From IMG/VR virus record IMGVR_UViG_2698536484_000028: a stretch of 11,543 bases of DNA. One strand, given 5' to 3'. Positions within the stretch are counted from its first letter, which is position 1. Every line of letters begins with the position of its first letter. The notes below the pieces were generated by a model that did not search any database, had not been told where the DNA came from, and saw nothing but the letters and a program-made list of their open reading frames with translations. Shown here piece after piece: positions 1 through 11,543 of this stretch. Source of the DNA: a virus (lineage: Duplodnaviria; Heunggongvirae; Uroviricota; Caudoviricetes). The position numbers and the translations under genes were made by a program.

Positions 1-84
1 TACGTCATTGAACATATCCAGGACTGGCCGGCAAACCGGGTACGCGATCTGTTGCCCTGGAAAGTTGATCTGAGCTCTCAGTAA
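1..84 (+). CDS. 3' end of an ORF entering from upstream of the window; product unknown
   Basis: Frame 1 is open from the window edge to TAA at 82-84 and translates to YVIEHIQDWPANRVRDLLPWKVDLSSQ*. There is no start in the window and I do not recognise the family. Confidence 0.2.
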   Translation, partial: YVIEHIQDWPANRVRDLLPWKVDLSSQ

Positions 85-145
85 ATATCAATACGGTTCT
101 GACGAGTCGCTTACGGTATTTAAATGACATAGGGTTTTTATTCCC

Positions 146-170
146 AAATAAAAAACCCCGCGATGCAGGG
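146..170 (-). terminator. Rho-independent terminator ending the minus-strand replication operon
   Basis: Minus-strand RNA reads CCCUGCAUCGCGGGG (stem CCCUGC/GCGGGG with one U-G wobble, loop AUC) followed by UUUUUUAUUU. It lies about 25 nt downstream of the stop of the 194..955 gene. Confidence 0.55.
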
Positions 171-193
171 TTGTAATCAACAATAAGGGGTAA

Positions 194-955
194 TTACGAG
201 GAAGCGTTAGCTATTTGAGCTTGTGTAAATTCGAAACCAGAATTTTGTAACCGTTGCACTAGACGAGGAACTGTTTCACGTACATGGTCGTTGAAATTCA
301 GATACAAAATCCCGTTAGCATCAGAAGGCTGTTCTAGGTGCTGTTTCTGAAGGATTGCTACATTGCTGCGCCCTAAGGACGAAAGAAGCATACCCATCTC
401 GAGTACAACGTTCTGTCTTGCGCGGGGTTGGATTTCTGCTTCACCGGCGCGCTTTGAGTATCCCATATCATCAGGTGTCAAAAGAACAATCCCGAAACGG
501 GTAGCAGTTTGTCCTTGCCCAATTTCACGTTCAAGCTCTTCAATAATGGTGAGTCCAGTCCCTCCCGTATTCTGCAAAATGAAATGGTCTGGTAATCCAA
601 GTTTATGAAGGATTAGCTCAAGTTGCTCCTTTGCAGTATGGTCATGGCCGTGAACAATGAATATCTTTTTGGGGAGCTCAGATGGCTGTTCTACGGCTAG
701 TGGTGTTGCCGTGGGCGGCGTTCCTAAATGGGTCATTATTGCAGTTTCAACATTGGGACGTTCTTGAGGGTTACCTTGAAACTGAATGGTCCGGGTGGTG
801 TAAAGGTTAACAATTACGCCATTCGTTAAACGATAGCAGTCACAAGTCTCACGCTGTTCGTGGGAAAAATTGGTGAACCCACACTCCCTCAAAAAGTCAG
901 GAAAAGTTTCTCTCGAGTATGGATAGGTGATCGGCATTTCAGTTAGTTCCTGCAT
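194..955 (-). CDS. TIR-like (COG4271 / Cap12-PycTIR-effector-like) nucleotide-binding domain protein with an unrecognised ~75-aa N-terminal domain
   Basis: 253-aa ORF with AAGGA about 9 nt upstream of the ATG. Residues ~97-230 carry KIFIVHGHD..AKEQLELILHKLGL..GLTIIEELERE..FGIVLLTPDDMGY..NVVLEMGMLL, which I recognise as the hallmark pattern of the predicted nucleotide-binding TIR-like family. A Pro/Thr-rich linker (GTPPTATPLAVEQPSELP) joins it to the N-terminal domain. Family assignment is from memory, not a search. Confidence 0.75.
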   Translation of the reverse strand: MQELTEMPITYPYSRETFPDFLRECGFTNFSHEQRETCDCYRLTNGVIVNLYTTRTIQFQGNPQERPNVETAIMTHLGTPPTATPLAVEQPSELPKKIFIVHGHDHTAKEQLELILHKLGLPDHFILQNTGGTGLTIIEELEREIGQGQTATRFGIVLLTPDDMGYSKRAGEAEIQPRARQNVVLEMGMLLSSLGRSNVAILQKQHLEQPSDANGILYLNFNDHVRETVPRLVQRLQNSGFEFTQAQIANASS

Positions 956-1019
956 AAGTATTGTTCCTTTAATTTACTCGAATTCAGCATGTCGCCATAG
1001 CTCGATAAGGTGAGTTATA

Positions 1020-3083
1020 TCAATCTTTTTTGTAGTGGTACGCCTCAAAACCGCCAGCGTTCAGTGGGATATCGGGCGCCCATTCGGGGTCAGTGGAGAG
1101 AAGCGCGGAAAGCGCTTTATCGTTGAAATCTTCTGTGTCAGGTGCTTCGGTGATCACCTCGTCGTGTACCGTCAGCACAATGCTGTAACCGGCATCTTCG
1201 ATAAGCGGCATGTTTCCGGCCAGAATGTCGCGGGCGGCCGCCTGGGTGATGTTCTCCACCAGCTTTCCGCCGTAGGTTTTGAGTCGTTGCCATTTACGCG
1301 AATAAGAGTTAACCCCCATGTAGGTGATATTCCCTTTTTCGATAACCGGAGACGGGTAGCATACAGCGCGTCCGGATGGTAGCTGTATGCGCAGCCACGC
1401 GCCATCGCGGCGGATTTTAAGATAACCGCAATACAATGTTTTTTGCGGTGTGGCGATTGCAGTGCGGACGGTGCGCTCCAGTTCGTACCAGAAATCACAG
1501 GTCGCGGGATGCGCCCGGCGCCAGAGACGTTTAAGTGAGTCGCAGGCGATAAATACCCGTTCAGAAAGCCCGTAGGTTGACTTGCGTTTAACCGATTCGT
1601 CGTACCAGCTTTTCGCCTCGCGGATAACATCGCGGGGAATGTTTGGTAGTGCGGCGTTCGCCAGCTCGTCGAGATCGAGACCGTAAACCAGTGCAAAAGT
1701 GATGAAGGCCGACACACCACCACCATAACCCAGACCGAGTTCCATGACTTTACCGATCTGACGCATGTGTTTATCAACATCATCTGGTGCAATATCGAAA
1801 GCTTTTGCATACGCCAGTTTATATAAGTCCGGACCCGTTCCGGCGTCGTACTCTCTGAATGCATTCAGTTTCCATTCTTCTCCCGCCAGCCATGCCAGCA
1901 TACGGCCTTCAATGTTCGACAAGTCACTTACCACCAGCTTTTTGCCTGTTGGCGCGATAATGCAGCCACGTAACGCTGAACTGGTTAGTTCCATGATATT
2001 GTCAAACAGCAGGTCTGCACATCCGGCTTTCAGTGCTTCGATGCCTTCGTCTATTTGTTCCTGTTTTAGTGAAGGGCGGGGAAGGTTCTGGGGCTGGAAT
2101 AGCCGTCCGGCCCAACGACCGGTACGTGACGCCCCGCAGAACTGTAGCGTACCGCGTAAGCGCCCGTCGTGGCTTACGCCTTTCATCAGTGCCTTGTATT
2201 TACTGGTGCTGGTAGTACTGGCCTGCAGGCGGATAGCCAGCAGTTCTTTCACGGCAGATGGTAAATCGGGGTCGGCAATACGACGTTCCAGAGTACTGCG
2301 TTGCATGTCTGGTAGCTCCACACCGTAGGATTCAACAATGTGCTTAATCAACGCGTCTCGTTGTGTGGCTGCCTGCACTTCGCCATCAGTCATTTCCTGT
2401 GTACGCTTTGCCAGGCGCTTTTGCTCCTGGTCTACCGCTTCGATCGCAGCGCGCGCGAGTTGAATGTCCATGCAGACGCCCCGGTCGTTGATCTGCTGAT
2501 CACGATGCCAGAGCGCCAGTTCTGTCCCCTGATAATTCCACTTCGGCAGACGTTTATAGACTTCGCGCATTGCCTCGATATCCAGTCCGGCGTAAGCAAC
2601 AAAGCGCCGCCATTCTTCCGGGTGGGTTTTACTGGTGGCCCGACGCAGTTTGCTGTTTTTCGGGCGTGGCTTACAGAACAGCTGGATCAGCGCTTTACCT
2701 TCTTTGTCCTTCGCTTTGTCTTGCGGGACGCCGAGTATTTCGCAGAGTTCCCCCAGAGACCCCGGGAGGCCGTGCGCCAGCGCCTGCACCATTGTGTCGC
2801 GCCAACGTTCGACTGGCGGTGCCAGGCGCGGCATTGCATAACGCAGAACGGTGCGGTCGAAGTGAGAGTTATGGAAATAAAGCAGGGTTTCAGGGTCTGC
2901 GATTGCTTCGTATAAGCCGTGTGGAATACCACCACCGGCAGTGATATCCCACACGTTTACTGGCCCGTCGTTGATAGCCCATGCGAAAAGCATCACTTCA
3001 ACGCCTTCGGCATACGCATGGGTACCGTTCGTAATAGGGATTTCGCAATAGGTTTCCAGGTCGCCCCATAGTATATTGGACAT
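1020..3083 (-). CDS. Family A (Pol I-like) DNA polymerase with N-terminal 3'-5' exonuclease domain, phage type
   Basis: 687-aa ORF with AAGG SD 7 nt upstream. Exo I-like motif WGDLETY near the N-terminus; motif A-like [15 protein letters not shown], motif B-like [16 protein letters not shown], motif C-like LTVHDEV. Confidence 0.9.
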
Positions 3084-3129
3084 GTGTTTACCTTGGTTTT
3101 TATTCTATTAACTGATTAAAAGATTAATT

Positions 3130-3759
3130 ATGCATATGATCCAATACTTGATTGACCATACAGAGCATCTGGAGAAAATAGCTGGATATATTTTTTCATG
3201 TTTGATTGTTATGGGAGTCTGGATAAGAAAGATTATTTTTAATTATAAGTATAAAGAGCCTAAATATGTTAAGAAGTTAATTTTATATTTAGTTAAGTAT
3301 GAACGTTATCTGGATGAGGAGGATAAGAGTGCCATAGAAAAAAGAATAAATGATAAAATTATTCGTGATGCGCTGAAATTGCAATCATCTTATAACCGAA
3401 GAGATGTTATTTACATTTGCAATAGATTAGAAAAAAGACAGTATATAAATCAGTTGATTAAGCTTCAGAATTATATAGAGAAAGATAACGGAGTGTTTTT
3501 TATTAATGTTGATTTTTCAGGTTTTTTATTTATTATTAGTCGTCTGTTTTCCTTTCTGTGTTTTGTGCTGTTTACCCTTTTTTCTATTATCTGCATTATT
3601 TCCATAGGGCAAAATGAAGGCCTTTTAAATTATCTTGTGTATATGGTTATGATAATAGTTTTAGAGACTGTTGGTTTTTGGATGTATGATACTTTCCCGT
3701 CTAAGAAAAAGATCTGTGAACTAAATAAAGAATTGAGAAAGATTAAGATTCCTGAGTGA
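3130..3759 (+). CDS. Hypothetical multi-pass membrane protein encoded by a strongly AT-rich, opposite-strand insert
   Basis: 209-aa ORF on the opposite strand to its neighbours. Sample 60-nt lines count about 17-33% GC, against roughly 50% in flanking genes. Hydrophobic segments at ~aa 16-32, ~121-160 and ~168-187; Lys/Glu-rich middle region. No clear SD, and the start could be a downstream Met. Confidence 0.6.
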   Translation: MHMIQYLIDHTEHLEKIAGYIFSCLIVMGVWIRKIIFNYKYKEPKYVKKLILYLVKYERYLDEEDKSAIEKRINDKIIRDALKLQSSYNRRDVIYICNRLEKRQYINQLIKLQNYIEKDNGVFFINVDFSGFLFIISRLFSFLCFVLFTLFSIICIISIGQNEGLLNYLVYMVMIIVLETVGFWMYDTFPSKKKICELNKELRKIKIPE

Positions 3760-3777
3760 TTATACGCCTAATCAGTA

Positions 3778-3796
3778 GCCCGGTGTTTAACCGGGC
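3778..3796. other. GC hairpin between convergent genes (GCCCGG-TGTTTAA-CCGGGC)
   Basis: Perfect 6-bp inverted repeat with a 7-nt loop between the stop of 3130..3759 (+) and the stop of 3812..4360 (-). No U-tract on either strand, so not a canonical intrinsic terminator. Confidence 0.3.
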
Positions 3797-3811
3797 GTCT
3801 ATGAAGTAGGG

Positions 3812-4360
3812 TTAAATTAGTGCTTCAGCATCAGCACCTTCGCTGATATCGTCGAAATCGTCAGCGCTTGCCACTCCGCCGCCAGCGAGTGCATCGCCGT
3901 CTCGCAGGAACTGGACTCCGCCGAGTGAGGCATTAATGCGTTTACCGAAATTATTGTCCTGTGCCCAGATATCGATAACGGCGTTTACATAGCACCCTGC
4001 ATAGGGACGTCCGTCAGCCTGAATAAGTGGCGAACGATCGCGATCAAGAACAGCTGGGCGCGCTTTGTTAGCAGCATTCAGGAAGAAATTACCGGGGAAG
4101 CCTTCATACTCTGCTTTTTCATCACCATCATGCAGGCACAGATTGAGTTTTTTCTCCAGCTGGTTATAAATGGGCTCCCACTTCTCTCCCCATTTTTCCT
4201 TCGCTACCTGCTTCATAGCTTTACGGATTTCTTCCAGTTGTGGGTGTTTGGGAGACATTAAAAATACTGCGGAGAAACGCGGATCGCCTTCGCCGTTTAC
4301 AGTTTTAGCTTCAAACAGAGACGGGAAGGCCAGACGAACATTGTTCAGCTTCAGTTTCAT
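3812..4360 (-). CDS. Phage SSB-like protein (DUF2815-type) with acidic C-terminal tail
   Basis: 182-aa ORF with AAGGA SD 8 nt upstream. N-terminus MKLKLNNVRLAFPSLFEAKT..PRFSAVFLMSPKHP matches my memory of the DUF2815 phage ssDNA-binding family (as in the Enc34-type replication module). C-terminal acidic tail DDFDDISEGADAEALI. Confidence 0.8.
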   Translation of the reverse strand: MKLKLNNVRLAFPSLFEAKTVNGEGDPRFSAVFLMSPKHPQLEEIRKAMKQVAKEKWGEKWEPIYNQLEKKLNLCLHDGDEKAEYEGFPGNFFLNAANKARPAVLDRDRSPLIQADGRPYAGCYVNAVIDIWAQDNNFGKRINASLGGVQFLRDGDALAGGGVASADDFDDISEGADAEALI

Positions 4361-4375
4361 GGGTATTTCCTTAAA

Positions 4376-5677
4376 TCAGATGAGGTCTGCGGTTAGCGTA
4401 TCGTCGGATACGTCGTCGAAATCATTTACAGGGTTGATATTGAGTGCGGGGCGTGGGTCTGACTCGGGAACGACGGTGGGTTTTCCATCAGCTCGTGTTA
4501 TCAGTGCCTCGACTTTTGACCAACGGCGCGGACTGGCCTTTTTGATAAGTTTTTCGGCTTTTGTGGGACTAATAAGTTTAAAGTCGAATACTTCTTCAGT
4601 TTTGTACCTGAACTGGTCCTTCAGAAGTGCGCGAGCTGCCTCTTCATCACTCCAGGCCCGGTTACCTTGTTTTCCTGTTACCAGTTTAAACCCCGGTACC
4701 GGATGTCCGGCATTGAGTTCATCGTGAACCCGGTCCCGTACTGCCTTTAGCCAGGATTCAATAAAGTCGGCCTGGCTATAGATCTCTGCAAGCTGCTCAA
4801 TGGTTAACAGAGGTACACGTGCGCTGGCATTGGTGATTATTTCGCTGACAGGCTTTGTCAGATCTTCAAAATCGCTGGCCGCTGTTTGTAAATGCTGCAT
4901 TTTCTGGGCAGTGCAAATAGCTTTTGCTTTACAGAAGCGGCACTGTTTTTCTCCAGGTATGAAGTTTTCCAGCGGTAGTGTCTCAATGCCTTCGCATTCA
5001 GCAATATTGAGAACAAGGATCGCACTGGTTGCGGCCTCCAGTGCCCGTTCACCGAAAGACTGAAGTTCCTGTACGGTTAACGACCATTCTGAAACGTGGT
5101 TGAGCCTTGGCTGGTGAATAAATAATCTTACAGTCTCAAAGTCATACAGCATGCTGAATTGTTCGAGAGCACCCAGAGCATACAGTTGTAGTTGCTCATT
5201 TTGTTCTGCATCAATGCGGACGCCTTTGCCATATTTCAGGTCGTGGATTTGTAATTCGTTACCAGCGATGATTATGCCGTCGGCAGTTCCGAAAGATTCT
5301 TCCACACCCGTTATATGTGAGAAATCAACACGTTGTTCAACCAATAGTTCATTATTCTGTGCAAGAGTCCAGACCGTATCAACATACCGGCCGACGGCTT
5401 CGACCATTTCATCATCCACCTGTGGGCCAGATGTATCATCAGGATTTTCGCGAAGGGGGTATGAGCCGAGAAACATAGAAACATTGCATCCGGCGTAGTG
5501 TTCCGGGTGGCTTTGCCTGTTTCGTAGAACTTTTTCAGCAAGCGCGTGCGCTGTAGTGCCCTCGATTGCAAAAGTTGTTTCTTTATCCGGTTGTGTGGCC
5601 TCCAGCGCCAGACTTCCTGGGCAGCGCATCCATCGATGCGCTGATGATGGAGAAAGTTGTGCGTGAACGTCTGGCAT
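4376..5677 (-). CDS. Cas4/RecB-like PD-(D/E)XK nuclease (DUF2800-type) with Cys cluster
   Basis: 433-aa ORF with GGAGGG SD 6 nt upstream. N-terminal [15 protein letters not shown]; GTADGIII and IHDLKYGKG nuclease-core-like motifs; QLQLYALGA (QxxxY); [10 protein letters not shown] plus the N-terminal Cys as a probable Fe-S/metal cluster. Acidic C-terminal tail [16 protein letters not shown]. Confidence 0.8.
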
Positions 5678-5679
5678 GA

Positions 5680-6582
5680 TTAACCCTCCAGTGCTTTTTC
5701 AGCCAGGGTGATTACTTCAGCGAGATTTTCATCCGTTACTTCACCAAGTTTCCTGGCTCCCTGTTTTTCCAGAATTGCAATAGCTTCTGCCCGGTAGCCC
5801 CCTTTTGCTAACTGGAGGATCAACCCTTCAGCTTGTTTGCGTAGTGCCGCGAAATCAATTGTATGGTCATCTTTGGCGTCATTATTCTGGCTGGAATTTG
5901 CTGCGTCTCTGCGTGCAAATTCTTCCTGCAGCTGAAGGTACTCAACACGGTTGATCTCGATATGGCCTTTTTTAAGCATCTCGTTCAACTTGCGTAAGGT
6001 GTGGAGTTCACTGGCTGCTGTGCCGGATACATTTTTGACGTAAAACGGCCCCGTGCGTTCTCCATCTTTGTTACTGGCCTTTTTCGGCTTAACTTCATCA
6101 CGCCCATCTGCAGGTGCATCAAGTAGCTGCTCGGCAAAAGCACGTCGCTCGCCGATGGTTGGCAGGTCGTCCCAGAACTTAAGGATGTTACGGGACAGGT
6201 CCAGGAGAGCAGGTTTAAGCAGCGCCCTGGCTCGTTTGACGCCCTGCAATGCGCTGTCGAGAGCATCAATCTGAACTACTCGTTTATCGCCTTCAGCATC
6301 ACGGTAGGCAACAGCACGTTGCAGCATATCTTCTGTGATAGGGGTGGCTACCGGGTAGAAACCAGCCAGTGCGATAACGTCGCTGAACTCCAGATCATCC
6401 AGTGTCATTGCCGCTGACATATTTTCAGTTTCAGTTGCTGTATCCCGACATTCCTGCACTCGTGAAATCGTGTCAGGATGCATAACAATACCTGATGCCA
6501 TTGTGCGGATAAGACGTTCAAGCAGCGCATTATGTTGTGCCAGAAGTTGATTATTAAGTTCTAGACTGGTTTCTAAACTCAT
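5680..6582 (-). CDS. Hypothetical protein, first large gene of the replication operon
   Basis: 300-aa ORF with GAGGA SD 7 nt upstream. Its start overlaps the upstream ORF stop (ATGA) and its stop is 2 nt from the nuclease start. No family recognised. Confidence 0.7.
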
Positions 6583-6728
6583 ACTGTGGTCCTCGCTACA
6601 AGGAGAATGAAAGTGATGATCAGACCGAGCGCAGTGGCAACGGCCAGACCGGTCATCAAATCGAAGTTTTTACGGCGATAACGGAGAACATCGCGCCCCG
6701 TCAGTCGATGGATGTGTTCAGGTTTCAT
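6579..6728 (-). CDS. Small single-pass membrane protein (about 49 aa from the preferred start)
   Basis: The ORF track gives 6579..6761, but the Met at 6728 has a good SD (AAGGA, 9-nt spacing) while 6761 has none. C-terminal hydrophobic helix LMTGLAVATALGLIITFILLVA. Translationally coupled (ATGA) to the next gene. Confidence 0.5.
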   Translation of the reverse strand: MKPEHIHRLTGRDVLRYRRKNFDLMTGLAVATALGLIITFILLVARTTV

Positions 6729-6785
6729 CGGTTGTATTCCTTTTTTCATATCGGGGAGCACGCTGTTGCGAGTGCGCTTTCAGAC

Positions 6786-6813
6786 ATAAAAAAGCCCGTC
6801 ACTTGCGGCGGGC
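6786..6813 (-). terminator. Intrinsic terminator-like hairpin on the minus strand, upstream of the replication operon
   Basis: Minus-strand RNA reads GCCCGCCGCAAGUGACGGGC (5-bp GC stem with additional inner pairs) followed by UUUUUUAU. It lies about 58 nt upstream of the 6728 start codon, on the same strand. Confidence 0.45.
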
Positions 6814-6891
6814 AAAGACTACACACAGCAATTACATGGATATCATCGAGTGCCTGCTTTTAACCACATCAGGCGAGGTGGTTCTCCTTGT

Positions 6892-6936
6892 ACCCCTACA
6901 GTGAGAAATCGTCTAATATCTCTTCACCCCTACAGT
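6892..6936 (+). repeat. Two direct copies of ACCCCTACAGT upstream of the 6953 gene
   Basis: The core CCCCTACAGT occurs at 6893-6902 and 6927-6936, 34 bp apart. The second copy sits inside an imperfect inverted repeat (TCTAATATCTCT .. GAGAGATTAGA). A TAATAT hexamer lies between them at 6914-6919. Confidence 0.35.
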
Positions 6937-6952
6937 TTGAGAGAGATTAGAT

Positions 6953-7471
6953 ATGTCTGAAGAAAAAGGAATTCTTTCCCGGATAACTGAATCGTTATCC
7001 GGTGTGGGAGGAGCAATTAAAAGCGCGGTTGGAGCAGCAAGAGAGATTCAGAATCTGACTGTCGACTATGCAGTTAAAGAGAAGACGCACATCTTACTCG
7101 ATAAGCTAATGGATGTTCAGATGCAGCAAATGTCGCTTCAGGAGCTGCTGATTGCGGCTAAGGAGAAAATTGTTGAACTGGAAAATGAGAAAGTAAAGCA
7201 AGAGAACTGGGCCGCTGAAGCGGCGAGCTATGAACTTTACCAGCCTATGCGGGGTACTCTGGTCTATCGCAGCAAGCTTTCTGCAGATGCTGACCAATCT
7301 CCGGTTTATATTTGTCCCAATTGCTACGAGCAAAAGAGAAAATCTATATTGCAAGCGGAAGGTCTGGTTACTAAGCTAGGCCTTGGGCGAGTCGTTAATA
7401 TGGTTTGTTCGTACTGTAGGGCTTCCTATCTGTTCAACCCGAAATGCTTTAGAGGCCCGACTGCCTTCTGA
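6953..7471 (+). CDS. Hypothetical coiled-coil protein with C-terminal zinc-ribbon (CPNC..CSYC)
   Basis: 172-aa ORF with GAGAGA SD-like sequence upstream. Gly-rich N-terminal segment (SGVGGAIKSAVGAA), predicted coiled coil (LQELLIAAKEKIVELENEKVKQENW), then CxxC-25 residues-CxxC. Convergent with the cI-like gene. Confidence 0.7.
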   Translation: MSEEKGILSRITESLSGVGGAIKSAVGAAREIQNLTVDYAVKEKTHILLDKLMDVQMQQMSLQELLIAAKEKIVELENEKVKQENWAAEAASYELYQPMRGTLVYRSKLSADADQSPVYICPNCYEQKRKSILQAEGLVTKLGLGRVVNMVCSYCRASYLFNPKCFRGPTAF

Positions 7472-7574
7472 AGATGAAAATCCGGGGAAGGCAATCACGG
7501 ATTACGATCCTTACAACCAGTAATTTCTTTAAGCATGGGTACCCTTCCGGTCACCCAGAGTTAAAGGAACTAAG

Positions 7575-7601
7575 CGCCCCATCATCGGGGCGTTTCAACT
7601 T
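7575..7601 (+). terminator. Possible plus-strand terminator after the 6953..7471 gene
   Basis: CGCCCC-ATCATC-GGGGCG hairpin (7575-7592) followed by TTTCAACTT. The U-tract is weak. Confidence 0.3.
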
Positions 7602-7737
7602 GCGTGACTTATCAGTTCGTCGCGGTGTTGTCCTCTACGCTTACCGTACGCATACGGACTCGGCGCTTACCTCGATCCCATCGGGTGCTATTTCGTTTTG
7701 CCAGGAGCACTGCGGCTTACCTGTCACGCGGTTCTGT

Positions 7738-7749
7738 TTGTTAAAGAGC
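7738..7749 (-). promoter_or_regulatory. boxA element (exact GCUCUUUAACAA) in the leftward transcript
   Basis: The minus strand reads GCTCTTTAACAA, identical to the rrn boxA core 12-mer as I remember it (NusB/NusE binding site). It lies about 30 nt downstream of the predicted start of the leftward promoter. Confidence 0.45.
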
Positions 7750-7773
7750 TGGTATTAGAAAATGCATTAATTA

Positions 7774-7814
7774 TGCGGTATCGTATTTATATGCGTTATG
7801 GGATTTTGTGTCAA
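7774..7814 (-). promoter_or_regulatory. PL-like leftward sigma70 promoter overlapped by two operator-like repeats
   Basis: On the minus strand: -35 TTGACA (rc of 7809-7814), 17-bp spacer, -10 TATAAA (rc of 7786-7791). Operator-like motifs TGCGGTATCG (7774-7783) and TGCGTTATGG (7792-7801) flank the -10 hexamer. Confidence 0.55.
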
Positions 7815-7830
7815 TACGAAAATGAATTAT

Positions 7831-7868
7831 TTTGCAAATAAGAAAACCGCCCTTGTGGAGAGCGGTTT
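7831..7868 (-). terminator. Intrinsic terminator downstream of the cI-like gene
   Basis: Hairpin AAACCGC..GCGGTTT (7844-7868) with extra inner pairs; on the minus strand it is followed by UCUUAUUUGCAAAAU. Sits between the cI stop (7899) and the PL-like promoter. Confidence 0.5.
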
Positions 7869-7898
7869 GATCAGAGGTAAGTTATCAGACTGTAAAGG

Positions 7899-8573
7899 TT
7901 AGTACATGCGTAGCGCGGATTTGGCGATCCCCGCCACGTAATGGATTTTTTCAATGTTTTCGCGTGGTACTCTGACTGGTGGATGATCTTCATTTACAGA
8001 CATTAGATGGAACAGGCCATCGCGTTCGAACAAGAAGGTTTTAACCATGACCTCACCGTCCCGGGTAACCACAAGTACTTCATCACCAGGAGTGTAGTCG
8101 TGGTTGGGTTCGACGATTACGAACTCACCCTCTTTGATTCTAGGCATCATTGAATCACCAACACATTTCAGGGCGTATGCATCTTCATCCTTTGTCGGCC
8201 AGTATATGAAACCATCACTGCTACCTACTGAATATTGGGTGTCGCTCCAAAGTCCTCCAACGCCTAGCTGAGTGTTTCCCAAAACAGGTACTTTATTAAA
8301 CCTAAGAGAAATATACGTTTTTATACCTGTCGCGTCCTCTTTCTCCATTTCTTGAAGGCTCCTTTCTGCCAGGTCTATTGGTGACACGTGGAAGTAGTCG
8401 GCGATCTGCTTTAACGTTGCGTATTTCGGATCTTTCACCTCTCCTGATACCAGCCTGTGTAGCGTTGGTTGGTTCAGCTGTAACCGACGTGCCAGCTCAG
8501 TTATCGAGCTTATCTTGGTTTTGTCCATCAGGTACTTGATGTTTTGAGAAAGGATATCGGTAGTATCAATCAT
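7899..8573 (-). CDS. cI/LexA-like phage repressor (N-terminal HTH, C-terminal S24 peptidase domain)
   Basis: 224-aa ORF. N-terminal HTH region (ITELARRLQLNQPTLHRLVSG); C-terminal S24 signature with Ser in CVGDSMMP and Lys in EVMVKTF. No canonical Ala-Gly cleavage site in the linker; candidates are L-G or V-G-G in VPVLGNTQLGVGG. Confidence 0.85.
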   Translation of the reverse strand: MIDTTDILSQNIKYLMDKTKISSITELARRLQLNQPTLHRLVSGEVKDPKYATLKQIADYFHVSPIDLAERSLQEMEKEDATGIKTYISLRFNKVPVLGNTQLGVGGLWSDTQYSVGSSDGFIYWPTKDEDAYALKCVGDSMMPRIKEGEFVIVEPNHDYTPGDEVLVVTRDGEVMVKTFLFERDGLFHLMSVNEDHPPVRVPRENIEKIHYVAGIAKSALRMY

Positions 8574-8714
8574 TTGGATTCATCCATGTTGTATACAGGG
8601 ACGGTGATTATGCGTTATCGGATATTTTAATACAGGATGATATAGAATTGCCGTATTGCTGAATAATCCGTTTTCGTATAAATTTGCGCTATAGACGAAA
8701 GTGGAGACTTAAAT
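8574..8714. promoter_or_regulatory. Divergent cI/cro-type immunity control region
   Basis: Operator-like motifs TGCGTTATCG (8611-8620) and TGCGCTATAG (8685-8694). Candidate rightward promoter -35 TTGCTG (8656-8661) / -10 TAAATT (8679-8684), with cro SD GGAG at 8703-8706. Candidate leftward -10 CATAAT (rc of 8607-8612). Palindrome TGTATACA at 8590-8597. Confidence 0.5.
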
Positions 8715-8915
8715 ATGTCCGGACTAACACCACAAGAGATGGTCAAAAGCTTGATTGATTCAGGGTATACCCAAAACCAAATTGCCGAAATTGCAGGCGT
8801 GAAGCAGTCTTCTATTAGTCGGCTTCTCACCGGGGTTCATTCTGACCCTCGCTTTTCTACAGTACGTGCGATAGAAAAGCTTTTTCAGGAAGTGACAGCT
8901 AGACAAAAGGCGTAA
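8715..8915 (+). CDS. Cro-like small HTH (XRE-type) regulator
   Basis: 66-aa ORF divergent from the repressor, with GGAG SD 8 nt upstream. HTH region QNQIAEIAGVKQSSISRLLTG. Stop is 3 nt before the primase start. Confidence 0.8.
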   Translation: MSGLTPQEMVKSLIDSGYTQNQIAEIAGVKQSSISRLLTGVHSDPRFSTVRAIEKLFQEVTARQKA

Positions 8916-8918
8916 CCC

Positions 8919-11180
8919 ATGTCTGATAACAAACCATGGGGAGCTACGCCCGATGAGTGGTTCCACTTCGATCTGGTGTTGGGGATGACAGACAGGCTTT
9001 TACCTGTGGTGTCCAATCCCTGTGCAGAACTGTCGCCTAATAGCAAGCTGTCTCATAATTTCGGCAAAACCCCCAGTCGCTACAATGGCCAACGTAAGGT
9101 TGTTGGTATCCCCGACTGGGCTAACTATGTTGTTACGGAAAACGATTTTGCCCGGTGGTCGAACGAACCCGATTACGGTATTTGCGTTCGTACTGGCGAC
9201 GGGGTGGTGGCTCTGGACTGCGATATCAATGACGCCGGGATGCAGGAGATCGTACGCAATATTATCCTATCATGCCTGGGGGAACTTCCGCCACGTCGCT
9301 GGCGGGCTGACAGTCATAAATGCCTGTACCTGATTGCTGTTGATGGCGACTACCGTAAACGTGGTCACCGCCTGGAAGGCGAAAACAAACAAATAGAGCT
9401 GCTCGCTAAGGGCCAGCAGTTTGTGGCTTGTGGTACCCATCCGGCAGGCGAACGTATTCAGTGGGACAGCGGTTTGCCCGGCGAACCTCTGAAAATTACA
9501 TCTGAACAGCTCGAAAGCCTGTGGCAGCGTCTGGCGGATAACTTACCCGTGAAAGACAGCTATACCGCAGGTGCAGGACGTCAGCGTGACCTTTCCTGTG
9601 TTGATCCTTCCGCGACAGATGATGTCGCCGACTGGCTTGACGCGAACGGGTGGACTCTGTCAGTCAGCTCTGATGGTTCCCGCAATCTGAAACCGTTTCG
9701 GGATGAGTCAGAATACAGCAACGGTTGCAGCGAAACATCCATTAAGTATTTTCCAAAAGGGACGGGGGGATTTGAACAGGGACATTTTAAAAGCATGCAC
9801 AACACCGATGCGGGGCTTACTGATGCCGACTGGCTGGAAGGCTACGGCTATACGCAATCCCTGTTCGAAGATCTCACGGTGGCTGAAGATGGCGATAAGC
9901 CTGAATTTACCGATATTAATACAGATATGACAGCTCATTTTCTGGAACGCTTTATCTACGTCATCGAGGGTGACCAGGTATGTGATCTTAGCCGACCGCC
10001 ATATCAGTGCATGATGGATATGAAGTCGTTCAAAAACCTGATGGCGCCTTACCAGTTCCCGCCAGAAGGGAAAGGACAACCAACTCCCGCAACCAAACGG
10101 TGGATAGAGCATCGGCATAAGAAGATTGCTGAGACGACAGGCTATAAGCCCGGTGCGGGACGTATTATCGAGCGTTTCGACGGGCGGTTTGAGATAAACG
10201 AATTTTATATGCCTGAGCATCCACGTACAGCGGATACAAGTAAGGTGTCCACGTTCCTTAATCATATGGCGTATCTGGTACCTGATGCCTGGCAGCGCGA
10301 GTTTTTCATCGCCCGTCTGGGGTGGATGGTTCAGCGTCCGGAGCGTCGATGCCCGATTTCTATTCTGCATGTGGCTACCGCACATGGTACGGGCAGAGGA
10401 TGGGTCAGTCAGTTAATGGAGCGCGTGCTTGGCCCGTGGAACTGTGCTCGTACTCGCATGAAGATCCTGTGCGATAACCAGTTCCATGACTATCTGTACA
10501 ATACACTTCTATGCACCATTGACGAGGTGCGCGAAAACGATAAGCGGTATGAGGTGAACGATAAGATCCGTGACGTGCTGACAGAACCACGGTTTGAAGT
10601 GAACCGCAAATATGGCAGCAAAAAAACGATGGATATATACACCGGCTTTCTGTTCTACACCAACCACTTTGATGCGCTGGCGCTGCCAGAGGAAGACCGA
10701 CGTATAGCTGTGCTGGGGGGCCCTGACTTCGCCGCAACTGAAGAGCATTACGCCAGCCTGTACGGTGCGCTAAGCGACAGCGACTTTATCGCCCAGGTGT
10801 ACTGGTATCTAATGGGCGTTGACCTGTCTCGCTTTAACTGGCAGCGCGCCCCCGAGACGAAAGAACGCCTTCTGATGATTGAAAGCAATAAGAGCGATGT
10901 GGAGGCTGCTCTTATTGAAATCCTGGATAATCCGCCTGTGCCAGCAATGACTTATCAACAAATTGTTAACGCAATACTGGCAGAAGCAGGAATGGATGTA
11001 GAAATTAACCAGAAGCATATTACTCGCATTTTGAAAGAAAGAACAAAGCGGGAACCCGTACGCGTAAAAATTGACGGGTTTGTATATAGGATTTGGATTC
11101 TTGTAAAAAATAACGATTTCAGCAACGAAGAATTGCGCGAAATATATAAATCTTGCGAAATTTTGCAATCTGGATTGTAA
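8919..11180 (+). CDS. Replication initiator: AEP-type primase-polymerase N-terminal domain fused to an SF3-helicase-like NTPase domain
   Basis: 753-aa ORF. N-terminal GICVRTGDGVVALDCD (hhhDhD-type AEP motif). C-terminal region has P-loop-like ILHVATAHGTGRGW, Walker B-like LLCTIDEV and motif C-like FYTNHF. An iteron origin lies immediately downstream. Confidence 0.8.
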   Translation: MSDNKPWGATPDEWFHFDLVLGMTDRLLPVVSNPCAELSPNSKLSHNFGKTPSRYNGQRKVVGIPDWANYVVTENDFARWSNEPDYGICVRTGDGVVALDCDINDAGMQEIVRNIILSCLGELPPRRWRADSHKCLYLIAVDGDYRKRGHRLEGENKQIELLAKGQQFVACGTHPAGERIQWDSGLPGEPLKITSEQLESLWQRLADNLPVKDSYTAGAGRQRDLSCVDPSATDDVADWLDANGWTLSVSSDGSRNLKPFRDESEYSNGCSETSIKYFPKGTGGFEQGHFKSMHNTDAGLTDADWLEGYGYTQSLFEDLTVAEDGDKPEFTDINTDMTAHFLERFIYVIEGDQVCDLSRPPYQCMMDMKSFKNLMAPYQFPPEGKGQPTPATKRWIEHRHKKIAETTGYKPGAGRIIERFDGRFEINEFYMPEHPRTADTSKVSTFLNHMAYLVPDAWQREFFIARLGWMVQRPERRCPISILHVATAHGTGRGWVSQLMERVLGPWNCARTRMKILCDNQFHDYLYNTLLCTIDEVRENDKRYEVNDKIRDVLTEPRFEVNRKYGSKKTMDIYTGFLFYTNHFDALALPEEDRRIAVLGGPDFAATEEHYASLYGALSDSDFIAQVYWYLMGVDLSRFNWQRAPETKERLLMIESNKSDVEAALIEILDNPPVPAMTYQQIVNAILAEAGMDVEINQKHITRILKERTKREPVRVKIDGFVYRIWILVKNNDFSNEELREIYKSCEILQSGL

Positions 11181-11183
11181 AAA

Positions 11184-11437
11184 GGTGACGGCTAGGTGAC
11201 GGCAAAACGCTTAAGCGTCACCTTAAAAAGTATATATAAAACAATGGGGAATGTGCTAAAGGTGACAGGTGACGGCAGAATTTAAAACTATATACGCGAG
11301 AGTGTGTATTTTAGGTATTATACGATCGCTTATATATATATAGAACTAAAATCAACCGTCACCTGTCACCTAAAACATCTTCAGGCTTTATATGGCGCGC
11401 TTTGCAGCAGGTGACGGATATGTAATTACGCGTCACC
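11184..11437. repeat. Iteron-type replication origin: eight GGTGAC(G/A)G repeats in both orientations around an AT-rich spacer
   Basis: GGTGACGG at 11184-11191, 11195-11202 and 11410-11417. Tandem GGTGACAGGTGACGG at 11261-11275 and its exact reverse complement CCGTCACCTGTCACC at 11356-11370, flanking an ~80-bp AT-rich segment that includes TATATATATATAG. Inverted CGTCACC at 11216-11222 and 11431-11437. Confidence 0.6.
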
Positions 11438-11440
11438 TAG

Positions 11441-11543
11441 GGAAGGTGCGAACAAGTCCCTGATATGAGATCATGTTTGTCATCTGGAGCCATGGAACAG
11501 GGTTCATCATGAGTCATCAACTTACCTTCGCCGACAGTGAATT
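11441..11543 (+). mobile_element. Left end of IS5 (terminal inverted repeat plus start of transposase), truncated by the window edge
   Basis: GGAAGGTGCGAACAAG at 11441-11456 matches the IS5 terminal repeat as I remember it and is preceded by CTAG (a typical IS5 target). The downstream sequence matches the known IS5 left end up to the transposase start. Confidence 0.8.
11509..11543 (+). CDS. insH: IS5 transposase InsH, N-terminal fragment
   Basis: ATG at 11509 translates to MSHQLTFADSEF.., the N-terminus of IS5 transposase as recalled. The ORF runs off the window. Confidence 0.75.
   Translation, partial: MSHQLTFADSE

Follow-up and report, generated by a model that had tools for sequence, protein, structure and literature searches.

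The minus strand of an 11,543-nucleotide stretch of a Caudoviricetes virus (IMG/VR record IMGVR_UViG_2698536484_000028; the whole stretch is hereafter the window) carries a complete gene at 194..955 whose 253-residue product may well be a single-protein abortive-infection NADase of the PDC-S35 family. We put the probability of this reading, in which the gene is dispensable phage cargo and the N-terminal domain is a sensor cued by an RNA/DNA hybrid or by RNase HI, at roughly 0.55. The coding sequence was identified from the ORF list and by Pfam, PADLOC and PHROG, and its product runs from a TBP-like N-terminal domain through a linker to a TIR domain of the Cap12/PycTIR type. An earlier, sequence-only reading had taken the ORF for a TIR-like gene, and the motifs it named, FIVHGHD and LLTPDD, are present within KKIFIVHGHD (residues 96-105) and GIVLLTPDD (residues 155-163). 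Among the roles it offered, a standalone effector with its own sensor is the best supported, by membership of PDC-S35, by conserved catalytic residues, by an N-terminal module that is shuffled among proteins and by gene neighborhoods of the defense or mobile-element kind. TIR NADases are a familiar class of effector, and for one that acts without a partner a candidate sensor can here be named; such a trigger would bear on the means by which abortive-infection proteins sense a replicating phage and on the need of RnlA for RNase HI.

The TIR Domain

Residues 97-222 (290..667, minus strand) match the Pfam family CAP12-PCTIR_TIR (PF10137) with an E-value of 2.9e-31 and 108.4 bits (cutoff 24.7). 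The match spans model positions 1-118 of 119 and lies far beyond chance, and the same family is matched by 69 of 69 homologues. This profile check, run on Pfam, bears out the earlier placement of the C-terminal domain in the Cap12-type clade: by its profile match it is a TIR domain of the Cap12/PycTIR clade, standing here without a cyclase partner. PF10137 was the only family matched in a Pfam scan of the protein at E<=0.01, with no deoxyribosyltransferase, SLOG or PF08937 match. The nearest solved sequences, as found by PDB profile matches of the domain, are Cap12/TIR-STING (9lmq and 7un8) and PycTIR (8jsj). The AF2 model of the TIR half has a pLDDT of 50-70, and its top Foldseek match, again TIR-STING 9lmq, is weak (E 2.2e-4, TM 0.31). 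Since the model is of low confidence and the structural match weak, the fold assignment rests mainly on sequence profiles.

In the PDB profile alignment (SEQRES offset 8), R180, N182, E186 and D212 align with R78, N80, E84 and D110 of SfSTING, where R78 and N80 belong to the NAD pocket, E84 is catalytic and D110 acts in trans (PMC9402430). The E186 codon lies at 398..400 (minus strand), with R180 and N182 just upstream, and the D212 site at 320..322 (minus strand). Over 69 homologues R180, E186 and the P210-S211-D212 segment are invariant, and N182 is conserved in at least 90%. Most likely, then, the domain acts as an NAD+ glycohydrolase.

The N-Terminal Domain

Residues 1-80 (716..955, minus strand) had been described as a small unrecognized domain. 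A separate domain of about 80 residues is indeed present, but it is recognizable as a TBP-like domain of the RNase H3/RnlA-NRD type. Structure prediction and structural search, both proposed in the sequence-only reading, gave a confident AF2 model with a β-α-β4-α TBP-like fold, whose best structural matches are the hybrid-binding N-domain of RNase H3 and the RnlA NRD. It was judged the most informative part of the protein. The linker that follows (residues 81-96; 668..715, minus strand) is a low-complexity Pro/Thr/Ala segment that differs in length among family members; pLDDT falls below 50 at residues 80-93, and the columns are gapped and unconserved in the family alignment.

The segment Y52-T-T54-R-T56-I-Q-F-Q60-G61 (773..802, minus strand) is the counterpart of the hybrid contacts of the RNase H3 N-domain. 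In the 69-sequence alignment T54, T56 and G61 are conserved in at least 90% and Q60 is invariant. The aligned segment of Aquifex RNase HIII reads Y45-K-T47-G-S49-LLI-Q-G54, and a pattern aromatic-x-[ST]-G-[ST]-x3-Q-G is common to the N-terminal domain, RNase HIII and the LsoA NRD. By spacing rather than by direct alignment, Y52, T54, T56 and G61 correspond exactly to Y43, S45, S47 and G52 of Ta-RNase H3. In that protein Tyr43, Ser45, Ser47 and Gly52 contact the hybrid, and RNA/DNA hybrid is the only ligand bound by the isolated N-domain (PMC4132731).

Against the Pfam models compared (PF11858 and PF15935), all scores fall below the gathering thresholds, with RnlA_toxin best at E 0.00085 (11 of 69 members) and DUF3378 at 0.02 (4 of 69). 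RNase HIII and LsoA head the PDB profile ranking at E 0.068 and 0.38, individually below significance. As the single sequence matches are all below significance (E 0.00085-0.38), homology rests on fold, motif and top-ranking matches that all converge. As a homologue of these two domains, of RNase H3 and of RnlA, the N-terminal domain may be a sensor or regulatory module, with hybrid binding a putative property.

The same domain also heads long-form “anti-phage dCTP deaminases” (hhalign 98.4%, E 7e-15; deaminase part PF00383) and occurs on a multi-TM protein and on further C-terminal modules. It is a module shuffled among effector types, as would be expected of a sensor.

Family, Distribution and Partners

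The PADLOC model of PDC-S35 (PDLC05003) is matched at E 4.3e-109, residues 10-253 covering positions 3-245 of the 245-position model, and the PHROG family matched by the protein, 16442, is functionally unannotated. Homologues of the PDC-S35 type number 2,703, nearly all of about 250 residues with the same architecture, and are spread over 237 species in many phyla. PDC-S35 is an uncharacterized, computational phage-defense candidate: literature searches for the family name and on PF10137 and TIR plus RNase H defense found no paper naming or treating the family or this TIR architecture, and no experiment on any member.

Even the commonest neighbor, RNase HI, is present at just 12-13 of 80 loci, a frequency that no other neighbor family exceeds, and neither a cyclase nor a ThsA-like partner is among those recurring; the window ORFs scanned against Pfam likewise hold no cyclase or other known partner, in agreement with the sequence-only reading. 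The family thus has a single-gene organization without an obligate partner. In the Vibrio lineage and in one other, a short ORF upstream of the gene was considered as a partner and rejected, as it has no Pfam domain and is not recurrent. The neighbors found in family loci include integrases, relaxase and T4SS genes, Mrr, PemK, type I R-M, AriA-like, MADS, Cas1, DUF4145 and Phd/YefM, and most members reside in non-phage settings, namely ICEs, R-M islands and integrase-proximal islands. Homology and this context point to a role in defense.

Linkage to RNase HI

An RNase HI gene immediately adjoins the TIR gene on the same strand in about 12 of 80 species, often with overlapping stop and start codons. 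It is the commonest immediate neighbor (10 of 149), and 85% of loci show no such adjacency. The adjacent enzymes match PF00075 at E ~1e-43 with catalytic motifs intact, and the pairs occupy at least four separate tree positions, in several phyla and in differing mobile contexts. Beside genes for dCTP deaminases with the N-domain no RNase HI gene was seen in three loci, a sample of three only. The RnlA NRD associates with RNase HI, which is needed for RnlA activation, and the binding was seen by in vivo pull-down only, not in vitro (PMC5308261).

Together, the RNase HI adjacency and the presence of the N-domain on dCTP deaminase suggest a shared trigger for three suicide effectors. A broader and more tentative idea, which we hold to be possible rather than probable, is that the N-terminal module is a surveillance sensor for hybrids or RNase HI mounted on varied suicide effectors: the TIR NADase, the HEPN RNase of RnlA/LsoA, the dCTP deaminase and membrane proteins. 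If so, PDC-S35 would be a form of immunity that watches over RNase HI integrity or over intermediates of replication or transcription (primers, R-loops), there would be an explanation for the old puzzle of why RnlA requires RNase HI, and the cognate RNase HI co-encoded in about 15% of lineages would set a threshold or prevent self-activation.

Cargo Status in the Phage Replication Module

A family A DNA polymerase gene (1020..3083, minus strand; Pfam DNA_pol_A) lies directly upstream of the TIR gene, as the sequence-only reading held. Seven Enterobacterales prophage lineages (the window phage and six further loci) all have the TIR gene within the replication module, directly 3' of the polymerase gene in six of them and in the slot between SSB and polymerase in Salmonella. 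The adjacency is kept in E. coli, Serratia, Yersinia and Providencia prophages across a gap of 53-69 bp, and the two genes diverge similarly in several lineages. By Pfam scan, the module of the window has no RNase H and no 5' nuclease of its own.

The polymerase has homologues in 1,589 phage records, against four records with the TIR protein, so the latter is accessory cargo. The gene is missing from the nearest polymerase relatives, YeP4 (73.5% polymerase identity), BPP-1, APSE-2 and Acinetobacter 4316; in BPP-1 and APSE-2 a VRR-NUC gene directly follows the polymerase. A replication enzyme conserved throughout the related phages, the finding that the sequence-only reading had named as contrary to its own view, was rejected on these data. 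The GC content of the TIR gene is below that of the polymerase gene in all prophages examined, and in one E. coli prophage the backbone is 90-99% identical while the TIR gene is just 72% identical; low GC and a divergent allele are cargo-like and speak of allele replacement. In BPP-1/APSE-like prophages, then, cargo is taken up in the slots on either side of the polymerase gene.

How is such a gene expressed? A Shine-Dalgarno sequence, AGGA (965..968, minus strand), stands 9 nt 5' of the ATG. The promoter scan found no sigma-70-like promoter in the 64-bp gap between the polymerase and TIR genes and no minus-strand site in 1-3900, and a search of the whole window returned no tRNA or Rfam element. 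The gene is probably co-transcribed with the polymerase gene and, as no promoter was detected between the two, probably expressed together with the genes of early replication, when the phage is induced or infects, and not in the lysogen. Expression outside lysogeny is unusual for a prophage defense gene.

Proposed Function and Alternatives

In the mechanism that we propose, the gene would occupy a variable position in the replication module of a temperate, BPP-1/APSE-like Enterobacterales phage. The N-terminal TBP-like domain would govern assembly of the TIR domains, the likeliest cue being an RNA/DNA hybrid or, as the phage replicates, a shift in the processing of nucleic acids linked to RNase HI. 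As in TIR-STING, activity would arise only once the TIR domains pack together, the active site at E186 in each subunit being completed by D212 from the adjoining one; the resulting loss of NAD+ would bring the cell to a halt and stop a phage that competes or infects.

The constant location within the replication module in all seven lineages could instead mean service to the phage, with the N-terminal domain bringing a TIR-like or nucleoside-processing enzyme to primers, R-loops or the nucleotide pool and with expression alongside the polymerase. The same location would also suit the SLOG/deoxyribosyltransferase-like replication enzyme that the sequence-only reading had entertained. A short polymerase gap with no detectable promoter in four genera, the shared module in Salmonella, the similar divergence of the two genes, the want of an RNase H or 5' nuclease in the module and the prominence elsewhere of RNase HI, itself a replication enzyme, all fit such an accessory. 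We nevertheless consider it unlikely, because the closest polymerase relatives do without the gene, few phage records carry it, most family members lie outside phages, its GC content and allele replacement are cargo-like, and its conserved residues are of the NADase type; the SLOG/deoxyribosyltransferase version is further disfavored by PF10137 being the sole Pfam match. A second alternative is a toxin or addiction module that stabilizes mobile elements, in which a latent NADase is restrained by a host factor (e.g., RNase HI) or by the N-terminal domain, loss of the element or factor kills, and phage exclusion is a by-product. Prophage, ICE and integrase-proximal island locations, the tight TIR-RNase HI pair whose stop/start overlap resembles toxin-antitoxin genes, and the precedent of RnlA, where RNase HI aids antitoxin action, are consistent with this. 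It is quite unlikely, given that the great majority of loci have no adjacent second gene and that the RNase HI partners, since they keep all catalytic motifs, seem to be functional enzymes, not specialized antitoxins; it also overlaps the defense reading rather than excluding it.

Two further readings give the TIR domain a role in signaling. Phages carry enzymes and sponges that act on nucleotide signals, and an early-operon gene probably expressed at induction could serve counter-defense, its TIR-like domain binding or destroying immune nucleotides or NAD-derived signals, or pre-empting NAD-dependent defenses, in the early lytic phase. This is very unlikely for a family that is widespread in bacterial chromosomes and ICEs beside R-M and other defense genes and whose N-terminal domain is found also on host-side weapons, the anti-phage dCTP deaminase and RnlA-type toxins; moreover, literature searches found no anti-defense precedent for PF10137. 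Least probable of all is a protein that, like ThsB of Thoeris, makes an NAD-derived messenger for an effector encoded elsewhere. TIR domains can act as signal synthases, and the gene is small with TIR as its sole obvious killing domain; yet no ThsA-like or other partner recurs in the 80 loci, PF08937 is unmatched, and the studied members of the PF10137 clade are NAD-depleting effectors.

Comparison with Known Defense Systems

The protein is a full-length member of PDC-S35, shares the single-gene organization of that family and has no structural difference from it. CBASS, Pycsar and Thoeris membership were each rejected, because the defining partner features are absent. Cap12/TIR-STING of CBASS (SfSTING, PDB 7UN8; 9LMQ) shares with it the PF10137 clade, the pocket Arg and Asn, the catalytic Glu and the trans-acting Asp, and by analogy assembly-dependent NAD+ hydrolysis leading to abortive infection would be expected here too. 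However, Pfam detects no STING or SAVED domain, there is no CD-NTase in the scanned window ORFs and no cyclase recurring in 80 loci, and the N-terminal sensor has another fold; NCBIfam Cap12 equivalogs score 30-35 bits (best 34.8) against a cutoff of 450, over part of the TIR domain only. PycTIR of Pycsar (PDB 8JSJ) belongs to the same TIR clade and gives a weak but specific profile match. Its PADLOC model is matched with just 32.9 bits over the TIR core, and, unlike PycTIR, the protein has neither a cyclic-nucleotide-binding domain nor a pyrimidine cyclase partner nearby. For Thoeris (ThsB), there is no PF08937 match and no recurrent ThsA-like partner.

The N-terminal domain invites other comparisons. 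The RnlA/LsoA toxins of anti-T4 toxin-antitoxin systems are anti-phage suicide effectors, as proposed here, but they act through a HEPN RNase, the TBP-like domain is present twice in tandem in RnlA, which also has a dedicated antitoxin, RnlB, and sequence similarity is below family thresholds. In RNase HIII the N-domain (DUF3378; PDB 4PY5, 3VN5) is joined to a nuclease of the RNase HII type that clears hybrids as a housekeeping task, and here to TIR. The long-form anti-phage dCTP deaminase has the homologous N-domain and is likewise a single-protein, metabolite-depleting defense, with a kinase-like part and deaminase as effector rather than TIR; the experimentally tested deaminase of E. coli AW1.7 seems to have no N-domain, because its kinase P-loop lies at residues 29-30. 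SpbK of Bacillus subtilis ICEBs1 is reported to be a single TIR NADase that excludes a competing temperate phage and senses the phage protein YonE (PMC12847820). As a single TIR protein of a mobile element it would resemble the PDC-S35 protein in logic only.

The Downstream Edge of the Locus

The sequence-only reading had placed the gene before a strong terminator, at the module edge, as the last gene of the replication operon. An intrinsic-terminator-like hairpin, AACCCUGC-AUC-GCGGGGUU followed by UUUUUAUUU (145..172, minus strand), does lie between the TIR gene and the remnant of an ANR-family regulator gene; its stem at 172..154 (minus strand) has eight pairs, a 3-nt loop and a U-run, in a region with an MFE z of -2.1. 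The edge, however, is apparent only, because an IS66-like ISCro1 insertion truncates the window. Phage homology stops at about position 114, where the non-phage 3' end of ISCro1 (1..113, plus strand) begins, identified by 100% identity in 2,098 genomes with annotation as IS66-like ISCro1 transposase. Only the first codons of the ANR-family gene survive (114..130, minus strand; ATG at 130..128), the rest having been cut by the IS, as recognized from the gene order of E. coli IAI1 and phage vB_EcoM-606R2. Nor is the TIR gene the last of its operon, since intact prophages and phages continue beyond it on the same strand with the ANR-family regulator, a small ORF and a VRR-NUC nuclease, and then with an SNF2/DEAD helicase, an excisionase-like HTH protein and the integrase.

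TIR domain and family assignment

The best-supported reading of the TIR gene, to which we give a probability of about 0.55, is that it encodes a single-protein abortive-infection effector in which an N-terminal sensor of the RNase H3/RnlA type would control a Cap12-type TIR NADase, the gene itself being cargo of the prophage's replication module. The minus-strand ORF at 194..955 is real and encodes a 253-aa protein, in which the FIVHGHD..LLTPDD pattern of the sequence-only reading is present as KKIFIVHGHD (residues 96-105) and GIVLLTPDD (residues 155-163). The COG4271/Cap12-type assignment of the C-terminal domain was borne out by a Pfam profile search, PF10137 (CAP12/Pycsar effector TIR domain) matching residues 97-222 over the whole model (E 2.9e-31; score 108 bits, curated cutoff 24.7). 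NCBIfam Cap12 equivalogs match the TIR core only and score 30-35 bits where 450 is required. End to end, the protein matches PADLOC PDLC05003 (PDC-S35; E 4.3e-109), a single-gene “phage defence candidate,” and a further match is PHROG 16442 (function unknown). There are 2,703 detectable PDC-S35 homologs, nearly all of ~250 aa, and the family spans 237 species representatives from many bacterial phyla and one archaeal MAG. PDC-S35 is not new as a candidate family, and its TIR clade is well known; what appears to be undescribed in the searchable literature is what the sensor domain is, that RnlA/LsoA and long dCTP deaminases share it, and the linkage to RNase HI genes.

With a profile of 69 homologs, the only meaningful solved relatives are Cap12/TIR-STING (9lmq, 7un8) and PycTIR (8jsj). 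Cryo-EM of SfSTING identified the pocket residues R78 and N80, the catalytic E84, and D110, which in the filament is contributed by the opposing TIR to complete the active site (PMC9402430). In the profile alignment (SEQRES index offset of 8) these correspond to R180, N182, E186, and D212, of which R180, E186, and D212 are invariant across the PDC-S35 family and N182 is conserved in ≥90%. This conservation supports a catalytically competent domain, predicted to be an NADase activated by TIR-TIR packing. AF2 models the TIR half poorly (pLDDT 50-70), and the fold match of this model is weak.

The N-terminal domain

AF2 confidently models residues 9-77 (pLDDT ~90) as a beta-alpha-beta4-alpha fold. 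Sequence matches are weak: the RnlA_toxin profile hits 11 of the 69 homologs (best E 0.00085) and DUF3378 hits four, and a profile of the N-domain only, searched against 177,635 PDB sequences, places the RNase HIII N-domain (E 0.068) and the LsoA NRD, the RnlA/LsoA domain (E 0.38), at the top ranks with weak E-values. All of this weak evidence points the same way, towards an RNase H3/RnlA-type domain. The N-domain and RNase HIII have in common the motif aromatic-x-[ST]-G-[ST]-x3-Q-G, seen as Y52-T-T54-R-T56-IQF-Q60-G61 in the TIR protein and Y45-K-T47-G-S49-LLI-Q-G54 in Aquifex RNase HIII, and its spacing is that of the hybrid-contacting residues in Ta-RNase H3. There, Tyr43 stacks on deoxyribose, Ser45 and Ser47 bind the DNA phosphate and the Gly52 amide contacts the RNA 2'-OH; the RNA/DNA hybrid is the only ligand bound by the isolated N-domain (PMC4132731).

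The domain also occurs on other proteins. The N-domain profile retrieved 899 matches from 1.8 billion representatives; many are TIR-family fragments, and the remainder include proteins with tandem N-domains. A 617-aa non-TIR match joins the N-domain to a dCMP/cytidine deaminase domain (PF00383, E 1.3e-15), and full-length homologs of this fusion carry the NCBI name “anti-phage dCTP deaminase”; residues 1-69 of the Pseudomonas entomophila member align to the N-domain profile with an hhalign probability of 98.4% (E 7e-15). The experimentally tested E. coli AW1.7 dCTP deaminase, however, seems to lack this extension, since its kinase P-loop lies at residues 29-30. A 428-aa match (P0204) couples the N-domain to a long hydrophobic multi-pass region, which suggests a membrane-disrupting effector variant. 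In a group of ~160-aa proteins (P0175, P0180, P0183, P0253, P0265, and P0270) the N-domain is followed by a conserved ~60-aa C-terminal domain (…LLKRVK.AL…GL.V.LV.DS…IYIRKL) with no Pfam match, which may be another effector or adaptor. Attachment of a single domain to a variety of killing domains is typical of sensor or regulatory modules in defence proteins. In one locus (L102, 5001-6803) an N-domain dCTP deaminase homolog directly follows the hsdR-hsdS-hsdM genes of a type I R-M operon and is itself followed by a HicA toxin gene.

Genomic setting and alternative roles

Over window positions 114-11440 the sequence shares 98.5% identity with the temperate Escherichia phages vB_EcoM-606R2, 689R2, and 611R5, and insertion sequences bracket this segment: an IS66-like ISCro1 end (1-113), found in 2,098 E. 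coli genomes, on the left and an IS5 end (11437-11543) on the right. The ISCro1 end interrupts the phage ANR-regulator gene, whose first codons remain at 130..114 (minus strand). The terminator proposed after the TIR gene is present as a terminator-like hairpin at 172..154, 3' of the stop codon (8 pairs, 3-nt loop, U-run). The proposed position as last gene of the replication operon is an artefact of the ISCro1 insertion. Beyond the TIR gene, the intact phage and the IAI1 prophage of E. coli have further genes on the same strand, in the order ANR-family regulator, small ORF, VRR-NUC, DEAD/SNF2 helicase, HTH protein, and integrase, the last adjoining yfhL, so the TIR gene lies between pol and VRR-NUC in mid early leftward operon. 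It occurs with this junction in ~37 of 5,426 complete E. coli genomes. A promoter scan detected no sigma-70-like promoter in the pol-TIR gap, and the gene is therefore probably expressed together with the early genes.

Could the protein serve replication? One PDC-S35 subclade (55-92% identity) is kept in the replication module in E. coli, Serratia, Yersinia, Providencia, and Salmonella, usually 53-69 bp after pol, the family A DNA polymerase gene, with Salmonella using the SSB-pol slot instead. Pol homologs, however, occur in 1,589 phage records (tblastn, E ≤ 1e-30) and the TIR protein in four, three of which are one and the same phage type. It is absent from the closest pol relatives: VRR-NUC comes straight after pol in BPP-1 and APSE-2, two small ORFs take the TIR position in YeP4, and a different 192-aa gene does so in Acinetobacter phage 4316. 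On this distribution the TIR gene is accessory cargo and not a core replication gene conserved in all related phages, and a phage replication accessory is unlikely. GC content is 0.46 for the TIR gene against 0.54 for pol, and is likewise lower in all five other prophages compared. In an E. coli prophage (L095) identity to the window is 99% for DUF2800, 97% for SSB, and 90% for pol but only 72% for the TIR gene, which points to recombinational allele replacement at that slot. The slots on both sides of pol are cargo hotspots in related prophages, holding DUF4145, HNH/NUMOD4, AntA/Bro-N, Nmad5, YfdP with DUF2303, and DUF2335 (L013, L095-L099).

When the ORFs lying up to 5 kb from the TIR gene were clustered for 80 loci, no universal partner emerged, and, as anticipated, a Pfam scan of the ten window ORFs found no cyclase or other known partner; a signal-generating TIR is very improbable. 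Neighbors include type I R-M subunits, Mrr, PemK, Phd/YefM, AriA-like ATPases, MADS components, Cas1, DUF4145, and integrases, plus housekeeping singletons. An addiction or toxin module has a small chance of being correct, and counter-defence a slighter one. In two lineages a 70-86-aa ORF lies just upstream of the TIR gene (7716-7976 in Vibrio loci L007-L009; ~7721-7933 in L010/L011), with no Pfam domain and no recurrence over the 80 loci.

If the protein is a sensor-controlled abortive-infection effector, what would its sensor read? RNase HI (PF00075, E ~1e-43) is the commonest neighbor (~12 of 80 loci) and tops the immediate-neighbor families (10 of 149). Its gene directly adjoins the TIR gene in the same orientation, and the stop and start codons often overlap. 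The linked members fall at at least four separate positions in the TIR-domain tree, and their settings differ: a conjugative element, beside an integrase, beside a resolvase, by Replic_Relax and Schlafen/Fic genes, by PAPS-reductase and HNH genes, and twice among housekeeping genes. Catalytic motifs are retained in the RNase HI partners and the N-domain motif in the linked TIR proteins. RNase HI is required for activation of the RnlA toxin and binds in vivo to, or at least associates with, the RnlA NRD (PMC5308261). Sensing of RNA/DNA hybrids or of RNase HI status is a possible, distinctly tentative answer. The window's replication module itself lacks both an RNase H and a 5' nuclease.

Other genes of the window

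The window's own pol-slot cargo is a membrane-protein gene with 28% GC, a 209-aa ORF (3130-3759, plus strand) lying between the SSB and pol genes on the opposite strand. It matches PHROG 10579 (function unknown), is hydrophobic in its C-terminal half, and has a promoter-like site at 3077-3106. The gene resembles a moron and may encode a membrane exclusion or abortive-infection protein. A 172-aa ORF (6953-7471, plus strand) matches PHROG 1244 but no Pfam family; its product has two C-terminal CxxC pairs and a middle part resembling a coiled coil. It separates the early leftward genes from the repressor gene (7899-8573, minus strand). Downstream of the cro-like gene, positions 8919-11180 (plus strand) encode a 753-aa primase-polymerase/DUF5906 (VapE-like) replication initiator.

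What the first reader, a model, noticed from the sequence alone, without database searches (positions are those of the whole stretch)
3084..3811. AT-rich, opposite-strand membrane-protein gene wedged between the SSB-like and polymerase genes
The replication genes are tightly packed on the minus strand with overlapping or few-nt junctions at roughly 50% GC. Exactly between the SSB-like gene and the polymerase sits a 630-bp ORF on the plus strand with far lower GC (about 17-33% on sample lines). It encodes a 209-aa protein with three to four hydrophobic helices and a highly charged Lys/Glu middle, and a GC hairpin follows it. Abrupt composition shift, inverted orientation and placement inside a conserved module are the signature of a horizontally acquired moron. 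Small membrane proteins in such positions are often superinfection-exclusion or abortive-infection factors. I do not recognise the family.
Basis: partly seen in the sequence, partly recalled or inferred. Interest (0 to 1): 0.65.

Follow-up and report, generated by a model that had tools for sequence, protein, structure and literature searches.

The report
Swappable prophage membrane-protein cargo gene
A small, AT-rich gene for an inner-membrane protein sits backwards in an exchangeable slot between the SSB and DNA-polymerase genes of an E. coli prophage. It belongs to a small, uncharacterised family carried as add-on cargo by phages and other mobile elements, and it most likely protects the lysogen against other phages, though nobody has tested that.

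Summary
A 630-bp, 209-aa ORF lies at 3130-3759 (+) with 28.7% GC (GC3 0.31) between a family-A DNA polymerase and a DUF2815/Enc34 SSB, both on the minus strand at about 50% GC.

The coordinates 3084-3811 match the recombination breakpoints of an exchangeable slot. Of 159 E. coli genomes with this module, 67 carry this gene. Others carry a 199-aa distant homologue, Nmad5 plus a small ORF, a SIR2 defence candidate (PADLOC PDC-S25), or an antirepressor.

The protein has about three TM helices, a roughly 90-aa cytoplasmic helical domain and a conserved tail after the last TM (P190, N199). It has no Pfam, NCBIfam, PADLOC, PDB or fold match, only PHROG 10579 (unknown function). An exhaustive HMMER search found 33 cluster representatives.

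Five very divergent subfamilies (about 15-26% identity) occupy this slot on the opposite strand in relatives whose pol and SSB are 60-93% identical. Other members sit at known moron sites, often beside defence genes.

It evolves under purifying selection (dN/dS 0.2-0.3) but is sometimes inactivated. The best reading is a lysogen-expressed exclusion or defence protein resembling P22 SieA in architecture, with homology unproven (hhalign probability at most 20%). Function is untested.

The parts
3130..3759 (+). 209-aa cargo ORF (RefSeq WP_000551017 family; PHROG 10579). Predicted layout: N-terminal helix and TM1 (about 11-41), cytoplasmic helical domain with a beta-hairpin (45-125), TM2 (132-160), TM3 (165-188), and a conserved K-rich cytoplasmic tail helix (190-203).
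   Evidence: dN/dS is 0.2-0.3. The start at M1 is supported by conservation of the N-terminal segment in P0020 and P0022. M28 is not conserved, so the 182-aa PHROG form is probably a mis-annotated start.
3084..3129 (+). 46-nt divergent intergenic region between the pol ATG and the cargo ATG. It holds a promoter-like site: the -35 TGGACA at 3077-3082 overlaps the pol start and lies in the conserved backbone, and the -10 TATTCT at 3101-3106 lies in the cargo. There is no clear Shine-Dalgarno sequence.
   Evidence: Promoter-like sites are no more frequent than in shuffles (5 found, 4.0 expected), so this is only a candidate.
3084..3811 (.). Exchangeable cassette slot. Homology to related prophages with other cargo stops at 3083/3084 on the left and at 3812 on the right (3778 in the SIR2 and Ant alleles). 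No flanking direct or inverted repeats were found.
3778..3796 (.). GC-rich hairpin (GCCCGGT-GTTTA-ACCGGGC) just 3' of the SSB stop. It is a backbone element shared with alleles carrying other cargo, and it has no T tract.
1020..3083 (-). Family-A DNA polymerase. It forms the left conserved flank and recombination anchor. If co-transcribed with SSB, its transcript must cross the cargo in antisense.
   Evidence: No minus-strand promoter-like site was found in 2900-3950.
3812..4360 (-). DUF2815/Enc34-type (Gp2.5-like) ssDNA-binding protein. It forms the right conserved flank.
3335..3438 (+). Two identical 11-nt direct repeats (TAGAAAAAAGA at 3335-3345 and 3428-3438), 93 nt apart inside the ORF. 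Some strains carry an in-frame 31-codon deletion between them.
   Evidence: and P0003.

Best explanation
The ORF is the cargo of an exchangeable accessory slot (a moron hotspot) inside the early replication operon of a temperate E. coli myovirus prophage.

It encodes an inner-membrane protein. The charged middle domain of about 90 aa and the conserved C-terminal tail face the cytoplasm, and almost nothing is exposed to the periplasm.

I infer that it is transcribed from its own promoter against the direction of the repressed early operon. It would then be made in the lysogen and silenced by head-on early transcription after induction. P22 sieB has the same arrangement.

Its most likely job is to protect the lysogen from superinfecting phages at the inner membrane. 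My preferred mechanism is a SieA-like block of genome entry through interaction with the incoming phage's membrane-inserting ejection or tape-measure proteins. The alleles would diversify under an arms race and be swapped between related prophages by homologous recombination in the conserved pol and SSB flanks.

Shown here: the gene, its composition, the slot polymorphism, the family and its contexts, purifying selection, and the predicted fold and topology.

Inferred: expression in the lysogen, any anti-phage activity, and the entry-block mechanism.
For: 1. Slot polymorphism with exact breakpoints at the pol ATG and the SSB stop. Of 159 E. coli genomes, 67 carry this gene. Others carry a 199-aa homologue, Nmad5 plus an 89-aa TM ORF, Nmad5 plus a 229-aa ORF, SIR2, or Ant/BRO.
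2. The alternative SIR2 cargo matches PADLOC defence candidate PDC-S25 (E 4e-158). A TIR protein matching PDC-S35 (E 4e-109) sits in a second variable slot on the other side of pol.
3. The cargo is far more diverged than its backbone. L002 vs L006: cargo dS 0.55 against 0.06 for pol and 0.17 for SSB. L060 vs window: pol 87%, SSB 89%, cargo 26% identical. This fits an old polymorphism with cassette exchange and does not fit co-evolution with the replisome.
4. It is a real protein family: 33 cluster representatives, collinear, with AlphaFold pLDDT 88.6 and dN/dS 0.2-0.3.
5. Members occur at classic moron sites in unrelated elements. These are the P2 S-V site (where P2 has orf30), a lambdoid early-left region on the opposite strand, a site upstream of Q next to an HD/HD_assoc protein and a methylase plus HNH, a prophage end next to an OLD-type nuclease and UmuDC, a site next to a 1273-aa SIR2 protein, and a conjugative element. 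All have 28-37% GC in 41-60% GC surroundings.
6. ETEC H10407 keeps the ORF intact although the neighbouring pol is frameshifted.
7. [quoted passage not shown] In both families the most conserved element is a cytoplasmic motif right after the last TM (PMC10883804). hhalign aligns exactly that region, scoring 29.7 against 17-18 for reversed controls.
8. P22 sieB is likewise an opposite-strand gene with its own promoter inside the early-left operon.
Against: There are no functional data of any kind.

There is no match to any PADLOC v2 model, and no Pfam, NCBIfam, PDB-sequence or fold match.

Similarity to SieA is not significant: hhalign probability is 2-20% and E is 0.02-0.001, confined to the TM hairpin and tail, with a 2-residue register shift in the motif.

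Promoter-like sites are at chance level and there is no terminator, so independent lysogenic expression is unproven.

The recurrence of five subfamilies in this one slot could instead mean a link to replication.

Some copies are inactivated: a nonsense codon in DEC5B, a frameshift in EPEC C342-62, and a 31-aa in-frame deletion in F1022. Selection is therefore not universal.

TM1 is only moderately hydrophobic in several subfamilies.
Confidence: 0.45

Rival explanations
1. Single-protein abortive-infection system. The cytoplasmic helical domain senses an infection cue, and the TM2-TM3 hairpin then oligomerises and depolarises or permeabilises the inner membrane. The infected cell dies before phage release (RexB-, SieB- or SLATT-like logic).
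For: The positional and contextual evidence is the same as for the best explanation. Most of the protein and all of its conserved residues (R90, P190, N199, L202) are cytoplasmic, which suits sensing an intracellular signal better than meeting a phage in the periplasm. The gene is arranged like P22 sieB, which acts by abortive infection (that sieB is abortive is from my own knowledge). Isolated weak Pfam hits to DUF4231 and SLATT_fungal fall on the TM hairpin.
Against: The SLATT/DUF4231 hits are single members at E about 0.02, below gathering scores, and at the rate expected by chance for 35 proteins. hhalign against SieB gives probability 0.2%. No toxicity or partner gene is evident. The only profile similarity above the reversed controls is to SieA, an entry blocker.
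Confidence: 0.2
2. Phage life-cycle accessory tied to the replication module. Examples would be a membrane anchor or organiser for the replisome (as phi29 p16.7 and p1 are), or a regulator of pol expression through antisense transcription.
For: Five divergent subfamilies sit in exactly the pol-SSB slot in the same orientation. No relative examined has an empty slot. The plus-strand transcript would be antisense to the SSB-to-pol read-through RNA.
Against: The slot also holds unrelated cargo with no family member at all: SIR2 alone, or Nmad5 plus other ORFs. Homologues occur in P2-like late operons, lambdoid early-left and Q regions, a conjugative element and chromosomal islets, none of which has this pol or SSB. 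The cargo diverges far more than pol and SSB. It stays intact where pol is a pseudogene and is broken in prophages whose pol is intact.
Confidence: 0.1
3. Lysogenic-conversion or immunity function unrelated to phages. Examples are an immunity protein against a membrane-acting toxin or bacteriocin, entry exclusion against conjugation, or modulation of a host membrane process.
For: It is a small polytopic inner-membrane protein carried by several classes of mobile element, including a conjugative element with TraG_N and a chromosomal islet between SLT and thrS. Nothing specific ties it to phage infection.
Against: No toxin or bacteriocin gene is adjacent in any of the roughly 14 contexts examined. 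Neighbours and slot-mates are repeatedly anti-phage candidates: SIR2, TIR, OLD-type nuclease and an HD/HD_assoc protein.
Confidence: 0.13
4. Not a functional gene: a chance ORF in AT-rich filler DNA.
For: The region is AT-rich, has no Shine-Dalgarno sequence, has no family annotation, and is occasionally disrupted.
Against: Homologues are collinear across 33 clusters at 15-42% identity with conserved motifs. The AlphaFold model is confident. dN/dS is 0.2-0.3. The cluster has 456 member sequences at about 99% identity.
Confidence: 0.02

Closest known systems
P22 SieA (superinfection exclusion A; types A, B, C; PMC10883804)
   Same: Both are prophage-encoded, low-GC (SieA gene 0.34), 160-215-aa inner-membrane proteins, with three predicted TMs in SieA type A and one more in types B and C. 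Both have a charged cytoplasmic segment after TM1 and a TM hairpin. In both, the best-conserved element lies on the cytoplasmic side right after the last TM: SieA FxRYPxEAxxFNK, and this family [FY]P[SGT]xKx[IV]xxxNxxLxK[IV]. Both families split into types only about 25% identical. hhalign aligns TM2-TM3 plus the motif collinearly.
   Different: No statistically supported homology was found: probability is 2-20%, and the motif needs a 2-residue gap. This family has about 50 extra cytoplasmic residues, including a beta-hairpin. SieA is confined to P22-like prophages between genes 16 and 9, whereas this family sits in a myovirus replication module and other elements. SieA's activity is demonstrated experimentally. 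This protein's activity is not.
P22 sieB/esc locus
   Same: Both are opposite-strand genes embedded in a repressor-controlled early operon. sieB has its own promoter (annotation of BK000583). sieB is about 190 aa with an N-terminal hydrophobic segment.
   Different: There is no sequence relationship (hhalign probability 0.2%). SieB has one hydrophobic region. The in-frame internal start that gives Esc has no conserved counterpart here, since M28 is not conserved.
P2 orf30 locus (non-essential AT-rich gene between S and V)
   Same: A 38%-identical homologue (P0022) occupies exactly the S-V position in a P2-like prophage. P2 orf30 is also low-GC (0.34), encodes a multi-TM protein and is annotated as non-essential.
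   Different: Orf30 is not homologous (hhalign probability 1%). It is 261 aa long and lies on the strand opposite to its neighbours, whereas P0022 is co-oriented with S and V.
Prophage and satellite defence hotspots (P2/P4-type hotspots; PADLOC candidates PDC-S25 and PDC-S35)
   Same: This is a fixed position between conserved core genes whose content is swapped among close relatives and includes defence candidates: SIR2 matching PDC-S25 in this slot, and TIR matching PDC-S35 in the neighbouring slot.
   Different: The hotspot lies inside a replication operon of a different prophage lineage. I found no published description of it. The protein matches no PADLOC v2 model.
PHROG 10579
   Same: Direct sequence match, E 3e-108 over residues 28-209.
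   Different: The PHROG has no assigned function, and its 182-aa model starts at an internal Met that would remove TM1.

Membership tests
Moron (independently expressed accessory gene in a prophage) | Present or absent, or replaced, among otherwise near-identical relatives | tested here: met
   67 of 159 E. coli genomes with the module carry it. Others carry five or more other cargo types between identical breakpoints.
Moron (independently expressed accessory gene in a prophage) | Base composition and codon usage distinct from the surrounding genome | tested here: met
   GC is 0.287 against about 0.5 in the flanks. GC3 is 0.305 against 0.41-0.57 in neighbouring genes.
Moron (independently expressed accessory gene in a prophage) | Own promoter and terminator | tested here: inconclusive
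   One promoter-like site lies upstream, but sites are at chance frequency. No intrinsic terminator was found, and the hairpin lacks a T tract and belongs to the backbone.
SieA (P22-type superinfection exclusion) | Significant sequence or profile similarity to SieA types A-C | tested here: inconclusive
   hhalign of the family profile gave probability 2.2% against P22 SieA, 6.6% against an A+B profile, and 19.7% with E 0.0012 against a 7-sequence profile. Reversed-sequence controls scored 17-18 against 29.7. hmmsearch found nothing.
SieA (P22-type superinfection exclusion) | Conserved cytoplasmic motif FxRYPxEAxxFNK after the last TM | tested here: not met
   The family has an analogous motif, [FY]PxxKxIxxxNxxLxKI. 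The P-to-N spacing is 9 rather than 7, and the EA and FNK residues are absent.
SieA (P22-type superinfection exclusion) | Polytopic inner-membrane protein with three TMs and a cytoplasmic C-terminus | tested here: met
   This is prediction only, from hydropathy, the positive-inside rule and AlphaFold. Localisation was not measured.
SieA (P22-type superinfection exclusion) | Located between the gene 16 and gene 9 homologues of a P22-like prophage | tested here: not met
   The gene sits between pol and SSB of a myovirus-type prophage.
SieA (P22-type superinfection exclusion) | Blocks DNA injection by superinfecting phage | not testable with these tools
   This needs plaque, K+ efflux and DNA-entry assays.
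SieB / RexB-type abortive membrane proteins | Sequence similarity | tested here: not met
   hhalign against P22 SieB gave probability 0.2%. No PADLOC hit of any kind was found. RexB itself was not compared directly.
SLATT / DUF4231 2TM effector domains | Pfam model match above the gathering score | tested here: not met
   DUF4231 matched 2 of 35 members (best E 0.024, 15.5 bits against a cutoff of 24.7). SLATT_fungal matched 1 of 35. This is at chance level.
DUF2207 (name NCBI gives to one homologue, P0013) | Pfam DUF2207_C match above the gathering score | tested here: not met
   6 of 35 members matched. In the three hits inspected individually, scores were 14-16 bits against a cutoff of 33 and mostly covered the TM hairpin.
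Known anti-phage defence systems (PADLOC-DB v2.0) | Match to any model | tested here: not met
   There were 0 hits at E up to 1 for the 209-aa protein and at E up to 0.01 for the 199-aa homologue.
PHROG 10579 | Profile match | tested here: met
   E 2.9e-108, covering residues 28-209 against profile positions 1-182 of 182.

The most novel reading that the evidence does not exclude
The family is a new single-gene inner-membrane anti-phage system. One option is that it is a remote branch of a wider SieA-like superfamily of genome-entry blockers that extends this mechanism beyond P22-like podoviruses. The other is that it is a self-contained sensor plus membrane-effector Abi protein. In either case its alleles are kept as an ancient, diversifying cassette polymorphism in a previously undescribed defence hotspot inside a prophage replication operon.
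Probability: 0.35. Interest if true: 0.6.

Novelty: new member of a known kind. Interest (0 to 1): 0.42.

Why it matters
If the protein excludes or aborts phages, it would add a compact single-gene membrane defence family of about 200 aa that current defence-finding tools miss. It is present in reference strains such as IAI1 and ETEC H10407, so it is easy to test.

The finding would also define a new prophage hotspot (pol-SSB, plus the neighbouring pol-ANR slot carrying TIR) that could be mined for more cargo. The 89-aa membrane ORF and the 229-aa ORF that occupy the same slot are equally uncharacterised.

A real link to SieA would help explain how such proteins recognise very different ejection machineries.

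If no phage phenotype exists, this is one more orphan moron of modest interest.

Tried and rejected
- Pfam, NCBIfam and PADLOC scans of the protein and of 35 family members gave nothing above threshold. DUF2207_C, DUF4231 and SLATT_fungal hits were sub-threshold and composition-driven.
- A PDB sequence-profile search found nothing.
- The first AlphaFold run with 13 sequences was poor (pLDDT 50). Only the 35-sequence alignment gave a usable model.
- Homology to P22 SieB and P2 Orf30 was rejected.
- I tried to deepen the SieA profile. Two genome-contig scans found nothing. Viral-contig scans gave enough type A and B variants for a 7-sequence profile, but the comparison stayed non-significant.
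- The search for related loci with the whole family alignment failed because no conserved 7-10-column stretch exists.
- A transposon or insertion-sequence origin was rejected: there are no terminal inverted repeats or target duplications.
- An RNA element was rejected: no Rfam hit in the window.
- The Esc-like internal start at M28 was rejected because that residue is not conserved.
- Literature searches for the protein accession, the phage names and the module found nothing relevant. The one paper mentioning PDC-S25 is held only as an abstract.
Full report
**1. What is there**

The window is part of a temperate E. coli myovirus-type prophage. It is 99% identical over the 1.8-kb query around the slot (window 2600-4400) to the induced phages vB_EcoM-606R2, -689R2 and -611R5, and it occurs in 159 of 5,426 complete E. 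coli genomes.

On the minus strand lies a tightly packed early-left module:
- a 300-aa ORF
- a DUF2800 PD-(D/E)XK nuclease (4376-5677)
- a DUF2815/Enc34 Gp2.5-like SSB (3812-4360)
- a family-A DNA polymerase (1020-3083)
- a TIR-domain protein (194-955)

A LexA/CI-like repressor (7899-8573) and a primase-helicase (8919-11180) lie to the right.

Its GC is 0.287 against about 0.5 in the flanks. Its GC3 is 0.305 against 0.41-0.57 in every neighbouring gene, so the shift is not only a by-product of an Ile/Phe/Lys/Asn-rich protein.

**2. The slot**

BLAST of the region against related prophages shows that homology stops exactly at the pol start codon (3083/3084). On the other side it stops at the SSB stop codon (3812), or at 3778 in two alleles.

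Between those breakpoints, E. coli prophages with 96-99% identical flanks carry different cargo:
- this gene (67 of 159 genomes)
- a 199-aa plus-strand ORF
- minus-strand Nmad5 plus an 89-aa plus-strand membrane ORF
- Nmad5 plus a 229-aa plus-strand ORF
- a 500-aa minus-strand SIR2 protein
- an Ant/BRO antirepressor plus the 199-aa ORF
- BRO plus HNH

No empty slot appeared among the 60 records sampled. The SIR2 cargo matches PADLOC defence candidate PDC-S25 (E 4e-158). The TIR protein on the other side of pol matches PDC-S35 (E 4e-109), and it is itself absent from some relatives (L005, H10407).

No terminal repeats or target duplications flank the cassette. Exchange is therefore best explained by homologous recombination in the conserved flanks.

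The GC hairpin at 3778-3796 is real. It has no T tract, was not called as a terminator, and is retained next to SSB in alleles with SIR2 or Ant cargo. It belongs to the backbone.

**3. The protein and its family**

The word-indexed search found only a near-clonal cluster (456 sequences, Enterobacteriaceae) plus truncated variants.

The 199-aa cargo of other alleles has the same layout. It aligns end to end at 22-24% identity, and profile comparison supports homology (hhalign probability 92.5%, E 5e-7, 178 columns).

An exhaustive HMMER search of 1.84 billion representatives with the joint profile returned only 33 proteins. Apart from a few truncated fragments, they are about 190-260 aa long and collinear.

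With this 35-sequence alignment AlphaFold gives a confident model (pLDDT 88.6, pTM 0.66):
- a long N-terminal helix containing TM1 (about 11-41)
- four cytoplasmic helices and a beta-hairpin (45-125)
- TM2 (132-160) and TM3 (165-188), joined by a 4-residue loop
- a short C-terminal helix (192-203)

Charge distribution gives N-out/C-in: 20 K+R in the middle domain and 7 in the tail, against 1 at the N-terminus and 0 in the loop. TM1 is only moderately hydrophobic in several subfamilies, so it may be a weak or peripheral anchor. Either way, the middle domain and the tail are cytoplasmic.

The best-conserved positions are R90, P190, N199 and L202. The tail motif is [FY]P[SGT]xKx[IV]xxxNxxLxK[IV].

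The N-terminal segment is conserved in the nearest relatives, and M28 is not. The 182-aa form in PHROG 10579 (E 3e-108, unknown function) is therefore probably a mis-called start.

**4. Evolution**

The gene is under purifying selection:
- dN/dS is about 0.2-0.3 between window alleles.
- dN/dS is 0.32 between two 199-aa alleles, against 0.11 for pol and 0.07 for SSB in the same pair.

The cargo is far older than its backbone. Between L002 and L006, cargo dS is 0.55, against 0.06 for pol and 0.17 for SSB.

Five very divergent subfamilies all sit in the pol-SSB slot on the opposite strand, while the backbone genes stay much more similar:

| Locus | Cargo subfamily | Cargo identity to this protein | pol identity | SSB identity |
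|---|---|---|---|---|
| window | this protein | - | - | - |
| L002 / L006 | 199-aa type | 22-24% | not computed vs window | not computed vs window |
| L014 | P0024 | 15% | 66% | 60% |
| L015 | P0029 | 19% | 84% | 93% |
| L060 | P0036 | 26% | 87% | 89% |

This is the pattern of a long-standing, diversifying cassette polymorphism. It is neither a single recent acquisition nor a protein co-evolving with the replisome.

The gene is dispensable. DEC5B has a nonsense codon (E63*). EPEC C342-62 has a frameshift. F1022 and a 25-member cluster have an in-frame 31-codon deletion, which in F1022 lies between two 11-nt direct repeats. Conversely, ETEC H10407 keeps the ORF intact beside a frameshifted pol.

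**5. Contexts elsewhere**

Other family members sit at classic accessory positions in unrelated elements:
- between gpS and gpV of a P2-like prophage, the position of the non-essential AT-rich orf30 in P2
- on the opposite strand in a lambdoid early-left region
- just upstream of antiterminator Q, near an HD/HD_assoc protein and a methylase plus HNH
- at a prophage end next to an OLD-type nuclease and UmuDC
- next to UmuDC and a 1,273-aa SIR2 protein
- in a conjugative element with TraG_N
- beside a prophage remnant, and in a chromosomal islet

Every copy has 28-37% GC in 41-60% GC surroundings.

**6. Mechanism**

Position, slot-mates, neighbours, orientation, composition and diversifying evolution all point to an accessory protein that benefits the lysogen, most plausibly by acting against superinfecting phages.

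The orientation implies, by inference only, expression while the early operon is repressed and interference from head-on early transcription after induction. No minus-strand promoter-like site lies between SSB and pol, so pol is probably read through the cargo in antisense. P22 sieB has exactly this arrangement.

The closest known analogue in architecture is P22 SieA. It is a 162-164-aa inner-membrane protein with three predicted TMs that blocks DNA injection, and its most conserved element, FxRYPxEAxxFNK, lies on the cytoplasmic side after the last TM (PMC10883804).

I built SieA profiles from P22, E. coli HS prophage HS1 (type B) and IMG/VR variants. hhalign always aligned TM2-TM3 plus the tail motif, with a 2-residue gap, and support rose with profile depth:

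| SieA profile | hhalign probability | E-value |
|---|---|---|
| P22 SieA alone | 2.2% | 0.022 |
| Types A + B | 6.6% | 0.0055 |
| 7 sequences | 19.7% | 0.0012 |

The 7-sequence comparison scored 29.7, against 17-18 for reversed-sequence controls.

That is a lead, not proof. I do not file the protein as a SieA family member.

I prefer an entry-block mechanism. An abortive, membrane-depolarising mechanism is the main rival, because nearly all conserved residues are cytoplasmic. A replication-linked role is unlikely given the unrelated slot-mates, the foreign contexts and the decoupled divergence.

**7. Verdict**

This is a real gene in a real exchangeable slot, and the moron interpretation is supported. 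The function is untested. The family is uncharacterised but is of a familiar kind: prophage-borne membrane cargo in a defence-type hotspot. It is of moderate interest and easy to test experimentally.

Noticed in passing
window 194-955 (-): A TIR-domain protein (Pfam CAP12-PCTIR_TIR; PADLOC candidate PDC-S35, E 4e-109; PHROG 16442) sits just downstream of pol. It occupies a second variable slot. It is absent in L005 and in ETEC H10407, where the ANR regulator abuts pol.
   Followed up: partly
L004 4442-5944 (-); L003 2041-2310 (+); L005 4625-5314 (+): Other cargo of the same slot was found. A 500-aa SIR2 protein matches PADLOC PDC-S25. An 89-aa, 2-3-TM ORF and a 229-aa soluble ORF, both plus-strand and low-GC, have no family match. 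The latter two accompany a minus-strand Nmad5 gene.
   Followed up: partly
window 3335-3345 and 3428-3438: An identical 11-nt direct repeat (TAGAAAAAAGA) lies 93 nt apart inside the ORF. Strain F1022 carries the corresponding in-frame 31-codon deletion (residues 70-100, including the conserved R90), and the 25-member cluster P0003 lacks the same residues. DEC5B has a nonsense codon at E63.
   Followed up: yes
L019 (ETEC H10407) 121-2195 and 2242-2871: In H10407 the prophage DNA polymerase is annotated as frameshifted, while the adjacent 209-aa cargo ORF is intact.
   Followed up: partly
window 3778-3796; L003 about 3040-3062; L005 about 5970-5992: Two alternative GC hairpins sit immediately 3' of the SSB stop in different alleles: GCCCGGT..ACCGGGC, or an imperfect CCCCCAGC..GCTGGGGG-type stem. 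Neither has a T tract. They may be mRNA 3'-end or processing elements of the SSB gene, or recombination junctions.
   Followed up: no
window 6953-7471 (+): A 172-aa ORF (PHROG 1244, unknown function) has a coiled-coil-like N-terminal half and a C-terminal CxxC...CxxC pair. It lies on the opposite strand between the early-left operon and the repressor. Relatives with a different repressor allele (L001, L004) have no annotated gene there, so this looks like another mosaic accessory position.
   Followed up: no
window 6579-6761 (-): A small ORF (60 aa from GTG) has a C-terminal hydrophobic helix and overlaps the start of the 300-aa ORF. Related RefSeq records annotate a 49-aa hypothetical protein at the corresponding position.
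   Followed up: no
window 10950-11543: GC falls to about 0.37 at and after the end of the primase-helicase gene. This may be another AT-rich accessory or regulatory stretch. It was not examined.
   Followed up: no
L056 25463-26101 (-) (E. coli HS prophage HS1): The functionally tested type B SieA of prophage HS1 is annotated only as 'hypothetical protein' (WP_000717773.1) in RefSeq. IMG/VR prophages hold further SieA variants, for example a 193-aa form in L089.
   Followed up: partly

Follow-up and report, generated by a model that had tools for sequence, protein, structure and literature searches.

Matching C-terminal tails of a Cas4-like nuclease and its neighbouring SSB change in step across phage genomes and may form a shared docking motif

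Two adjacent genes in an 11,543-nucleotide stretch of Caudoviricetes DNA from an E. coli prophage, the whole of which we call the window, encode a Cas4-like nuclease and an SSB that end in the same short motif. This motif is conserved in related loci, changes in step in the two proteins from genome to genome, is selected at the protein level and is restricted to the nuclease and the SSB; literature searches found no prior description of a tail common to the two. We suggest that both tails represent one conserved short linear docking motif placed on two proteins of a phage replication/recombination module, each of which would consist of a folded core followed by a flexible tail with a hydrophobic anchor (usually Phe) in a lineage-specific, usually acidic context. 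The most likely receptor, put forward tentatively, is the OB domain of the SSB itself, on which the nuclease would dock by copying the SSB contact motif. The two genes and their tails are as follows.

3812..4360, minus strand: Enc34 / T7 gp2.5-type SSB gene, 182 aa, product ending ..GGGVASADDFDDISEGADAEALI
3815..3865, minus strand: SSB tail, residues 166-182, ADDFDDISEGADAEALI, with motif 1 and terminal motif 2
3842-3862, minus strand: SSB motif 1, DDFDDIS, anchor F169 (checked by translation)
3815-3823, minus strand: SSB motif 2, terminal ALI (checked by translation)
4376..5677, minus strand: DUF2800 / PD-(D/E)XK, Cas4-like nuclease gene, 433 aa
4379..4426, minus strand: nuclease tail, residues 418-433, with motif 1 and terminal motif 2
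4406-4426, minus strand: nuclease motif 1, NDFDDVS, anchor F420 (checked by translation)
4379-4387, minus strand: nuclease motif 2, terminal DLI (checked by translation)

The first-pass annotation, made from the letters alone, had called the two products SSB-like and Cas4-like, and both identities were right. The SSB matched Pfam PF10991 (DUF2815) over residues 1-175 with 150.7 bits against a cut-off of 26 (E 4.3e-44), and its relatives in the PDB were 4jg2, 5odj and 4klk (E 6e-17 to 2e-14). In the AlphaFold2 (AF2) model, strands at residues 2-35 are followed by a helix at 42-70, further strands at 76-153 and a low-confidence tail at 154-182, with pLDDT below 50 at residues 159-163 and of about 60 over 164-180; the layout is thus an OB core up to about residue 153, a GGG linker and then the tail, with 7 acidic residues (Asp or Glu) among its last 17. 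Judged by its profile match, by a predicted OB core with a long helix after strand 2 and by a predicted unstructured acidic tail, the protein is assigned to the Enc34/gp2.5 family, in which preferential binding of ssDNA has been demonstrated experimentally only for Enc34 ORF6 (PMC5686142).

The nuclease matched PF10926 (DUF2800) with 369.6 bits (E 2.4e-110) and also PF12705. Its AF2 model has a mean pLDDT of 92.6, which drops to 79, 64 and 54 across residues 411-433, so that the fold extends to about residue 410 and a flexible tail is predicted thereafter. Foldseek placed the PD-(D/E)XK core with Cas4-family ACE1 (E 1.6e-6) and Dna2 (1.4e-4), and also with the SSO0001 Cas4, AdnA and RecE. D133, D146 and K148, the D..D/ExK catalytic triad, are invariant across 125 homologues of 39-60% identity, as are C19, C249 and C255, and C246 is at least 90% conserved among them. 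The predicted RecB-like fold and the four bracketing cysteines are those of the Cas4/AddB/Dna2 group, and the iron-sulfur cluster is putative. None of the ten window ORFs that were scanned against Pfam matched a Cas family, and the gene is flanked by a hypothetical gene and by that of the SSB, within a phage replication module; having no CRISPR-Cas context, the protein is Cas4-like in fold only. The most recent work on the nuclease states that the role of DUF2800 proteins in the phage life cycle is unknown.

Local alignment of the two tails gave a score of 34, which composition-preserving shuffles equalled in 18 of 20,000 trials, and of the window ORFs with 40 aa or more, 119 in all, only these two have the motif within 30 residues of the C-terminus; neither the polymerase nor the primase-helicase nor the upstream protein of the window ends in a related sequence. 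The earlier observation that the neighbouring proteins end in the same tail (DDFDDIS and NDFDDVS) is therefore beyond chance. It had also been read as including a common terminal A[ED]LI, which fails on the actual chain ends (..AEALI in the SSB, ..TADLI in the nuclease), but the terminal LI is common to both and equidistant from the Phe (F+12, F+13), which lies 13 residues from the end. Similarly, the shared 10-mer CGTCGAAATC occurs twice, against 0.02 matches expected, at 3850-3859 and 4414-4423 and not at 3848-3857 and 4415-4424 as first given, a shift of 1-2 nt. The tail-coding DNA of the two genes is identical at 27 of 48 positions when aligned on the Phe codon, and the common 10-mer is a mere by-product of shared codons that carries no extra information. 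Low AF2 confidence over both tails is consistent with flexibility, and since the monomer models reach only a pLDDT of about 54-64 there, they support no docking in cis.

Residue F169 of the SSB reaches at least 90% conservation in 52 homologues, and motif 1 was found in 108 of 120 SSB homologues. Motif 1 directly follows the OB fold even in SSBs with a long extra linker and a terminal mini-domain. The tails of gp2.5-type SSBs appear to consist of two parts, an anchor motif near the core and a tip at the far end, rather than one generic acidic tail. Searches with the nuclease found 1,741 phage records and, as representatives, 17,219 clusters at 50% identity; F420 proved at least 90% conserved both in 31 and in 125 diverse homologues. 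Related loci were collected with a 10-sequence alignment, and 82 loci were analysed. In each of the 77 loci of sufficient length, the nuclease and SSB genes are neighbours; they share a frame in 23 of these 77, which is the chance rate, and a read-through fusion of the two proteins was rejected. Across the diverse loci the anchor is Phe in 77 of 78 nucleases and in 73 of 78 SSBs (about 76 after correction of three misaligned sequences), within a motif 1 consensus of x-[DN]-[DE]-F-[DE]-D-[LIV]-[ST]; in proteobacterial lineages the chain end likewise consists of acidic residues and a hydrophobic residue (..DL[VI] or ..[DE]F[AV]). The motif stood in the last 30 residues of 53 of 77 SSBs and 39 of 82 nucleases, as compared with 15 of about 10,600 other ORFs, and a search within 8 kb in the 82 loci found no third protein with the same tail. 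Two of the 15 other ORFs are split nuclease fragments.

What had been proposed as a common docking peptide passes the check set in the first pass, being conserved in homologues, and in addition it co-varies genome by genome. Matched nuclease and SSB tails were found in distantly related phages of many bacterial phyla, with the following versions (the two matched tails where two are given).

Chi-like phages: AWDDEDDDEV / AWDEDEDWEDEV
Jersey-like phages: EDDLEA / VDDLED
Dhillonvirus: DEDLSNE / DEDLDND
9NA: SVFNTPVTMPAGA / SVFGAVPAMPAGA, given also as ESVFNTPVTMPAGA / ASVFGAVPAMPAGA
KB2: SVF / SVF
Vibrio phage 1.037.O: KGTFGKVSK / TKSFGSVSN
Pondi: IALNQP / SILNQAP
Loci L105 and L121: LDGF / LDGF
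Locus L161: GFG..SDLF in both
Locus L118: GFKAV in both
Loci L123 and L149: EFQPV / EFAPV
Loci L087 and L089: termini MFS / VFN

Tails from the same genome scored 27.3 against each other, compared with 21.4 for permuted pairs (z 10.3, 0 of 20,000 permutations). Identity of the flanks gave a z of 9.5 and the terminal three residues one of 7.1, and a Gly at position -1 was matched between the tails with a Fisher p of 1.6e-6. Overall, z ranged from 6.7 to 12.9 and 20,000 permutations never produced a value as high as that observed, with shared ancestry only partly removed in these tests; when a single genome was kept for each nuclease cluster of less than 45% identity (15 clusters), z was still 6.7 and the genome's own SSB ranked among the top 3 in 12 of 15. 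Identical tail residues used the same codon 152 times in 71 genomes, as against 153.2 expected, and this codon identity at expectation means that it is the peptide which is under selection. Gene conversion is not the cause; it was rejected, as was a recent duplication of the DNA encoding the tails, on the same count and on the identity of the tail DNA given above.

Because the motif changes in step in nuclease and SSB, one receptor surface, encoded by the phage and co-evolving with the tails, must accommodate both of them. The phages of E. coli and Salmonella carry versions as different as DFDD, AWDED, DDLE, DEDL, SVF..MPAGA and ILNQ, each matched within its own genome, and such diversity among phages of one host likewise argues that the receptor is encoded by the phage. 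Since the canonical motif occurs together with family-A and with family-B polymerases (see below), the receptor is not specific to either of these families.

We consider the OB domain of the SSB the best candidate for this receptor, on grounds that fall a little short of an even case. The receptor surface would be the concave sheet together with the N-terminal strands, which in crystals of the family hold the tail of a neighbouring SSB: in the published structures of Enc34-type SSBs, the tail segment rests on the adjacent SSB, the traceable Enc34 chain ends at about residue 188, and deletion of the Enc34 tail leads to binding of dsDNA (PMC5686142). The Enc34 residue aligned to F169 of the window SSB is Tyr187. 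The invariable proximity of the nuclease and SSB genes and the fixed place of motif 1 next to the OB fold also speak for the SSB. Motif 1 would then be a protomer-to-protomer (or self) contact of the SSB of which the nuclease carries a copy, and the nuclease could plug into free SSB or into an SSB-coated ssDNA tract in place of another SSB. Through such docking, a Dna2/AddB/Cas4-like nuclease that processes ends or flaps would be linked to the ssDNA that it generates or works on. The more specific version, in which the nuclease tail mimics the protomer contact so that the nuclease inserts into or caps the SSB coat on ssDNA through the same groove, we regard as plausible but more tentative still. 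Against the SSB as receptor count the possibility that the tail contacts in the crystals are packing artefacts and the precedent of the homologous T7 system, where it is the polymerase that has been proven to receive both the gp2.5 and the gp4 tail (PMC12339929). A scan of charge at core positions against tail charge in SSB and nuclease returned weak correlations (best |r| about 0.5), the strongest negative ones in the SSB core being those of the uncharged V52 (r -0.51) and of K2 (-0.47), with K4 at -0.34. Arg9 in the N-terminal strand of the SSB is largely kept, with some exceptions, in acidic and non-acidic lineages alike and is therefore not informative on the receptor. We infer both the binding role and the identity of the receptor, and hold docking of the nuclease on the SSB by mimicry as our best, though tentative, reading.

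Three further products of the window come into question as partners of the tails.

1020..3083, minus strand: family-A DNA polymerase (Pfam DNA_pol_A), third gene of the nuclease-SSB-polymerase triad
8919..11180, plus strand: Prim-Pol and DUF5906 (D5/SF3-type) primase-helicase (Pfam PF09250, PF19263), alternative candidate receptor
5680..6582, minus strand: 300-aa protein directly upstream of the nuclease, matching phrog_6784 and phrog_408, weaker candidate partner

Among the alternatives, a T7-like arrangement fares best, although we think it unlikely: both tails would dock on the DNA polymerase of the module, with SSB and nuclease alternating there, for instance for SSB displacement and primer or flap removal. 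The window SSB belongs to the gp2.5 fold family, and T7 gp2.5 and gp4 both end in acidic tails with a Trp and a terminal Phe. The gp2.5 tail has been modelled by molecular dynamics (MD) on the front basic patch of gp5, which it is taken to bind, and the T7 structure 6P7E contains a DTDF peptide that imitates the tail of gp4 (PMC12339929). Wherever a contig runs on for more than about 3.5 kb beyond the SSB (or nuclease) gene, a polymerase gene also lies downstream, of family A in 64 loci and of family B in 5. The window enzyme, whose PDB matches are all of the Pol I/Taq type, lacks a 5' nuclease domain in Pfam, and a recruited nuclease would therefore make sense. The slot is, however, filled by family A or family B according to lineage, with no detectable homology between the two groups of module polymerases, and yet the canonical motif is the same: RcDora, L131, L127 and 9NA-type phages carry the pair beside a family-B polymerase, with MDDFDDLD / DDDFDELE in RcDora, EDDFEIV / VDDFDDF in L131 and a terminal ..DLV in L123. 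This weakens the idea of a polymerase partner, and the first-pass proposal of the family-A polymerase as the conserved receptor is left unsupported. Moreover, motif 1 adjoins the OB fold and not the tip in long-tailed SSBs, and the matched motifs include neutral and basic ones, which sets them apart from a ligand of a basic patch. An attempt to use "polymerase-less" loci as a natural test failed, as such loci do carry a polymerase, of family B.

Rather less probable is a common receptor elsewhere in the replisome, be it the primase/SF3-helicase, an SNF2-type helicase or the small protein upstream of the nuclease. The window and the lineages examined encode a large primase with a D5/VapE-type helicase, alongside either polymerase family: L123, L127 and Vibrio phage 1.037.O have similar primase/SF3-helicase proteins, and the annotations of 9NA, BcepC6B and RcDora list them as well. 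The T7 gp2.5 tail has also been reported to bind the primase-helicase (PMC5686142). However, the primase domains vary by lineage (Prim-Pol, PriCT_2, RepB-type), and homologues of the window primase-helicase lie within 8 kb in only 41 of 82 loci. The 300-aa upstream protein had no match in Pfam, but jackhmmer and position analysis showed that the helical domain of about 60 aa at its C-terminus is found again ahead of the nuclease in 61 of 82 loci; the upstream proteins nevertheless fall into unrelated PHROG families in different lineages, and contacts of this kind are without structural precedent in the Enc34-type SSB family.

That the receptor lies on the nuclease is improbable in our estimation. 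Here the nuclease's own tail would fill a site (auto-inhibition or dimerisation) from which the SSB tail displaces it, so that the enzyme is active or recruited only at SSB-coated ssDNA. This would account for the co-variation and for the strict nuclease-SSB linkage as well as an SSB receptor does, and the conserved basic residues K331, R340 and K250 of the nuclease core correlate weakly with tail acidity. Still, the AF2 model does not place the tail with confidence, structural precedent is absent, and T7 gp2.5 keeps the motif at the same position with no DUF2800 nuclease, which suggests that the primary role of the motif predates the nuclease or is independent of it.

Mimicry of the host is very improbable. 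On this account the tails imitate the C-terminal tip of bacterial SSB and so tap host SSB-interacting proteins; DFDD[IV] does resemble the DFDDDI of E. coli SSB, and one SSB of the family, that of L155, has acquired a ..TVDDLPF end. The window tails, however, end in LI and not IPF, with the Phe internal, and the very different matched motifs of phages sharing E. coli or Salmonella as host could not be driven by a conserved host receptor, so that the likeness to the E. coli tip noted in the first pass is unlikely to be a host-directed signal. Finally, the notion that there is no shared partner, the likeness being due to chance among acidic tails, to independent cis-acting DNA-mimic tails or to gene conversion, is hardly credible: acidic tails are common in SSBs and an exact 10-mer is common to both genes, but the permutation, codon and shuffle tests have already largely refuted it, and the genome-specific co-variation includes non-acidic variants.

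Few replication/recombination cassettes of tailed phages and prophages are as widespread as the DUF2800-SSB-polymerase module, and a co-evolving peptide confined to its nuclease and SSB offers a concrete and cheap handle on the role of the nuclease. The in-step changes of the tails indicate an undescribed, shared phage-encoded docking site that is directly testable. Matched motifs could help to annotate cognate nuclease/SSB pairs, guide the design of orthogonal recombineering pairs and shed light on defence systems by which the nuclease and the SSB are detected (retron IX, Retron-Eco8). If docking on the SSB holds true, the SSB-mimic tail would be a phage counterpart of the BRC-repeat/RAD51 mimicry, kept over very long times in a very large phage gene family, whichever polymerase the module has.

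The latter comparison rests on the FxxA oligomerisation motif of RAD51, which the BRC repeats of BRCA2 mimic; given an SSB receptor, a partner would here too copy the protomer contact motif of a DNA-coating protein, although the proteins are unrelated. Exonuclease/annealase pairs such as lambda Exo-Red beta and RecE-RecT resemble the present case in that adjacent genes encode a nuclease and an ssDNA-binding or annealing protein as a specific pair, but the lambda contact is made by the folded C-terminal domain of Red beta on Exo and not by shared tails, and these proteins are likewise unrelated. The C-terminal tip of E. coli SSB (..MDFDDDIPF) is also a short acidic and hydrophobic docking peptide at the end of a flexible SSB tail, with a local DFDD..I resemblance. 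There, however, the partners hold pockets, whereas here the SSB peptide recurs on the partner enzyme itself; the window tails lack the terminal IPF-COOH and depart from the bacterial rule of an [IL]-P-F end after acidic residues, which the distant L155 does follow, and the lineage-specific co-variation contradicts a host receptor. The Enc34 ORF6 / DUF2815 SSBs (5ODJ, 5ODK/5ODL, 4JG2, 4KLK) share family and tail position with the window SSB and end in ..AADDFTTIE (4JG2) and ..SDAYDEDEDE (Enc34); publications on them treat the tail as a feature of the SSB only and mention neither a nuclease tail nor co-variation (PMC5686142). A three-gene duf2800-gp2.5-polA module has been described (Front Microbiol 2021, PMC8093625), and the DUF2800 protein B14T of phage Bas14 has been shown to be an active PD-(D/E)XK nuclease, which cleaves DNA stem-loops at their base and whose C-terminal region is predicted to be disordered (bioRxiv 10.64898/2026.07.14.737667); neither report contains a motif shared with the SSB, and the family-B polymerases found here in the same slot mean that the module is not restricted to polA.

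The analogy with T7 drawn in the first-pass annotation stands at the level of sequence when the tail ends are compared. In both systems an SSB of the gp2.5 OB-fold family bears a disordered acidic tail with an aromatic residue, and a second enzyme of the same machinery ends in a matching acidic, aromatic tail (gp2.5 ..ESWDEDDEESEEADEDGDF, gp4 ..STDWSNDTDF in T7); EDDWADE of gp2.5 directly follows the GGG linker, at the position of motif 1. The second protein here is, however, a PD-(D/E)XK/Cas4-like nuclease and in T7 the helicase-primase. The aromatic anchor lies inside the tail and the chain ends in Leu-Ile/Val, with Ile last in both window proteins, whereas the T7 tail ends in an essential terminal Phe; a terminal or near-terminal aromatic, the rule in T7, occurs here only in some lineages (L087, L089, L107, L128, L161). 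The motif described here also persists with family-B polymerases and in non-acidic forms, and its receptor is only a candidate. On our reading, the nuclease/SSB tail pair is a further form of the shared-tail principle known from T7 gp2.5 and gp4.

The window comes from the replication region of a prophage and shares 98.5% identity with Escherichia phage vB_EcoM-606R2 over 98% of the window length; it carries the following genes:

Replication genes of the window
5680-6582, minus strand: 300-aa upstream protein
4376-5677, minus strand: DUF2800/PD-(D/E)XK nuclease, 433 aa (PF10926)
3812-4360, minus strand: SSB of the Enc34/T7 gp2.5 type, 182 aa (PF10991)
1020-3083, minus strand: family-A DNA polymerase, beyond an AT-rich insert after the SSB gene

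Positions 1-115 are 95-100% identical to many Stx-converting phages and 11433-11543 match an IS5 terminus (97-100% identity), so the replication module is flanked by mobile or mosaic sequence. Downstream of the polymerase gene, a 253-aa TIR-domain protein (194-955, minus strand; Pfam CAP12-PCTIR_TIR, E 3e-31; PADLOC candidate defence family PDC-S35, E 4e-109) is probably the product of an anti-phage gene carried by the prophage. Between the SSB and polymerase genes, a GC island (26.8% GC; trough 3201-3600) carries, on the strand opposite to both, a 209-aa ORF (3130-3759, plus strand) of membrane-protein-like look, for which Pfam and PADLOC gave no match; inserts of varying length at this gap in relatives suggest a cargo (moron) hotspot. 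The protein upstream of the nuclease ends in a helical domain of ~60 aa (residues ~240-295; ..GR.AA..LL..FGA.KLSEV..E.Y..), preceded by a low-complexity acidic/Thr-rich linker, and this domain forms the C-terminus of an otherwise variable protein (phrog_408 and phrog_6784) directly upstream of the nuclease in 61 of 82 related loci.

The SSB (PF10991, E 4e-44) has solved relatives (4JG2, 5ODJ, 4KLK), and in its AF2 model the OB core runs to residue 153 and is followed by a Gly-rich linker (pLDDT <50) and a low-confidence tail. The nuclease (PF10926, E 2e-110) was modelled with pLDDT 92.6, confidently to about residue 410 and then falling to 54-64; what these monomer models convey about either tail is its low predicted confidence. 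Since the nearest solved folds are Cas4-family ACE1, Dna2, Cas4 SSO0001, AdnA and RecE, and since catalytic D133, D146 and K148 and three of four flanking cysteines are invariant among 125 homologues of 39-60% identity (the fourth, C246, being at least 90% conserved), the name 'Cas4-like' given by the first-pass annotation is correct for the fold, here without CRISPR context. A DUF2800 protein of phage Bas14 was recently shown to have nuclease activity, cleaving DNA at the base of a stem-loop; its C-terminal region was noted as disordered, nothing more, and its role in the phage was given as unknown (bioRxiv 10.64898/2026.07.14.737667). The duf2800-gp2.5-polA gene order has already been described as a module (PMC8093625).

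Translation of both ORFs returned the two tails exactly as first annotated, each with a phenylalanine anchor in similar flanks (NDFDDVS around nuclease F420, DDFDDIS around SSB F169; motif 1). The terminus proposed to be common, A[ED]LI, reads EALI in one protein and ADLI in the other, but the terminal LI is shared and lies at equal distance from the Phe; similarly, the shared nucleotide 10-mer exists, at 3850-3859 and 4414-4423 rather than where it had been placed, and is a by-product of Asp-Phe-Asp-Asp. Only the SSB and the nuclease, 2 of 119 window ORFs, carry the motif near the C-terminus, and 18 of 20,000 composition-preserving shuffles of the two tails reached the observed alignment score. 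The two genes lie in one reading frame, separated by TGA and five codons (4358-4378); among relatives the in-frame arrangement occurs at the chance rate (23 of 77 loci), which gives no sign of a read-through fusion.

Tail conservation among homologues, the check suggested at first pass, was found in both families. For the nuclease, 150 representatives were taken, each from a different 50%-identity cluster, out of a total of 17,219 matching clusters; most carry ..SDKRPAL-x(5-8)-[DE][DE]F-x-[DE]-[LIV]-[TS].., often with ..DL[VI] as the last residues, and F420 is at least 90% conserved. Motif 1 was present in 108 of 120 SSB homologues, most of which end in [DSA]L[VI], with F169 likewise at least 90% conserved. 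We then used 80 loci from species-representative genomes of Proteobacteria, Firmicutes, Bacteroidota and Actinobacteria (nuclease identity to the window 33-75%), together with phages BcepC6B and 2638A. In these diverse loci Phe serves as the anchor of 77/78 nucleases and, with three SSB misalignments corrected, of ~76/78 SSBs, and position compositions are nearly alike in both proteins (-2 D/N, -1 D/E, +1 D/E, +2 D, +3 L/I/V, +4 S/T). When ~10,750 six-frame ORFs of at least 50 aa from the 82 loci were scanned, the motif lay within 30 residues of the C-terminus in 53/77 SSBs, 39/82 nucleases and only 15 other ORFs, two of them C-terminal fragments of frameshifted nuclease genes; among these ORFs no third family with the motif was found in the neighbourhood, and the motif is specific to the nuclease-SSB pair. 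In the two related loci with a split nuclease gene (L088, 7947-9305; L117, 5916-7295), the downstream fragment ORFs keep the tail intact, that of L117 ending ..DDFEVVTADDGGDLC.

Our main result is that the two tails change together, genome by genome, the nuclease copying the tail of its own SSB in each tabulated case.

Matched tails by lineage (nuclease; SSB)
Castellaniella (L105, L121): LDGF; LDGF
Actinobacterial-type prophage (L161): DGFGD..SDLFS; EGFGE..SDLF
Paracoccaceae locus (L118): GFKAV; GFKAV
Accumulibacter/Thauera (L123, L149): EFQPV; EFAPV
Xenorhabdus (L087): end ..MFS; end ..VFN
Burkholderia (BcepC6B): EDDFEV; EDDFEA
Chi-like Salmonella phage: ..GAWDDEDDDEV; ..DAWDEDEDWEDEV
Jersey-like SE2: ..EDDLEA; ..VDDLED..
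Dhillonvirus: ..DEDLSNE; ..DEDLDND..
9NA: ..ESVFNTPVTMPAGARPL; ..ASVFGAVPAMPAGATAIG..
KB2: SVF; SVF
Vibrio phage 1.037.O: KGTFGKVSK; TKSFGSVSN
Pondi: IALNQP; SILNQAP

The anchor thus varies among F, W, L and I, and its flanks are acidic in some lineages and neutral or basic in others. Same-genome pairs had a tail score of 27.3, compared with 21.4 for permuted pairs (z 10.3, 0/20,000 permutations); z was 9.5 for identity over the seven positions around the anchor and 7.1 for the last three residues. Gly at -1 (Fisher p 1.6e-6) and a near-terminal aromatic residue (p 2e-4) were also common to both tails. Shared ancestry inflates such tests, and reruns with one genome per related-nuclease cluster, which do not fully remove phylogeny, gave z of 12.9 (58 clusters), 9.9 (29) and 6.7 (15); in the 15-cluster set, 12/15 nucleases had the SSB of their own genome ranked in the top three by tail match. 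Inspection by eye shows a dozen or more independent, lineage-specific matches. Gene conversion and recent duplication are ruled out because identical residues of the two tails use the same codon as often as local codon usage predicts (152 versus 153.2 expected) and the window tail-coding DNA is identical at only 27/48 positions; the likeness is maintained in the protein sequence. Nuclease and SSB thus very probably share a functional, co-evolving docking motif.

What does this motif bind? A conserved host receptor, or imitation of the host SSB tip, is very unlikely because the matched motifs differ entirely among phages that share a host (E. coli, Salmonella), and the receptor is likely phage-encoded. 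The first-pass annotation proposed the family-A polymerase or another shared partner, and a polymerase gene does lie downstream of the SSB gene in every locus extending far enough. Its family, however, differs: A in the window, BcepC6B, 2638A and the Chi-like, Jersey-like and Dhillonvirus phages; B in L123, L127, L131, L149 and L157 among the related loci and in 9NA, 7-7-1, KB2, Pondi, Vibrio 1.037.O and RcDora. Iterative searches with one group did not retrieve the other; the family-B-group profile had 73 PDB matches, and all 60 among the matches listed were family-B polymerases. Pfam barely detects these proteins, which are annotated as hypothetical in several records (Pondi, Vibrio 1.037.O), and the third gene of the duf2800-gp2.5-polA module can be something other than polA. 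The canonical acidic motif also accompanies family B (RcDora MDDFDDLD/DDDFDELE; L131 EDDFEIV/VDDFDDF), and a receptor that stayed constant across polymerase exchange is more parsimonious than two unrelated polymerases evolving the same peptide site, which leaves the DNA polymerase a weak and rather unlikely candidate. A somewhat slimmer prospect is a different replisome component, for instance the primase/SF3-helicase, which is likewise found with the module, and a site on the nuclease itself seems improbable.

The best-supported receptor, which we put forward tentatively, is the SSB itself. Nuclease and SSB genes are adjacent in 77/77 loci extending far enough, and motif 1 directly follows the OB fold even in SSBs with a long Pro/Ala-rich linker and terminal mini-domain; T7 gp2.5 has EDDWADE at this position besides its distal acidic tail. 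In Enc34 SSB crystals, a C-terminal tail segment is described as inserting into the groove of a neighbouring molecule, a placement shared by two further DUF2815 crystal structures and gp2.5 and consistent with continuous ssDNA binding; the chain can be traced to ~residue 188, a truncation construct ends, by its primer, ..DDEPFGE at residue 178, and deletion of the last 21 residues enables the protein to bind dsDNA (PMC5686142). From this primer and our alignment, Tyr187 would be the F169 equivalent, at the very end of the inserting segment, the crystal contacts being taken from the published text rather than from coordinates. Both flexible tails could then occupy a single groove of the SSB OB domain: between SSBs the tail would provide protomer-to-protomer contact or self-occlusion, and by the same peptide the nuclease would attach to free SSB or SSB-coated ssDNA tracts, coupling a Dna2/AddB-like enzyme to ssDNA that it produces or trims. 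In the window, as in other Proteobacterial lineages, a distal acidic run and hydrophobic end (..DLI) are also common to both tails and, by analogy, may form a second contact of the T7 type.

Some SSBs have replaced the distal acidic tail. One (L155, ORF 9215-10075) ends ..TVDDLPF, resembling the bacterial SSB tip, and those of 9NA, Pondi, Vibrio 1.037.O and KB2 have Pro/Ala-rich repeats and then, at the terminus, a conserved mini-domain (YTYEQF..GWT[DE]E..NG), duplicated in the Vibrio phage; all five retain the proximal anchor motif. The SSBs of SE2 (Jersey-like) and TheodorHerzl (Dhillonvirus) have, after acidic repeats, strongly basic ends (..RRERRRNR/..APRKRRRR), which are unusual for an SSB tail.

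No description of the shared nuclease-SSB tail was found in papers mentioning DUF2800 or DUF2815, the Enc34 paper, the SSAP survey or the Bas14 preprint; the shared tail is widespread and directly testable. The principle of an SSB and a second replisome enzyme with a common tail was established in T7, where the tails of gp2.5 and gp4 bind the polymerase (PMC12339929). T7 gp2.5 has two acidic Trp motifs, EDDWADE directly behind a GGG linker and, further out in the distal tail, ESWDED, and gp4 has TDWSND before a terminal DF, so that, judged from sequence, the T7 tails may also be two-part. Unlike in T7, the second enzyme here is a nuclease, the anchor is internal and no essential Phe ends the chain, the motif does not depend on the family of the polymerase, and neutral and basic versions exist.

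Follow-up and report, generated by a model that had tools for sequence, protein, structure and literature searches.

Among the closest described systems is the leftward early region of phage lambda (PL-nutL-N-tL1), in which tL1 acts as a checkpoint; "tL1-like" refers here to this logic and not to homology. The put RNAs of phage HK022 make RNA polymerase resistant to terminators without protein factors (PMC9378689). In the Escherichia coli rrn leader, boxA and the first spacer bases form the NusB/NusE site (PMC2724277). Complexes of the rrn type are known mainly to suppress Rho-dependent and not intrinsic termination, and are not known to overcome efficiently an intrinsic terminator, the obstacle at the locus described here. 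The host sRNA RprA controls RpoS, curli and biofilm formation (csgD), and other targets. Its last 47 nt, RprAproc, coexist with the full-length RNA and are active by themselves (PMC9262595). StxS, released by RNase E from the terminated PR'-tR' transcript of Stx phages, binds Hfq and mimics core sRNAs including RprA (PMC7547250), and is so far the only known case of a phage coupling the control of its own transcription to a mimic of a host sRNA.

The whole stretch of DNA analysed here (the window, 11,543 nt) shows 98% identity to temperate Escherichia phages of the vB_EcoM-606R2/611R5 group. Its early-left region resembles that of lambda in having a repressor-controlled leftward promoter beside a cI-like gene, an RNA site with boxA early in the transcript, an accessory gene on the opposite strand inside the leader (in lambda sieB, through which PL transcription runs antisense), and a terminator ahead of the delayed-early genes. 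It differs from lambda in that neither an N gene nor a boxB-like hairpin was recognised, in an analysis not aimed at boxB or at arginine-rich-motif proteins, in its boxA, which has the rrn consensus (lambda boxA being CGCUCUUA) and precedes some 160 nt of structured RNA, and in the RprA-derived nature of its terminator. Where lambda tL1 lies with respect to sieB was not found in the literature searched.

The comparison with HK022 is through sister phages, which have the same operon and terminator and carry putL directly after PL; in both systems an intrinsic terminator has to be read through, and the leader RNA after PL would, by inference, act without a dedicated phage protein. The window itself, however, has no put but a 175-nt leader RNA containing boxA and without sequence similarity to put, and HK022 has no RprA-like block. 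With the rrn leader (boxA/NusB-NusE, rrnTAC) the window shares an exact 12-nt match spanning boxA and the first spacer bases, as well as a long untranslated transcript in need of protection from Rho, whereas the context is a phage leader and the structure downstream of boxA is unrelated. A tL1-like gate is in itself ordinary, textbook lambda logic; the RprA copy and the boxA leader RNA are apparently undescribed.

Gene layout and the early-left promoter

The features of the window are listed in Table 1. In a sister phage, further leftward genes (nuclease, helicase) lie beyond the site equivalent to the second terminator-like site that follows the TIR gene. A 209-aa gene of unknown function (phrog_10579; 3130-3759, plus strand) lies opposite the middle of the replication operon, with several promoter-like sites at 3077-3179 on its own strand, and resembles what may be an inserted accessory gene.

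Table 1. Coordinates of the features of the early-left region and its surroundings in the window
Feature	Position	Strand	Remarks
Second intrinsic-terminator-like site	172-154	minus	After the TIR gene, same replication operon
Early-left (replication) operon, whole	194-6728	minus	Six genes named, from the 49-aa protein to the TIR-domain protein
TIR-domain protein	194-955	minus	CAP12/Pycsar effector TIR, E 3e-31; lies within the replication operon
Family A DNA polymerase	1020-3083	minus	Replication operon
Enc34-type SSB	3812-4360	minus	Replication operon
DUF2800/PD-(D/E)XK nuclease	4376-5677	minus	Replication operon
300-aa protein	5680-6582	minus	Second gene of the replication operon
49-aa protein	6579-6728	minus	First gene of the replication operon; phrog_11981
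Leader from terminator to first gene, 59 nt	6729-6787	minus	Second hairpin and Shine-Dalgarno, no promoter-like site
Shine-Dalgarno AAGGAA	6742-6737	minus	Within the 59-nt leader
Second conserved hairpin, GCGCAC...GUGCUC	~6777-6756	minus	Covaries among relatives
Intrinsic terminator (termination inferred)	6788-6813	minus	Stem GCCCG(C)C / G(A)CGGGC at 6813-6794, U6 at 6793-6788
RprA-3'-like module, 46 nt	6788-6833	minus	Block plus terminator; homologue of RprAproc, the final ~47 nt of RprA
Invariant single-stranded block UUGCUGUGUGUAGUCUUUGCCC, 22 nt	6831-6810	minus	Identical to the RprA core
172-aa gene, unknown function	6953-7471	plus	phrog_1244; between PL and the terminator
Module X, 175-nt structured leader RNA	7749-7575	minus	~+31 of the PL transcript
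Exact rrn-type boxA GCUCUUUAACAA	7749-7738	minus	First 12 nt of module X
PL-like early-left promoter	7772-7814	minus	-35 TTGACA 7814-7809, 17-nt spacer, -10 TATAAA 7791-7786
Operator-like ATAMCGCATA sites at PL	7799-7790 and 7781-7772	minus	Exact matches, overlapping the promoter
Terminator after the repressor gene	7868-7844	minus	10-bp stem, -12.8 kcal/mol; upstream of PL
CI-like repressor	7899-8573	minus	HTH and Peptidase_S24 domains (Pfam); "repressor protein" in ON470588
Cro-like gene	8715-8915		Right of the repressor
Primase-like gene	8919-11180		Right of the Cro-like gene

The motif ATAMCGCATA has three exact matches in the window, two at PL and one on the PR side, in the intergenic region between the repressor and cro (8609-8618). 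This shared presence at PL and in the repressor/cro region identifies the PL-like site as a repressor-controlled PL, with an inferred start site at about 7780. A transcript running from there to 6788 would measure about 990 nt, would not be translated and would be antisense to the 172-aa gene.

The initial annotation, which was made without database searches, had placed a PL-like promoter about 1 kb upstream of the hairpin, and this held (TTGACA, 17 nt, TATAAA, with operator-like sites). Its main reading, that the replication operon depends on read-through from PL past a tL1-like checkpoint, is supported by the comparative evidence presented below: the terminator lies downstream of a repressor-controlled early promoter and on the same strand, and a boxA RNA, whose anti-termination activity is inferred, lies between the two. 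Its alternative, that the hairpin ends a long antisense RNA covering 6953-7471, describes the same PL transcript and is no rival.

An ORF of 94 aa at 7474-7758 on the plus strand is probably not a gene and was rejected as one, having no Pfam or PHROG match and being cut through by the boundary of a conserved RNA module; a sister phage has a different small ORF annotated at this position. The 172-aa gene occupies the position of lambda sieB, and its product was considered as a SieB homologue and rejected, since it is not homologous to lambda SieB. Upstream of this gene, the segment at about 6850-6940 matches the spacer between lambda ral and sieB at 81-87% identity, DNA of a kind present in about 1000 E. 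coli genomes; it contains two direct repeats (ACTGTAGGGGT) and a hairpin (AACCACC...GTGGTT), and resembles what could be a portable control region for accessory genes at that position. At the place where the window has the antisense 172-aa gene, the sister prophages L003 (3290-3490, minus strand) and L004 (3300-3490, minus strand) have instead, between put and the terminator, differing small unannotated ORFs of about 60 aa, one of which contains CxxC...CxxC motifs.

The hairpin ahead of the replication operon

The minus strand from 6813 to 6786 reads GCCCGCCGCAAGTGACGGGCTTTTTTAT, giving at 6813-6788 a hairpin and U-run (GCCCGCCGCAAGTGACGGGC-TTTTTT) that has the make-up of an intrinsic terminator, i.e., a G+C-rich hairpin with a U-run of at least 5-6 right behind it, at a modest folding energy. 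The stem consists of five pairs, all G:C, then a C.A mismatch and one further pair, and encloses a loop of 6-10 nt; its fold energy is -9.4 kcal/mol (z = -1.6, with 14 of 200 shuffles equally stable), and terminator-like patterns across the window are at chance level (13 seen against 11.6 expected). The consensus terminator scan missed the hairpin, solely because of its loop limit of 8 nt. Compared with the terminator of E. coli rprA (-12.8 kcal/mol, U8), that of the window (U6) is less stable, and given its weak stem it may be leaky even without anti-termination. Judged alone, the window hairpin is unremarkable and weak evidence, and its reality rests on the comparison with relatives.

Relatives were collected as 54 viral loci via the neighbouring 300-aa protein, 51 of them with enough upstream DNA to be informative, and the same element was found in the same place upstream of the replication operon in 49 of these 51. 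Among 33 distinct phage hairpins, stem positions 1-4 are paired in every case, and position 5 is G-C in 16, C-G in 4 and A-U in 12; this compensatory change shows that the terminator hairpin is kept by selection on RNA structure. In place of the RprA-like element, L055 has an unrelated hairpin and U-run terminator (AAAAGGCTTCGGCCTTTT, with a UUCG loop) 27 nt before the ATG; here the terminator was kept and the RprA block dropped, which argues that the stop signal itself is selected at that position. In L050 a deletion took the block and the 5' stem arm, and the element is therefore dispensable in at least one prophage. Both natural variants (L050 2760-2800, L055 2797-2856) may serve as ready-made controls.

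With regard to the claims of the initial annotation on this site, the GC hairpin and U6 on the minus strand were confirmed, and its distance of 58 nt to the first gene was corrected to 59 nt, the ATG being at 6728 and not at 6729. The absence of a convincing promoter between hairpin and gene also held, in that a consensus scan restricted to sigma-70-type hexamers found no such promoter on the minus strand at 6729-6813, and with the reservation that a non-consensus promoter cannot be excluded by sequence. An unrecognised promoter, activator-dependent or non-consensus, in or near 6729-6787 would turn the hairpin into an insulator against read-through from PL or the repressor gene. In favour of this rival are the limited scope of the scan and the second hairpin of the 59-nt leader, which is conserved with compensatory changes among relatives (GCGCA/UGCGC, ACGCA/UGCGU, GUGCA/UGCAC) and could be a protein-binding site. 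Against it, the whole 59-nt leader is missing from loci of the L051/L072 type: in L051, L072, L128, L153 and others GGAGCACCACCGATG follows directly on the U-run, which in the first three abuts the ribosome-binding site and ATG, and only about 15 nt separate U-run and ATG in the L051/L072/L128 type. This sub-group has no room for a promoter, and its operon must therefore be transcribed only through the terminator; the 27 nt available in L055 likewise speak against the rival. Moreover, an RNA to which anti-termination is ascribed always lies upstream of the terminator, and would be pointless were the terminator a full stop. A promoter of the operon's own is thus regarded as unlikely.

On balance, the evidence favours the reading that this hairpin is a working intrinsic terminator by which a temperate E. 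coli phage gates its replication operon, although termination and read-through are both inferred, in the absence of transcript data. As for the leader that follows, the U-run of the terminator is predicted to pair, in the read-through RNA, with an A-run just before the Shine-Dalgarno, and the leader element at 6729-6787 might have a role in translation or stability.

The RprA-like module

At gathering thresholds, Rfam reports nothing in the window. A permissive Rfam scan places RprA (RF00034) over 6784-6897 with 47.5 bits (E 2.8e-4). The gathering score for this family is 70, so that the element does not qualify as a full-length RprA; the alignment is confident only over model positions ~60-108, i.e., the 3' half. 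The part corresponding to RprAproc is present, as an identical 22-nt core plus terminator. In 5424 of 5426 complete E. coli genomes, BLAST with 6836-6786 aligns 46 nt with the annotated rprA gene at 82.6% identity, and about 167 records also contain a phage-type copy at 90% identity or more; E. coli FDAARGOS_144 and CAU16175 have copies identical to that of the window. At least 120 species across Enterobacterales have the block, as DNA TTGCTGTGTGTAGTCTTTGCCC, as an exact match in their chromosomal rprA.

Like RprA, the element thus combines a single-stranded block with a hairpin that begins with GCCC and a U-tail. It differs from RprA in lacking the 5' half and the Rcs-dependent promoter, in that the rpoS-pairing AACGAAUU is AUGUAAUU in the window, and in being embedded in the leader of a phage operon. 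The prerequisites of an sRNA that can be seen in the sequence are the conserved single-stranded block, a U-rich stretch before the hairpin, and the U-tail. No site complementary to the block was found in the window other than the block's own opposite strand. A precedent for such an arrangement is StxS, where the terminator on which anti-termination acts also forms the 3' end of an sRNA that binds Hfq, a double role that is ascribed to the window by analogy only. Unlike StxS, whose promoter is late and Q-controlled and which is produced in lysogens, the element of the window would be served by the early-left promoter under RNA-based control, and its expression and activity as an sRNA are unproven.

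Identities between the window and distant relatives were calculated on the protein-retrieved set, which is free of pattern-search bias. The 22-nt block is 100% identical (95% in one locus), compared with 52-65% for the 40 nt upstream of it, 57-88% for the hairpin, 20-76% for the leader, 72-91% for the 49-aa gene and 62-76% for the next 600 nt. The block is therefore more constrained than the neighbouring coding DNA.

Such constraint bears on the possibility that the element is a neutral or recombination-promoting boundary sequence, or a recent capture of rprA that merely supplied a hairpin. A mosaic junction does lie just upstream of the module (~6841-6850), at the 5' edge of the block: the segment 6560-6841 is shared among relatives, the modules upstream of 6841/6842 vary, and the lambda-like segment ends at about 6850. 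However, drift would erode the block, which is kept at 100% where adjacent coding DNA is at 62-91%; the compensatory changes in the hairpin arms indicate selection on RNA structure; and the phage copies are consistently unlike host rprA in stem and flank, and hence are not repeated fresh captures. This explanation is considered very unlikely.

The block with a covarying terminator is present in other contexts in at least 120 viral contigs, including positions after STnc100-like RNAs and positions downstream of CI-like repressors in other lambdoid lineages, there at the ends of long non-coding leaders; in one STnc100-like RNA (L113) it forms the terminator. Copies at leader ends in other lineages include L064 5878-6842, L113 8201-8401 and L094 966-1215, and the hairpin that precedes the block in other lineages covaries (GGUGG-AGGCA-CCACC or CCGGG-AGGCA-CCCGG). 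The RprA core block was also seen in virulent N4-like and jumbo Erwinia phages (KF806588, Ea9-2; NC_031062, Frozen; MZ443776, pEa_SNUABM_1), in the N4-like ones together with the hairpin.

No description of a phage RprA-like element was found in the literature searched. Three candidate identities were rejected. Of the published prophage Pas sRNAs and STnc100 (10.64898/2026.05.13.724894, PMC8550237), the former have other sequences, the PasB probe sequence being unrelated, and the consensus of the latter lacks the block; an attP remnant of integration into rprA was rejected as the element lies in mid-operon and far from the prophage ends in a sister phage.

An alternative regarded as unlikely is that the element is primarily an sRNA gene, i.e., a phage mimic of RprA, of which termination is simply the 3' end, with gating being incidental or the operon fed by leaky read-through. 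In support of this rival, the block is invariant while hairpin, leader and neighbouring genes diverge, it is the most conserved part of RprA across Enterobacterales, and together with the terminator it ends unrelated non-coding leaders elsewhere and occurs in the virulent Erwinia phages as well. Against it, the window has no promoter-like site just upstream, neither the 5' half of RprA nor its promoter is present, and L055 has a terminator without the RprA block; the sRNA reading is in any case compatible with a checkpoint role and does not exclude it.

The boxA leader RNA and the proposed gate

Module X begins with the exact boxA, which occurs in the window only there and, with the bases that follow it, is identical to the E. 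coli NusB/NusE site described above. Its proposed structure, with a long-range closing helix, is supported by covariation: for its 37 pairs, the share of paired cells is 89%, as opposed to 26-39% in controls with the partners slid; both sides have changed in 8 pairs, where shuffles give 3.4+/-1.3 and none of 500 reaches as high. Module X has no match in Rfam and no ORF on its transcribed strand, and no published description of it was found in the literature searched. In the phage record collection it was present in four sister phages only.

Relatives such as L003, L004 and L044 carry directly after PL a homologue of HK022 putL (E ~1e-26); put is an RNA of about 70 nt with two stems and a conserved sequence and structure. 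Across 66 loci, counted without redundancy and each having 1200 nt or more of upstream sequence, the leader RNA is module X in 42 and put in 24, and no locus has both or neither. A put-like RNA in the window itself was rejected, since nhmmer found none and the best hit of a covariance model of 15 put sequences, searched without filters, reached only 7.1 bits (E 0.3) at an unrelated place. No N-like protein is annotated in a sister phage genome, and none is evident after module X, in a search that was not exhaustive. Other phage groups with the RprA-like terminator lack boxA, and nothing on other classes of anti-terminator RNA was found in the literature searched.

These data make module X a candidate for a processive anti-termination element of the nut/put kind, in which read-through and the use of Nus factors are inferred. 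Because rrn-type boxA complexes are known mainly to counter Rho-dependent termination, the notion that module X overcomes the hairpin terminator is a conjecture.

In the gate proposed here, loss of the CI-like repressor would allow PL to fire from about 7780, producing a transcript that opens with the 175-nt boxA RNA (7749-7575) and then runs untranslated for about 750 nt, antisense to the 172-aa gene, up to the terminator 59 nt before a first replication gene that would lack its own promoter. Modification at the boxA RNA, in which host Nus factors probably take part, would let polymerases pass the hairpin and later terminators and would shield them from Rho on the untranslated stretch, a task that in sister phages would fall to the HK022-type putL RNA. 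Unmodified polymerases, including those leaking from the repressor transcript, would halt at the hairpin. With lower confidence, the halted transcripts would end in the RprA-like, Hfq-binding module and may be trimmed to an sRNA that mimics RprA; as PL is repressed in lysogens, any such mimic would appear only upon induction or infection.

What has been shown are the sequence, its homology and conservation, the covariation, the gene order and the mutual exclusivity of the leader RNAs. The gate reading, with the logic of lambda N/nut-tL1 and HK022 put, goes beyond these and appears the more probable interpretation by a modest margin, as termination, read-through, Nus-factor use and activity of an sRNA in trans are all inferred.

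A bolder reading joins two proposals, that phages carry a portable "RprA tail" releasing mimics of RprAproc, and that module X is an N-independent, Nus-recruiting anti-terminator that replaces put; taken jointly, they are considered less likely than not. The first half would see the RprA core plus terminator, in several enterobacterial phage lineages, gating or ending early or immunity leaders and, if true, each regulatory termination event would release a mimic acting on the Hfq network of the host. The second half, if true, would make module X a new class of cis-acting processive anti-terminator able to pass an intrinsic terminator. The recurrence of the RprA copy in many unrelated phage leaders suggests that the control of phage transcription may be routinely coupled to a mimic of a host sRNA, and the 42/24/0/0 split between module X and put represents a natural experiment that points to a second, undescribed RNA route to processive anti-termination.

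What the first reader, a model, noticed from the sequence alone, without database searches (positions are those of the whole stretch)
6953..7471. Convergent coiled-coil/zinc-ribbon gene sitting in the path of the leftward early transcript
Between the PL-like promoter (around 7800, leftward) and the replication operon (starting 6728, leftward) lies a 172-aa gene on the opposite strand. It has a Gly-rich N-terminus, a coiled coil and a CxxC-25-CxxC zinc ribbon. Being convergent with cI, it occupies the position where lambdoid phages carry lysogen-expressed exclusion genes (the rex position in lambda). Leftward transcription on induction would run antisense through it, which is a built-in switch-off. 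This makes it a candidate lysogen-expressed accessory or defence factor.
Basis: inference. Interest (0 to 1): 0.6.

Follow-up and report, generated by a model that had tools for sequence, protein, structure and literature searches.

The report
Rip1 anti-phage pore gene in sieB slot

Summary
The ORF at 6953-7471 (+) is real and codes on the plus strand. It is a full-length homologue (51% identity) of phage HK446 Rip1, "ring interacting pore 1". Rip1 is a prophage-encoded single-protein abortive-infection defence (Patel et al. 2026, Nature 651:1060; PDB 9OOX). An AlphaFold model superposes on 9OOX.

The gene is not in the lambda rex position. It sits in the sieB slot. The 105 nt upstream are about 81-90% identical to the lambda and P22 sieB promoter plus sas antisense-RNA block. 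P22's annotated -10 and RNA start are conserved here (TAATAT 6914-6919; A6926).

A collinear relative lacks window 6857-7574. So the gene and its promoter form a 718-nt cassette, inserted into the leader of the leftward operon. That operon has a TTGACA-17-TATAAA promoter (7814-7786), operator-like repeats and an exact rrn-type boxA (7749-7738).

The window allele carries one extra C at 7438-7440. This gives 172 aa instead of the usual 189.

The defence and lysogen-expression reading is supported by homology. Antisense shut-off has a direct precedent in P22 sas but is untested here.

Separately, an RprA-3'-like sRNA module lies next door (6833-6788, minus). It recurs in at least 117 viral contigs and deserves its own look.

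The parts
6953..7471 (+). rip1 homologue as it reads in this window (172 aa). Residues 1-161 are in the ancestral frame; the last 11 residues (PKCFRGPTAF) are out of frame.
   Evidence: ORF list. phrog_1244. 51% identity to HK446 Rip1. PDB 9oox_L at E=1.9e-46. Foldseek hit to 9oox_M at E=4e-10.
7438..7440 (+). CCC run with one extra C compared with the 189-aa allele. This is the frameshift site.
   Evidence: Alignment with phage 606R2. Deleting one C restores ...ASYLFNRNALEARLPSEDENPGKAITDYDPYNQ*.
7472..7523 (+). Remainder of the ancestral rip1 reading frame. It encodes the C-terminal tail ending DYDPYNQ and is now out of frame.
   Evidence: ORF 7383..7523. The tail is conserved in P0001, P0003 and P0011.
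6889..6926 (+). PsieB-type promoter: TGTACC at 6889-6894, -10 TAATAT at 6914-6919, predicted RNA start at A6926. This leaves a 27-nt leader that begins ACCCCUACAG.
   Evidence: Maps onto the promoter (29690-29720) and sieB RNA start (29727) annotated in P22 record NC_002371. Coordinates checked.
6850..6962 (-). Homologue of the P22 sas antisense RNA. It has two CUGUAGGGGU motifs and an AACCAC/GUGGUU hairpin, and it is fully complementary to the rip1 promoter, 5' leader and start codon.
   Evidence: P22 sas sequence from PMC13397905 Table 2. Alignment. 81% identity to lambda 34395-34499. 16 variants aligned.
6857..7574 (.). The rip1 cassette: sas/PsieB block, rip1 and about 50 nt more. It is present here but absent from a collinear relative.
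   Evidence: blastn of the window against IMG/VR locus L027: window 7575 matches L027 7071 and window 6856 matches L027 7097, so 26 nt there replace 718 nt here. L046 carries a different small gene at the same site.
7786..7814 (-). Leftward early (PL-like) promoter: TTGACA, 17-nt spacer, TATAAA.
   Evidence: Read from the sequence. The consensus scan did not list it because its rule requires a T at position 6 of the -10.
7772..7807 (.). Tandem operator-like 18-mers (TATGCGnTATnGnATnTn) that overlap the leftward promoter. A third copy lies at 8609-8626 between the repressor and cro genes.
   Evidence: Repeat family D1 and inverted pair I1 (7814-7837 with 8656-8679).
7738..7749 (-). Exact rrn-type boxA (GCTCTTTAACAA), about 30 nt downstream of the predicted leftward start.
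   Evidence: It is the only exact match in the window.
7575..7592 (.). G+C-rich hairpin (CGCCCC-GATGAT-GGGGCG) at the end of the conserved leader and at the right edge of the cassette. It may act as a weak terminator for the plus-strand rip1 transcript.
   Evidence: Sequence. The leader 7575-7749 is 97.7% identical in L046 and near-identical in L027.
6788..6833 (-). RprA-3'-like module at the left edge of the cassette. 24 nt are identical to E. coli rprA nt 59-82, followed by an intrinsic terminator and a U6 run. The leftward transcript must pass it to reach the replication genes.
   Evidence: Rfam RF00034 at 47.5 bits, E=0.0014, below the gathering score. Alignment with rprA. Coordinates.
7844..7868 (-). 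Intrinsic terminator after the repressor gene. It separates repressor transcription from the leftward promoter.
   Evidence: Terminator scan.

Best explanation
The gene encodes a Rip1-family abortive-infection protein carried as a self-contained cassette.

In the lysogen (inferred by homology): the repressor keeps the leftward promoter off. The sieB-type promoter (-10 at 6914-6919, start at A6926) transcribes rip1 rightward.

On superinfection (known for HK446 and Pseudomonas Rip1, inferred here): Rip1 is harmless alone. When a superinfecting phage makes its ring-shaped small terminase or portal oligomer, Rip1's C-terminal four-Cys beta domain assembles as a 12-mer ring around it. The N-terminal amphipathic helices then form a pore in the inner membrane. 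The cell lyses before progeny mature.

On induction of the resident prophage (inference, with P22 sas as precedent): the leftward promoter (7814-7786) fires. RNA polymerase, modified at boxA, runs antisense through rip1 and through the sas-homologous block. This collides with rip1 transcription and yields an RNA complementary to the rip1 leader and start codon. New Rip1 synthesis stops while the phage makes its own terminase and portal.

The window allele has lost a 28-residue tail by a +1 frameshift but keeps every element present in the 164-aa HK446 protein. It is probably still active (inference).
For: Family membership:
- Profile against the PDB hits 9oox_L, named Rip1, at E=1.4e-52. The single sequence hits at E=1.9e-46.
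- BLASTP to HK446 gp37 gives 51% identity over 166 residues, E=5e-58.
- The AF2 model has pLDDT 84. Foldseek matches 9oox_M, the cryo-EM structure of HK446 Rip1 with T6 small terminase, at E=4e-10 with TM 0.81 normalised to the target.
- Residues 7-36 have a hydrophobic moment of 0.36-0.44, near the top 5% of shuffles and like HK446 Rip1.
- The four Cys are conserved.

Mechanism of the family: review PMC13434031, section 5, and the meeting report PMC12908700.

Promoter: the upstream block is conserved with lambda, P22 and HK446. P22's annotated promoter and RNA start map onto TAATAT and A6926. P22 sieB is described as prophage-expressed.

Cassette nature:
- The cassette is absent from the collinear relative L027, and L046 has different cargo at the same site.
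- Among 112 IMG/VR contigs with this block and a callable downstream ORF, the cargo is P22-type SieB in 58, lambda-type SieB in 23, Rip1 in 25 and another membrane protein in 6.
- A Yersinia homologue sits next to an N gene with the same two repeats.

Antisense: the P22 sas sequence aligns to the window's minus strand at 6962-6850.

Leftward promoter, operator-like repeats and boxA.
Against: - There are no expression data for either strand.
- The -35 of the sieB-type promoter is poor (TGTACC, 19-nt spacing).
- The frameshift may impair function. A second frameshifted allele exists (P0002, 165 aa), so the gene does decay in some lineages.
- The trigger specificity of this homologue is unknown.
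- No consensus minus-strand promoter was found for a discrete sas-like RNA.
- RNAalifold found no covariation in the sas block because it is nearly invariant.
- The RprA-like terminator at 6794-6813 could stop much of the leftward transcription just past the cassette.
- Rip1 protein already present at induction would not be removed by an antisense RNA.
Confidence: 0.8

Rival explanations
1. The window copy is a decaying pseudogene. The +1 frameshift removes a tail that this subfamily needs, so the protein is inactive and the locus is only a relic of a Rip1 cassette.
For: The extra C at 7438-7440. The 189-aa tail ending DYDPY is conserved in homologues of 54-66% identity. Only 3 of 26 matched E. 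coli genomes carry this allele. Another frameshifted allele exists, P0002.
Against: HK446 Rip1, whose structure was solved, is 164 aa and has no such tail. Most family members are 150-175 aa. The tail is predicted with low confidence, pLDDT 59-65. Everything up to 6 residues past the last Cys pair is intact, and RefSeq annotates the CDS as intact.
Confidence: 0.15
2. The protein has the Rip1 fold but works differently here. For example, it could act as a SieB-like exclusion factor or respond to a non-ring trigger without forming a pore.
For: It shares the slot, promoter and antisense block with SieB. It is only 51% identical to the characterised protein. Specificity was not tested.
Against: There is no sequence relation to either SieB type; PHROG assignments differ. 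There is no transmembrane segment: mean hydrophobicity is at most 0.21 in 18-residue windows over residues 1-72. The homology to Rip1 is collinear over the full length and includes the N-terminal helix.
Confidence: 0.08
3. The plus-strand ORF is spurious, and the functional product is a minus-strand RNA or protein made from the leftward transcript.
For: The minus strand is certainly transcribed on induction if the leftward promoter is real. An 82-aa minus-strand ORF overlaps the gene (7106-7354).
Against: The plus-strand product matches a solved protein and thousands of homologues over its full length. The minus-strand ORF is the usual shadow of a coding frame and was not called in any annotated record.
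Confidence: 0.01

Closest known systems
Rip1 of Escherichia phage HK446 (gp37, YP_007111990; PDB 9OOX, complex with T6 small terminase; Patel et al. 2026, Nature 651:1060)
   Same: Collinear over the full length at 51% identity. Both have an N-terminal Gly/Ala-rich amphipathic helix, a long second helix and a beta-rich domain with two CxxC pairs. Both sit in the same genomic slot with the same upstream sieB-promoter/sas block, on the strand opposite the leftward early operon.
   Different: The host phage here is a PolA/DUF2800/Enc34-SSB/PrimPol type rather than lambda-like. There is no N gene next to it. There are 27 rather than 23 residues between the Cys pairs. The ancestral form of this subclade has an extra 28-residue tail ending DYDPYNQ, which this window has lost by frameshift.
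Rip1 of the Pseudomonas aeruginosa prophage (founding member; Patel et al. 2026, as summarised in PMC13434031)
   Same: Same family by profile search. Both are single-gene prophage defences, harmless alone and triggered by oligomeric portal or small terminase. A Chromobacterium homologue found here lies between the DUF1804 and large-terminase genes on the opposite strand, matching the location described for the founder.
   Different: Different insertion site: packaging genes there, the immunity-proximal sieB slot here. The founder has no sieB-type promoter or sas block; none was found in the Mu-like locus L013.
SieB and the sas antisense RNA of phages P22 and lambda (Ranade & Poteete 1993)
   Same: Same slot, same promoter and RNA start, same antisense block. 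Both are prophage-expressed abortive-infection cargo lying antisense to the PL transcript.
   Different: The proteins are unrelated. SieB is a membrane protein in phrog_6399/1301; this protein is in phrog_1244. P22's Esc, an internal start within sieB that sas favours, has no evident counterpart here: no ribosome-binding site precedes the internal Met codons (read by eye from the sequence).
RexAB of phage lambda
   Same: Both are exclusion functions next to the immunity region that kill the infected cell through the membrane.
   Different: rex lies between cI and PL and is co-transcribed with cI. This gene lies beyond PL on the other strand with its own promoter, and there is no sequence relation.

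Membership tests
Rip1 (ring interacting pore 1) | Full-length sequence homology to an experimentally characterised Rip1 | tested here: met
   51% identity, E=5e-58, to HK446 gp37. phmmer against the PDB hits 9oox_L at E=1.9e-46 over residues 3-166. The family profile hits at E=1.4e-52.
Rip1 (ring interacting pore 1) | Fold: N-terminal helices plus a C-terminal beta-rich domain that superposes on the solved structure | tested here: met
   AF2 model with pLDDT 84. Foldseek to 9oox_M at E=4e-10, TM 0.81 normalised to the target, rmsd 3.0 over 128 columns. No other PDB hit has E<0.5.
Rip1 (ring interacting pore 1) | N-terminal amphipathic helix (the pore-forming part) | tested here: met
   Predicted helix at residues 2-34. 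Hydrophobic moment 0.36-0.44 over residues 7-36, against a shuffle median of 0.20 and a 95th percentile of 0.41. HK446 Rip1 scores 0.42.
Rip1 (ring interacting pore 1) | Two conserved Cys pairs in the C-terminal domain | tested here: met
   C121, C124, C152 and C155 are present. They are invariant or at least 90% conserved in 65 homologues.
Rip1 (ring interacting pore 1) | Single gene carried by a prophage | tested here: met
   Found in inducible phages vB_EcoM-606R2 and relatives and in 157 E. coli chromosomes. It is a 718-nt cassette missing from relative L027.
Rip1 (ring interacting pore 1) | Activation by oligomeric phage small terminase or portal, and assembly of a 12-mer ring | not testable with these tools
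   Known only for the HK446 and Pseudomonas proteins.
Rip1 (ring interacting pore 1) | Membrane permeabilisation and an abortive-infection phenotype | not testable with these tools
   Needs plaque, lysis and liposome assays.
SieB (lambda or P22 type) | Sequence homology to SieB (phrog_6399 or phrog_1301) and N-terminal membrane segments | tested here: not met
   Only phrog_1244 matches. No hydrophobic segment was found.
SieB locus (regulatory cassette) | sieB promoter, RNA start and sas antisense block immediately upstream, antisense to the PL transcript | tested here: met
RexAB position | Located between cI and PL and co-transcribed with cI | tested here: not met
   The gene lies left of the leftward promoter and on the strand opposite the repressor gene. 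A terminator follows the repressor gene.
DksA/TraR C4 zinc-finger regulators | Match to Pfam PF01258 (zf-dskA_traR) | tested here: not met
   No Pfam family at E<=0.01. No such structural match.
RprA sRNA (RF00034), for the neighbouring element only | Score at or above Rfam's gathering threshold over the whole model | tested here: not met
   47.5 bits against a gathering score of 70. Only the 3' 46 nt are homologous, with 24 nt identical.

The most novel reading that the evidence does not exclude
The sieB promoter/sas block is a portable, antisense-gated expression module. It supplies self-immunity to interchangeable suicide cargos: two SieB types, Rip1 and at least one more membrane protein. 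For Rip1, the resident phage's own leftward transcript silences the sensor just before the phage builds its own terminase and portal rings. In this phage the module was dropped into a boxA-containing early leader directly upstream of an RprA-3'-like terminator module. The early leftward transcript could therefore yield a chimeric RNA that both masks rip1 and carries a host-sRNA-like Hfq/seed domain.
Probability: 0.25. Interest if true: 0.6.

Novelty: new member of a known kind. Interest (0 to 1): 0.33.

Why it matters
This names a "hypothetical protein" that sits in about 3% of complete E. coli genomes (157 of 5426) as a member of a defence family whose mechanism was solved only in 2026.

It shows that in enterobacterial prophages Rip1 commonly occupies the classical sieB slot, with the sieB promoter and the sas antisense block intact. 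That points to a concrete, testable way a prophage could avoid triggering its own ring sensor on induction.

It also gives a natural pair of alleles (172 and 189 aa) for testing whether the C-terminal tail matters.

Tried and rejected
1. Pfam, NCBIfam and PADLOC gave nothing for the ORF. Only PHROGs (phrog_1244, unknown function) and the PDB sequence search named it.

2. A DksA/TraR-like regulator (coiled coil plus C4 finger) was considered. It was rejected because there is no PF01258 hit and no structural match.

3. The lambda rex analogy was rejected on gene order and strand.

4. I asked whether the 260-nt leftward leader (7520-7780) is an HK022 put-like antiterminator RNA.
   - The fold is no better than shuffles, z=-0.64.
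   - There is no Rfam hit.
   - Only the boxA is recognisable.

5. A 32-codon Arg-rich minus-strand ORF (7710-7612) was considered as a mini-N. The three differences from L027 inside it are all non-synonymous (read by eye). There is no support for it.

6. The minus-strand 82-aa ORF inside the gene is a shadow ORF.

7. I tested whether the RprA-like element is an att-site copy of host rprA. This was rejected for three reasons.
   - It is internal to the phage genome.
   - Its terminator differs from host rprA.
   - At least 72 variants occur in viral contigs.

8. RNAalifold on 16 sas-block variants found no compensatory pairs. The 3' 70 nt are almost invariant and the 5' hairpin is not in register between sequences. 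The sas structure is therefore not independently supported here.

9. The primary Rip1 paper (doi 10.1038/s41586-025-10075-1) is not held. The mechanism is cited from a review and from PDB titles.

10. The first word-based homologue search found only 16 relatives. A profile search was needed to see the family.

Full report
**1. Observation**

The window reads as the early region of a temperate phage:
- a TIR-domain gene at 194-955 (minus);
- DNA polymerase A at 1020-3083 (minus);
- an Enc34-type SSB at 3812-4360 (minus);
- a DUF2800 nuclease at 4376-5677 (minus);
- two small or unknown genes ending at 6728 (minus);
- the ORF in question at 6953-7471 (plus);
- an S24/HTH repressor at 7899-8573 (minus);
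- a Cro-like HTH at 8715-8915 (plus);
- a PrimPol/DUF5906 gene at 8919-11180 (plus).

The region is 98% identical to induced E. coli phages such as vB_EcoM-606R2. It matches 157 of 5426 complete E. coli genomes, and O55:H7 DEC5E at 99.9%. The Cys spacing is CxxC-27-CxxC rather than 25.

**2. What the protein is**

- Pfam, NCBIfam and PADLOC are silent. PHROGs places it in phrog_1244, function unknown.
- A first homologue search gave 16 enterobacterial proteins. A profile search gave 252. An exhaustive profile search gave 4467 cluster representatives at E<=1e-3. Most of the best-scoring ones are 150-175 aa, and the named homologues come from diverse Proteobacteria.
- A profile of 65 members hits one PDB entry at E=1.4e-52: 9OOX chain L, "ring interacting pore 1 (Rip1)". 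The window protein alone hits it at E=1.9e-46.
- 9OOX is the cryo-EM structure of phage HK446 Rip1 with phage T6 small terminase. HK446 gp37 is 51% identical to the window protein from residue 1 to the last Cys pair.
- An AlphaFold model of the 189-aa form (pLDDT 84) has helices at 2-34 and 39-90 and a beta-rich domain at 93-162. It matches 9oox_M with TM 0.81 normalised to the target. No other PDB entry matches.
- The N-terminal helix is moderately amphipathic, like that of HK446 Rip1.

Rip1 was described by Patel et al. (Nature 651:1060, 2026). I could not read that paper. A review and a meeting report summarise it:
- Rip1 is a prophage protein that is harmless alone.
- It is triggered by portal (Pseudomonas phages) or small terminase (E. 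coli phages).
- Twelve Rip1 monomers ring an 11-mer terminase.
- The N-terminal amphipathic helices form a pore, and infected cells lyse prematurely.
- Homologues are widespread in Proteobacteria, mostly in prophages.

**3. The allele**

Compared with 606R2, the window has CCC instead of CC at 7438-7440. Deleting one C restores a 189-aa protein that ends at 7523 with ...AITDYDPYNQ.

The long form is the common one. Its cluster has 102 member sequences. The tail is kept in homologues of 66% and 54% identity. Only 3 of the 26 E. coli genomes that matched an 81-nt probe carry the extra C. RefSeq annotates both forms as intact CDSs.

HK446 Rip1 (164 aa) and most relatives lack this tail, and the model predicts it with low confidence. 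I therefore expect the 172-aa allele to be active, but this is inference.

**4. Where it sits**

The 105 nt upstream (6850-6955) are 81% identical to lambda 34395-34499 and similar to P22, HK446 and many other lambdoid phages. In lambda this is the region just upstream of sieB. That gene lies on the strand opposite the PL operon, between ral and N. In HK446 the same block precedes rip1 (gp37), which abuts N.

The P22 record annotates the sieB promoter and RNA start. Aligned to the window, they fall on TGTACC (6889-6894), TAATAT (6914-6919) and A6926. The correct lambda analogue is therefore sieB, not rex.

The sequence published for the P22 sas antisense RNA (127 nt; PMC13397905 Table 2) is the reverse complement of this same block. 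The window's minus strand at 6962-6850 aligns to it, including two CUGUAGGGGU motifs and an AACCAC/GUGGUU hairpin. That paper describes sas as the antisense regulator of SieB translation.

**5. A portable cassette**

I scanned IMG/VR for the block. Their cargo was:

| Cargo | Contigs |
|---|---|
| P22-type SieB | 58 |
| lambda-type SieB | 23 |
| HK446-type Rip1 | 16 |
| window-type Rip1 | 9 |
| another 177-184-aa membrane protein | 6 |

- A Yersinia homologue lies between an N-peptide gene and leftward genes, with the same two repeats.
- A Chromobacterium homologue lies in a Mu-like prophage between the DUF1804 and large-terminase genes on the opposite strand, as reported for the founding Pseudomonas gene.
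- An IMG/VR relative (L027) is collinear with the window on both sides but has 26 nt where the window has 6857-7574. Another relative (L046) has a different small gene there.

So rip1, its promoter and the sas block form a 718-nt insertion.

**6. The leftward transcript**

- On the minus strand, TTGACA-17-TATAAA lies at 7814-7786. It is just downstream of the repressor gene's terminator at 7868-7844.
- It overlaps tandem 18-mers that recur between the repressor and cro genes.
- About 30 nt after the predicted start is the window's only exact rrn-type boxA, at 7749-7738.
- The leader from boxA to a G+C hairpin (7592-7575) is 97.7% identical in L046, although the flanks are only about 75% identical.
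- No N-like gene follows.

Leftward transcription must cross rip1 antisense, then the sas block, then an intrinsic terminator (6813-6788), before it reaches the replication genes at 6728. It is the same arrangement as sieB in lambda and P22.

**7. Mechanism and its status**

- *Shown here:* family membership, fold, cassette structure, promoter homology, and the antisense geometry.
- *Taken from the literature for close relatives:* ring sensing, 12-mer pore formation, and premature lysis.
- *Inferred:* expression from the sieB-type promoter in the lysogen; shut-off on induction by convergent transcription and a sas-like RNA; activity of the truncated allele.
- *Weak points:*
  - There are no transcript data.
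  - The -35 is poor.
  - No separate promoter was found for a sas-like RNA.
  - There is no covariation support for the sas structure.
  - Pre-existing protein would not be affected by an antisense RNA.

**8. Side observation**

Immediately left of the cassette, on the minus strand, Rfam gives a sub-threshold RprA hit (47.5 bits against a gathering score of 70).

- Twenty-four nucleotides (6833-6810) are identical to E. coli rprA nt 59-82. A different terminator hairpin and a U-run follow.
They carry 72 distinct flanks and many compensated terminator stems; one stem pair shows GC 12, AU 8, CG 4, UA 1.
- It often lies just after boxB-like GAAAGA hairpins or tRNA-like 3' ends (read by eye).
- A divergent relative found through the protein (L011) keeps the module with a 2-nt insertion and a different stem.
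- I found no paper on such phage copies in the held library.

This looks like a widespread phage sRNA or terminator module that shares the 3' domain of RprA. It is not part of the finding, but it bounds the cassette.

**9. Verdict**

The finding is a correct call of a defence gene. The gene belongs to a family that is now known, so the novelty is "new member of a known kind". Interest is modest. The added value is the sieB-slot/sas context, the cassette boundaries and the natural frameshift allele.

Noticed in passing
window 6788-6833 (minus); also L011 about 4851-4909, L005 1773-1871, and IMG/VR loci L014-L133: An RprA-3'-like module. 24 nt are identical to E. coli rprA nt 59-82, followed by a different terminator hairpin and a U-run. 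Rfam RF00034 scores it at 47.5 bits, below threshold. The exact 20-mer occurs in at least 117 viral contigs with 72 flank variants and compensated terminator stems, often right after nut-like hairpins. No report was found in the held literature.
   Followed up: partly
window 7575-7749 (minus): The leftward leader carries an exact rrn-type boxA (7749-7738) and is 97.7% identical in relatives whose flanks are only about 75% identical. Yet no N-like gene follows and the fold is no better than shuffles. A 32-codon Arg-rich ORF (7710-7612) lies inside it, but its three substitutions against L027 are all non-synonymous.
   Followed up: partly
window 3130-3759 (+): A 209-aa ORF with GC 0.287 (window mean 0.477). 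By eye it has hydrophobic stretches, and it lies on the strand opposite its neighbours, between the polymerase and SSB genes. It belongs to phrog_10579 (unknown function) and has no Pfam or PADLOC hit. The slot varies in relatives: 323 nt in L051 and 1083 nt in L061, against 736 nt here. It is a second moron candidate.
   Followed up: partly
window 194-955 (-): A TIR-domain protein (Pfam CAP12-PCTIR_TIR). It matches the PADLOC candidate system PDC-S35 at E=4e-109 and sits at the end of the leftward replication operon. It is a third likely defence cargo in this 11.5-kb window.
   Followed up: partly
window 7502-7523 (+), compared with L001 2090-2142: The ancestral Rip1 tail ends ...TDYDPYNQ, and is conserved in P0001, P0003 and P0011. 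Lambda SieB ends ...ASYDPYNIEIKPRPISK. The motif is shared at the protein level with different codons. P22 SieB and HK446 Rip1 lack it. Unexplained.
   Followed up: partly
IMG/VR loci L154, L182, L202, L213, L234, L236: A further cargo class lies behind the same sieB-promoter/sas block. These are 177-184-aa proteins that start MPNWIEAVIAYLKQNTSLRFNM and, by eye, have hydrophobic stretches. BLASTP relates them to neither SieB type nor to Rip1.
   Followed up: no
window 7772-7807, 7814-7837, 8609-8626, 8656-8679: Operator-like repeats are shared by the leftward promoter region and the repressor-cro intergenic region (18-mer TATGCGTTATCGGATATT and an inverted 24-mer). This fits one repressor controlling both promoters.
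   Followed up: partly
protein P0002 (165 aa, from a Logan assembly): A second, independent frameshift allele of the same gene. It is 100% identical over the first 129 residues, then goes out of frame inside the Cys domain. The gene appears to decay repeatedly in some lineages.
   Followed up: no
L009 5962-6163 (Yersinia prophage): Next to the rip1/N region of the Yersinia prophage lie Rfam-level C4 antisense RNA and isrK matches (85 and 62 bits). The early-left leader of that prophage is therefore also dense in regulatory RNAs.
   Followed up: no

Follow-up and report, generated by a model that had tools for sequence, protein, structure and literature searches.

A 175-nt leader RNA cassette headed by an rrn-type boxA at the putative early-left promoter of a temperate Escherichia coli phage: a candidate antitermination element

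Gene organization of the early-left region

The stretch of phage DNA analysed in this study, 11,543 nt in length and referred to as the window, matched a prophage of E. coli O55:H7 DEC5E at 100% identity; its identity to four sequenced coliphages was 97.5%. A close relative with a genome of 42.7 kb, vB_EcoM-606R2 (ON470579), was used for searches that covered a whole phage. Features of the early-left region are listed in Table 1.

The gene for a CI-like repressor is followed by its own intrinsic terminator, which insulates the early-left promoter against read-through. The transcript from this promoter (pL) passes through the boxA and the leader RNA cassette described below and then runs antisense through a 172-aa gene at a position where other cassette-bearing phages have different cargo. 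Downstream, an RprA-like element matched Rfam family RF00034 in cmscan with 47.5 bits, under the gathering score of 70; its terminator is the first one met by the pL transcript ahead of the replication genes. The first translated gene of the early-left operon encodes a 49-aa protein whose N-terminus is Arg-rich and whose C-terminus is hydrophobic; the annotated start of the gene is at 6728 and the first in-frame ATG is at 6749. It is followed by genes for a 300-aa protein, a DUF2800 exonuclease, a Gp2.5-like single-stranded DNA-binding protein and a DNA polymerase. A consensus scan revealed no promoter-like site between the RprA-like terminator and the 49-aa gene. On the opposite arm, a Cro-like gene and a primase gene are transcribed divergently, with a Q-type antiterminator gene further along.

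Table 1. Coordinates of the features of the early-left region in the window
Feature	Position	Strand	Evidence or remarks
CI-like repressor gene, HTH/S24	8573..7899	minus	HMM searches
Intrinsic terminator of the cI-like repressor gene	7844..7868	minus	Terminator scan; hairpin of -13.4 kcal/mol, z -4.7, then UUUUCUU
Operator-like repeats overlapping the promoter	7772..7837		Repeat search; cI-cro intergenic sequence
pL-type sigma-70 promoter, TTGACA (7814..7809), 17-bp spacer (7808..7792), TATAAA (7791..7786)	7786..7814	minus	Sequence
boxA GCUCUUUAACAA	7738..7749	minus	Exact and unique; first 12 nt of the cassette
Leader RNA cassette, boxA to terminal GC hairpin	7575..7749	minus	Block common to E. 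coli genomes; 175 nt
P1, GCGUGAC (7729..7723) paired with GUCACGC (7608..7602)	7602..7729	minus	Closes the folded core
P2, CGCAGUG (7714..7708) paired with CACCGCG (7627..7621)	7621..7714	minus	Compensatory variants
P4 hairpin ACCCGAU-GGG-AUCG(A)GGU, conserved bulged A	7669..7686	minus	Covariation
P5a/P5 optional arm GCGCC...CCGUA-UGCG-UACGG...AGCGU	7637..7666	minus	Direct repeats GGUAAGCG on both flanks
P6 terminal hairpin CGCCCCGAUGAUGGGGCG, without U-tract	7575..7592	minus	3' cassette boundary and 3' mosaic breakpoint
Cargo gene, 172 aa, phrog_1244, unknown function	6953..7471	plus, convergent	ORF list, PHROG match, RefSeq annotation
RprA-like element with strong intrinsic terminator GCCCGCC-GCAAGU-GACGGGC UUUUUU	6784..6897	minus	Rfam RF00034, fold
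49-aa gene, phrog_11981	6579..6728	minus	First translated gene, early-left operon

Early-left promoter and putative operators

An earlier reading of the window from its sequence alone (the sequence-only reading) had placed a promoter with a 17-bp spacer on the minus strand. The sequence agreed, with the reservation that the -10 element matches at five of six positions, the final and usually conserved T being absent. Since the consensus scan requires this T, the promoter was missing from its list. Transcription is predicted to start near A7779, and the spacing of the promoter is kept in related immunity types. Independent support was provided by at least 10 unrelated upstream contexts, found at other cassette-bearing loci, in which a promoter-like site with a good -35 element stands before the same boxA; across all contexts, the -10 element ends 17–66 nt ahead of boxA.

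Several repeats overlap the promoter and likewise support it independently. Two 18-mers, at 7790-7807 and 7772-7789, resemble positions 8609-8626 in the cI-cro intergenic region, and a 24-nt block at 7814-7837 recurs in inverted orientation at 8656-8679 on the pR side, beside a second TATAAA. These repeats are presumably operators to which the S24/HTH repressor would bind, and because they can be read in this way, the promoter is plausible as a repressor-controlled early-left pL.

The boxA is of the rrn type and conserved

An exact GCTCTTTAACAA at 7749..7738 starts at approximately +31, in agreement with the sequence-only reading, which had located it about 30 nt past the predicted start and had considered it to be of the rRNA-operon type and improbable as a chance match. 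The latter two claims were upheld as well. All 12 nucleotides are identical to the boxA in the leader of E. coli rrnH (UGCUCUUUAACAA), the preceding base being variable, and an exact 12-mer is expected only about 0.0014 times on both strands of 11.5 kb (2 x 11543 / 4^12). The window contains a single exact copy, and a search of ON470579 allowing up to one mismatch also gave a single copy.

The 12-mer was exact in 51 of 65 distinct enterobacterial versions of the cassette (Yersinia excluded). GYTCTTTAANA, the experimentally derived functional consensus of boxA (PMC5725501), was fitted by 54 of these 65 versions and by all five Yersinia loci. Among the versions that were not exact, three had GUUCUUUAACAA, which fits the consensus, ten had GCUUCUUUAACAA and one had GCUUUUUAACAA; GCUUCUUUAACAA is the boxA of the lambdoid subclass, atypical and one position off GYTCTTTAANA. 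The boxA is therefore rrn-type and strongly conserved, and it was unpaired in both the minimum free energy fold and the consensus fold. Such a boxA in a phage has precedent, since the nut sites of P22 and phage 21 carry consensus boxA. The affinity of NusB is 130 nM for the rrn boxA and 2200 nM for the boxA of lambda nutL (PMC2800207), and a lone boxA shields long non-coding CRISPR transcripts from Rho (PMC7665894).

The boxA heads a 175-nt cassette that is inherited as a unit

When the region was compared by megablast with 5,426 complete E. coli genomes, some prophages were found to share only nucleotides 202-376 of the query, corresponding to 7749..7575 of the window. The mosaic breakpoints lie exactly at the first base of boxA and at the last base of the P6 hairpin, CGCCCCGAUGAUGGGGCG. 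Since these breakpoints coincide with both ends of the cassette, the 175 nt are inherited as a unit. Rather than standing alone, the boxA forms the 5' end of a structured cassette whose helices are supported by covariation.

Scans of viral contigs yielded about 100 loci with about 65 distinct versions of the cassette, hosted by prophages of E. coli, Citrobacter, Pseudocitrobacter and Trabulsiella; in one scan of species-representative genomes, three species were obtained, belonging to the latter three genera. Prophages of Yersinia carry a shorter (~147-nt), divergent version that also starts with an exact boxA; this class comprises phages YeP4-6 and four viral contigs, and looser viral scans gave no further classes besides Yersinia-type loci. 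Another class (class 2; loci L095, L123, L134 and L135) retains the outer parts of the cassette and has a different middle. No Rfam 15 family was found over 7575-7749 by cmscan of the whole window with E values up to 1, which returned the RprA-like match only.

The boxA and the folded domain were always found together, with exact mosaic boundaries common to both. The sequence directly upstream of boxA is unrelated among loci and represents at least 10 promoter/operator families or immunity regions, and 88 of 101 loci have a gene for an S24-type repressor, located on the same strand and about 0.8 kb upstream. Two unrelated backbones carry the cassette, namely the DNA-polymerase phage group to which the window belongs and true lambdoid prophages with gam/bet/exo or recE arms. 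The cassette moves as a unit between immunity regions. Only one cassette was present per element, on the left arm, according to the covariance model and the boxA search of ON470579. A second copy resembling nutR or putR was considered and rejected, being absent both by the boxA search (up to one mismatch, ON470579) and by the covariance model applied to the window, the phage and the other loci.

Folded structure of the cassette

Compensatory changes were observed in every helix of the proposed structure. In P1, C-G is replaced by A-U or U-A in 12 of 61 sequences, and all seven pairs are double-changed once the Yersinia class is included. P2 has the compensatory variants CGUAGCG/CGCUGCG, CGCAAAG/CUUUGAG and UUGCAU/AUGCAA, amounting to double changes at three to five pairs. 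The P4 hairpin reads GCCGCGA-AGG-AUCGC(A)GGC in class 2 and GGCCAAUCC..GGAUUG(A)GUC in the Yersinia class, and a C-G pair becomes U-A in L133; all seven pairs covary in the alignment that includes the Yersinia class. The P5 arm shows compensatory changes in the lambdoid variant and in L024. L054 and L089 lack this arm through a precise deletion, class 2 has another hairpin in its place, and the Yersinia class is without it. P6 has a free energy of -12.3 kcal/mol (z -4.0), with a change from C-G to U-A in L142.

Over the alignment of 61 sequences, 92.7% of the cells could pair, compared with 23–42% in slid-partner controls, and 11 pairs were double-changed. With the Yersinia class added, 93% of the cells paired (controls, 22–38%) and 27 of 37 pairs were double-changed, in an alignment that had been fitted to the covariance model and hence favours the structure. 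The covariance model built from the 61 sequences scored the Yersinia class at 29–33 bits. Most versions are more than 90% identical, and the covariation signal comes only from the three divergent classes.

The fold is not exceptional thermodynamically: z-scores of -0.38 for the cassette and 0.09 for the wider region gave no support for structure, and the structural case rests on covariation, which supports P1, P2, P4 and P6 with the optional P5 as the likely helices. Two helices given by RNAalifold in the first alignment, GCCG/UGGC and UAUGC/GCGUA, were contradicted by compensatory changes and were replaced by P2 and P5a/P5. Three GGUAAGC repeats were also discarded as a defining motif, since a single copy is present in the Yersinia class and two of the three border the optional P5 arm. 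The unpaired motifs GGUAA, CCUGGCAAAACGAAAUAGC and GAGGA are almost constant while the helices covary; conservation of the unpaired stretches could largely reflect recent common descent and recombination.

Regarding the claim in the sequence-only reading that no boxB-like hairpin is present, a boxB of the lambda type is indeed absent; what had been overlooked is the conserved multi-helix RNA that follows boxA. P1, the first helix past boxA, is long-range; the local hairpin closest to boxA is P4, which has a GGG or AGGA loop and starts 51 nt beyond the end of boxA (cassette position 64).

Search for a partner protein

None of the proteins encoded in the window had an N-type match in Pfam or PHROG, Q being the sole antiterminator match. 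A scan of all ORFs of ON470579 for Arg-rich motifs returned the 49-aa membrane-like protein and spurious ORFs, with no N-like protein, and the search for N- and Q-like genes in this phage located only the Q-type gene on the other arm. The statement that no Arg-rich N-like ORF is evident is thus confirmed, both for the window and for the related phage ON470579 in full. When the flanks of the cassette (within ~6 kb) were compared over 101 loci, no protein family was universally present, leaving the suggestion of an antiterminator encoded elsewhere unsupported within these flanks.

Comparison with known antitermination systems

Two lambdoid prophages, L005 and L006, agree with phage HK639 at the beginning of the pL leader and in the first gene downstream, and carry the cassette in place of the stretch annotated as 'putL-like antiterminator RNA' in the GenBank feature table of HK639. 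The first ~56 nt of this stretch are the part homologous to put of HK022. Like put of HK022 and HK639, the cassette is a folded RNA, probably cis-acting, that directly follows pL in temperate enterobacterial phages lacking N; it lies upstream of the early-left terminators and at the same position as the annotated HK639 putL. Similarity between the two, in sequence or in structure, was sought without success: blastn with the cassette found no put-bearing phage, the covariance model found nothing in HK639, and the HK639 put core matches HK022 and its relatives and not the cassette. A local likeness between GCGCGACAGUAAACC of HK639 and GCGUGACAGGUAAGCC was attributed to chance, as it is not conserved in HK022. 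The cassette has 175 nt folded around a multi-helix junction, whereas put has about 70 nt and two stems, and it occurs on the left arm only, with no counterpart of putR. It starts with boxA, whereas put requires neither Nus factors nor any other accessory protein (PMC9378689). Because of its conserved boxA, the cassette is likely to differ from put, whose Nus-independent action on RNA polymerase involves the zinc-binding domain of beta'.

In lambda nut as in the cassette, boxA comes close to the start of the pL RNA and precedes terminators as well as early genes; a dependence on Nus factors is presumably common to the two. Lambda nut differs in having boxB at a short distance and N, both lacking here, and its boxA is the shorter GCUCUUA, whereas the boxA of the cassette is full rrn-type and a large folded RNA follows it. 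In the rrn leader (boxB-boxA-boxC), a 12-nt boxA identical in rrnH to that of the cassette likewise heads a long untranslated transcript, the setting in which boxA/Nus complexes block Rho (PMC7665894). Neither the GU-rich boxC (UGUGUGGG) downstream nor a boxB hairpin upstream was found in the cassette. Mimicry of rRNA or of the rrn leader by the folded domain was rejected, as only words of up to 10 nt, at chance level, match the rrnH operon beyond boxA. The cassette further differs from the rrn leader in being phage-borne and in having to cross an intrinsic terminator.

The boxA of CRISPR arrays resembles that of the cassette in matching GYTCTTTAANA and heading a long untranslated RNA. The suhB 5' UTR also has a non-rRNA boxA that matches GYTCTTTAANA in a 5' leader (PMC5725501), but there it is near the start codon and blocks translation, leading to Rho termination, whereas here no ORF follows for ~1 kb. 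From these comparisons, the cassette appears to resemble put and nut in position and presumed purpose and to be a member of neither family. It would be best described as an early processive antitermination signal in which a host-type boxA is joined to a phage RNA domain.

Need for antitermination and proposed mechanism

Between the promoter and the replication operon lies about 1 kb of untranslated, C-rich RNA. From 7779 up to the 49-aa gene (6749/6728), every sense ORF is shorter than 25 aa, and C/G ratios are as high as 2.6. Such a C-rich untranslated leader is the kind of RNA on which Rho acts. An RprA-like terminator follows the cassette at a distance of 47–744 nt in 64 of 75 non-lambdoid loci, and a terminator of some kind is present after the cassette in most contexts.

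We consider, with moderate confidence, that the region comprises the pL of a temperate E. coli phage and a self-contained, Nus-dependent, cis-acting RNA antitermination cassette. Direct use of the host Nus factors, one of the two options raised in the sequence-only reading, seems reasonable because the boxA is rrn-type and conserved, no N-like gene was found, and both a terminator and ~1 kb of untranslated RNA must be crossed. The following sequence of events can be proposed. Once the CI-like repressor leaves the operators, RNA polymerase would initiate near 7779, and boxA would be transcribed ~30 nt after the start, followed by ~160 nt of folded RNA (P1, P2, P4, the P5 arm and P6). The single-stranded boxA would bind host NusB/NusE and thereby nucleate NusA, NusG and SuhB on the polymerase. 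The folded domain, together with GGUAA, CCUGGCAAAACGAAAUAGC and GAGGA, would take the place of boxB and N in lambda or of put RNA in HK022 and would stabilise or extend the modification of the polymerase. Modified in this way, the polymerase would withstand Rho along the ~1 kb of untranslated C-rich RNA, the antisense of the cargo gene included, and continue past the RprA-like intrinsic terminator to transcribe the replication operon. A point against the proposal is that complexes of the rrn type counter Rho-dependent termination much more effectively than intrinsic termination, so that passage of the RprA-like terminator would call for a hypothetical additional activity of the folded domain. 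The lack of similarity to put, the unexceptional z-scores, the high identity of most versions, the atypical boxA of the lambdoid subclass and the missing final T of the -10 element also count against it.

A bolder form of this proposal is put forward only tentatively. Early antiterminators of phages may include a third type, represented by the cassette, with RNA doing the job of N: within one 175-nt transcript, boxA would recruit Nus factors and the folded domain would contact the polymerase or NusA. Antitermination of the rrn type, directed at Rho only, would then be turned into a processive state that ignores intrinsic terminators, by a portable module that is swapped with putL and across immunity regions.

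Alternative explanations

The main rival explanation, which we regard as unlikely though less so than the others, is that boxA alone counters Rho, as it does in rrn leaders and in CRISPR arrays, while the folded ~160 nt has a separate job and the intrinsic terminator is leaky. Possible roles of the folded domain would then include those of a stable non-coding RNA made early, of a decoy or sponge, and of an element for processing or stability; a stable 3' hairpin without a U-tract could guard the released RNA from 3' exonucleases, and the P5 arm is dispensable or variable. That boxA suffices against Rho on non-coding transcripts (PMC7665894), and that the leader here is ~1 kb long, untranslated and C-rich, would also be in keeping with such a division. 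It does not readily explain why boxA and the folded domain are inseparable, with exact mosaic boundaries in common, or why the cassette replaces putL, a suppressor of both kinds of terminators (PMC9378689); moreover, at most loci the essential early genes are reached from the cassette only across a strong intrinsic terminator. Improbable by comparison is a nut-like site serving an unrecognised phage analogue of N, either the 49-aa protein or one encoded elsewhere. The Arg-rich N-terminus of the 49-aa protein (YRLTGRDVLRYRRKNF; gene at 6728..6579) and the presence of its gene in 72 of 101 loci speak for the former, but its C-terminus is hydrophobic and membrane-like, and the gene sits downstream of the terminator that needs suppression and is missing from the cassette-bearing lambdoid loci. 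For the latter there is the example of mEp021, in which the N-like protein Gp17 is encoded away from nutL (PMC11893012). In either case, the conserved P4 with its bulged A could be a protein-binding site. Against both stand the lack of any family common to all flanks, the restriction of the Pfam and PHROG antiterminator matches to Q, and the movement of the cassette between two unrelated backbones with exact boundaries.

Even less probable, in our estimation, is a regulatory sensor, riboswitch-like or protein-titrating, that tunes early-left transcription through boxA availability, pausing or termination, its junction with invariant unpaired nucleotides binding a metabolite or a host protein. 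The closing helix around the junction and the long unpaired segments, invariant in three classes while the helices covary, are features that such a sensor might have; however, nothing like an expression platform is evident, P6 being without a U-tract, a conserved alternative pairing with boxA or P1 was not found, cmscan gave no Rfam riboswitch match, and the distance to the next terminator is as variable as stated above. That the block is not an RNA element at all, being either a protein-coding gene on the opposite strand or a chance match to boxA, can be effectively excluded. ORFs of 46–94 aa on the plus strand do overlap the block, and ON470579 and some RefSeq genomes have hypothetical proteins annotated at this place, but PGAP leaves it unannotated in most genomes, its substitutions are compensatory in helices and not periodic, and natural variants with indels of 1, 2 and 26 nt, in which every reading frame would be disrupted, rule out coding on the plus strand. 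As to chance, the low expected number of exact 12-mers and the conservation of boxA across the classes argue against it.

Significance and distribution

Early processive antitermination in phages has two known solutions, namely N with nut RNA and Nus factors, and put RNA alone. If the preferred reading, a self-contained Nus-dependent antitermination cassette, is true, the cassette would be a hybrid solution that is widespread and combines a full-strength host boxA with a folded RNA and no phage protein. It would also provide a compact and portable element with which to ask what a boxA/Nus complex needs to defeat intrinsic terminators. In addition, the cassette serves as a marker of the early-left promoter across a large group of prophages from E. 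coli, Citrobacter and Yersinia.

In RefSeq and GenBank entries, the cassette is either unannotated or mis-annotated as small hypothetical proteins.

Sequences flanking the leader cassette

The boxA-bearing cassette (a 175-nt leader RNA downstream of the early-left promoter, pL) was followed by an RprA-like element in 64 of 75 loci of the non-lambdoid group, which includes the window, at a distance of 47–744 nt, and in none of the 19 lambdoid loci. The 3′ half of this element (AAUUGCUGUGUGUAGUCUUUGCCC plus terminator) was nearly identical to the host sRNA RprA. It could represent the 3′ seed of RprA, copied or mimicked by the phage and produced when the pL transcript terminates. Coordinates are listed in the table.

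Features in and around the cassette
Feature	Sequence	Position	Strand	Remark
253-aa ORF	window	194-955	-	adjoins DNA polymerase gene
49-aa gene, phrog_11981	window	6579-6728	-	first gene beyond terminator
RprA-like element	window	6784-6897	-	Rfam 47.5 bits, below gathering score of 70
RprA-like element	L002	6440-6490
172-aa gene, phrog_1244	window	6953-7471	+	convergent, inserted between cassette and terminator
P5 arm and bracketing direct repeats GGUAAGCG	window	7637-7671	-
Small "hypothetical protein" ORFs, promoter or cassette	window	7474-7758 and 7698-7841	+
Small "hypothetical protein" ORFs, promoter or cassette	ON470579 (related phage, 42.7 kb)	31989-32132
Small "hypothetical protein" ORFs, promoter or cassette	L005	4921-5148
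Presumed early-right (pR) side, -10 TATAAA	window	8656-8690	+	same unusual hexamer as pL
Non-coding stretch, ~300 nt	L005/L006	5174-5477		from cassette to first gene

The region between cassette and terminator looks like a moron insertion site; the phrog_1244 protein found there in the window had no Pfam match, and other phages carried different cargo at this spot, such as a 68-aa ORF in locus L002. Past the terminator, the phrog_11981 gene is conserved across 72 of the 101 loci. The encoded protein is Arg-rich at its N-terminus (YRLTGRDVLRYRRKNF) and carries a hydrophobic segment at the C-terminal end.

Natural deletions were observed within the cassette. Two loci (L054 and L089) lacked exactly the P5 arm and one of the bracketing repeats. 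In a third (L119), the deletion ran from the first to the second GGUAAGC, with loss of helix P4 and of the 5′ strand of helix P2, and this variant is probably defective. The small ORFs annotated over the promoter or cassette came from GenBank and some RefSeq records; those overlapping the cassette were ruled out as genes by the indel pattern and are spurious. Most PGAP annotations left this block empty.

On the presumed pR side, a block with homology to the -35 region of pL lies ahead of TATAAA, so both early promoters may share this non-canonical -10 hexamer.

The 253-aa ORF, possibly defence or counter-defence cargo, occupies the same place as a "TIR-like domain-containing protein" in a related phage record, a match by position only. 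In relatives of the DEC5E type (named for the prophage of E. coli O55:H7 DEC5E), it was absent and an ANR-family regulator stood in its place.

In the lambdoid prophages L005 and L006, the non-coding stretch contained a second boxA-like sequence, GCUCUUUG, also present in HK639.

Follow-up and report, generated by a model that had tools for sequence, protein, structure and literature searches.

The immunity region of an uncharacterised Escherichia coli prophage raises the question of what its cI-type repressor recognises. A repeated 10-mer, TGCG-N-TAT-N-G, lies on both sides of the repressor gene, and the first-pass annotation read four same-orientation copies as an OL/OR-like operator built from direct rather than palindromic repeats, which would be unusual for a cI-type repressor. 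In the present study, we examined the window, namely the whole stretch of 11,543 nucleotides containing this region, together with related prophages. Five 14-bp two-fold-symmetric sites were found, and they are very probably the OL and OR operators of a cI/Cro switch. On this reading, the locus is an ordinary lambda/434-style immunity region and not an unusual direct-repeat operator.

The regulators and the repeated 10-mer

The prophage is integrated next to yfhL in E. coli, and an integrase, replication genes, a Q antiterminator, and lysis and structural genes were found around cI and cro. This prophage type was present in 96 of 5,426 complete E. coli genomes. The two regulatory genes are divergently transcribed:

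7899..8573, minus strand: cI-type repressor, 224 aa (Pfam Peptidase_S24, 2.6e-18; HTH_26, 8e-12)
8715..8915, plus strand: Cro-like HTH protein, 66 aa (Pfam HTH_3, 1.2e-09)

The repressor combines an N-terminal HTH domain with a C-terminal S24 self-cleaving peptidase, in which S141 (GDSM) and K178 (VKTF) correspond to the LexA motifs and are retained by 38 homologues. The 10-mer occurs in the window as follows:

7774-7783, plus strand: motif copy 1, TGCGGTATCG
7792-7801, plus strand: motif copy 2, TGCGTTATGG
8611-8620, plus strand: motif copy 3, TGCGTTATCG
8685-8694, plus strand: motif copy 4, TGCGCTATAG
9560-9569, minus strand: motif copy 5, inside the primase gene, at chance level

The four plus-strand copies are present where they had been reported, and the five matches compare with 0.40 expected in the window, at least five being reached in 0 of 200 shuffles. 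Outside the immunity region, a scan for further copies in 41.5 kb of prophage and flank (L001) found the motif only at background frequency. Three copies have the extended context TTATGCGkTATsG in common, as had been claimed. The promoter positions also broadly agreed: copies 1 and 2 flank the PL -10 hexamer (TATAAA, 7791-7786, minus strand), copy 3 abuts the candidate -10 of the cI promoter, and copy 4, said to overlap the start of the cro promoter, lies just downstream of the PR -10.

An operator of four direct repeats recognised head-to-tail is consistent with the excess of plus-strand copies, with the 13-16 nt of context that three of them have in common in one orientation, and with the 18-bp spacing from copy 4 to the site termed OR-B below, equal to that between OL1 and OL2. 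However, each of the three strong copies (7774, 7792 and 8611) lies within a 14-bp dyad, ATnCG-N4-CGnAT, and forms the left two-thirds of this pseudo-palindrome (AT-n-CG-N4-CG-n-AT); the impression of direct repeats arose because only 10 of the 14 bp were read. The agreement in orientation of three of three strong copies has a one-in-four probability by chance, and neither the other two sites nor the relatives keep this orientation. The set of four was also incomplete, because it missed the dyads at 7814-7827 (PL -35) and 8666-8679 (PR spacer), termed OL3 and OR-B, which fit the dyad and not the 10-mer. In addition, near-perfect palindromes occupy the same positions in relatives, and copy 4 has a polymorphic core base and is lost in L020 and L022, which have the same recognition helix. 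We consider the head-to-tail reading very unlikely.

Putative operators in the two control regions

The candidate operator consists of two 5-bp half-sites, ATnCG, around an A/T-rich 4-bp centre (5+4+5). The five sites conform to ATnCG-N4-CGnAT and cover parts of PL or PR (-35, spacer, -10 or +1), at positions kept in relatives. The features of the left control region are as follows (a dot marks features without strand):

7738..7749, minus strand: boxA of the rrn type, GCTCTTTAACAA (exact match), some 30 nt past the predicted PL start
7754..7767, dot: OL0, candidate weak fourth left operator, ATTAGAAAATGCAT, one mismatch to ATNCRNNNNYGNAT
7773..7786, dot: OL1, ATGCGGTATCGTAT, exact match to both dyad patterns, containing copy 1
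7786..7791, minus strand: PL -10 hexamer TATAAA, read from the sequence, with TTTATA conserved here across the family
7791..7804, dot: OL2, ATGCGTTATGGGAT, in the PL spacer, containing copy 2, one mismatch to the dyad pattern
7809..7814, minus strand: PL -35 hexamer TTGACA, read from the sequence, 17 nt from the -10, GTCAA being conserved in 34 non-redundant loci
7814..7827, dot: OL3, ATACGAAAATGAAT, exact ATNCRNNNNYGNAT match, abutting the PL -35 with 1-nt overlap
7844..7868, minus strand: intrinsic terminator of the cI transcript, a 10-pair stem followed by TCTTATTT (terminator scan)

The right control region contains the following features:

8610..8623, dot: OR-A, ATGCGTTATCGGAT, exact match to the dyad patterns, containing copy 3
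8624..8629, minus strand: candidate -10 of the cI maintenance promoter (PRM), TAAAAT; TAnnnT stands next to OR-A in most relatives (TACAAT, TAGAGT, TAATAT)
8643..8656, dot: OR-M, degenerate site, TAGAATTGCCGTAT, intact only in its PR-proximal half, CGTAT
8656..8661, plus strand: PR -35 hexamer TTGCTG, TTGnnn being conserved in relatives (TTGATA, TTGATT, TTGCTT)
8666..8679, dot: OR-B, ATCCGTTTTCGTAT, exact ATNCRNNNNYGNAT match with one mismatch to ATNCGNTANCGNAT, filling the PR spacer
8679..8684, plus strand: predicted PR -10 hexamer TAAATT, 17 nt from the -35, with TAnnnT at this column in 17 relatives
8684..8697, dot: copy 4 slot, TTGCGCTATAGACG, at the predicted PR start, half-site-like only in its proximal TTGCG

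A promoter scan of the window, with T demanded at -10 position 6 and a minimum of 9 of 12 matches, missed both PL and PR and gave no hit for the cI promoter; the PL -10 TATAAA was skipped because of the required T. Promoters were therefore assigned from hexamers conserved across relatives. The cI promoter at 8624..8629 is a candidate suggested by the conserved TAnnnT, its -35 being poor or unrecognisable.

Several lines of evidence distinguish these sites from a chance resemblance among A/T-rich promoter sequences. First, the pattern derived from relatives, ATNCRNNNNYGNAT, has four exact matches in the 11.5 kb against 0.87 expected, and all four fall within the two control regions, together about 280 bp, with OL2 at one mismatch. 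Second, the skeleton AT-N-C-N6-G-N-AT has a density of 17.0 per kb in the two control regions of 50 related loci versus 0.22 per kb outside them, an enrichment of about 77-fold, and its distances from the cI start and stop are constant. Third, a sequence-agnostic profile of dyad symmetry in 34 non-redundant loci peaks exactly at the offsets of OL1 (2.97 of 5, against a background of about 1.5) and OL3 (3.53 of 5, the highest peak of the family), while the symmetry at OL2, whose right half is imperfect, is weak family-wide (1.53 of 5). Fourth, nearly all substitutions within the five sites in same-immunity phages fall at positions 3, 6-9 and 12, leaving positions 1, 2, 4, 5, 10, 11, 13 and 14 constrained. 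In OL1, only positions 3, 6, 7 and 9 vary, and in OL2 only positions 7 and 12.

A simpler statistic behaved differently. A per-locus search for the best 5-mer dyad with gaps of 1-9 gave counts not above shuffles in these A/T-rich regions, although with gap 4 it returned ATACG, ATGCG or ATTCA in most loci. This statistic was therefore dropped and replaced by position-anchored symmetry, family-wide enrichment and substitution footprints. The A/T-rich composition and the failure of per-locus counts to exceed shuffles speak for a chance origin, with no dedicated binding site; however, such an origin accounts for neither the enrichment at fixed positions, nor the position-specific substitutions, nor the joint change of both arms between immunity types, and it is scarcely credible. 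Promoter elements overlapped by OL1, OL2 and OR-B could explain some of the conservation of these three sites. The sequence data show directly that the sites exist, are symmetric, are conserved and stand where they do among the promoter hexamers, and that they co-vary with both regulators as described below.

PL and PR have one common layout, site - 9 nt - site - 4 nt - site. On the left, OL1 has the predicted PL start (about 7779) at its centre, and OL0 has a good right half and a left half without C4; at the place of OL0, YeP4-type phages have a full dyad, e.g. ATGCATTATTGCAT and ATGCAATACAGCAT. On the right, OR-A stands 36 nt before the cI start codon, does not vary among any of the relatives with the same helix, L022 among them, and corresponds to a dyad in 17 of 17 aligned relatives. 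The predicted PR operator proper is 8666-8679 (OR-B), whose position holds a dyad in all aligned relatives and whose sequence is invariant in same-immunity phages. L022 has an identical recognition helix and differs at about 40% of intergenic bases, yet its OR-A is the same at 14 of 14 positions and its OR-B is changed only at position 3, a change that creates a perfect palindrome (ATACG..CGTAT).

A third full OR site was not found in the window; half-sites only were observed, at 8643-8656 and 8684-8697. OR comprises two full sites with 56 bp between their centres, versus three, possibly four, sites in OL. The OR-M slot has the geometry that OL3 has relative to PL and holds a full dyad in L042, L045 and the ATTCA group, and ATTCA-type relatives have three full OR sites. 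The copy 4 slot stands 18 bp centre to centre from OR-B, the distance from OL1 to OL2. Nevertheless, copy 4 was not an equal member of the original set: its distal half is no half-site, its core G8688 is G, A or T among same-repressor phages, and it differs at 6 of 10 bases in L022. TTGCTCTATA is common to L020 and to L062, whose operator half-sites differ from those of the window. The single half-site, the polymorphic core G and the OL1-equivalent slot suggest that this is at best a relic or weak site. The proposed OL/OR-like layout, with sites on both sides of the cI-type gene that overlap the leftward and rightward promoters, is supported, and copy 4 as a full operator is not.

The same arms can be combined in another register, in which neighbouring arms make up tail-to-tail palindromes; one example, CGTAT-TTAT-ATGCG, has the PL -10 at its centre. 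Consistent with this register, PL of Yersinia phage YeP4 carries AACGCAT-TTAT-ATGCGAT, a perfect AACGCAT-CTTATA-ATGCGTT separates the OR sites of this phage (AACGCAT-N6-ATGCGTT in the cI-cro spacer), and APSE has ACGCATAA-N6-TTATGCG. However, OR-A and OR-B stand alone without a neighbouring arm, and the spacing is inconsistent (4, 6 or 10 nt). In the ATTCA group, the tail-to-tail reading yields direct and not inverted repeats (AATGAAT-TTAT-AATGAA), whereas 5+4+5 gives perfect dyads, e.g. ATTCAATAATGAAT. This register was rejected because it fails in the ATTCA group, and we regard it as highly improbable.

The repeats might also be iterons or origin elements for the adjacent PrimPol/DUF5906 replication protein, whose gene begins 4 nt after cro. 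The single orientation of the copies would be compatible with this role, and the APSE-7 record labels the cI-cro spacer "putative origin of replication region". However, the sites are dyads that fall into two groups flanking cI, about 830 bp from each other, and they overlap promoter hexamers, have no regular tandem spacing and co-vary with the cI and Cro helices, while the lone copy in the primase gene (9560) is at chance level. A role as iterons is thus extremely improbable, and the 14-bp operators are retained as the preferred reading.

Half-site sequence and regulator type among relatives

An alignment-based scan of viral contigs provided the usable set of related loci, while a single-protein scan of genome contigs gave only 4. 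Relatives were found in further genera such as Yersinia, Salmonella and Xenorhabdus, and the APSE phages, from symbionts of aphids, are among them. About 50 related prophages have 14-bp dyads at the same positions, and the half-site varies with the type of repressor and Cro. Helix 3 of both proteins has a Q-x4-R pattern, and that of Cro (KQSSISR in the window) varies with operator type across relatives:

Half-site ATnCG: cI helix NQPTLHR; Cro helix KQSSISR
Half-site ATGCR: cI helix QQST(L/M)(H/Q)R; Cro helix (N/A)QSSI(S/C)R
Half-site ATTCA: cI helix PQPT(M/F)HR; Cro helix SQASISR

Thus, the half-site sequence tracks the regulators while the site positions stay fixed, and both arms change together between immunity types. 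YeP4, APSE and Escherichia phage vB_EcoM-683R1 have homologous cI (61%, 50% and 99.6% identity, respectively), Cro and primase in the same order. YeP4 has near-perfect palindromes at the same positions, e.g. ATGCGATATTGCAT and ATCCGTTAACGCAT, with the half-site ATGCR and not the ATnCG of the window, and the sites of APSE are more diverged and partly in another arrangement. In the literature and records on these three phages, we found no operator annotation and no binding or transcript experiment.

The boxA downstream of PL is the sole exact match to GCTCTTTAACAA in the window and in the 41.5 kb of L001. Among related sequences, 34 non-identical ones, including YeP4 and APSE, retain it downstream of cI. 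Its sequence equals the rrn boxA-spacer "ugcucuuuaacaa" given in PMC2724277, and its presence probably identifies the leftward transcript as early and subject to antitermination. Downstream of boxA, the fold of the leader was not better than shuffles (single sequence, z 0.27), the two leader types had no consensus structure in common, and a structured RNA was found there neither as an Rfam hit nor as an annotation in phage records; an RprA-like RNA lies apart from this leader, at 6784-6897.

The proposed switch and its comparison with 434 and lambda

The identity of the bound protein, the sequence of site occupancy, the starts of transcription (predicted near 7779 leftward, 8691 rightward and 8617 for cI) and the SOS inducibility of the switch are inferences from these data. 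A dimer of the cI-type repressor presumably binds each 14-bp pseudo-palindrome, as would the small Cro protein with other preferences. OL1, OL2 and OL3 would cover the PL start site, spacer and -35 edge, so that bound repressor would shut off the leftward early operon, whose transcript would carry the rrn-type boxA for antitermination. OR-B, in the PR spacer, would block transcription of cro and the replication genes. OR-A abuts the candidate -10 of the cI promoter, suggesting negative autoregulation of cI or, as at lambda OR3, shut-off of cI by Cro. Upon DNA damage, S24 self-cleavage would release both promoters.

The asymmetry of the three strongest sites (TATGCG-kTAT-sGgAT, same-facing), together with the inward-facing, half-degenerate slots around OR-B, could be functional, although we consider this unlikely. 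If so, directional and graded occupancy might replace the three-adjacent-site cooperativity of lambda and 434, for example through a dimer on OR-B extended by half-site contacts, or through discrimination between cI and Cro by the non-symmetric arm, and the switch would consist of two distant full OR sites plus hemi-sites. The present results reveal no new regulatory principle, and the direct-repeat oddity is gone once the full 14-bp sites are read. The value of the present results lies in an operator map and a testable half-site code (ATnCG, ATGCR and ATTCA versus recognition-helix variants) for a widespread, uncharacterised prophage family. Immunity groups can be predicted from sequence through this map, and the family offers a natural series for the co-evolution of repressor and operator specificity on a 434-like scaffold.

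The arrangement resembles lambda in its divergent cI and cro genes, S24 self-cleavage domain, three operators overlapping PL followed by boxA, and single operators in PR and at the cI promoter. In the lambda record, the annotated OL1-3 and nutL follow each other as the operators and boxA do here. However, lambda sites are 17 bp and not 14 bp, and lambda OR2 activates PRM from about -42, whereas no full site is equivalently placed here. The boxA here is the full rrn consensus, in contrast to CGCTCTTA in lambda (PMC2724277), and no boxB was identified. The early genes are YeP4/APSE/BPP-1-like, and the backbone is not lambdoid throughout.

In 434, both OR and OL have 14-bp sites, of which the outer 5+5 bases are contacted and the four central bases are not (PMC1636474). 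The present sites are likewise 14-bp, two-fold symmetric and organised as 5+4+5, with several on each side of the repressor gene and A/T-rich centres (GTAT, TTAT, AAAA and TTTT), and their substitutions gather at positions 3, 6-9 and 12 while the outer bases are constrained. Unlike 434, the half-site is ATnCG and not ACAA(T) (outer ACAA...TTGT), and OR, instead of three adjacent sites, comprises degenerate slots and two full sites whose centres are 56 bp apart. The cooperative logic of lambda and 434 therefore cannot be assumed for two sites so distant. Against solved structures, the N-terminal domain of cI had no significant relative in the PDB, and the Cro-like protein had weak natural HTH matches, 434 Cro being the first (E 0.014), with repeat and designed proteins scoring stronger. 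The ATnCG outer bases and these structural comparisons together suggest that the prophage has a switch that works in a 434-like manner and belongs to an immunity type other than that of 434.

Probable dyad operator sites in the prophage immunity region

E. coli O55:H7 strain DEC5E carries a prophage that matches the region at 100% identity; among 5,426 complete E. coli genomes, 96 have it at 95-100% identity. The prophage, which adjoins yfhL, carries an integrase gene, a cI (repressor) and cro pair, and genes for a PrimPol/DUF5906 replication protein, a Q antiterminator, lysis and myovirus-type structural proteins, and its leftward early operon encodes an SNF2 helicase, a methyltransferase, a family A DNA polymerase, a DUF2815 single-strand-binding protein and a DUF2800 nuclease. 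A 253-aa protein (window 194-955, minus) with a CAP12/Pycsar-effector-type TIR domain (Pfam E 2.9e-31) is possibly the product of an anti-phage defence gene in the early-left region. By repressor identity, the closest deposited phages are vB_EcoM-683R1 (99.6%), Yersinia phage YeP4 (61%) and the APSE phages (~50%).

The four plus-strand copies of TGCG-N-TAT-N-G reported in the first-pass annotation (7774, 7792, 8611 and 8685) are all present, three of them with the extended context described there; the replication gene holds a fifth, minus-strand copy at 9560. These five matches compare with 0.40 expected in the window, and none of 200 shuffles gave five; the observation is real and non-random. 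Across the 41.5-kb locus (prophage and flank), the pattern was at background outside the immunity region. When the three strong copies were lengthened by 1 base leftward and 3 bases rightward, the resulting 14-mers were found to sit in two-fold symmetric AT-n-CG-N4-CG-n-AT dyads, contrary to the proposal of direct rather than palindromic repeats, and a scan with this dyad yielded two further sites.

Regulator genes and dyad sites of the immunity region
7773-7786: OL1, ATGCGGTATCGTAT, fits the dyad
7791-7804: OL2, ATGCGTTATGGGAT, fits the dyad
7814-7827: OL3, ATACGAAAATGAAT, from the dyad scan
7899-8573, minus: cI-type repressor, 224 aa, HTH_26 and Peptidase_S24
8610-8623: OR-A, ATGCGTTATCGGAT, fits the dyad
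8643-8656: degenerate slot, TAGAATTGCCGTAT, intact inner arm only
8666-8679: OR-B, ATCCGTTTTCGTAT, from the dyad scan; fills the spacer of PR, the rightward cro promoter
8715-8915, plus: Cro-like protein, 66 aa, HTH_3

The OL/OR-like layout proposed earlier is supported, the sites being dyads on both sides of cI at PL (the leftward early promoter) and PR, at positions conserved in relatives. As an operator set, the copies at 7774, 7792 and 8611 stand, that at 8685 is doubtful, and 7814-7827 and 8666-8679 had been missed. Perfect matches to the pattern ATNCRNNNNYGNAT, generalised from dyads in relatives, number exactly four in the 11.5-kb window, where 0.87 are expected, and all of them lie within the two short control regions; OL2 deviates by one mismatch. 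The 41.5-kb locus holds three more perfect matches, all scattered singletons. The dyad centres are GTAT, TTAT, AAAA, TTAT and TTTT. PL and PR have a like geometry (site, 9 nt, site, 4 nt, site), the slots being OL3, OL2 and OL1 at PL and 8643-8656, OR-B and 8684-8697 at PR; the full OR sites are two, 56 bp apart.

Co-variation of repressors and predicted operators among relatives

The comparison set comprised 80 loci with repressor relatives (39-100% identity), plus YeP4 and APSE-7. cI is always followed downstream by a leftward promoter (TTGACA-17-TATAAA or a near variant), and 14-bp elements lie at set offsets on either side of it. A symmetry score independent of the actual sequence (complementary outer pairs out of 5, mean over 34 non-redundant loci) peaked at the OL3 (3.53/5) and OL1 (2.97/5) offsets, with ~1.2-2.0 at most others; no peak was observed at the OL2 offset (1.53/5), and therefore the spacer site is generally less symmetric. 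In the cI-cro spacers of 17 relatives, a dyad always occupies two columns, ~36 nt from the cI start and within the PR spacer. Both arms vary jointly between immunity types, and the positions are fixed.

Half-site types and recognition helices
ATnCG, window type: in relatives, e.g. ATACGATATCGTAT, ATACGTTTTCGTAT; cI NQPTLHR; Cro KQSSISR
ATGCR, YeP4-like phages: e.g. ATGCGATATTGCAT, ATCCGTTAACGCAT, ATGCGAATTTGCAT; cI QQST(L/M)(H/Q)R; Cro (N/A)QSSI(S/C)R
ATTCA, third group: e.g. ATTCAATAATGAAT, ATTCTATATTGAAT, ATTCAAAAGTGAAT; cI PQPT(M/F)HR; Cro SQASISR

In 50 loci, 200 copies of the shared skeleton AT-N-C-N6-G-N-AT fall within control regions totalling 11.75 kb (17.0 per kb), against 36 in 164 kb outside them (0.22 per kb); the hits keep stereotyped distances to the cI start (~-50, -83, -105) and to the cI stop. 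The main interest of these loci is a clean natural series of repressor/operator co-variation. Between the two OR dyads of YeP4 (2400-2470, cI-cro spacer) lies a perfect 20-bp palindrome, AACGCAT-CTTATA-ATGCGTT, which has outward-facing arms, does not fit the 5+4+5 operator model and is without counterpart in the window; it may be another regulator's site or reflect an alternative binding mode.

Within the window's immunity type, the related locus L022 has the same recognition helix in a repressor 74% identical. Although about 40% of the bases in the cI-cro spacer alignment are different, OR-A matches at 14 of 14 positions, and OR-B changes at position 3 only, giving the perfect palindrome ATACG-TTTT-CGTAT. 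In L008-L022, the five sites carry their substitutions at positions 3, 6-9 and 12, the sole exception being a G-to-A change at OL3 position 5 in L022 that retains a purine. This is the pattern expected if a protein dimer reads positions 1, 2, 4, 5, 10, 11, 13 and 14.

In the 14-mer around the copy at 8685, TTGCGCTATAGACG (8684-8697), one arm (TTGCG) is acceptable and the other is not a half-site. The copy's core G8688 is replaced by A in L010 and by T in L020, both with the same repressor helix, and 6 of the copy's 10 bases differ in L022. The string TTGCTCTATA is common to L020 and L062, whose operator half-sites are unlike the window's, which suggests that it might be kept for a non-operator reason, e.g. 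a transcription start or 5' leader. The position is not arbitrary, being the third slot of the geometry shared by PL and PR, and a full third site covers the PR start in ATTCA-type relatives; on these grounds, we call this copy a relic or weak hemi-site and do not place it on a par with the other sites.

Promoters, the PL leader and neighbouring RNA features

Predicted promoter elements and transcript features
7814-7809, minus: PL -35, TTGACA, 17-nt spacer to the -10
7791-7786, minus: PL -10, TATAAA
7749-7738, minus: boxA, GCTCTTTAACAA, ~30 nt downstream of the predicted PL start
7868-7844, minus: cI transcript terminator, from the terminator scan
8629-8624, minus: candidate cI promoter -10, TAAAAT, a conserved TAnnnT abutting OR-A
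8656-8661, plus: PR -35, TTGCTG, column conserved as TTGnnn in relatives
8679-8684, plus: PR -10, TAAATT, column conserved as TAnnnT in relatives

PL, predicted to start near 7779 at the centre of OL1, was missed by the promoter scan because the tool needs T as the last -10 base. The candidate cI promoter, for which no good -35 was found, is our weakest inference and rests on the conserved TAnnnT. The boxA has no other exact copy in 41.5 kb, equals the rrn boxA-spacer listed as 'ugcucuuuaacaa' (PMC2724277), and follows cI in 34 non-identical relatives, YeP4 and APSE included; its place after PL lends support to PL as the likely early promoter. In some relatives (L047 2938, L060 2884), a second exact boxA lies ~600 nt further down the leftward operon.

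The PL leader (7565-7749, minus) consists of boxA, then ~170 nt without an ORF and a terminator hairpin (7600-7573), and is >95% identical across different immunity types (the window, L029, L046). A second leader type (YeP4, L022) also has the motif CCTGGCAAAACGAAATAGC; a third type occurs in APSE-like phages. For the PL leader, no Rfam family match, unusually stable fold or consensus structure was found; it could act in antitermination in an N-independent or unusual way. Antisense to it, a plus-strand terminator-like hairpin, CTCGATCCCATCGGG (7671-7700), is followed by TGCTATTTCGTTTTGCC, a T-rich tail complementary to the motif shared with the YeP4-type leader, and could end a small antisense RNA.

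Further along the minus strand, an RprA-like RNA (6784-6897) scores 47.5 bits against Rfam RF00034, under the gathering score of 70 (sub-region E 1.5e-4); its 3' part, AAUUGCUGUGUGUAGUCUUUGCCCG plus terminator, agrees with the RprA consensus at every base, and its 5' part does not match. Such a 3'-end mimic on a prophage could act on host RprA targets. Fused to this 3' end is a stretch (6851-6960, minus) that matches phage lambda 34395-34499, a PL-operon segment between N and ral, at 81-83% identity and contains two direct repeats of ACTGTAGGGGT ~34 nt apart; similar matches occur in ~139 phage records, which give no function for it. A 172-aa ORF (6953-7471, plus), opposite the PL transcript strand between PL and the early-left genes, has no Pfam match, is accompanied by a bidirectional-looking hairpin at 7573-7600 and looks like an inserted 'moron'; in lambda, sieB sits at roughly this place.

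Proposed switch and comparison with known systems

Herein, we propose that each 14-bp dyad would be bound by a cI dimer, occupancy of OL1-OL3 occluding PL and that of OR-B occluding PR, and that OR-A, at the candidate cI promoter start, might serve cI autorepression or Cro-mediated cI shut-off. Which protein occupies which site, in what order the sites fill and whether OL and OR, ~830 bp apart, are joined by looping are matters of inference. Induction might proceed by RecA-stimulated self-cleavage of cI, as suggested by its conserved Ser/Lys dyad (GDSM and VKTF, aligned to LexA). Antitermination of the PL transcript would account for expression of the early operon from PL beyond the hairpin at 7600-7573 and the opposite-strand ORF.

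No operator description for YeP4, APSE or 683R1 was found in the searchable literature. Among solved structures, the cI N-domain has no significant relative, and window Cro matches natural HTH proteins weakly, 434 Cro first (E 0.014), with repeat and designed proteins ranking higher. Phage 434 is the best functional likeness for the switch: its OR and OL have 14-bp sites with contacts to the outer 5+5 bases and indirect readout of the central 4, where A/T is favoured (PMC1636474). The 434 half-site is ACAA and that of the window ATnCG, and the window OR has two full sites 56 bp apart instead of three adjacent ones. Therefore, the system is of neither the 434 nor the lambda immunity type and is a new specificity built on a known plan.

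Follow-up and report, generated by a model that had tools for sequence, protein, structure and literature searches.

A putative iteron origin in temperate Escherichia coli phages, likely read by the predicted C-terminal winged helix of the adjacent PrimPol-NTPase protein

The window, i.e., the whole stretch of 11,543 nucleotides of viral DNA analyzed here (IMGVR_UViG_2698536484_000028), carries a 260-bp region that is very likely the vegetative replication origin of a temperate E. coli phage, read by the predicted C-terminal winged helix of the protein encoded directly upstream. The original prediction had proposed an origin bound by the adjacent primase-helicase, and this proposal was supported by an array geometry shared among relatives, by co-variation of the repeated word with the wing of the protein, and by the predicted winged helix. 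The basic design is already known, and the origin is an uncharacterized example of it. None of the papers retrieved in literature searches seems to concern this family. The array was unannotated in all records examined, and the replication gene beside it was annotated only as “DUF5906 domain-containing” or “hypothetical”.

The word AGGTGAC was matched nine times in the 11.5-kb window, where 0.92 matches were expected, and this count was reached in 0 of 200 shuffles. The related word GGTGACRG was matched seven times at an expectation of 0.57, with seven matches likewise reached in none of the 200 shuffles. All matches of both words were located between positions 11183 and 11438, and none were found in the remainder of the 11.5-kb window. 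The repeats had been described as eight copies of GGTGAC(G/A)G. They are real, but their number is nine, comprising seven exact GGTGACRG and two GGTGACGC sites (11215-11223 and 11430-11438, both on the minus strand). A tandem pair, AGGTGACAGGTGACGG, was found at 11260-11275 with its exact reverse complement at 11356-11371, and the two bracket 80 bp of DNA with 74% AT, in line with the TA-rich sequence that had been noted there. The inverted pair itself was also present as predicted, while its length is an exact 16 bp instead of the proposed 15 bp.

Iteron 1 (11183-11191, plus strand, AGGTGACGG) starts 3 bp past the TAA (11178-11180) of the ORF at 8919-11180, and its offset of 4 past the stop codon is kept in relatives. 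Iteron 2 (11194-11202, plus strand, AGGTGACGG) follows 11 bp after iteron 1, and the inverted iteron 3 (11215-11223, minus strand, AGGTGACGC) completes this group. The left inner tandem pair consists of iteron 4 as its outer member (11260-11268, plus strand, AGGTGACAG) and iteron 5 (11267-11275, plus strand, AGGTGACGG), which lies 7 bp further toward the center. Beyond the center, iterons 6 (11356-11364, AGGTGACGG) and 7 (11363-11371, AGGTGACAG) are both on the minus strand, followed by iteron 8 (11409-11417, plus strand, AGGTGACGG) and iteron 9 (11430-11438, minus strand, AGGTGACGC). The choice of A or G at position 7 is positional: GGTGACAG is confined to the outer site of the tandem pairs with 7-bp spacing, and its A there doubles as the first base of the next AGGTGAC. 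In intact relatives a tenth site is present in the form ...CGTCACCTAG CCGTCACCC. The complete layout of ten 8-9-bp sites is a dyad, [> > <]...[> >]-AT-rich core-[< <]...[> < <], with five sites per side.

The AT-rich center at 11276-11355, the putative unwinding and priming region, exceeds the mean AT content of the window (52%). For the 80-bp stretch from 11276, the nearest-neighbor stability was -89.8 kcal/mol, which is 2.7 sd apart from the window mean of -111.3 kcal/mol (sd 7.9). The center is among the least stable duplex DNA of the window without being its minimum, which lies in the ORF at 3130-3759. When 13 origins representing five iteron classes were aligned, an inverted core became apparent within the center, comprising CTATATACGCGAGAG (11288-11302, in nearly invariant columns), about 35 bp of intervening DNA, and the partner TAYGTATATAGAAC (11333-11346, reading TATATATATAGAAC in the window). 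This core, CTATATACG...CGTATATAG in its short form, is independent of the iteron class. The spacers between sites were poorly kept in the same alignment, with no compensatory pattern apart from the iterons, and a conserved 30-bp block was found past site 10, just ahead of the ribosome-binding site of the next gene.

DnaA box, IHF, and Fis consensus sequences were absent from all 13 origins, and a centrally placed GATC was conserved in part of the origins only. The promoter and terminator scan of the array returned nothing above shuffle expectation, and no tRNA genes were found. Matches to known RNA families were limited to far sub-threshold hits to eukaryotic miRNA hairpin models, which are an artefact of the dyad of the array. 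In the enterobacterial clade, the array is also bracketed by two similar 16-bp quasi-palindromes. The left one, TTGCGAAATTTTGCAA, is located at 11153-11168 in the window, within the last primase codons and 15 bp before site 1, and is also coding-constrained. The right one, TTGCAAATATTTGCAA, occurs in the prophage locus L001 at 14661-14676, 12 bp past site 10 and within the conserved 30-bp block.

Related arrays occurred at the same place and in the same geometry, in agreement with the comparison of related elements that the original prediction had called for. A scan of viral contigs yielded 78 loci, and sites were mapped in 17 enterobacterial loci. All 17 contained 8-10 copies of one word past the stop codon, at offsets of 4> 15> 37< 81> 88> ~177< ~184< ~228> ~250< ~261<. 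A further scan with one genome per species reached proteins down to 38-60% identity. All full-length relatives examined (~40-100% identity) carried a comparable array of 6-10 repeats 3' of the stop codon, with the exception of L026, which among the relatives keeping the C-terminal part has an extended C-terminus and no array; it was treated as a rearranged locus. Arrays were also detected in Serratia, Izhakiella, Erwinia, Arsenophonus, Xenorhabdus, Limnobaculum, Pasteurellaceae, Cardiobacteriaceae, and marine gammaproteobacteria, as well as in alphaproteobacterial and planctomycete MAGs. The offsets were near-identical (within a few bp) in gammaproteobacterial relatives at ~41-60% protein identity, and the arrays of the alphaproteobacterial and planctomycete MAGs were looser and less regular.

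At least five word classes were identified, GGTGACGG, GGTGACAG, GGTGGCAG, GGTAACAG, and GGTGTCAG, and further words occurred in distant relatives (GGTTGCAG, GGTACCA, GGAGACG, and GGTAGCA). The GGTGACGG class comprises the window and 11 loci (L001-L003, L007, L009-L011, L013, L015, L023, and L081, the last being phage record ON470588). Each element uses one word at all ten sites, and direct and inverted repeats switch together, so that the suspected element-specificity of the iteron word was borne out. The array region was present in 45 of the 5426 E. coli genomes, each time as a single copy and always beside the primase gene, which rules out a dispersed repeat or MITE, the finding that had been named as one that would overturn the origin reading.

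In a sister family, similarity to the protein is limited to the PrimPol N-terminus, at 60-98% identity across residues 1-330, and this part is joined to a VapE-type NTPase whose P-loop is the canonical GCGKS. Loci of this family have their own arrays past the stop codon (L027 at 5221-5480, L028, L031, L050, L053, and L058). In L027, the word ACTCAAC occurs ten times, at 31> 40> 60< 96> 104> 113> 184< 193< 229> 254<. The presence of arrays after VapE-type fusion genes indicates that the design principle also holds in the sister family.

The gene directly upstream of the array (8919-11180, plus strand) encodes a putative initiator of 753 aa, in which an N-terminal PrimPol (AEP) domain is followed by a central NTPase ring domain of the DUF5906/SF3 type and, at the C-terminus, by a predicted winged helix. 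Pfam matches were obtained for PF09250 (Prim-Pol, residues 75-185) and PF19263 (DUF5906, residues 488-595), and no Toprim domain was matched in Pfam. The protein also matched PHROG 1156, “DNA primase”, and an NCBIfam search returned no match. The closest solved structure was the NrS-1 helicase domain (6K9C/6K9E, E 6e-8). A phmmer search against all PDB sequences (E <= 1) recovered only this domain and a spurious CagT match, and no SaPI Rep. Residues 620-753 were modeled with AlphaFold2 from 28 homologues at a pLDDT of 82.7, and the modeled topology over residues 660-727 (10896-11099, plus strand) was H-S-H-H-S-wing-S. The C-terminal domain is predicted from this model to be a winged helix, with a recognition helix at residues 698-709 (NQKHITRILKER) and a wing hairpin at 714-727.

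Two further features of the protein were observed. Arg occupies residue 493 (10395-10397), the position of the catalytic Walker A lysine in NrS-1, giving GTGRG in place of GKQGTGKG. This R493 was invariant in 29 homologues, and an unbiased HMMER search found a Walker A Arg in at least 121 of 147 representatives of 50%-identity clusters, with Lys only in the most distant ones. At E <= 1e-30 the family spans at least 172 clusters. As the exchange is clade-wide, a canonical ATP-driven self-loading helicase cannot be assumed. The second feature concerns residues ~258-295 (window ~9690-9800), where most relatives have a Cys/His motif with the alignment consensus CPFxDGHS...GHFKCLHASCAHR. The window lineage reads NLKPFRDESEYS...GHFKSMHNTDAGL and is without these cysteines, which suggests that a zinc-binding element of the PrimPol was lost in this lineage.

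The binned identity profile showed that the word class follows only alignment columns 701-750 of the protein. The proteins of L004 (GGTGGCAG) and L008 (GGTAACAG) were 98-100% identical to the window protein in each 50-column bin before column 701, but only ~70% identical in 701-750. Conversely, those of L010 and L011, which share the GGTGACGG word, were ~60% identical to it over the N-terminal ~350 residues, yet 93-95% identical in the wing bin. Wing identity (residues 709-727) was 0.89 for same-class and 0.56 for different-class pairs, a difference reached in 0 of 5000 label permutations, whereas over residues 1-699 the corresponding values were 0.83 and 0.82 (829 of 5000 permutations). The variable residues are located within ...KREPVR-VKIDGFVYRIW..., and the triplet at 721-723 reads FVY, IAQ, CTN, MTV/DTL, or MGY/IGY depending on the class. 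In the model, the class-determining residues sit in strands S2 and S3 and in the wing, and the recognition helix is nearly class-invariant. The specificity segment (residues 710-727, KREPVRVKIDGFVYRIWI; 11046-11099, plus strand) is the sole part of the protein that co-varies with the word. By comparison among relatives, the ten words are thus shown to behave as specific recognition sites that co-evolve with the wing (~710-727) of the adjacent protein. The co-variation places the specificity determinant in the wing, and initiation by the resulting complex would be a step beyond what co-variation itself conveys.

Nucleotide differences between L004 and the window amounted to 7 in 8919-10999, 0 in 11000-11047, 34 in 11048-11153, and 92 in the array. 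This profile indicates that the swapped unit runs from codon ~710 to the end of the array, and wing and array are exchanged together as a cassette of ~400 bp. Mosaic comparison ruled out co-variation of the word with the neighboring CI, Cro, downstream 76-aa CxxC ORF, and Q. L003 has the iterons of the window, yet its CI/Cro and downstream DNA are unrelated. L015 (GGTGACGG) and L004 (GGTGGCAG) differ in class and apparently have a common downstream replacement, as they show like identity profiles to L001. The 76-aa ORF is located after the origin in L001 (DEC5E prophage, 14699-14929, outside the window), carries two CxxC pairs, and is zinc-ribbon-like. It is swapped for unrelated ORFs in some relatives and shows no co-variation with iteron class.

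These comparisons also bear on whether the array serves mainly in transcriptional control, with the C-terminal domain or another regulator blocking or timing read-through into the late regulator. The array does lie between the early operon of cro and primase and the small ORF followed by Q, the conserved 30-bp block precedes the ribosome-binding site of the next gene, and early transcripts probably cross the array, because no terminator or promoter consensus was found there. However, the downstream genes swap freely while the linkage of array and wing stays, the layout persists in distant relatives, and a ten-site dyad with an AT-rich core 3' of an initiator-type gene is the layout of proven origins (PMC9371898, PMC6092414). 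Transcriptional control as the main role is therefore decidedly unlikely, and a roadblock role could exist beside the origin function, not in place of it.

It is highly unlikely that the functional element is a large stem-loop or cruciform with the repeats merely forming its arms, as proposed for pRN1, where ORF904 uses a stem-loop downstream of its gene, and for the Bordetella phage BIP-1, which has a similar one (PMC4234260). As single-stranded DNA, the 271-nt region folded at -55 kcal/mol (z = -7.5 against shuffles), but a dyad of binding sites by its nature confers such strong hairpin potential. Direct repeats (1/2 and 4/5 and their mirror images) cannot pair mutually, yet they switch together with the inverted ones. 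The correlation of the word switch with wing residues and the poor conservation of the spacers, without compensatory changes outside the iterons, likewise speak against structure as the functional element, and a cruciform could assist melting. A role unrelated to replication, such as packaging (pac/cos), partitioning as a centromere, or membership in a family of mobile or dispersed repeats (MITE, REP-like), is compatible with short, intergenic repeated words with overall inverted symmetry, but is extremely unlikely given a never dispersed, single-copy array constantly beside the primase gene, the one cluster in the phage genome at 3 kb from the terminase genes, a chromosomal prophage with no par genes nearby, and the co-variation with the primase wing.

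With the region read as a replication origin, initiator molecules would bind the two five-site half-origins, and ring oligomers would assemble on either side of, or over, the AT-rich center. The DNA would then melt at this center, which carries the inverted core, and priming by the PrimPol domain would follow. Elongation may be handed to the phage's own PolA, DUF2815 SSB, and DUF2800 nuclease.

Among known systems, SaPI Rep and PriRep proteins bind 6-12 iterons directly 3' of rep around an AT-rich center through a C-terminal winged helix and self-load as rings (PMC9371898). The origins of E. coli PICIs, e.g., EcCICFT073, have a like organization, and their function has been demonstrated (PMC6092414). 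The likeness extends to the origin being 3' of the initiator gene, opposed iteron sets flanking an AT-rich center, the winged helix of a ring NTPase/helicase, and element-specific iterons, and primase and initiator can be fused in those elements as well (PMC9371898; PMC6092414). In the window, the iterons start directly past the initiator ORF, five plus five opposed sites surround the AT-rich center (the right fifth being displaced by IS5), and the predicted C-terminal winged helix would set iteron specificity. Differences are the ten sites at fixed offsets, the class-independent inner core, and the Arg for Lys in Walker A. Moreover, the protein has no detectable relation to the solved SaPI Rep structures at the level of sequence comparison, and the element is no helper-dependent satellite but a complete temperate phage that itself encodes PolA and SSB as well as lysis, head, and tail functions.

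The repeat of P4, TGTTCACC, resembles CYGTCACC, the reverse complement of the word in the window. P4 needs a second repeat cluster, crr, kilobases away, whereas the word forms one cluster only in the 42.7-kb phage record ON470588, in which no second crr-like cluster was found. In the P4 alpha protein, a primase and an SF3-type NTPase are joined to a C-terminal winged helix by which octamer repeats are recognized in either orientation (PMC4234260). The protein of the window has a comparable arrangement in one polypeptide, with an SF3-type NTPase followed by a predicted winged-helix origin-binding domain, but its primase is an AEP PrimPol, while that of P4 is of the bacterial Toprim type. The proposed origin in the style of P4 ori/crr or PICI modules holds in the sense that it would work alike, and membership in these groups does not, as the element is a complete phage with an AEP primase and no second cluster, and P4 is a satellite.

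The domain order is closest to the type of pRN1 ORF904 and the replication proteins of Bordetella phage BIP-1/BPP-1, which combine a PrimPol, an SF3 NTPase, and a C-terminal winged helix (PMC4234260). Their origins likewise follow the gene directly and show marked dyad symmetry (PMC4234260). They have been described as stem-loops without iterons, whereas the symmetry here would be accounted for by separate, countable iterons that co-evolve with the protein, which suggests a dyad made up of such sites, at least for this clade. The polymerase of phage NrS-1 has a PrimPol and a hexameric SF3 helicase ring proposed to open dsDNA; its Walker A is canonical (GKQGTGKG), it possesses a novel “Tail” domain, and no winged helix or iteron origin has been reported for it (PMC7102993). 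It shares the fusion of a PrimPol to a ring NTPase and is the nearest solved relative of the central domain, but differs from the window protein with its GTGRG Walker A, predicted winged helix, and iterons. SV40 large T antigen and papillomavirus E1 are SF3 rings with an origin-binding domain that form two rings on a dyad origin. A dyad-symmetric origin and short repeated words beside AT-rich DNA are shared with them; however, they belong to eukaryotic viruses and have an unrelated origin-binding fold, fewer sites, and no fused primase. Lambdoid O/ori systems differ in that their iterons are located inside the initiator gene and the DnaB loader P is recruited, whereas the iterons described here are intergenic and past the stop codon. 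Neither the window nor the annotated relatives contained genes resembling O or P.

Upstream of the primase gene, genes were identified for a Cro-like HTH protein and, in divergent orientation, for a CI-like S24 repressor; beyond them, the window encodes a DUF2800 nuclease, an SSB of the Enc34 type, and a DNA polymerase of family A. Downstream of the array, intact relatives continue with the small ORF and the antiterminator Q, and then with genes for lysis, terminase, head, and tail. DNA with 99% identity was found within complete prophages of 44 of 5426 complete E. coli genomes, and the same DNA was present in four phage records (vB_EcoM-606R2, -611R5, -683R1, and -689R2). Window positions 114-11440 matched phage record ON470588 at 98.5%, with the homology starting at 114. 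Intact relatives encode terminase, portal, capsid, tail, holin, endolysin, Q, CI/Cro, and PolA. Because virion, lysis, regulatory, and replication genes are all present in the relatives, the element is a complete temperate phage and no P4-like or PICI satellite.

Other genes of the window were noted besides these. A TIR-domain protein is encoded at 194-955 (minus strand), adjoining the phage polA, and matched PDC-S35 (E 4e-109), a PADLOC family of candidate defense proteins, as well as the TIR effector domain of Pycsar/CAP12. This gene is also present in ON470588 (and presumably in near-identical sister records), and other genes are found instead in the DEC5E prophage. A 209-aa ORF (3130-3759, plus strand) is embedded in the block of replication genes but encoded on the other strand, and no other DNA of the window is as AT-rich or as unstable. 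Its only family match was phrog_10579 (function unknown), and it looks like an acquired moron gene.

The right end of the window (11441-11543) is formed by an IS5 end that continues off the window, with 103 of 103 nt identical to annotated IS5 in ~1800 records. The insertion point is the CTAG at 11437-11440, between iterons 9 and 10; the same CTAG is uninterrupted in L001 (14630-14650). IS5 has a target preference for YTAR. Through this insertion iteron 10, which reads CCGTCACCC in intact relatives, was moved beyond IS5, and the array is parted from site 10, the 30-bp block, and Q with the late genes. With site 10 and the downstream genes cut off, the window's copy of the origin may be impaired. 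This IS5 junction was absent from all complete E. coli genomes of the collection. At the left end, window positions 1-113 match the terminus of an IS66-family element (ISCro1) at 100% identity, so that the phage segment is bracketed by two different IS elements. IS5 within the array together with the IS66-family element at the left end suggests that this prophage copy may be decaying.

A broader proposal, possible but not probable, is that initiators and origins of this protein family form a naturally occurring library of orthogonal pairs. In such a library, two to four wing residues (~713-723) would reprogram 2-3 bp of the word at each of the ten sites of an origin with fixed geometry, and the cassette of wing and array would be mobile between phages and selected against cross-activation or hijacking by co-resident prophages or satellites. 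As a further part of this proposal, the Arg-Walker A ring may open the origin non-canonically, possibly without hydrolysis, and not as an ordinary self-loading helicase.

For a group of temperate enterobacterial phages with unannotated origins, the analysis provides a specific candidate for both the origin and its initiator. It further provides a paired data set of wings and 8-bp words that covers at least five classes, found on near-isogenic backbones, plus additional ones from distant lineages. Paired data of this kind are rare for winged-helix recognition and have a possible use in orthogonal replicons. The clade-wide change from Lys to Arg in Walker A bears on how rings open DNA, and the occurrence of a PICI-style origin layout in complete phages bears on the source of satellite replicons.

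Follow-up and report, generated by a model that had tools for sequence, protein, structure and literature searches.

Iteron origins adjoin the gene of their initiator in several described systems, namely P4 (alpha and ori), SaPI (Rep and ori) and lambda (O and ori-lambda). The insertion sequence IS5, which concerns us here at an array of this kind, targets Py-T-A-Pu, with CTAG the commonest form, and prefers destabilised AT-rich DNA (PMC5493358). Its ins5A promoter region lies within the first 98 bp of the element, while its 177-bp 3' end has no promoter activity alone and acts on a resident promoter via an IHF site and bent DNA (PMC2753651). For comparison, we took as the defining features of IS5 the DDE transposase Ins5A (326 or 338 aa) and an overall size of 1,195 bp.

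We analysed a stretch of viral DNA of 11,543 nt (Caudoviricetes, IMG/VR record IMGVR_UViG_2698536484_000028), hereafter the window, which ends inside an IS5 copy. We conclude with high confidence that a standard IS5 transposed into a CTAG between the ninth and tenth iterons of the putative origin of an otherwise intact prophage. Below, we describe the prophage, the insertion, the array in which it lies and the effects that it may have.

The host prophage and its early region

The element hosting the insertion is a complete temperate Escherichia coli phage of the vB_EcoM-606R2/DEC5E family, and the window corresponds to its early and replication region. Positions 114-11440 are 98.5% identical to phages vB_EcoM-606R2, -689R2 and -611R5 (ON470579, ON470582, ON470588), and positions 1032-11440 share 99.4% identity with a prophage carried by E. 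coli O55:H7 DEC5E. These four relatives share the gene order and the GGTGACGG repeat array with the window but, unlike it, are free of insertion sequences at both the IS5 and the IS66 sites. The minus strand of the window encodes a TIR-domain protein (194-955), a family-A DNA polymerase (1020-3083), an Enc34-type single-stranded DNA-binding protein (SSB, 3812-4360), a DUF2800/PD-(D/E)XK nuclease (4376-5677) and a CI-like repressor with an S24 peptidase domain (7899-8573). On the plus strand, a gene for a Cro-like HTH protein (8715-8915) is followed by that of a primase-helicase. Past the latter, IS-free relatives carry the iterons, a small ORF, the Q antiterminator gene, holin, endolysin, Rz, terminase and head and tail genes, in that order.

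A P4-like satellite was considered as the host element and rejected, since the relatives are complete phages of 36-43 kb that encode a polymerase, lysis functions and structural proteins of their own. It is also disfavoured by the primase-helicase, which is of the PrimPol/SF3 type and has no sequence match to P4 alpha. No RNA family was found in the window with Rfam, and our literature search retrieved no paper naming phage vB_EcoM-606R2.

The TIR protein, encoded at the edge of the replication module, has 253 aa and a CAP12/Pycsar-type TIR effector domain (Pfam E = 3e-31). It is likely a defence or cargo gene, and its exact sequence is present on only 23 contigs in the collection. The slot between the polymerase and SSB genes is variable: it is occupied here by a 209-aa ORF of PHROG 10579 (3130-3759, plus strand) and, in the related prophages L007, L009 and L011, by genes with Nmad5 or SIR2_2 domains, which suggests a hot spot for cargo or defence genes. 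Between the origin region and Q, relatives encode a 76-aa ORF (12599-12829 in locus L001), which is the first gene past the IS5 site. It contains two Cys-x-x-Cys pairs (CPRC...CSVC), looks like a zinc ribbon and has no PHROG match; lineages with other origin specificities carry unrelated small ORFs in its place.

IS5 is not the only insertion sequence in this family. The window opens (positions 1-114) with the right end of an ISCro1-like element of the IS66 family. This end terminates in ...CGCTTAC and adjoins GGTATTTA (up to position 122), within a small ORF that phage 606R2 has uninterrupted. Given the IS66 and IS5 ends, two insertion sequences reside in the prophage, and the window resembles an entire short-read contig with a repeat at either end. 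The IS66 junction is also found in the IS5-free sibling L093, so the IS66 insertion is probably older than the IS5 event. The predicted opposite (left) IS66 junction, with an 8-bp duplication of GGTATTTA, was not found in IMG/VR. In another related prophage (locus L012, positions 4498-6467, GCA_900449765.1), an IS21-family insertion encoding IstA and IstB splits the DUF2800 nuclease gene, again within the replication module.

An IS5 copy between iterons 9 and 10

The last 103 nt of the window (11441-11543, plus strand) are the left (5') end of IS5, identical at 103 of 103 positions (100%) to copies annotated as 'IS5-like element IS5 family transposase'. The same 103 nt match 1,812 records at 7,320 places in complete E. 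coli genomes. They equal bases 1-103 of a complete reference copy of 1,195 bp in strain FDAARGOS_497, which is flanked by a CTAA duplication. The IS5 sequence opens with the terminal inverted repeat GGAAGGTGCGAACAAG (11441-11456), followed by ATGAGTCATCAACTTACC. The ins5A ATG lies at 11509, that is, IS position 69, and an upstream in-frame ATG, which would give the 338-aa form of the transposase, lies at 11473. The transposase gene and the phage early-right operon are co-oriented.

Immediately before the element, CTAG at 11437-11440, read directly in the sequence, constitutes the left copy of a 4-bp target-site duplication. Its first base (11437) is the final base of the iteron GCGTCACC (11430-11437), and the junction with IS5 reads CACCTAGGGAAGGTGCG. 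The initial annotation, which placed IS5 at a CTAG, with its terminal repeat starting 4 bp after an iteron, was thus accurate: the iteron ends at 11437 and IS5 begins at 11441. It had taken this iteron for the last one, which holds only within the window. In all IS-free relatives, the match to the window runs to base 11440 and then stops; 32 complete E. coli genomes and the three phage genomes have matches that end at precisely this base. The empty site in DEC5E is CGCGTCACCTAGCCGTCACC, with a single CTAG, and continues as ...CGCGTCAC-CTAG-CCGTCACCCGG..., so that the tenth iteron (CCGTCACC) directly follows the CTAG. IS5 thus separates iteron 9 from iteron 10, interrupting the right-hand tandem iteron pair at its CTAG, while the mirror CTAG of the left-hand pair (11192-11195) is untouched. 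CTAG is scarce in the window (10 copies versus about 30 expected), and two of the 10 copies are inside the iteron array. The choice of site, a CTAG beside easily melted AT-rich DNA, is typical of IS5.

The right junction was predicted from the empty site as TTCGCACCTTCC-CTAG-CCGTCACCCGGAAATT. Exactly one match was retrieved from IMG/VR, at the end of contig IMGVR_UViG_2698536484_000001 (23,777 nt, locus L003), which stops 111 nt into the right end of IS5 and reads ...TTATTCGCACCTTCC-CTAG-CCGTCACCCGG. These terminal nucleotides agree with the complete 1,195-bp IS5 copy at 110 of 111 positions. The terminal-repeat motif GGAAGGTGCGAA(C/T)AAG is present at both ends, on the left at 11441-11456 and on the right as ...CTTATTCGCACCTTCC in L003, where the right repeat, lying outside the window, is assumed to belong to the same insertion. 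Our view of this IS5 copy comes from its ends, comprising the first 11 full ins5A codons (11509-11541) and the 111 nt on the right. The Py-T-A-Pu duplication is likewise seen on both sides, as CTAG at 11437-11440 and CTAG after the right end in L003. The other IS end and the target duplication, which the initial annotation expected beyond the window, were thus both located.

Joining the window up to 11440 with L003 after its CTAG recreates 659 of the 660 bases of the DEC5E empty site, which indicates a simple insertion in which the 4-bp CTAG was duplicated and no sequence was lost. Its junctions would read CACCTAG-GGAAGGTG and CACCTTCC-CTAGCCGTCACC. The comparison with IS-free relatives proposed at the outset allowed the uninterrupted locus to be rebuilt and the site to be placed within a conserved 10-iteron array. 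Of the anticipated damage to the origin or to downstream genes, separation was borne out and truncation was not. L003 aligns to DEC5E along 11,133 nt, gap-free and with a single mismatch, and all late ORFs are intact. The nearest relatives common to both halves are L001, L004, L005 and L008.

Two further contigs bear on whether both halves derive from one genome. The sibling contig JHSO01000046.1 (GCA_001266005.1) differs by a single base from window positions 1-10955 and bears the IS66 junction of the window. Its length is 35,403 nt, compared with 35,416 nt for the window part plus the L003 part, which leaves no room for IS5. The Logan contig SRR7236435_92 (11,378 nt), whose final 508 bases are not visible, has the size expected if it were broken at the same two points as the window. 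Both fit a presumed origin of the window and L003 from one genome or clone.

An IS5-mediated rearrangement (deletion, inversion or IS5-IS5 recombination) would instead place unrelated DNA on the far side of the element, leaving the prophage truncated at the origin and L003 as part of another strain. It is in keeping with a window that ends 103 nt into IS5 with the far side unseen, with the absence of the window's own contig from what was recovered in the collections searched and with a second insertion sequence (IS66 family, 1-114) pointing to an IS-active genome. We nevertheless consider it unlikely, because an exact reciprocal junction exists in matching orientation at the same CTAG, the two halves rebuild the empty site and have common nearest relatives, and their combined size is within 13 nt of that of the IS5-free sibling contig.

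An assembly artefact, with a contig end wrongly extended into the IS5 repeat and no IS5 at the site, could be suspected from the pieces of about 100 nt of two repeats that bound the window (IS66 family, 1-114; IS5, 11441-11543). Yet the transition to IS5 coincides precisely with the first base of the terminal repeat and with the preferred CTAG of IS5, an independent contig carries the mirror junction with the same CTAG, and a Logan contig from another run has the length expected from breaks at the same two points. A textbook target-site duplication would not arise from a chance mis-join, and we regard this explanation as extremely improbable. Simple transposition into the CTAG remains the reading that we follow below.

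The left junction TACGCGTCACCTAGGGAAGGTGCGAACAAG was absent from IMG/VR, GTDB species-representative genomes and JGI metagenomes, as well as from 5,426 complete E. coli genomes. A degenerate pattern covering both junctions recovered only the right-junction contig L003 from IMG/VR, and none of the 45 complete genomes with this array type is broken at the CTAG.

The iteron array and its presumed initiator gene

The window contains iterons 1-9 of a 10-iteron, dyad-symmetric, origin-like array (11184-11437) with the consensus GGTGAC(G/A)(G/C). Iterons 1 (11184-11191), 2 (11195-11202), 4 (11261-11268), 5 (11268-11275) and 8 (11410-11417) are on the plus strand, and iterons 3 (11215-11222), 6 (11356-11363), 7 (11363-11370) and 9 (11430-11437) on the minus strand, while iteron 10 lies outside the window, past IS5. 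The motif GGTGACRG occurs seven times, always within 11184-11417, against 0.57 copies expected, and none of 200 shuffled sequences reached seven. The core GGTGAC/GTCACC is present nine times in 11184-11437 and ten times in IS-free relatives.

The layout of the array is conserved. Ten copies of the 8-mer are found within 420 bp past the primase-helicase stop codon in 20 of the 21 relatives counted, the exception being L029, with eight exact copies. Across all nine mapped loci, the offsets of the iterons from the stop codon are nearly fixed (+4, +15, +37, +81, +88, ~+178, ~+185, ~+230, ~+252 and ~+263), and their orientation (>>< >> << ><<) is fixed. Iteron 10 is kept in every iteron type. Between the two halves of the array lies an AT-rich centre (11276-11355), a candidate unwinding region that contains TATATATATATA; the GC content in 60-nt windows falls to 0.28-0.33 at 11290-11379, compared with 0.45-0.50 at the array edges. 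The left pair GGTGACGGCTAGGTGACG is mirrored by the right pair CGTCACCTAGCCGTCACC, and folding of the intact array gives a single large dyad (z = -7.15).

A palindrome flanks the array on each side. The left one, TTGCGAAATTTTGCAA, of the TTGCAA-N4-TTGCAA type (11153-11168), falls at the left array edge, within the final codons of the primase-helicase gene. Its mirror partner, TTGCAAATATTTGCAA (12579-12594 in L001), comes just past iteron 10 and is now beyond IS5. The right palindrome is kept across iteron types with both arms changed (TTGCAG....CTGCAA, TTGAAAATATTTTCAA), and could be a protein-binding site or a hairpin.

The gene preceding the array encodes a primase-helicase of 753 aa with an N-terminal PrimPol domain and a DUF5906 (SF3) helicase domain (8919-11180, plus strand; Pfam Prim-Pol and DUF5906), assigned to PHROG 1156 ('DNA primase') and matching the PDB 'Primase' helicase-domain entries 6k9c/6k9e (E = 6e-8). 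It is the presumed initiator for the array. The exact protein occurs in 316 blocks, and their look-up gave only long IS-free contigs.

Comparison of lineages (loci L015-L037, window positions 11037-11440) revealed five iteron types, GGTGACGG, GGTGGCAG, GGTAACAG, GGTGTCAG and GGTGACAG. The iteron type tracks columns ~700-750 of the primase-helicase alignment and not the remainder of the protein. Where proteins are 98-100% identical elsewhere and only about 70% identical in this C-terminal segment, the iterons differ; conversely, proteins that are 44-72% identical in the N-terminal half and 85-95% identical in the C-terminal segment have GGTGACGG in common. The segment reads, for instance, REPVR-VKIDGFVYRIW, REAVK-LKVDGMTVRMW or RQPTDLVKIDGMGYRFW. 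DNA similarity between lineages is lost from about position 11040 through the array and the small ORF, and is back at Q. From these alignments, origin specificity appears to be exchanged as one cassette that includes the final ~45 primase-helicase codons (~11037-11177); these codons would form the iteron-specificity segment. By analogy with P4 (alpha and ori) and SaPI (Rep and ori), the pattern is as expected for an origin recognised by the C-terminal domain of its initiator. The comparative support for the array as a putative replication origin is strong, owing to the fixed 10-iteron layout, the co-variation of iterons and initiator, the AT-rich centre and the dyad symmetry.

Likely effects of the insertion and comparison with known systems

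Both flanks of IS5 are 99.9-99.99% identical to intact prophages, and every ORF is full length. Together with the absence of the allele from complete genomes, these near-identical flanks and intact ORFs make the event look recent and limited to one strain or clone. The suggestion, made in the initial annotation, that the element might be defective or domesticated finds no support in the sequence, and no sign of domestication was observed.

The orientation of IS5 determines which of its ends faces which part of the prophage. The transposase-promoter end faces the primase-helicase gene and iterons 1-9, while the 3' end faces iteron 10, the right palindrome, the 76-aa ORF, the Q antiterminator gene and the late genes. 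In an IS-free relative, neither a sigma-70-like promoter nor an intrinsic terminator was predicted on the plus strand between the primase-helicase stop codon and Q. Since no promoter is predicted before Q, this gene is probably read from the early promoter, and the early transcript would now have to traverse 1.2 kb of IS5 to reach it. At the same time, 1,199 bp would now separate iteron 10 and the right palindrome from iterons 1-9 and the AT-rich centre. Through the split origin and the separation of the cro/primase-helicase unit from Q, the lytic programme would probably be weakened, though not necessarily abolished.

Nine of the ten iterons and the AT-rich centre are left intact, and no intrinsic terminator was predicted on the sense strand of IS5. 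With no such terminator and with ins5A translated on read-through, polarity on Q could be mild and the prophage could be viable. From the arrangement of the locus, an impairment of replication, of late expression or of both is plausible, with the chances about evenly balanced.

An outward promoter in the IS5 end, which had been put forward as a further consequence, was dropped: the predictions gave no sigma-70-like promoter either past the insertion point or inside IS5, and the 177-bp 3' end is inactive alone (PMC2753651). With no promoter before the next ORF and the site lying inside an operon-like unit, separation or polarity is likelier than activation.

The insertion might instead have been selected, that is, kept because it changed the behaviour of the prophage. 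Crippled replication or Q expression would let the host keep the TIR-domain cargo without the risk of lysis; alternatively, the 76-aa ORF and Q would come under weak, repressor-independent read-through from the ins5A promoter. The 3' IHF/bent-DNA end of IS5 does adjoin the downstream genes, as in the fucAO, flhDC and glpFK activations (PMC2753651), the prophage contains a second insertion sequence, and about 10 assembly blocks hold contigs of a length like that of the window, suggesting that the allele persists in a clone. However, there is no gene decay on either side, the allele is absent from all complete genomes, the 3' end, itself devoid of promoter activity, has no promoter-like site downstream to act on, and short-term clonal persistence needs no selection. 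We find such selection highly improbable. The fuller form of the idea, in which a prophage with a split origin, with Q and the late genes uncoupled from the repressor-controlled early operon, is retained with its TIR cargo and weak ins5A read-through to Q, we judge very unlikely. A recent transposition into an otherwise intact prophage is the account that we retain.

The IS5 finding itself is of little weight, as it is textbook behaviour and marks one strain or clone. It does account for the appearance of this prophage as two separate contigs when assembled from short reads. It also provides a natural origin mutant with a 9+1 iteron arrangement which, together with the IS5-free sibling, is usable for testing the roles of iteron 10, the palindrome and read-through into Q. 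More informative than the insertion is the conserved 10-iteron dyad, a putative origin with a swappable specificity cassette.

Compared with the IS5 of E. coli (IS5 family, including the K-12 insH copies), the ends, the terminal repeat, the CTAG duplication and the AT-rich site are alike. The visible ends show no difference, and the novelty is confined to the location: a known element showing known behaviour in a new place, and not a new kind of biology. The orientation matches that in the IS5 activations of fucAO, flhDC, glpFK and bgl (Schnetz & Rak; Zhang & Saier, PMC2753651): seen from the downstream genes, the ins5A promoter is at the far end of the element and the 3' IHF/bent-DNA segment at the near end. 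In those cases, IS5 is inserted just upstream of a resident silenced promoter, whereas here no promoter-like site precedes the next ORF and the element sits within an operon-like unit and an iteron array.

The array itself can be set beside the origins of P4 alpha, SaPI Rep and lambda O. Unlike P4 alpha and lambda O, the presumed initiator is a PrimPol and SF3 (DUF5906) protein, with no sequence match to either. The strict 10-unit dyad (>>< >> << ><<) with flanking palindromes also distinguishes the array from the P4, SaPI and lambda origins. With these three, it shares short repeats around an AT-rich segment beside the gene of a primase- or helicase-type initiator and, as in them, lineages differ jointly in the repeat sequence and in a small part of the initiator.
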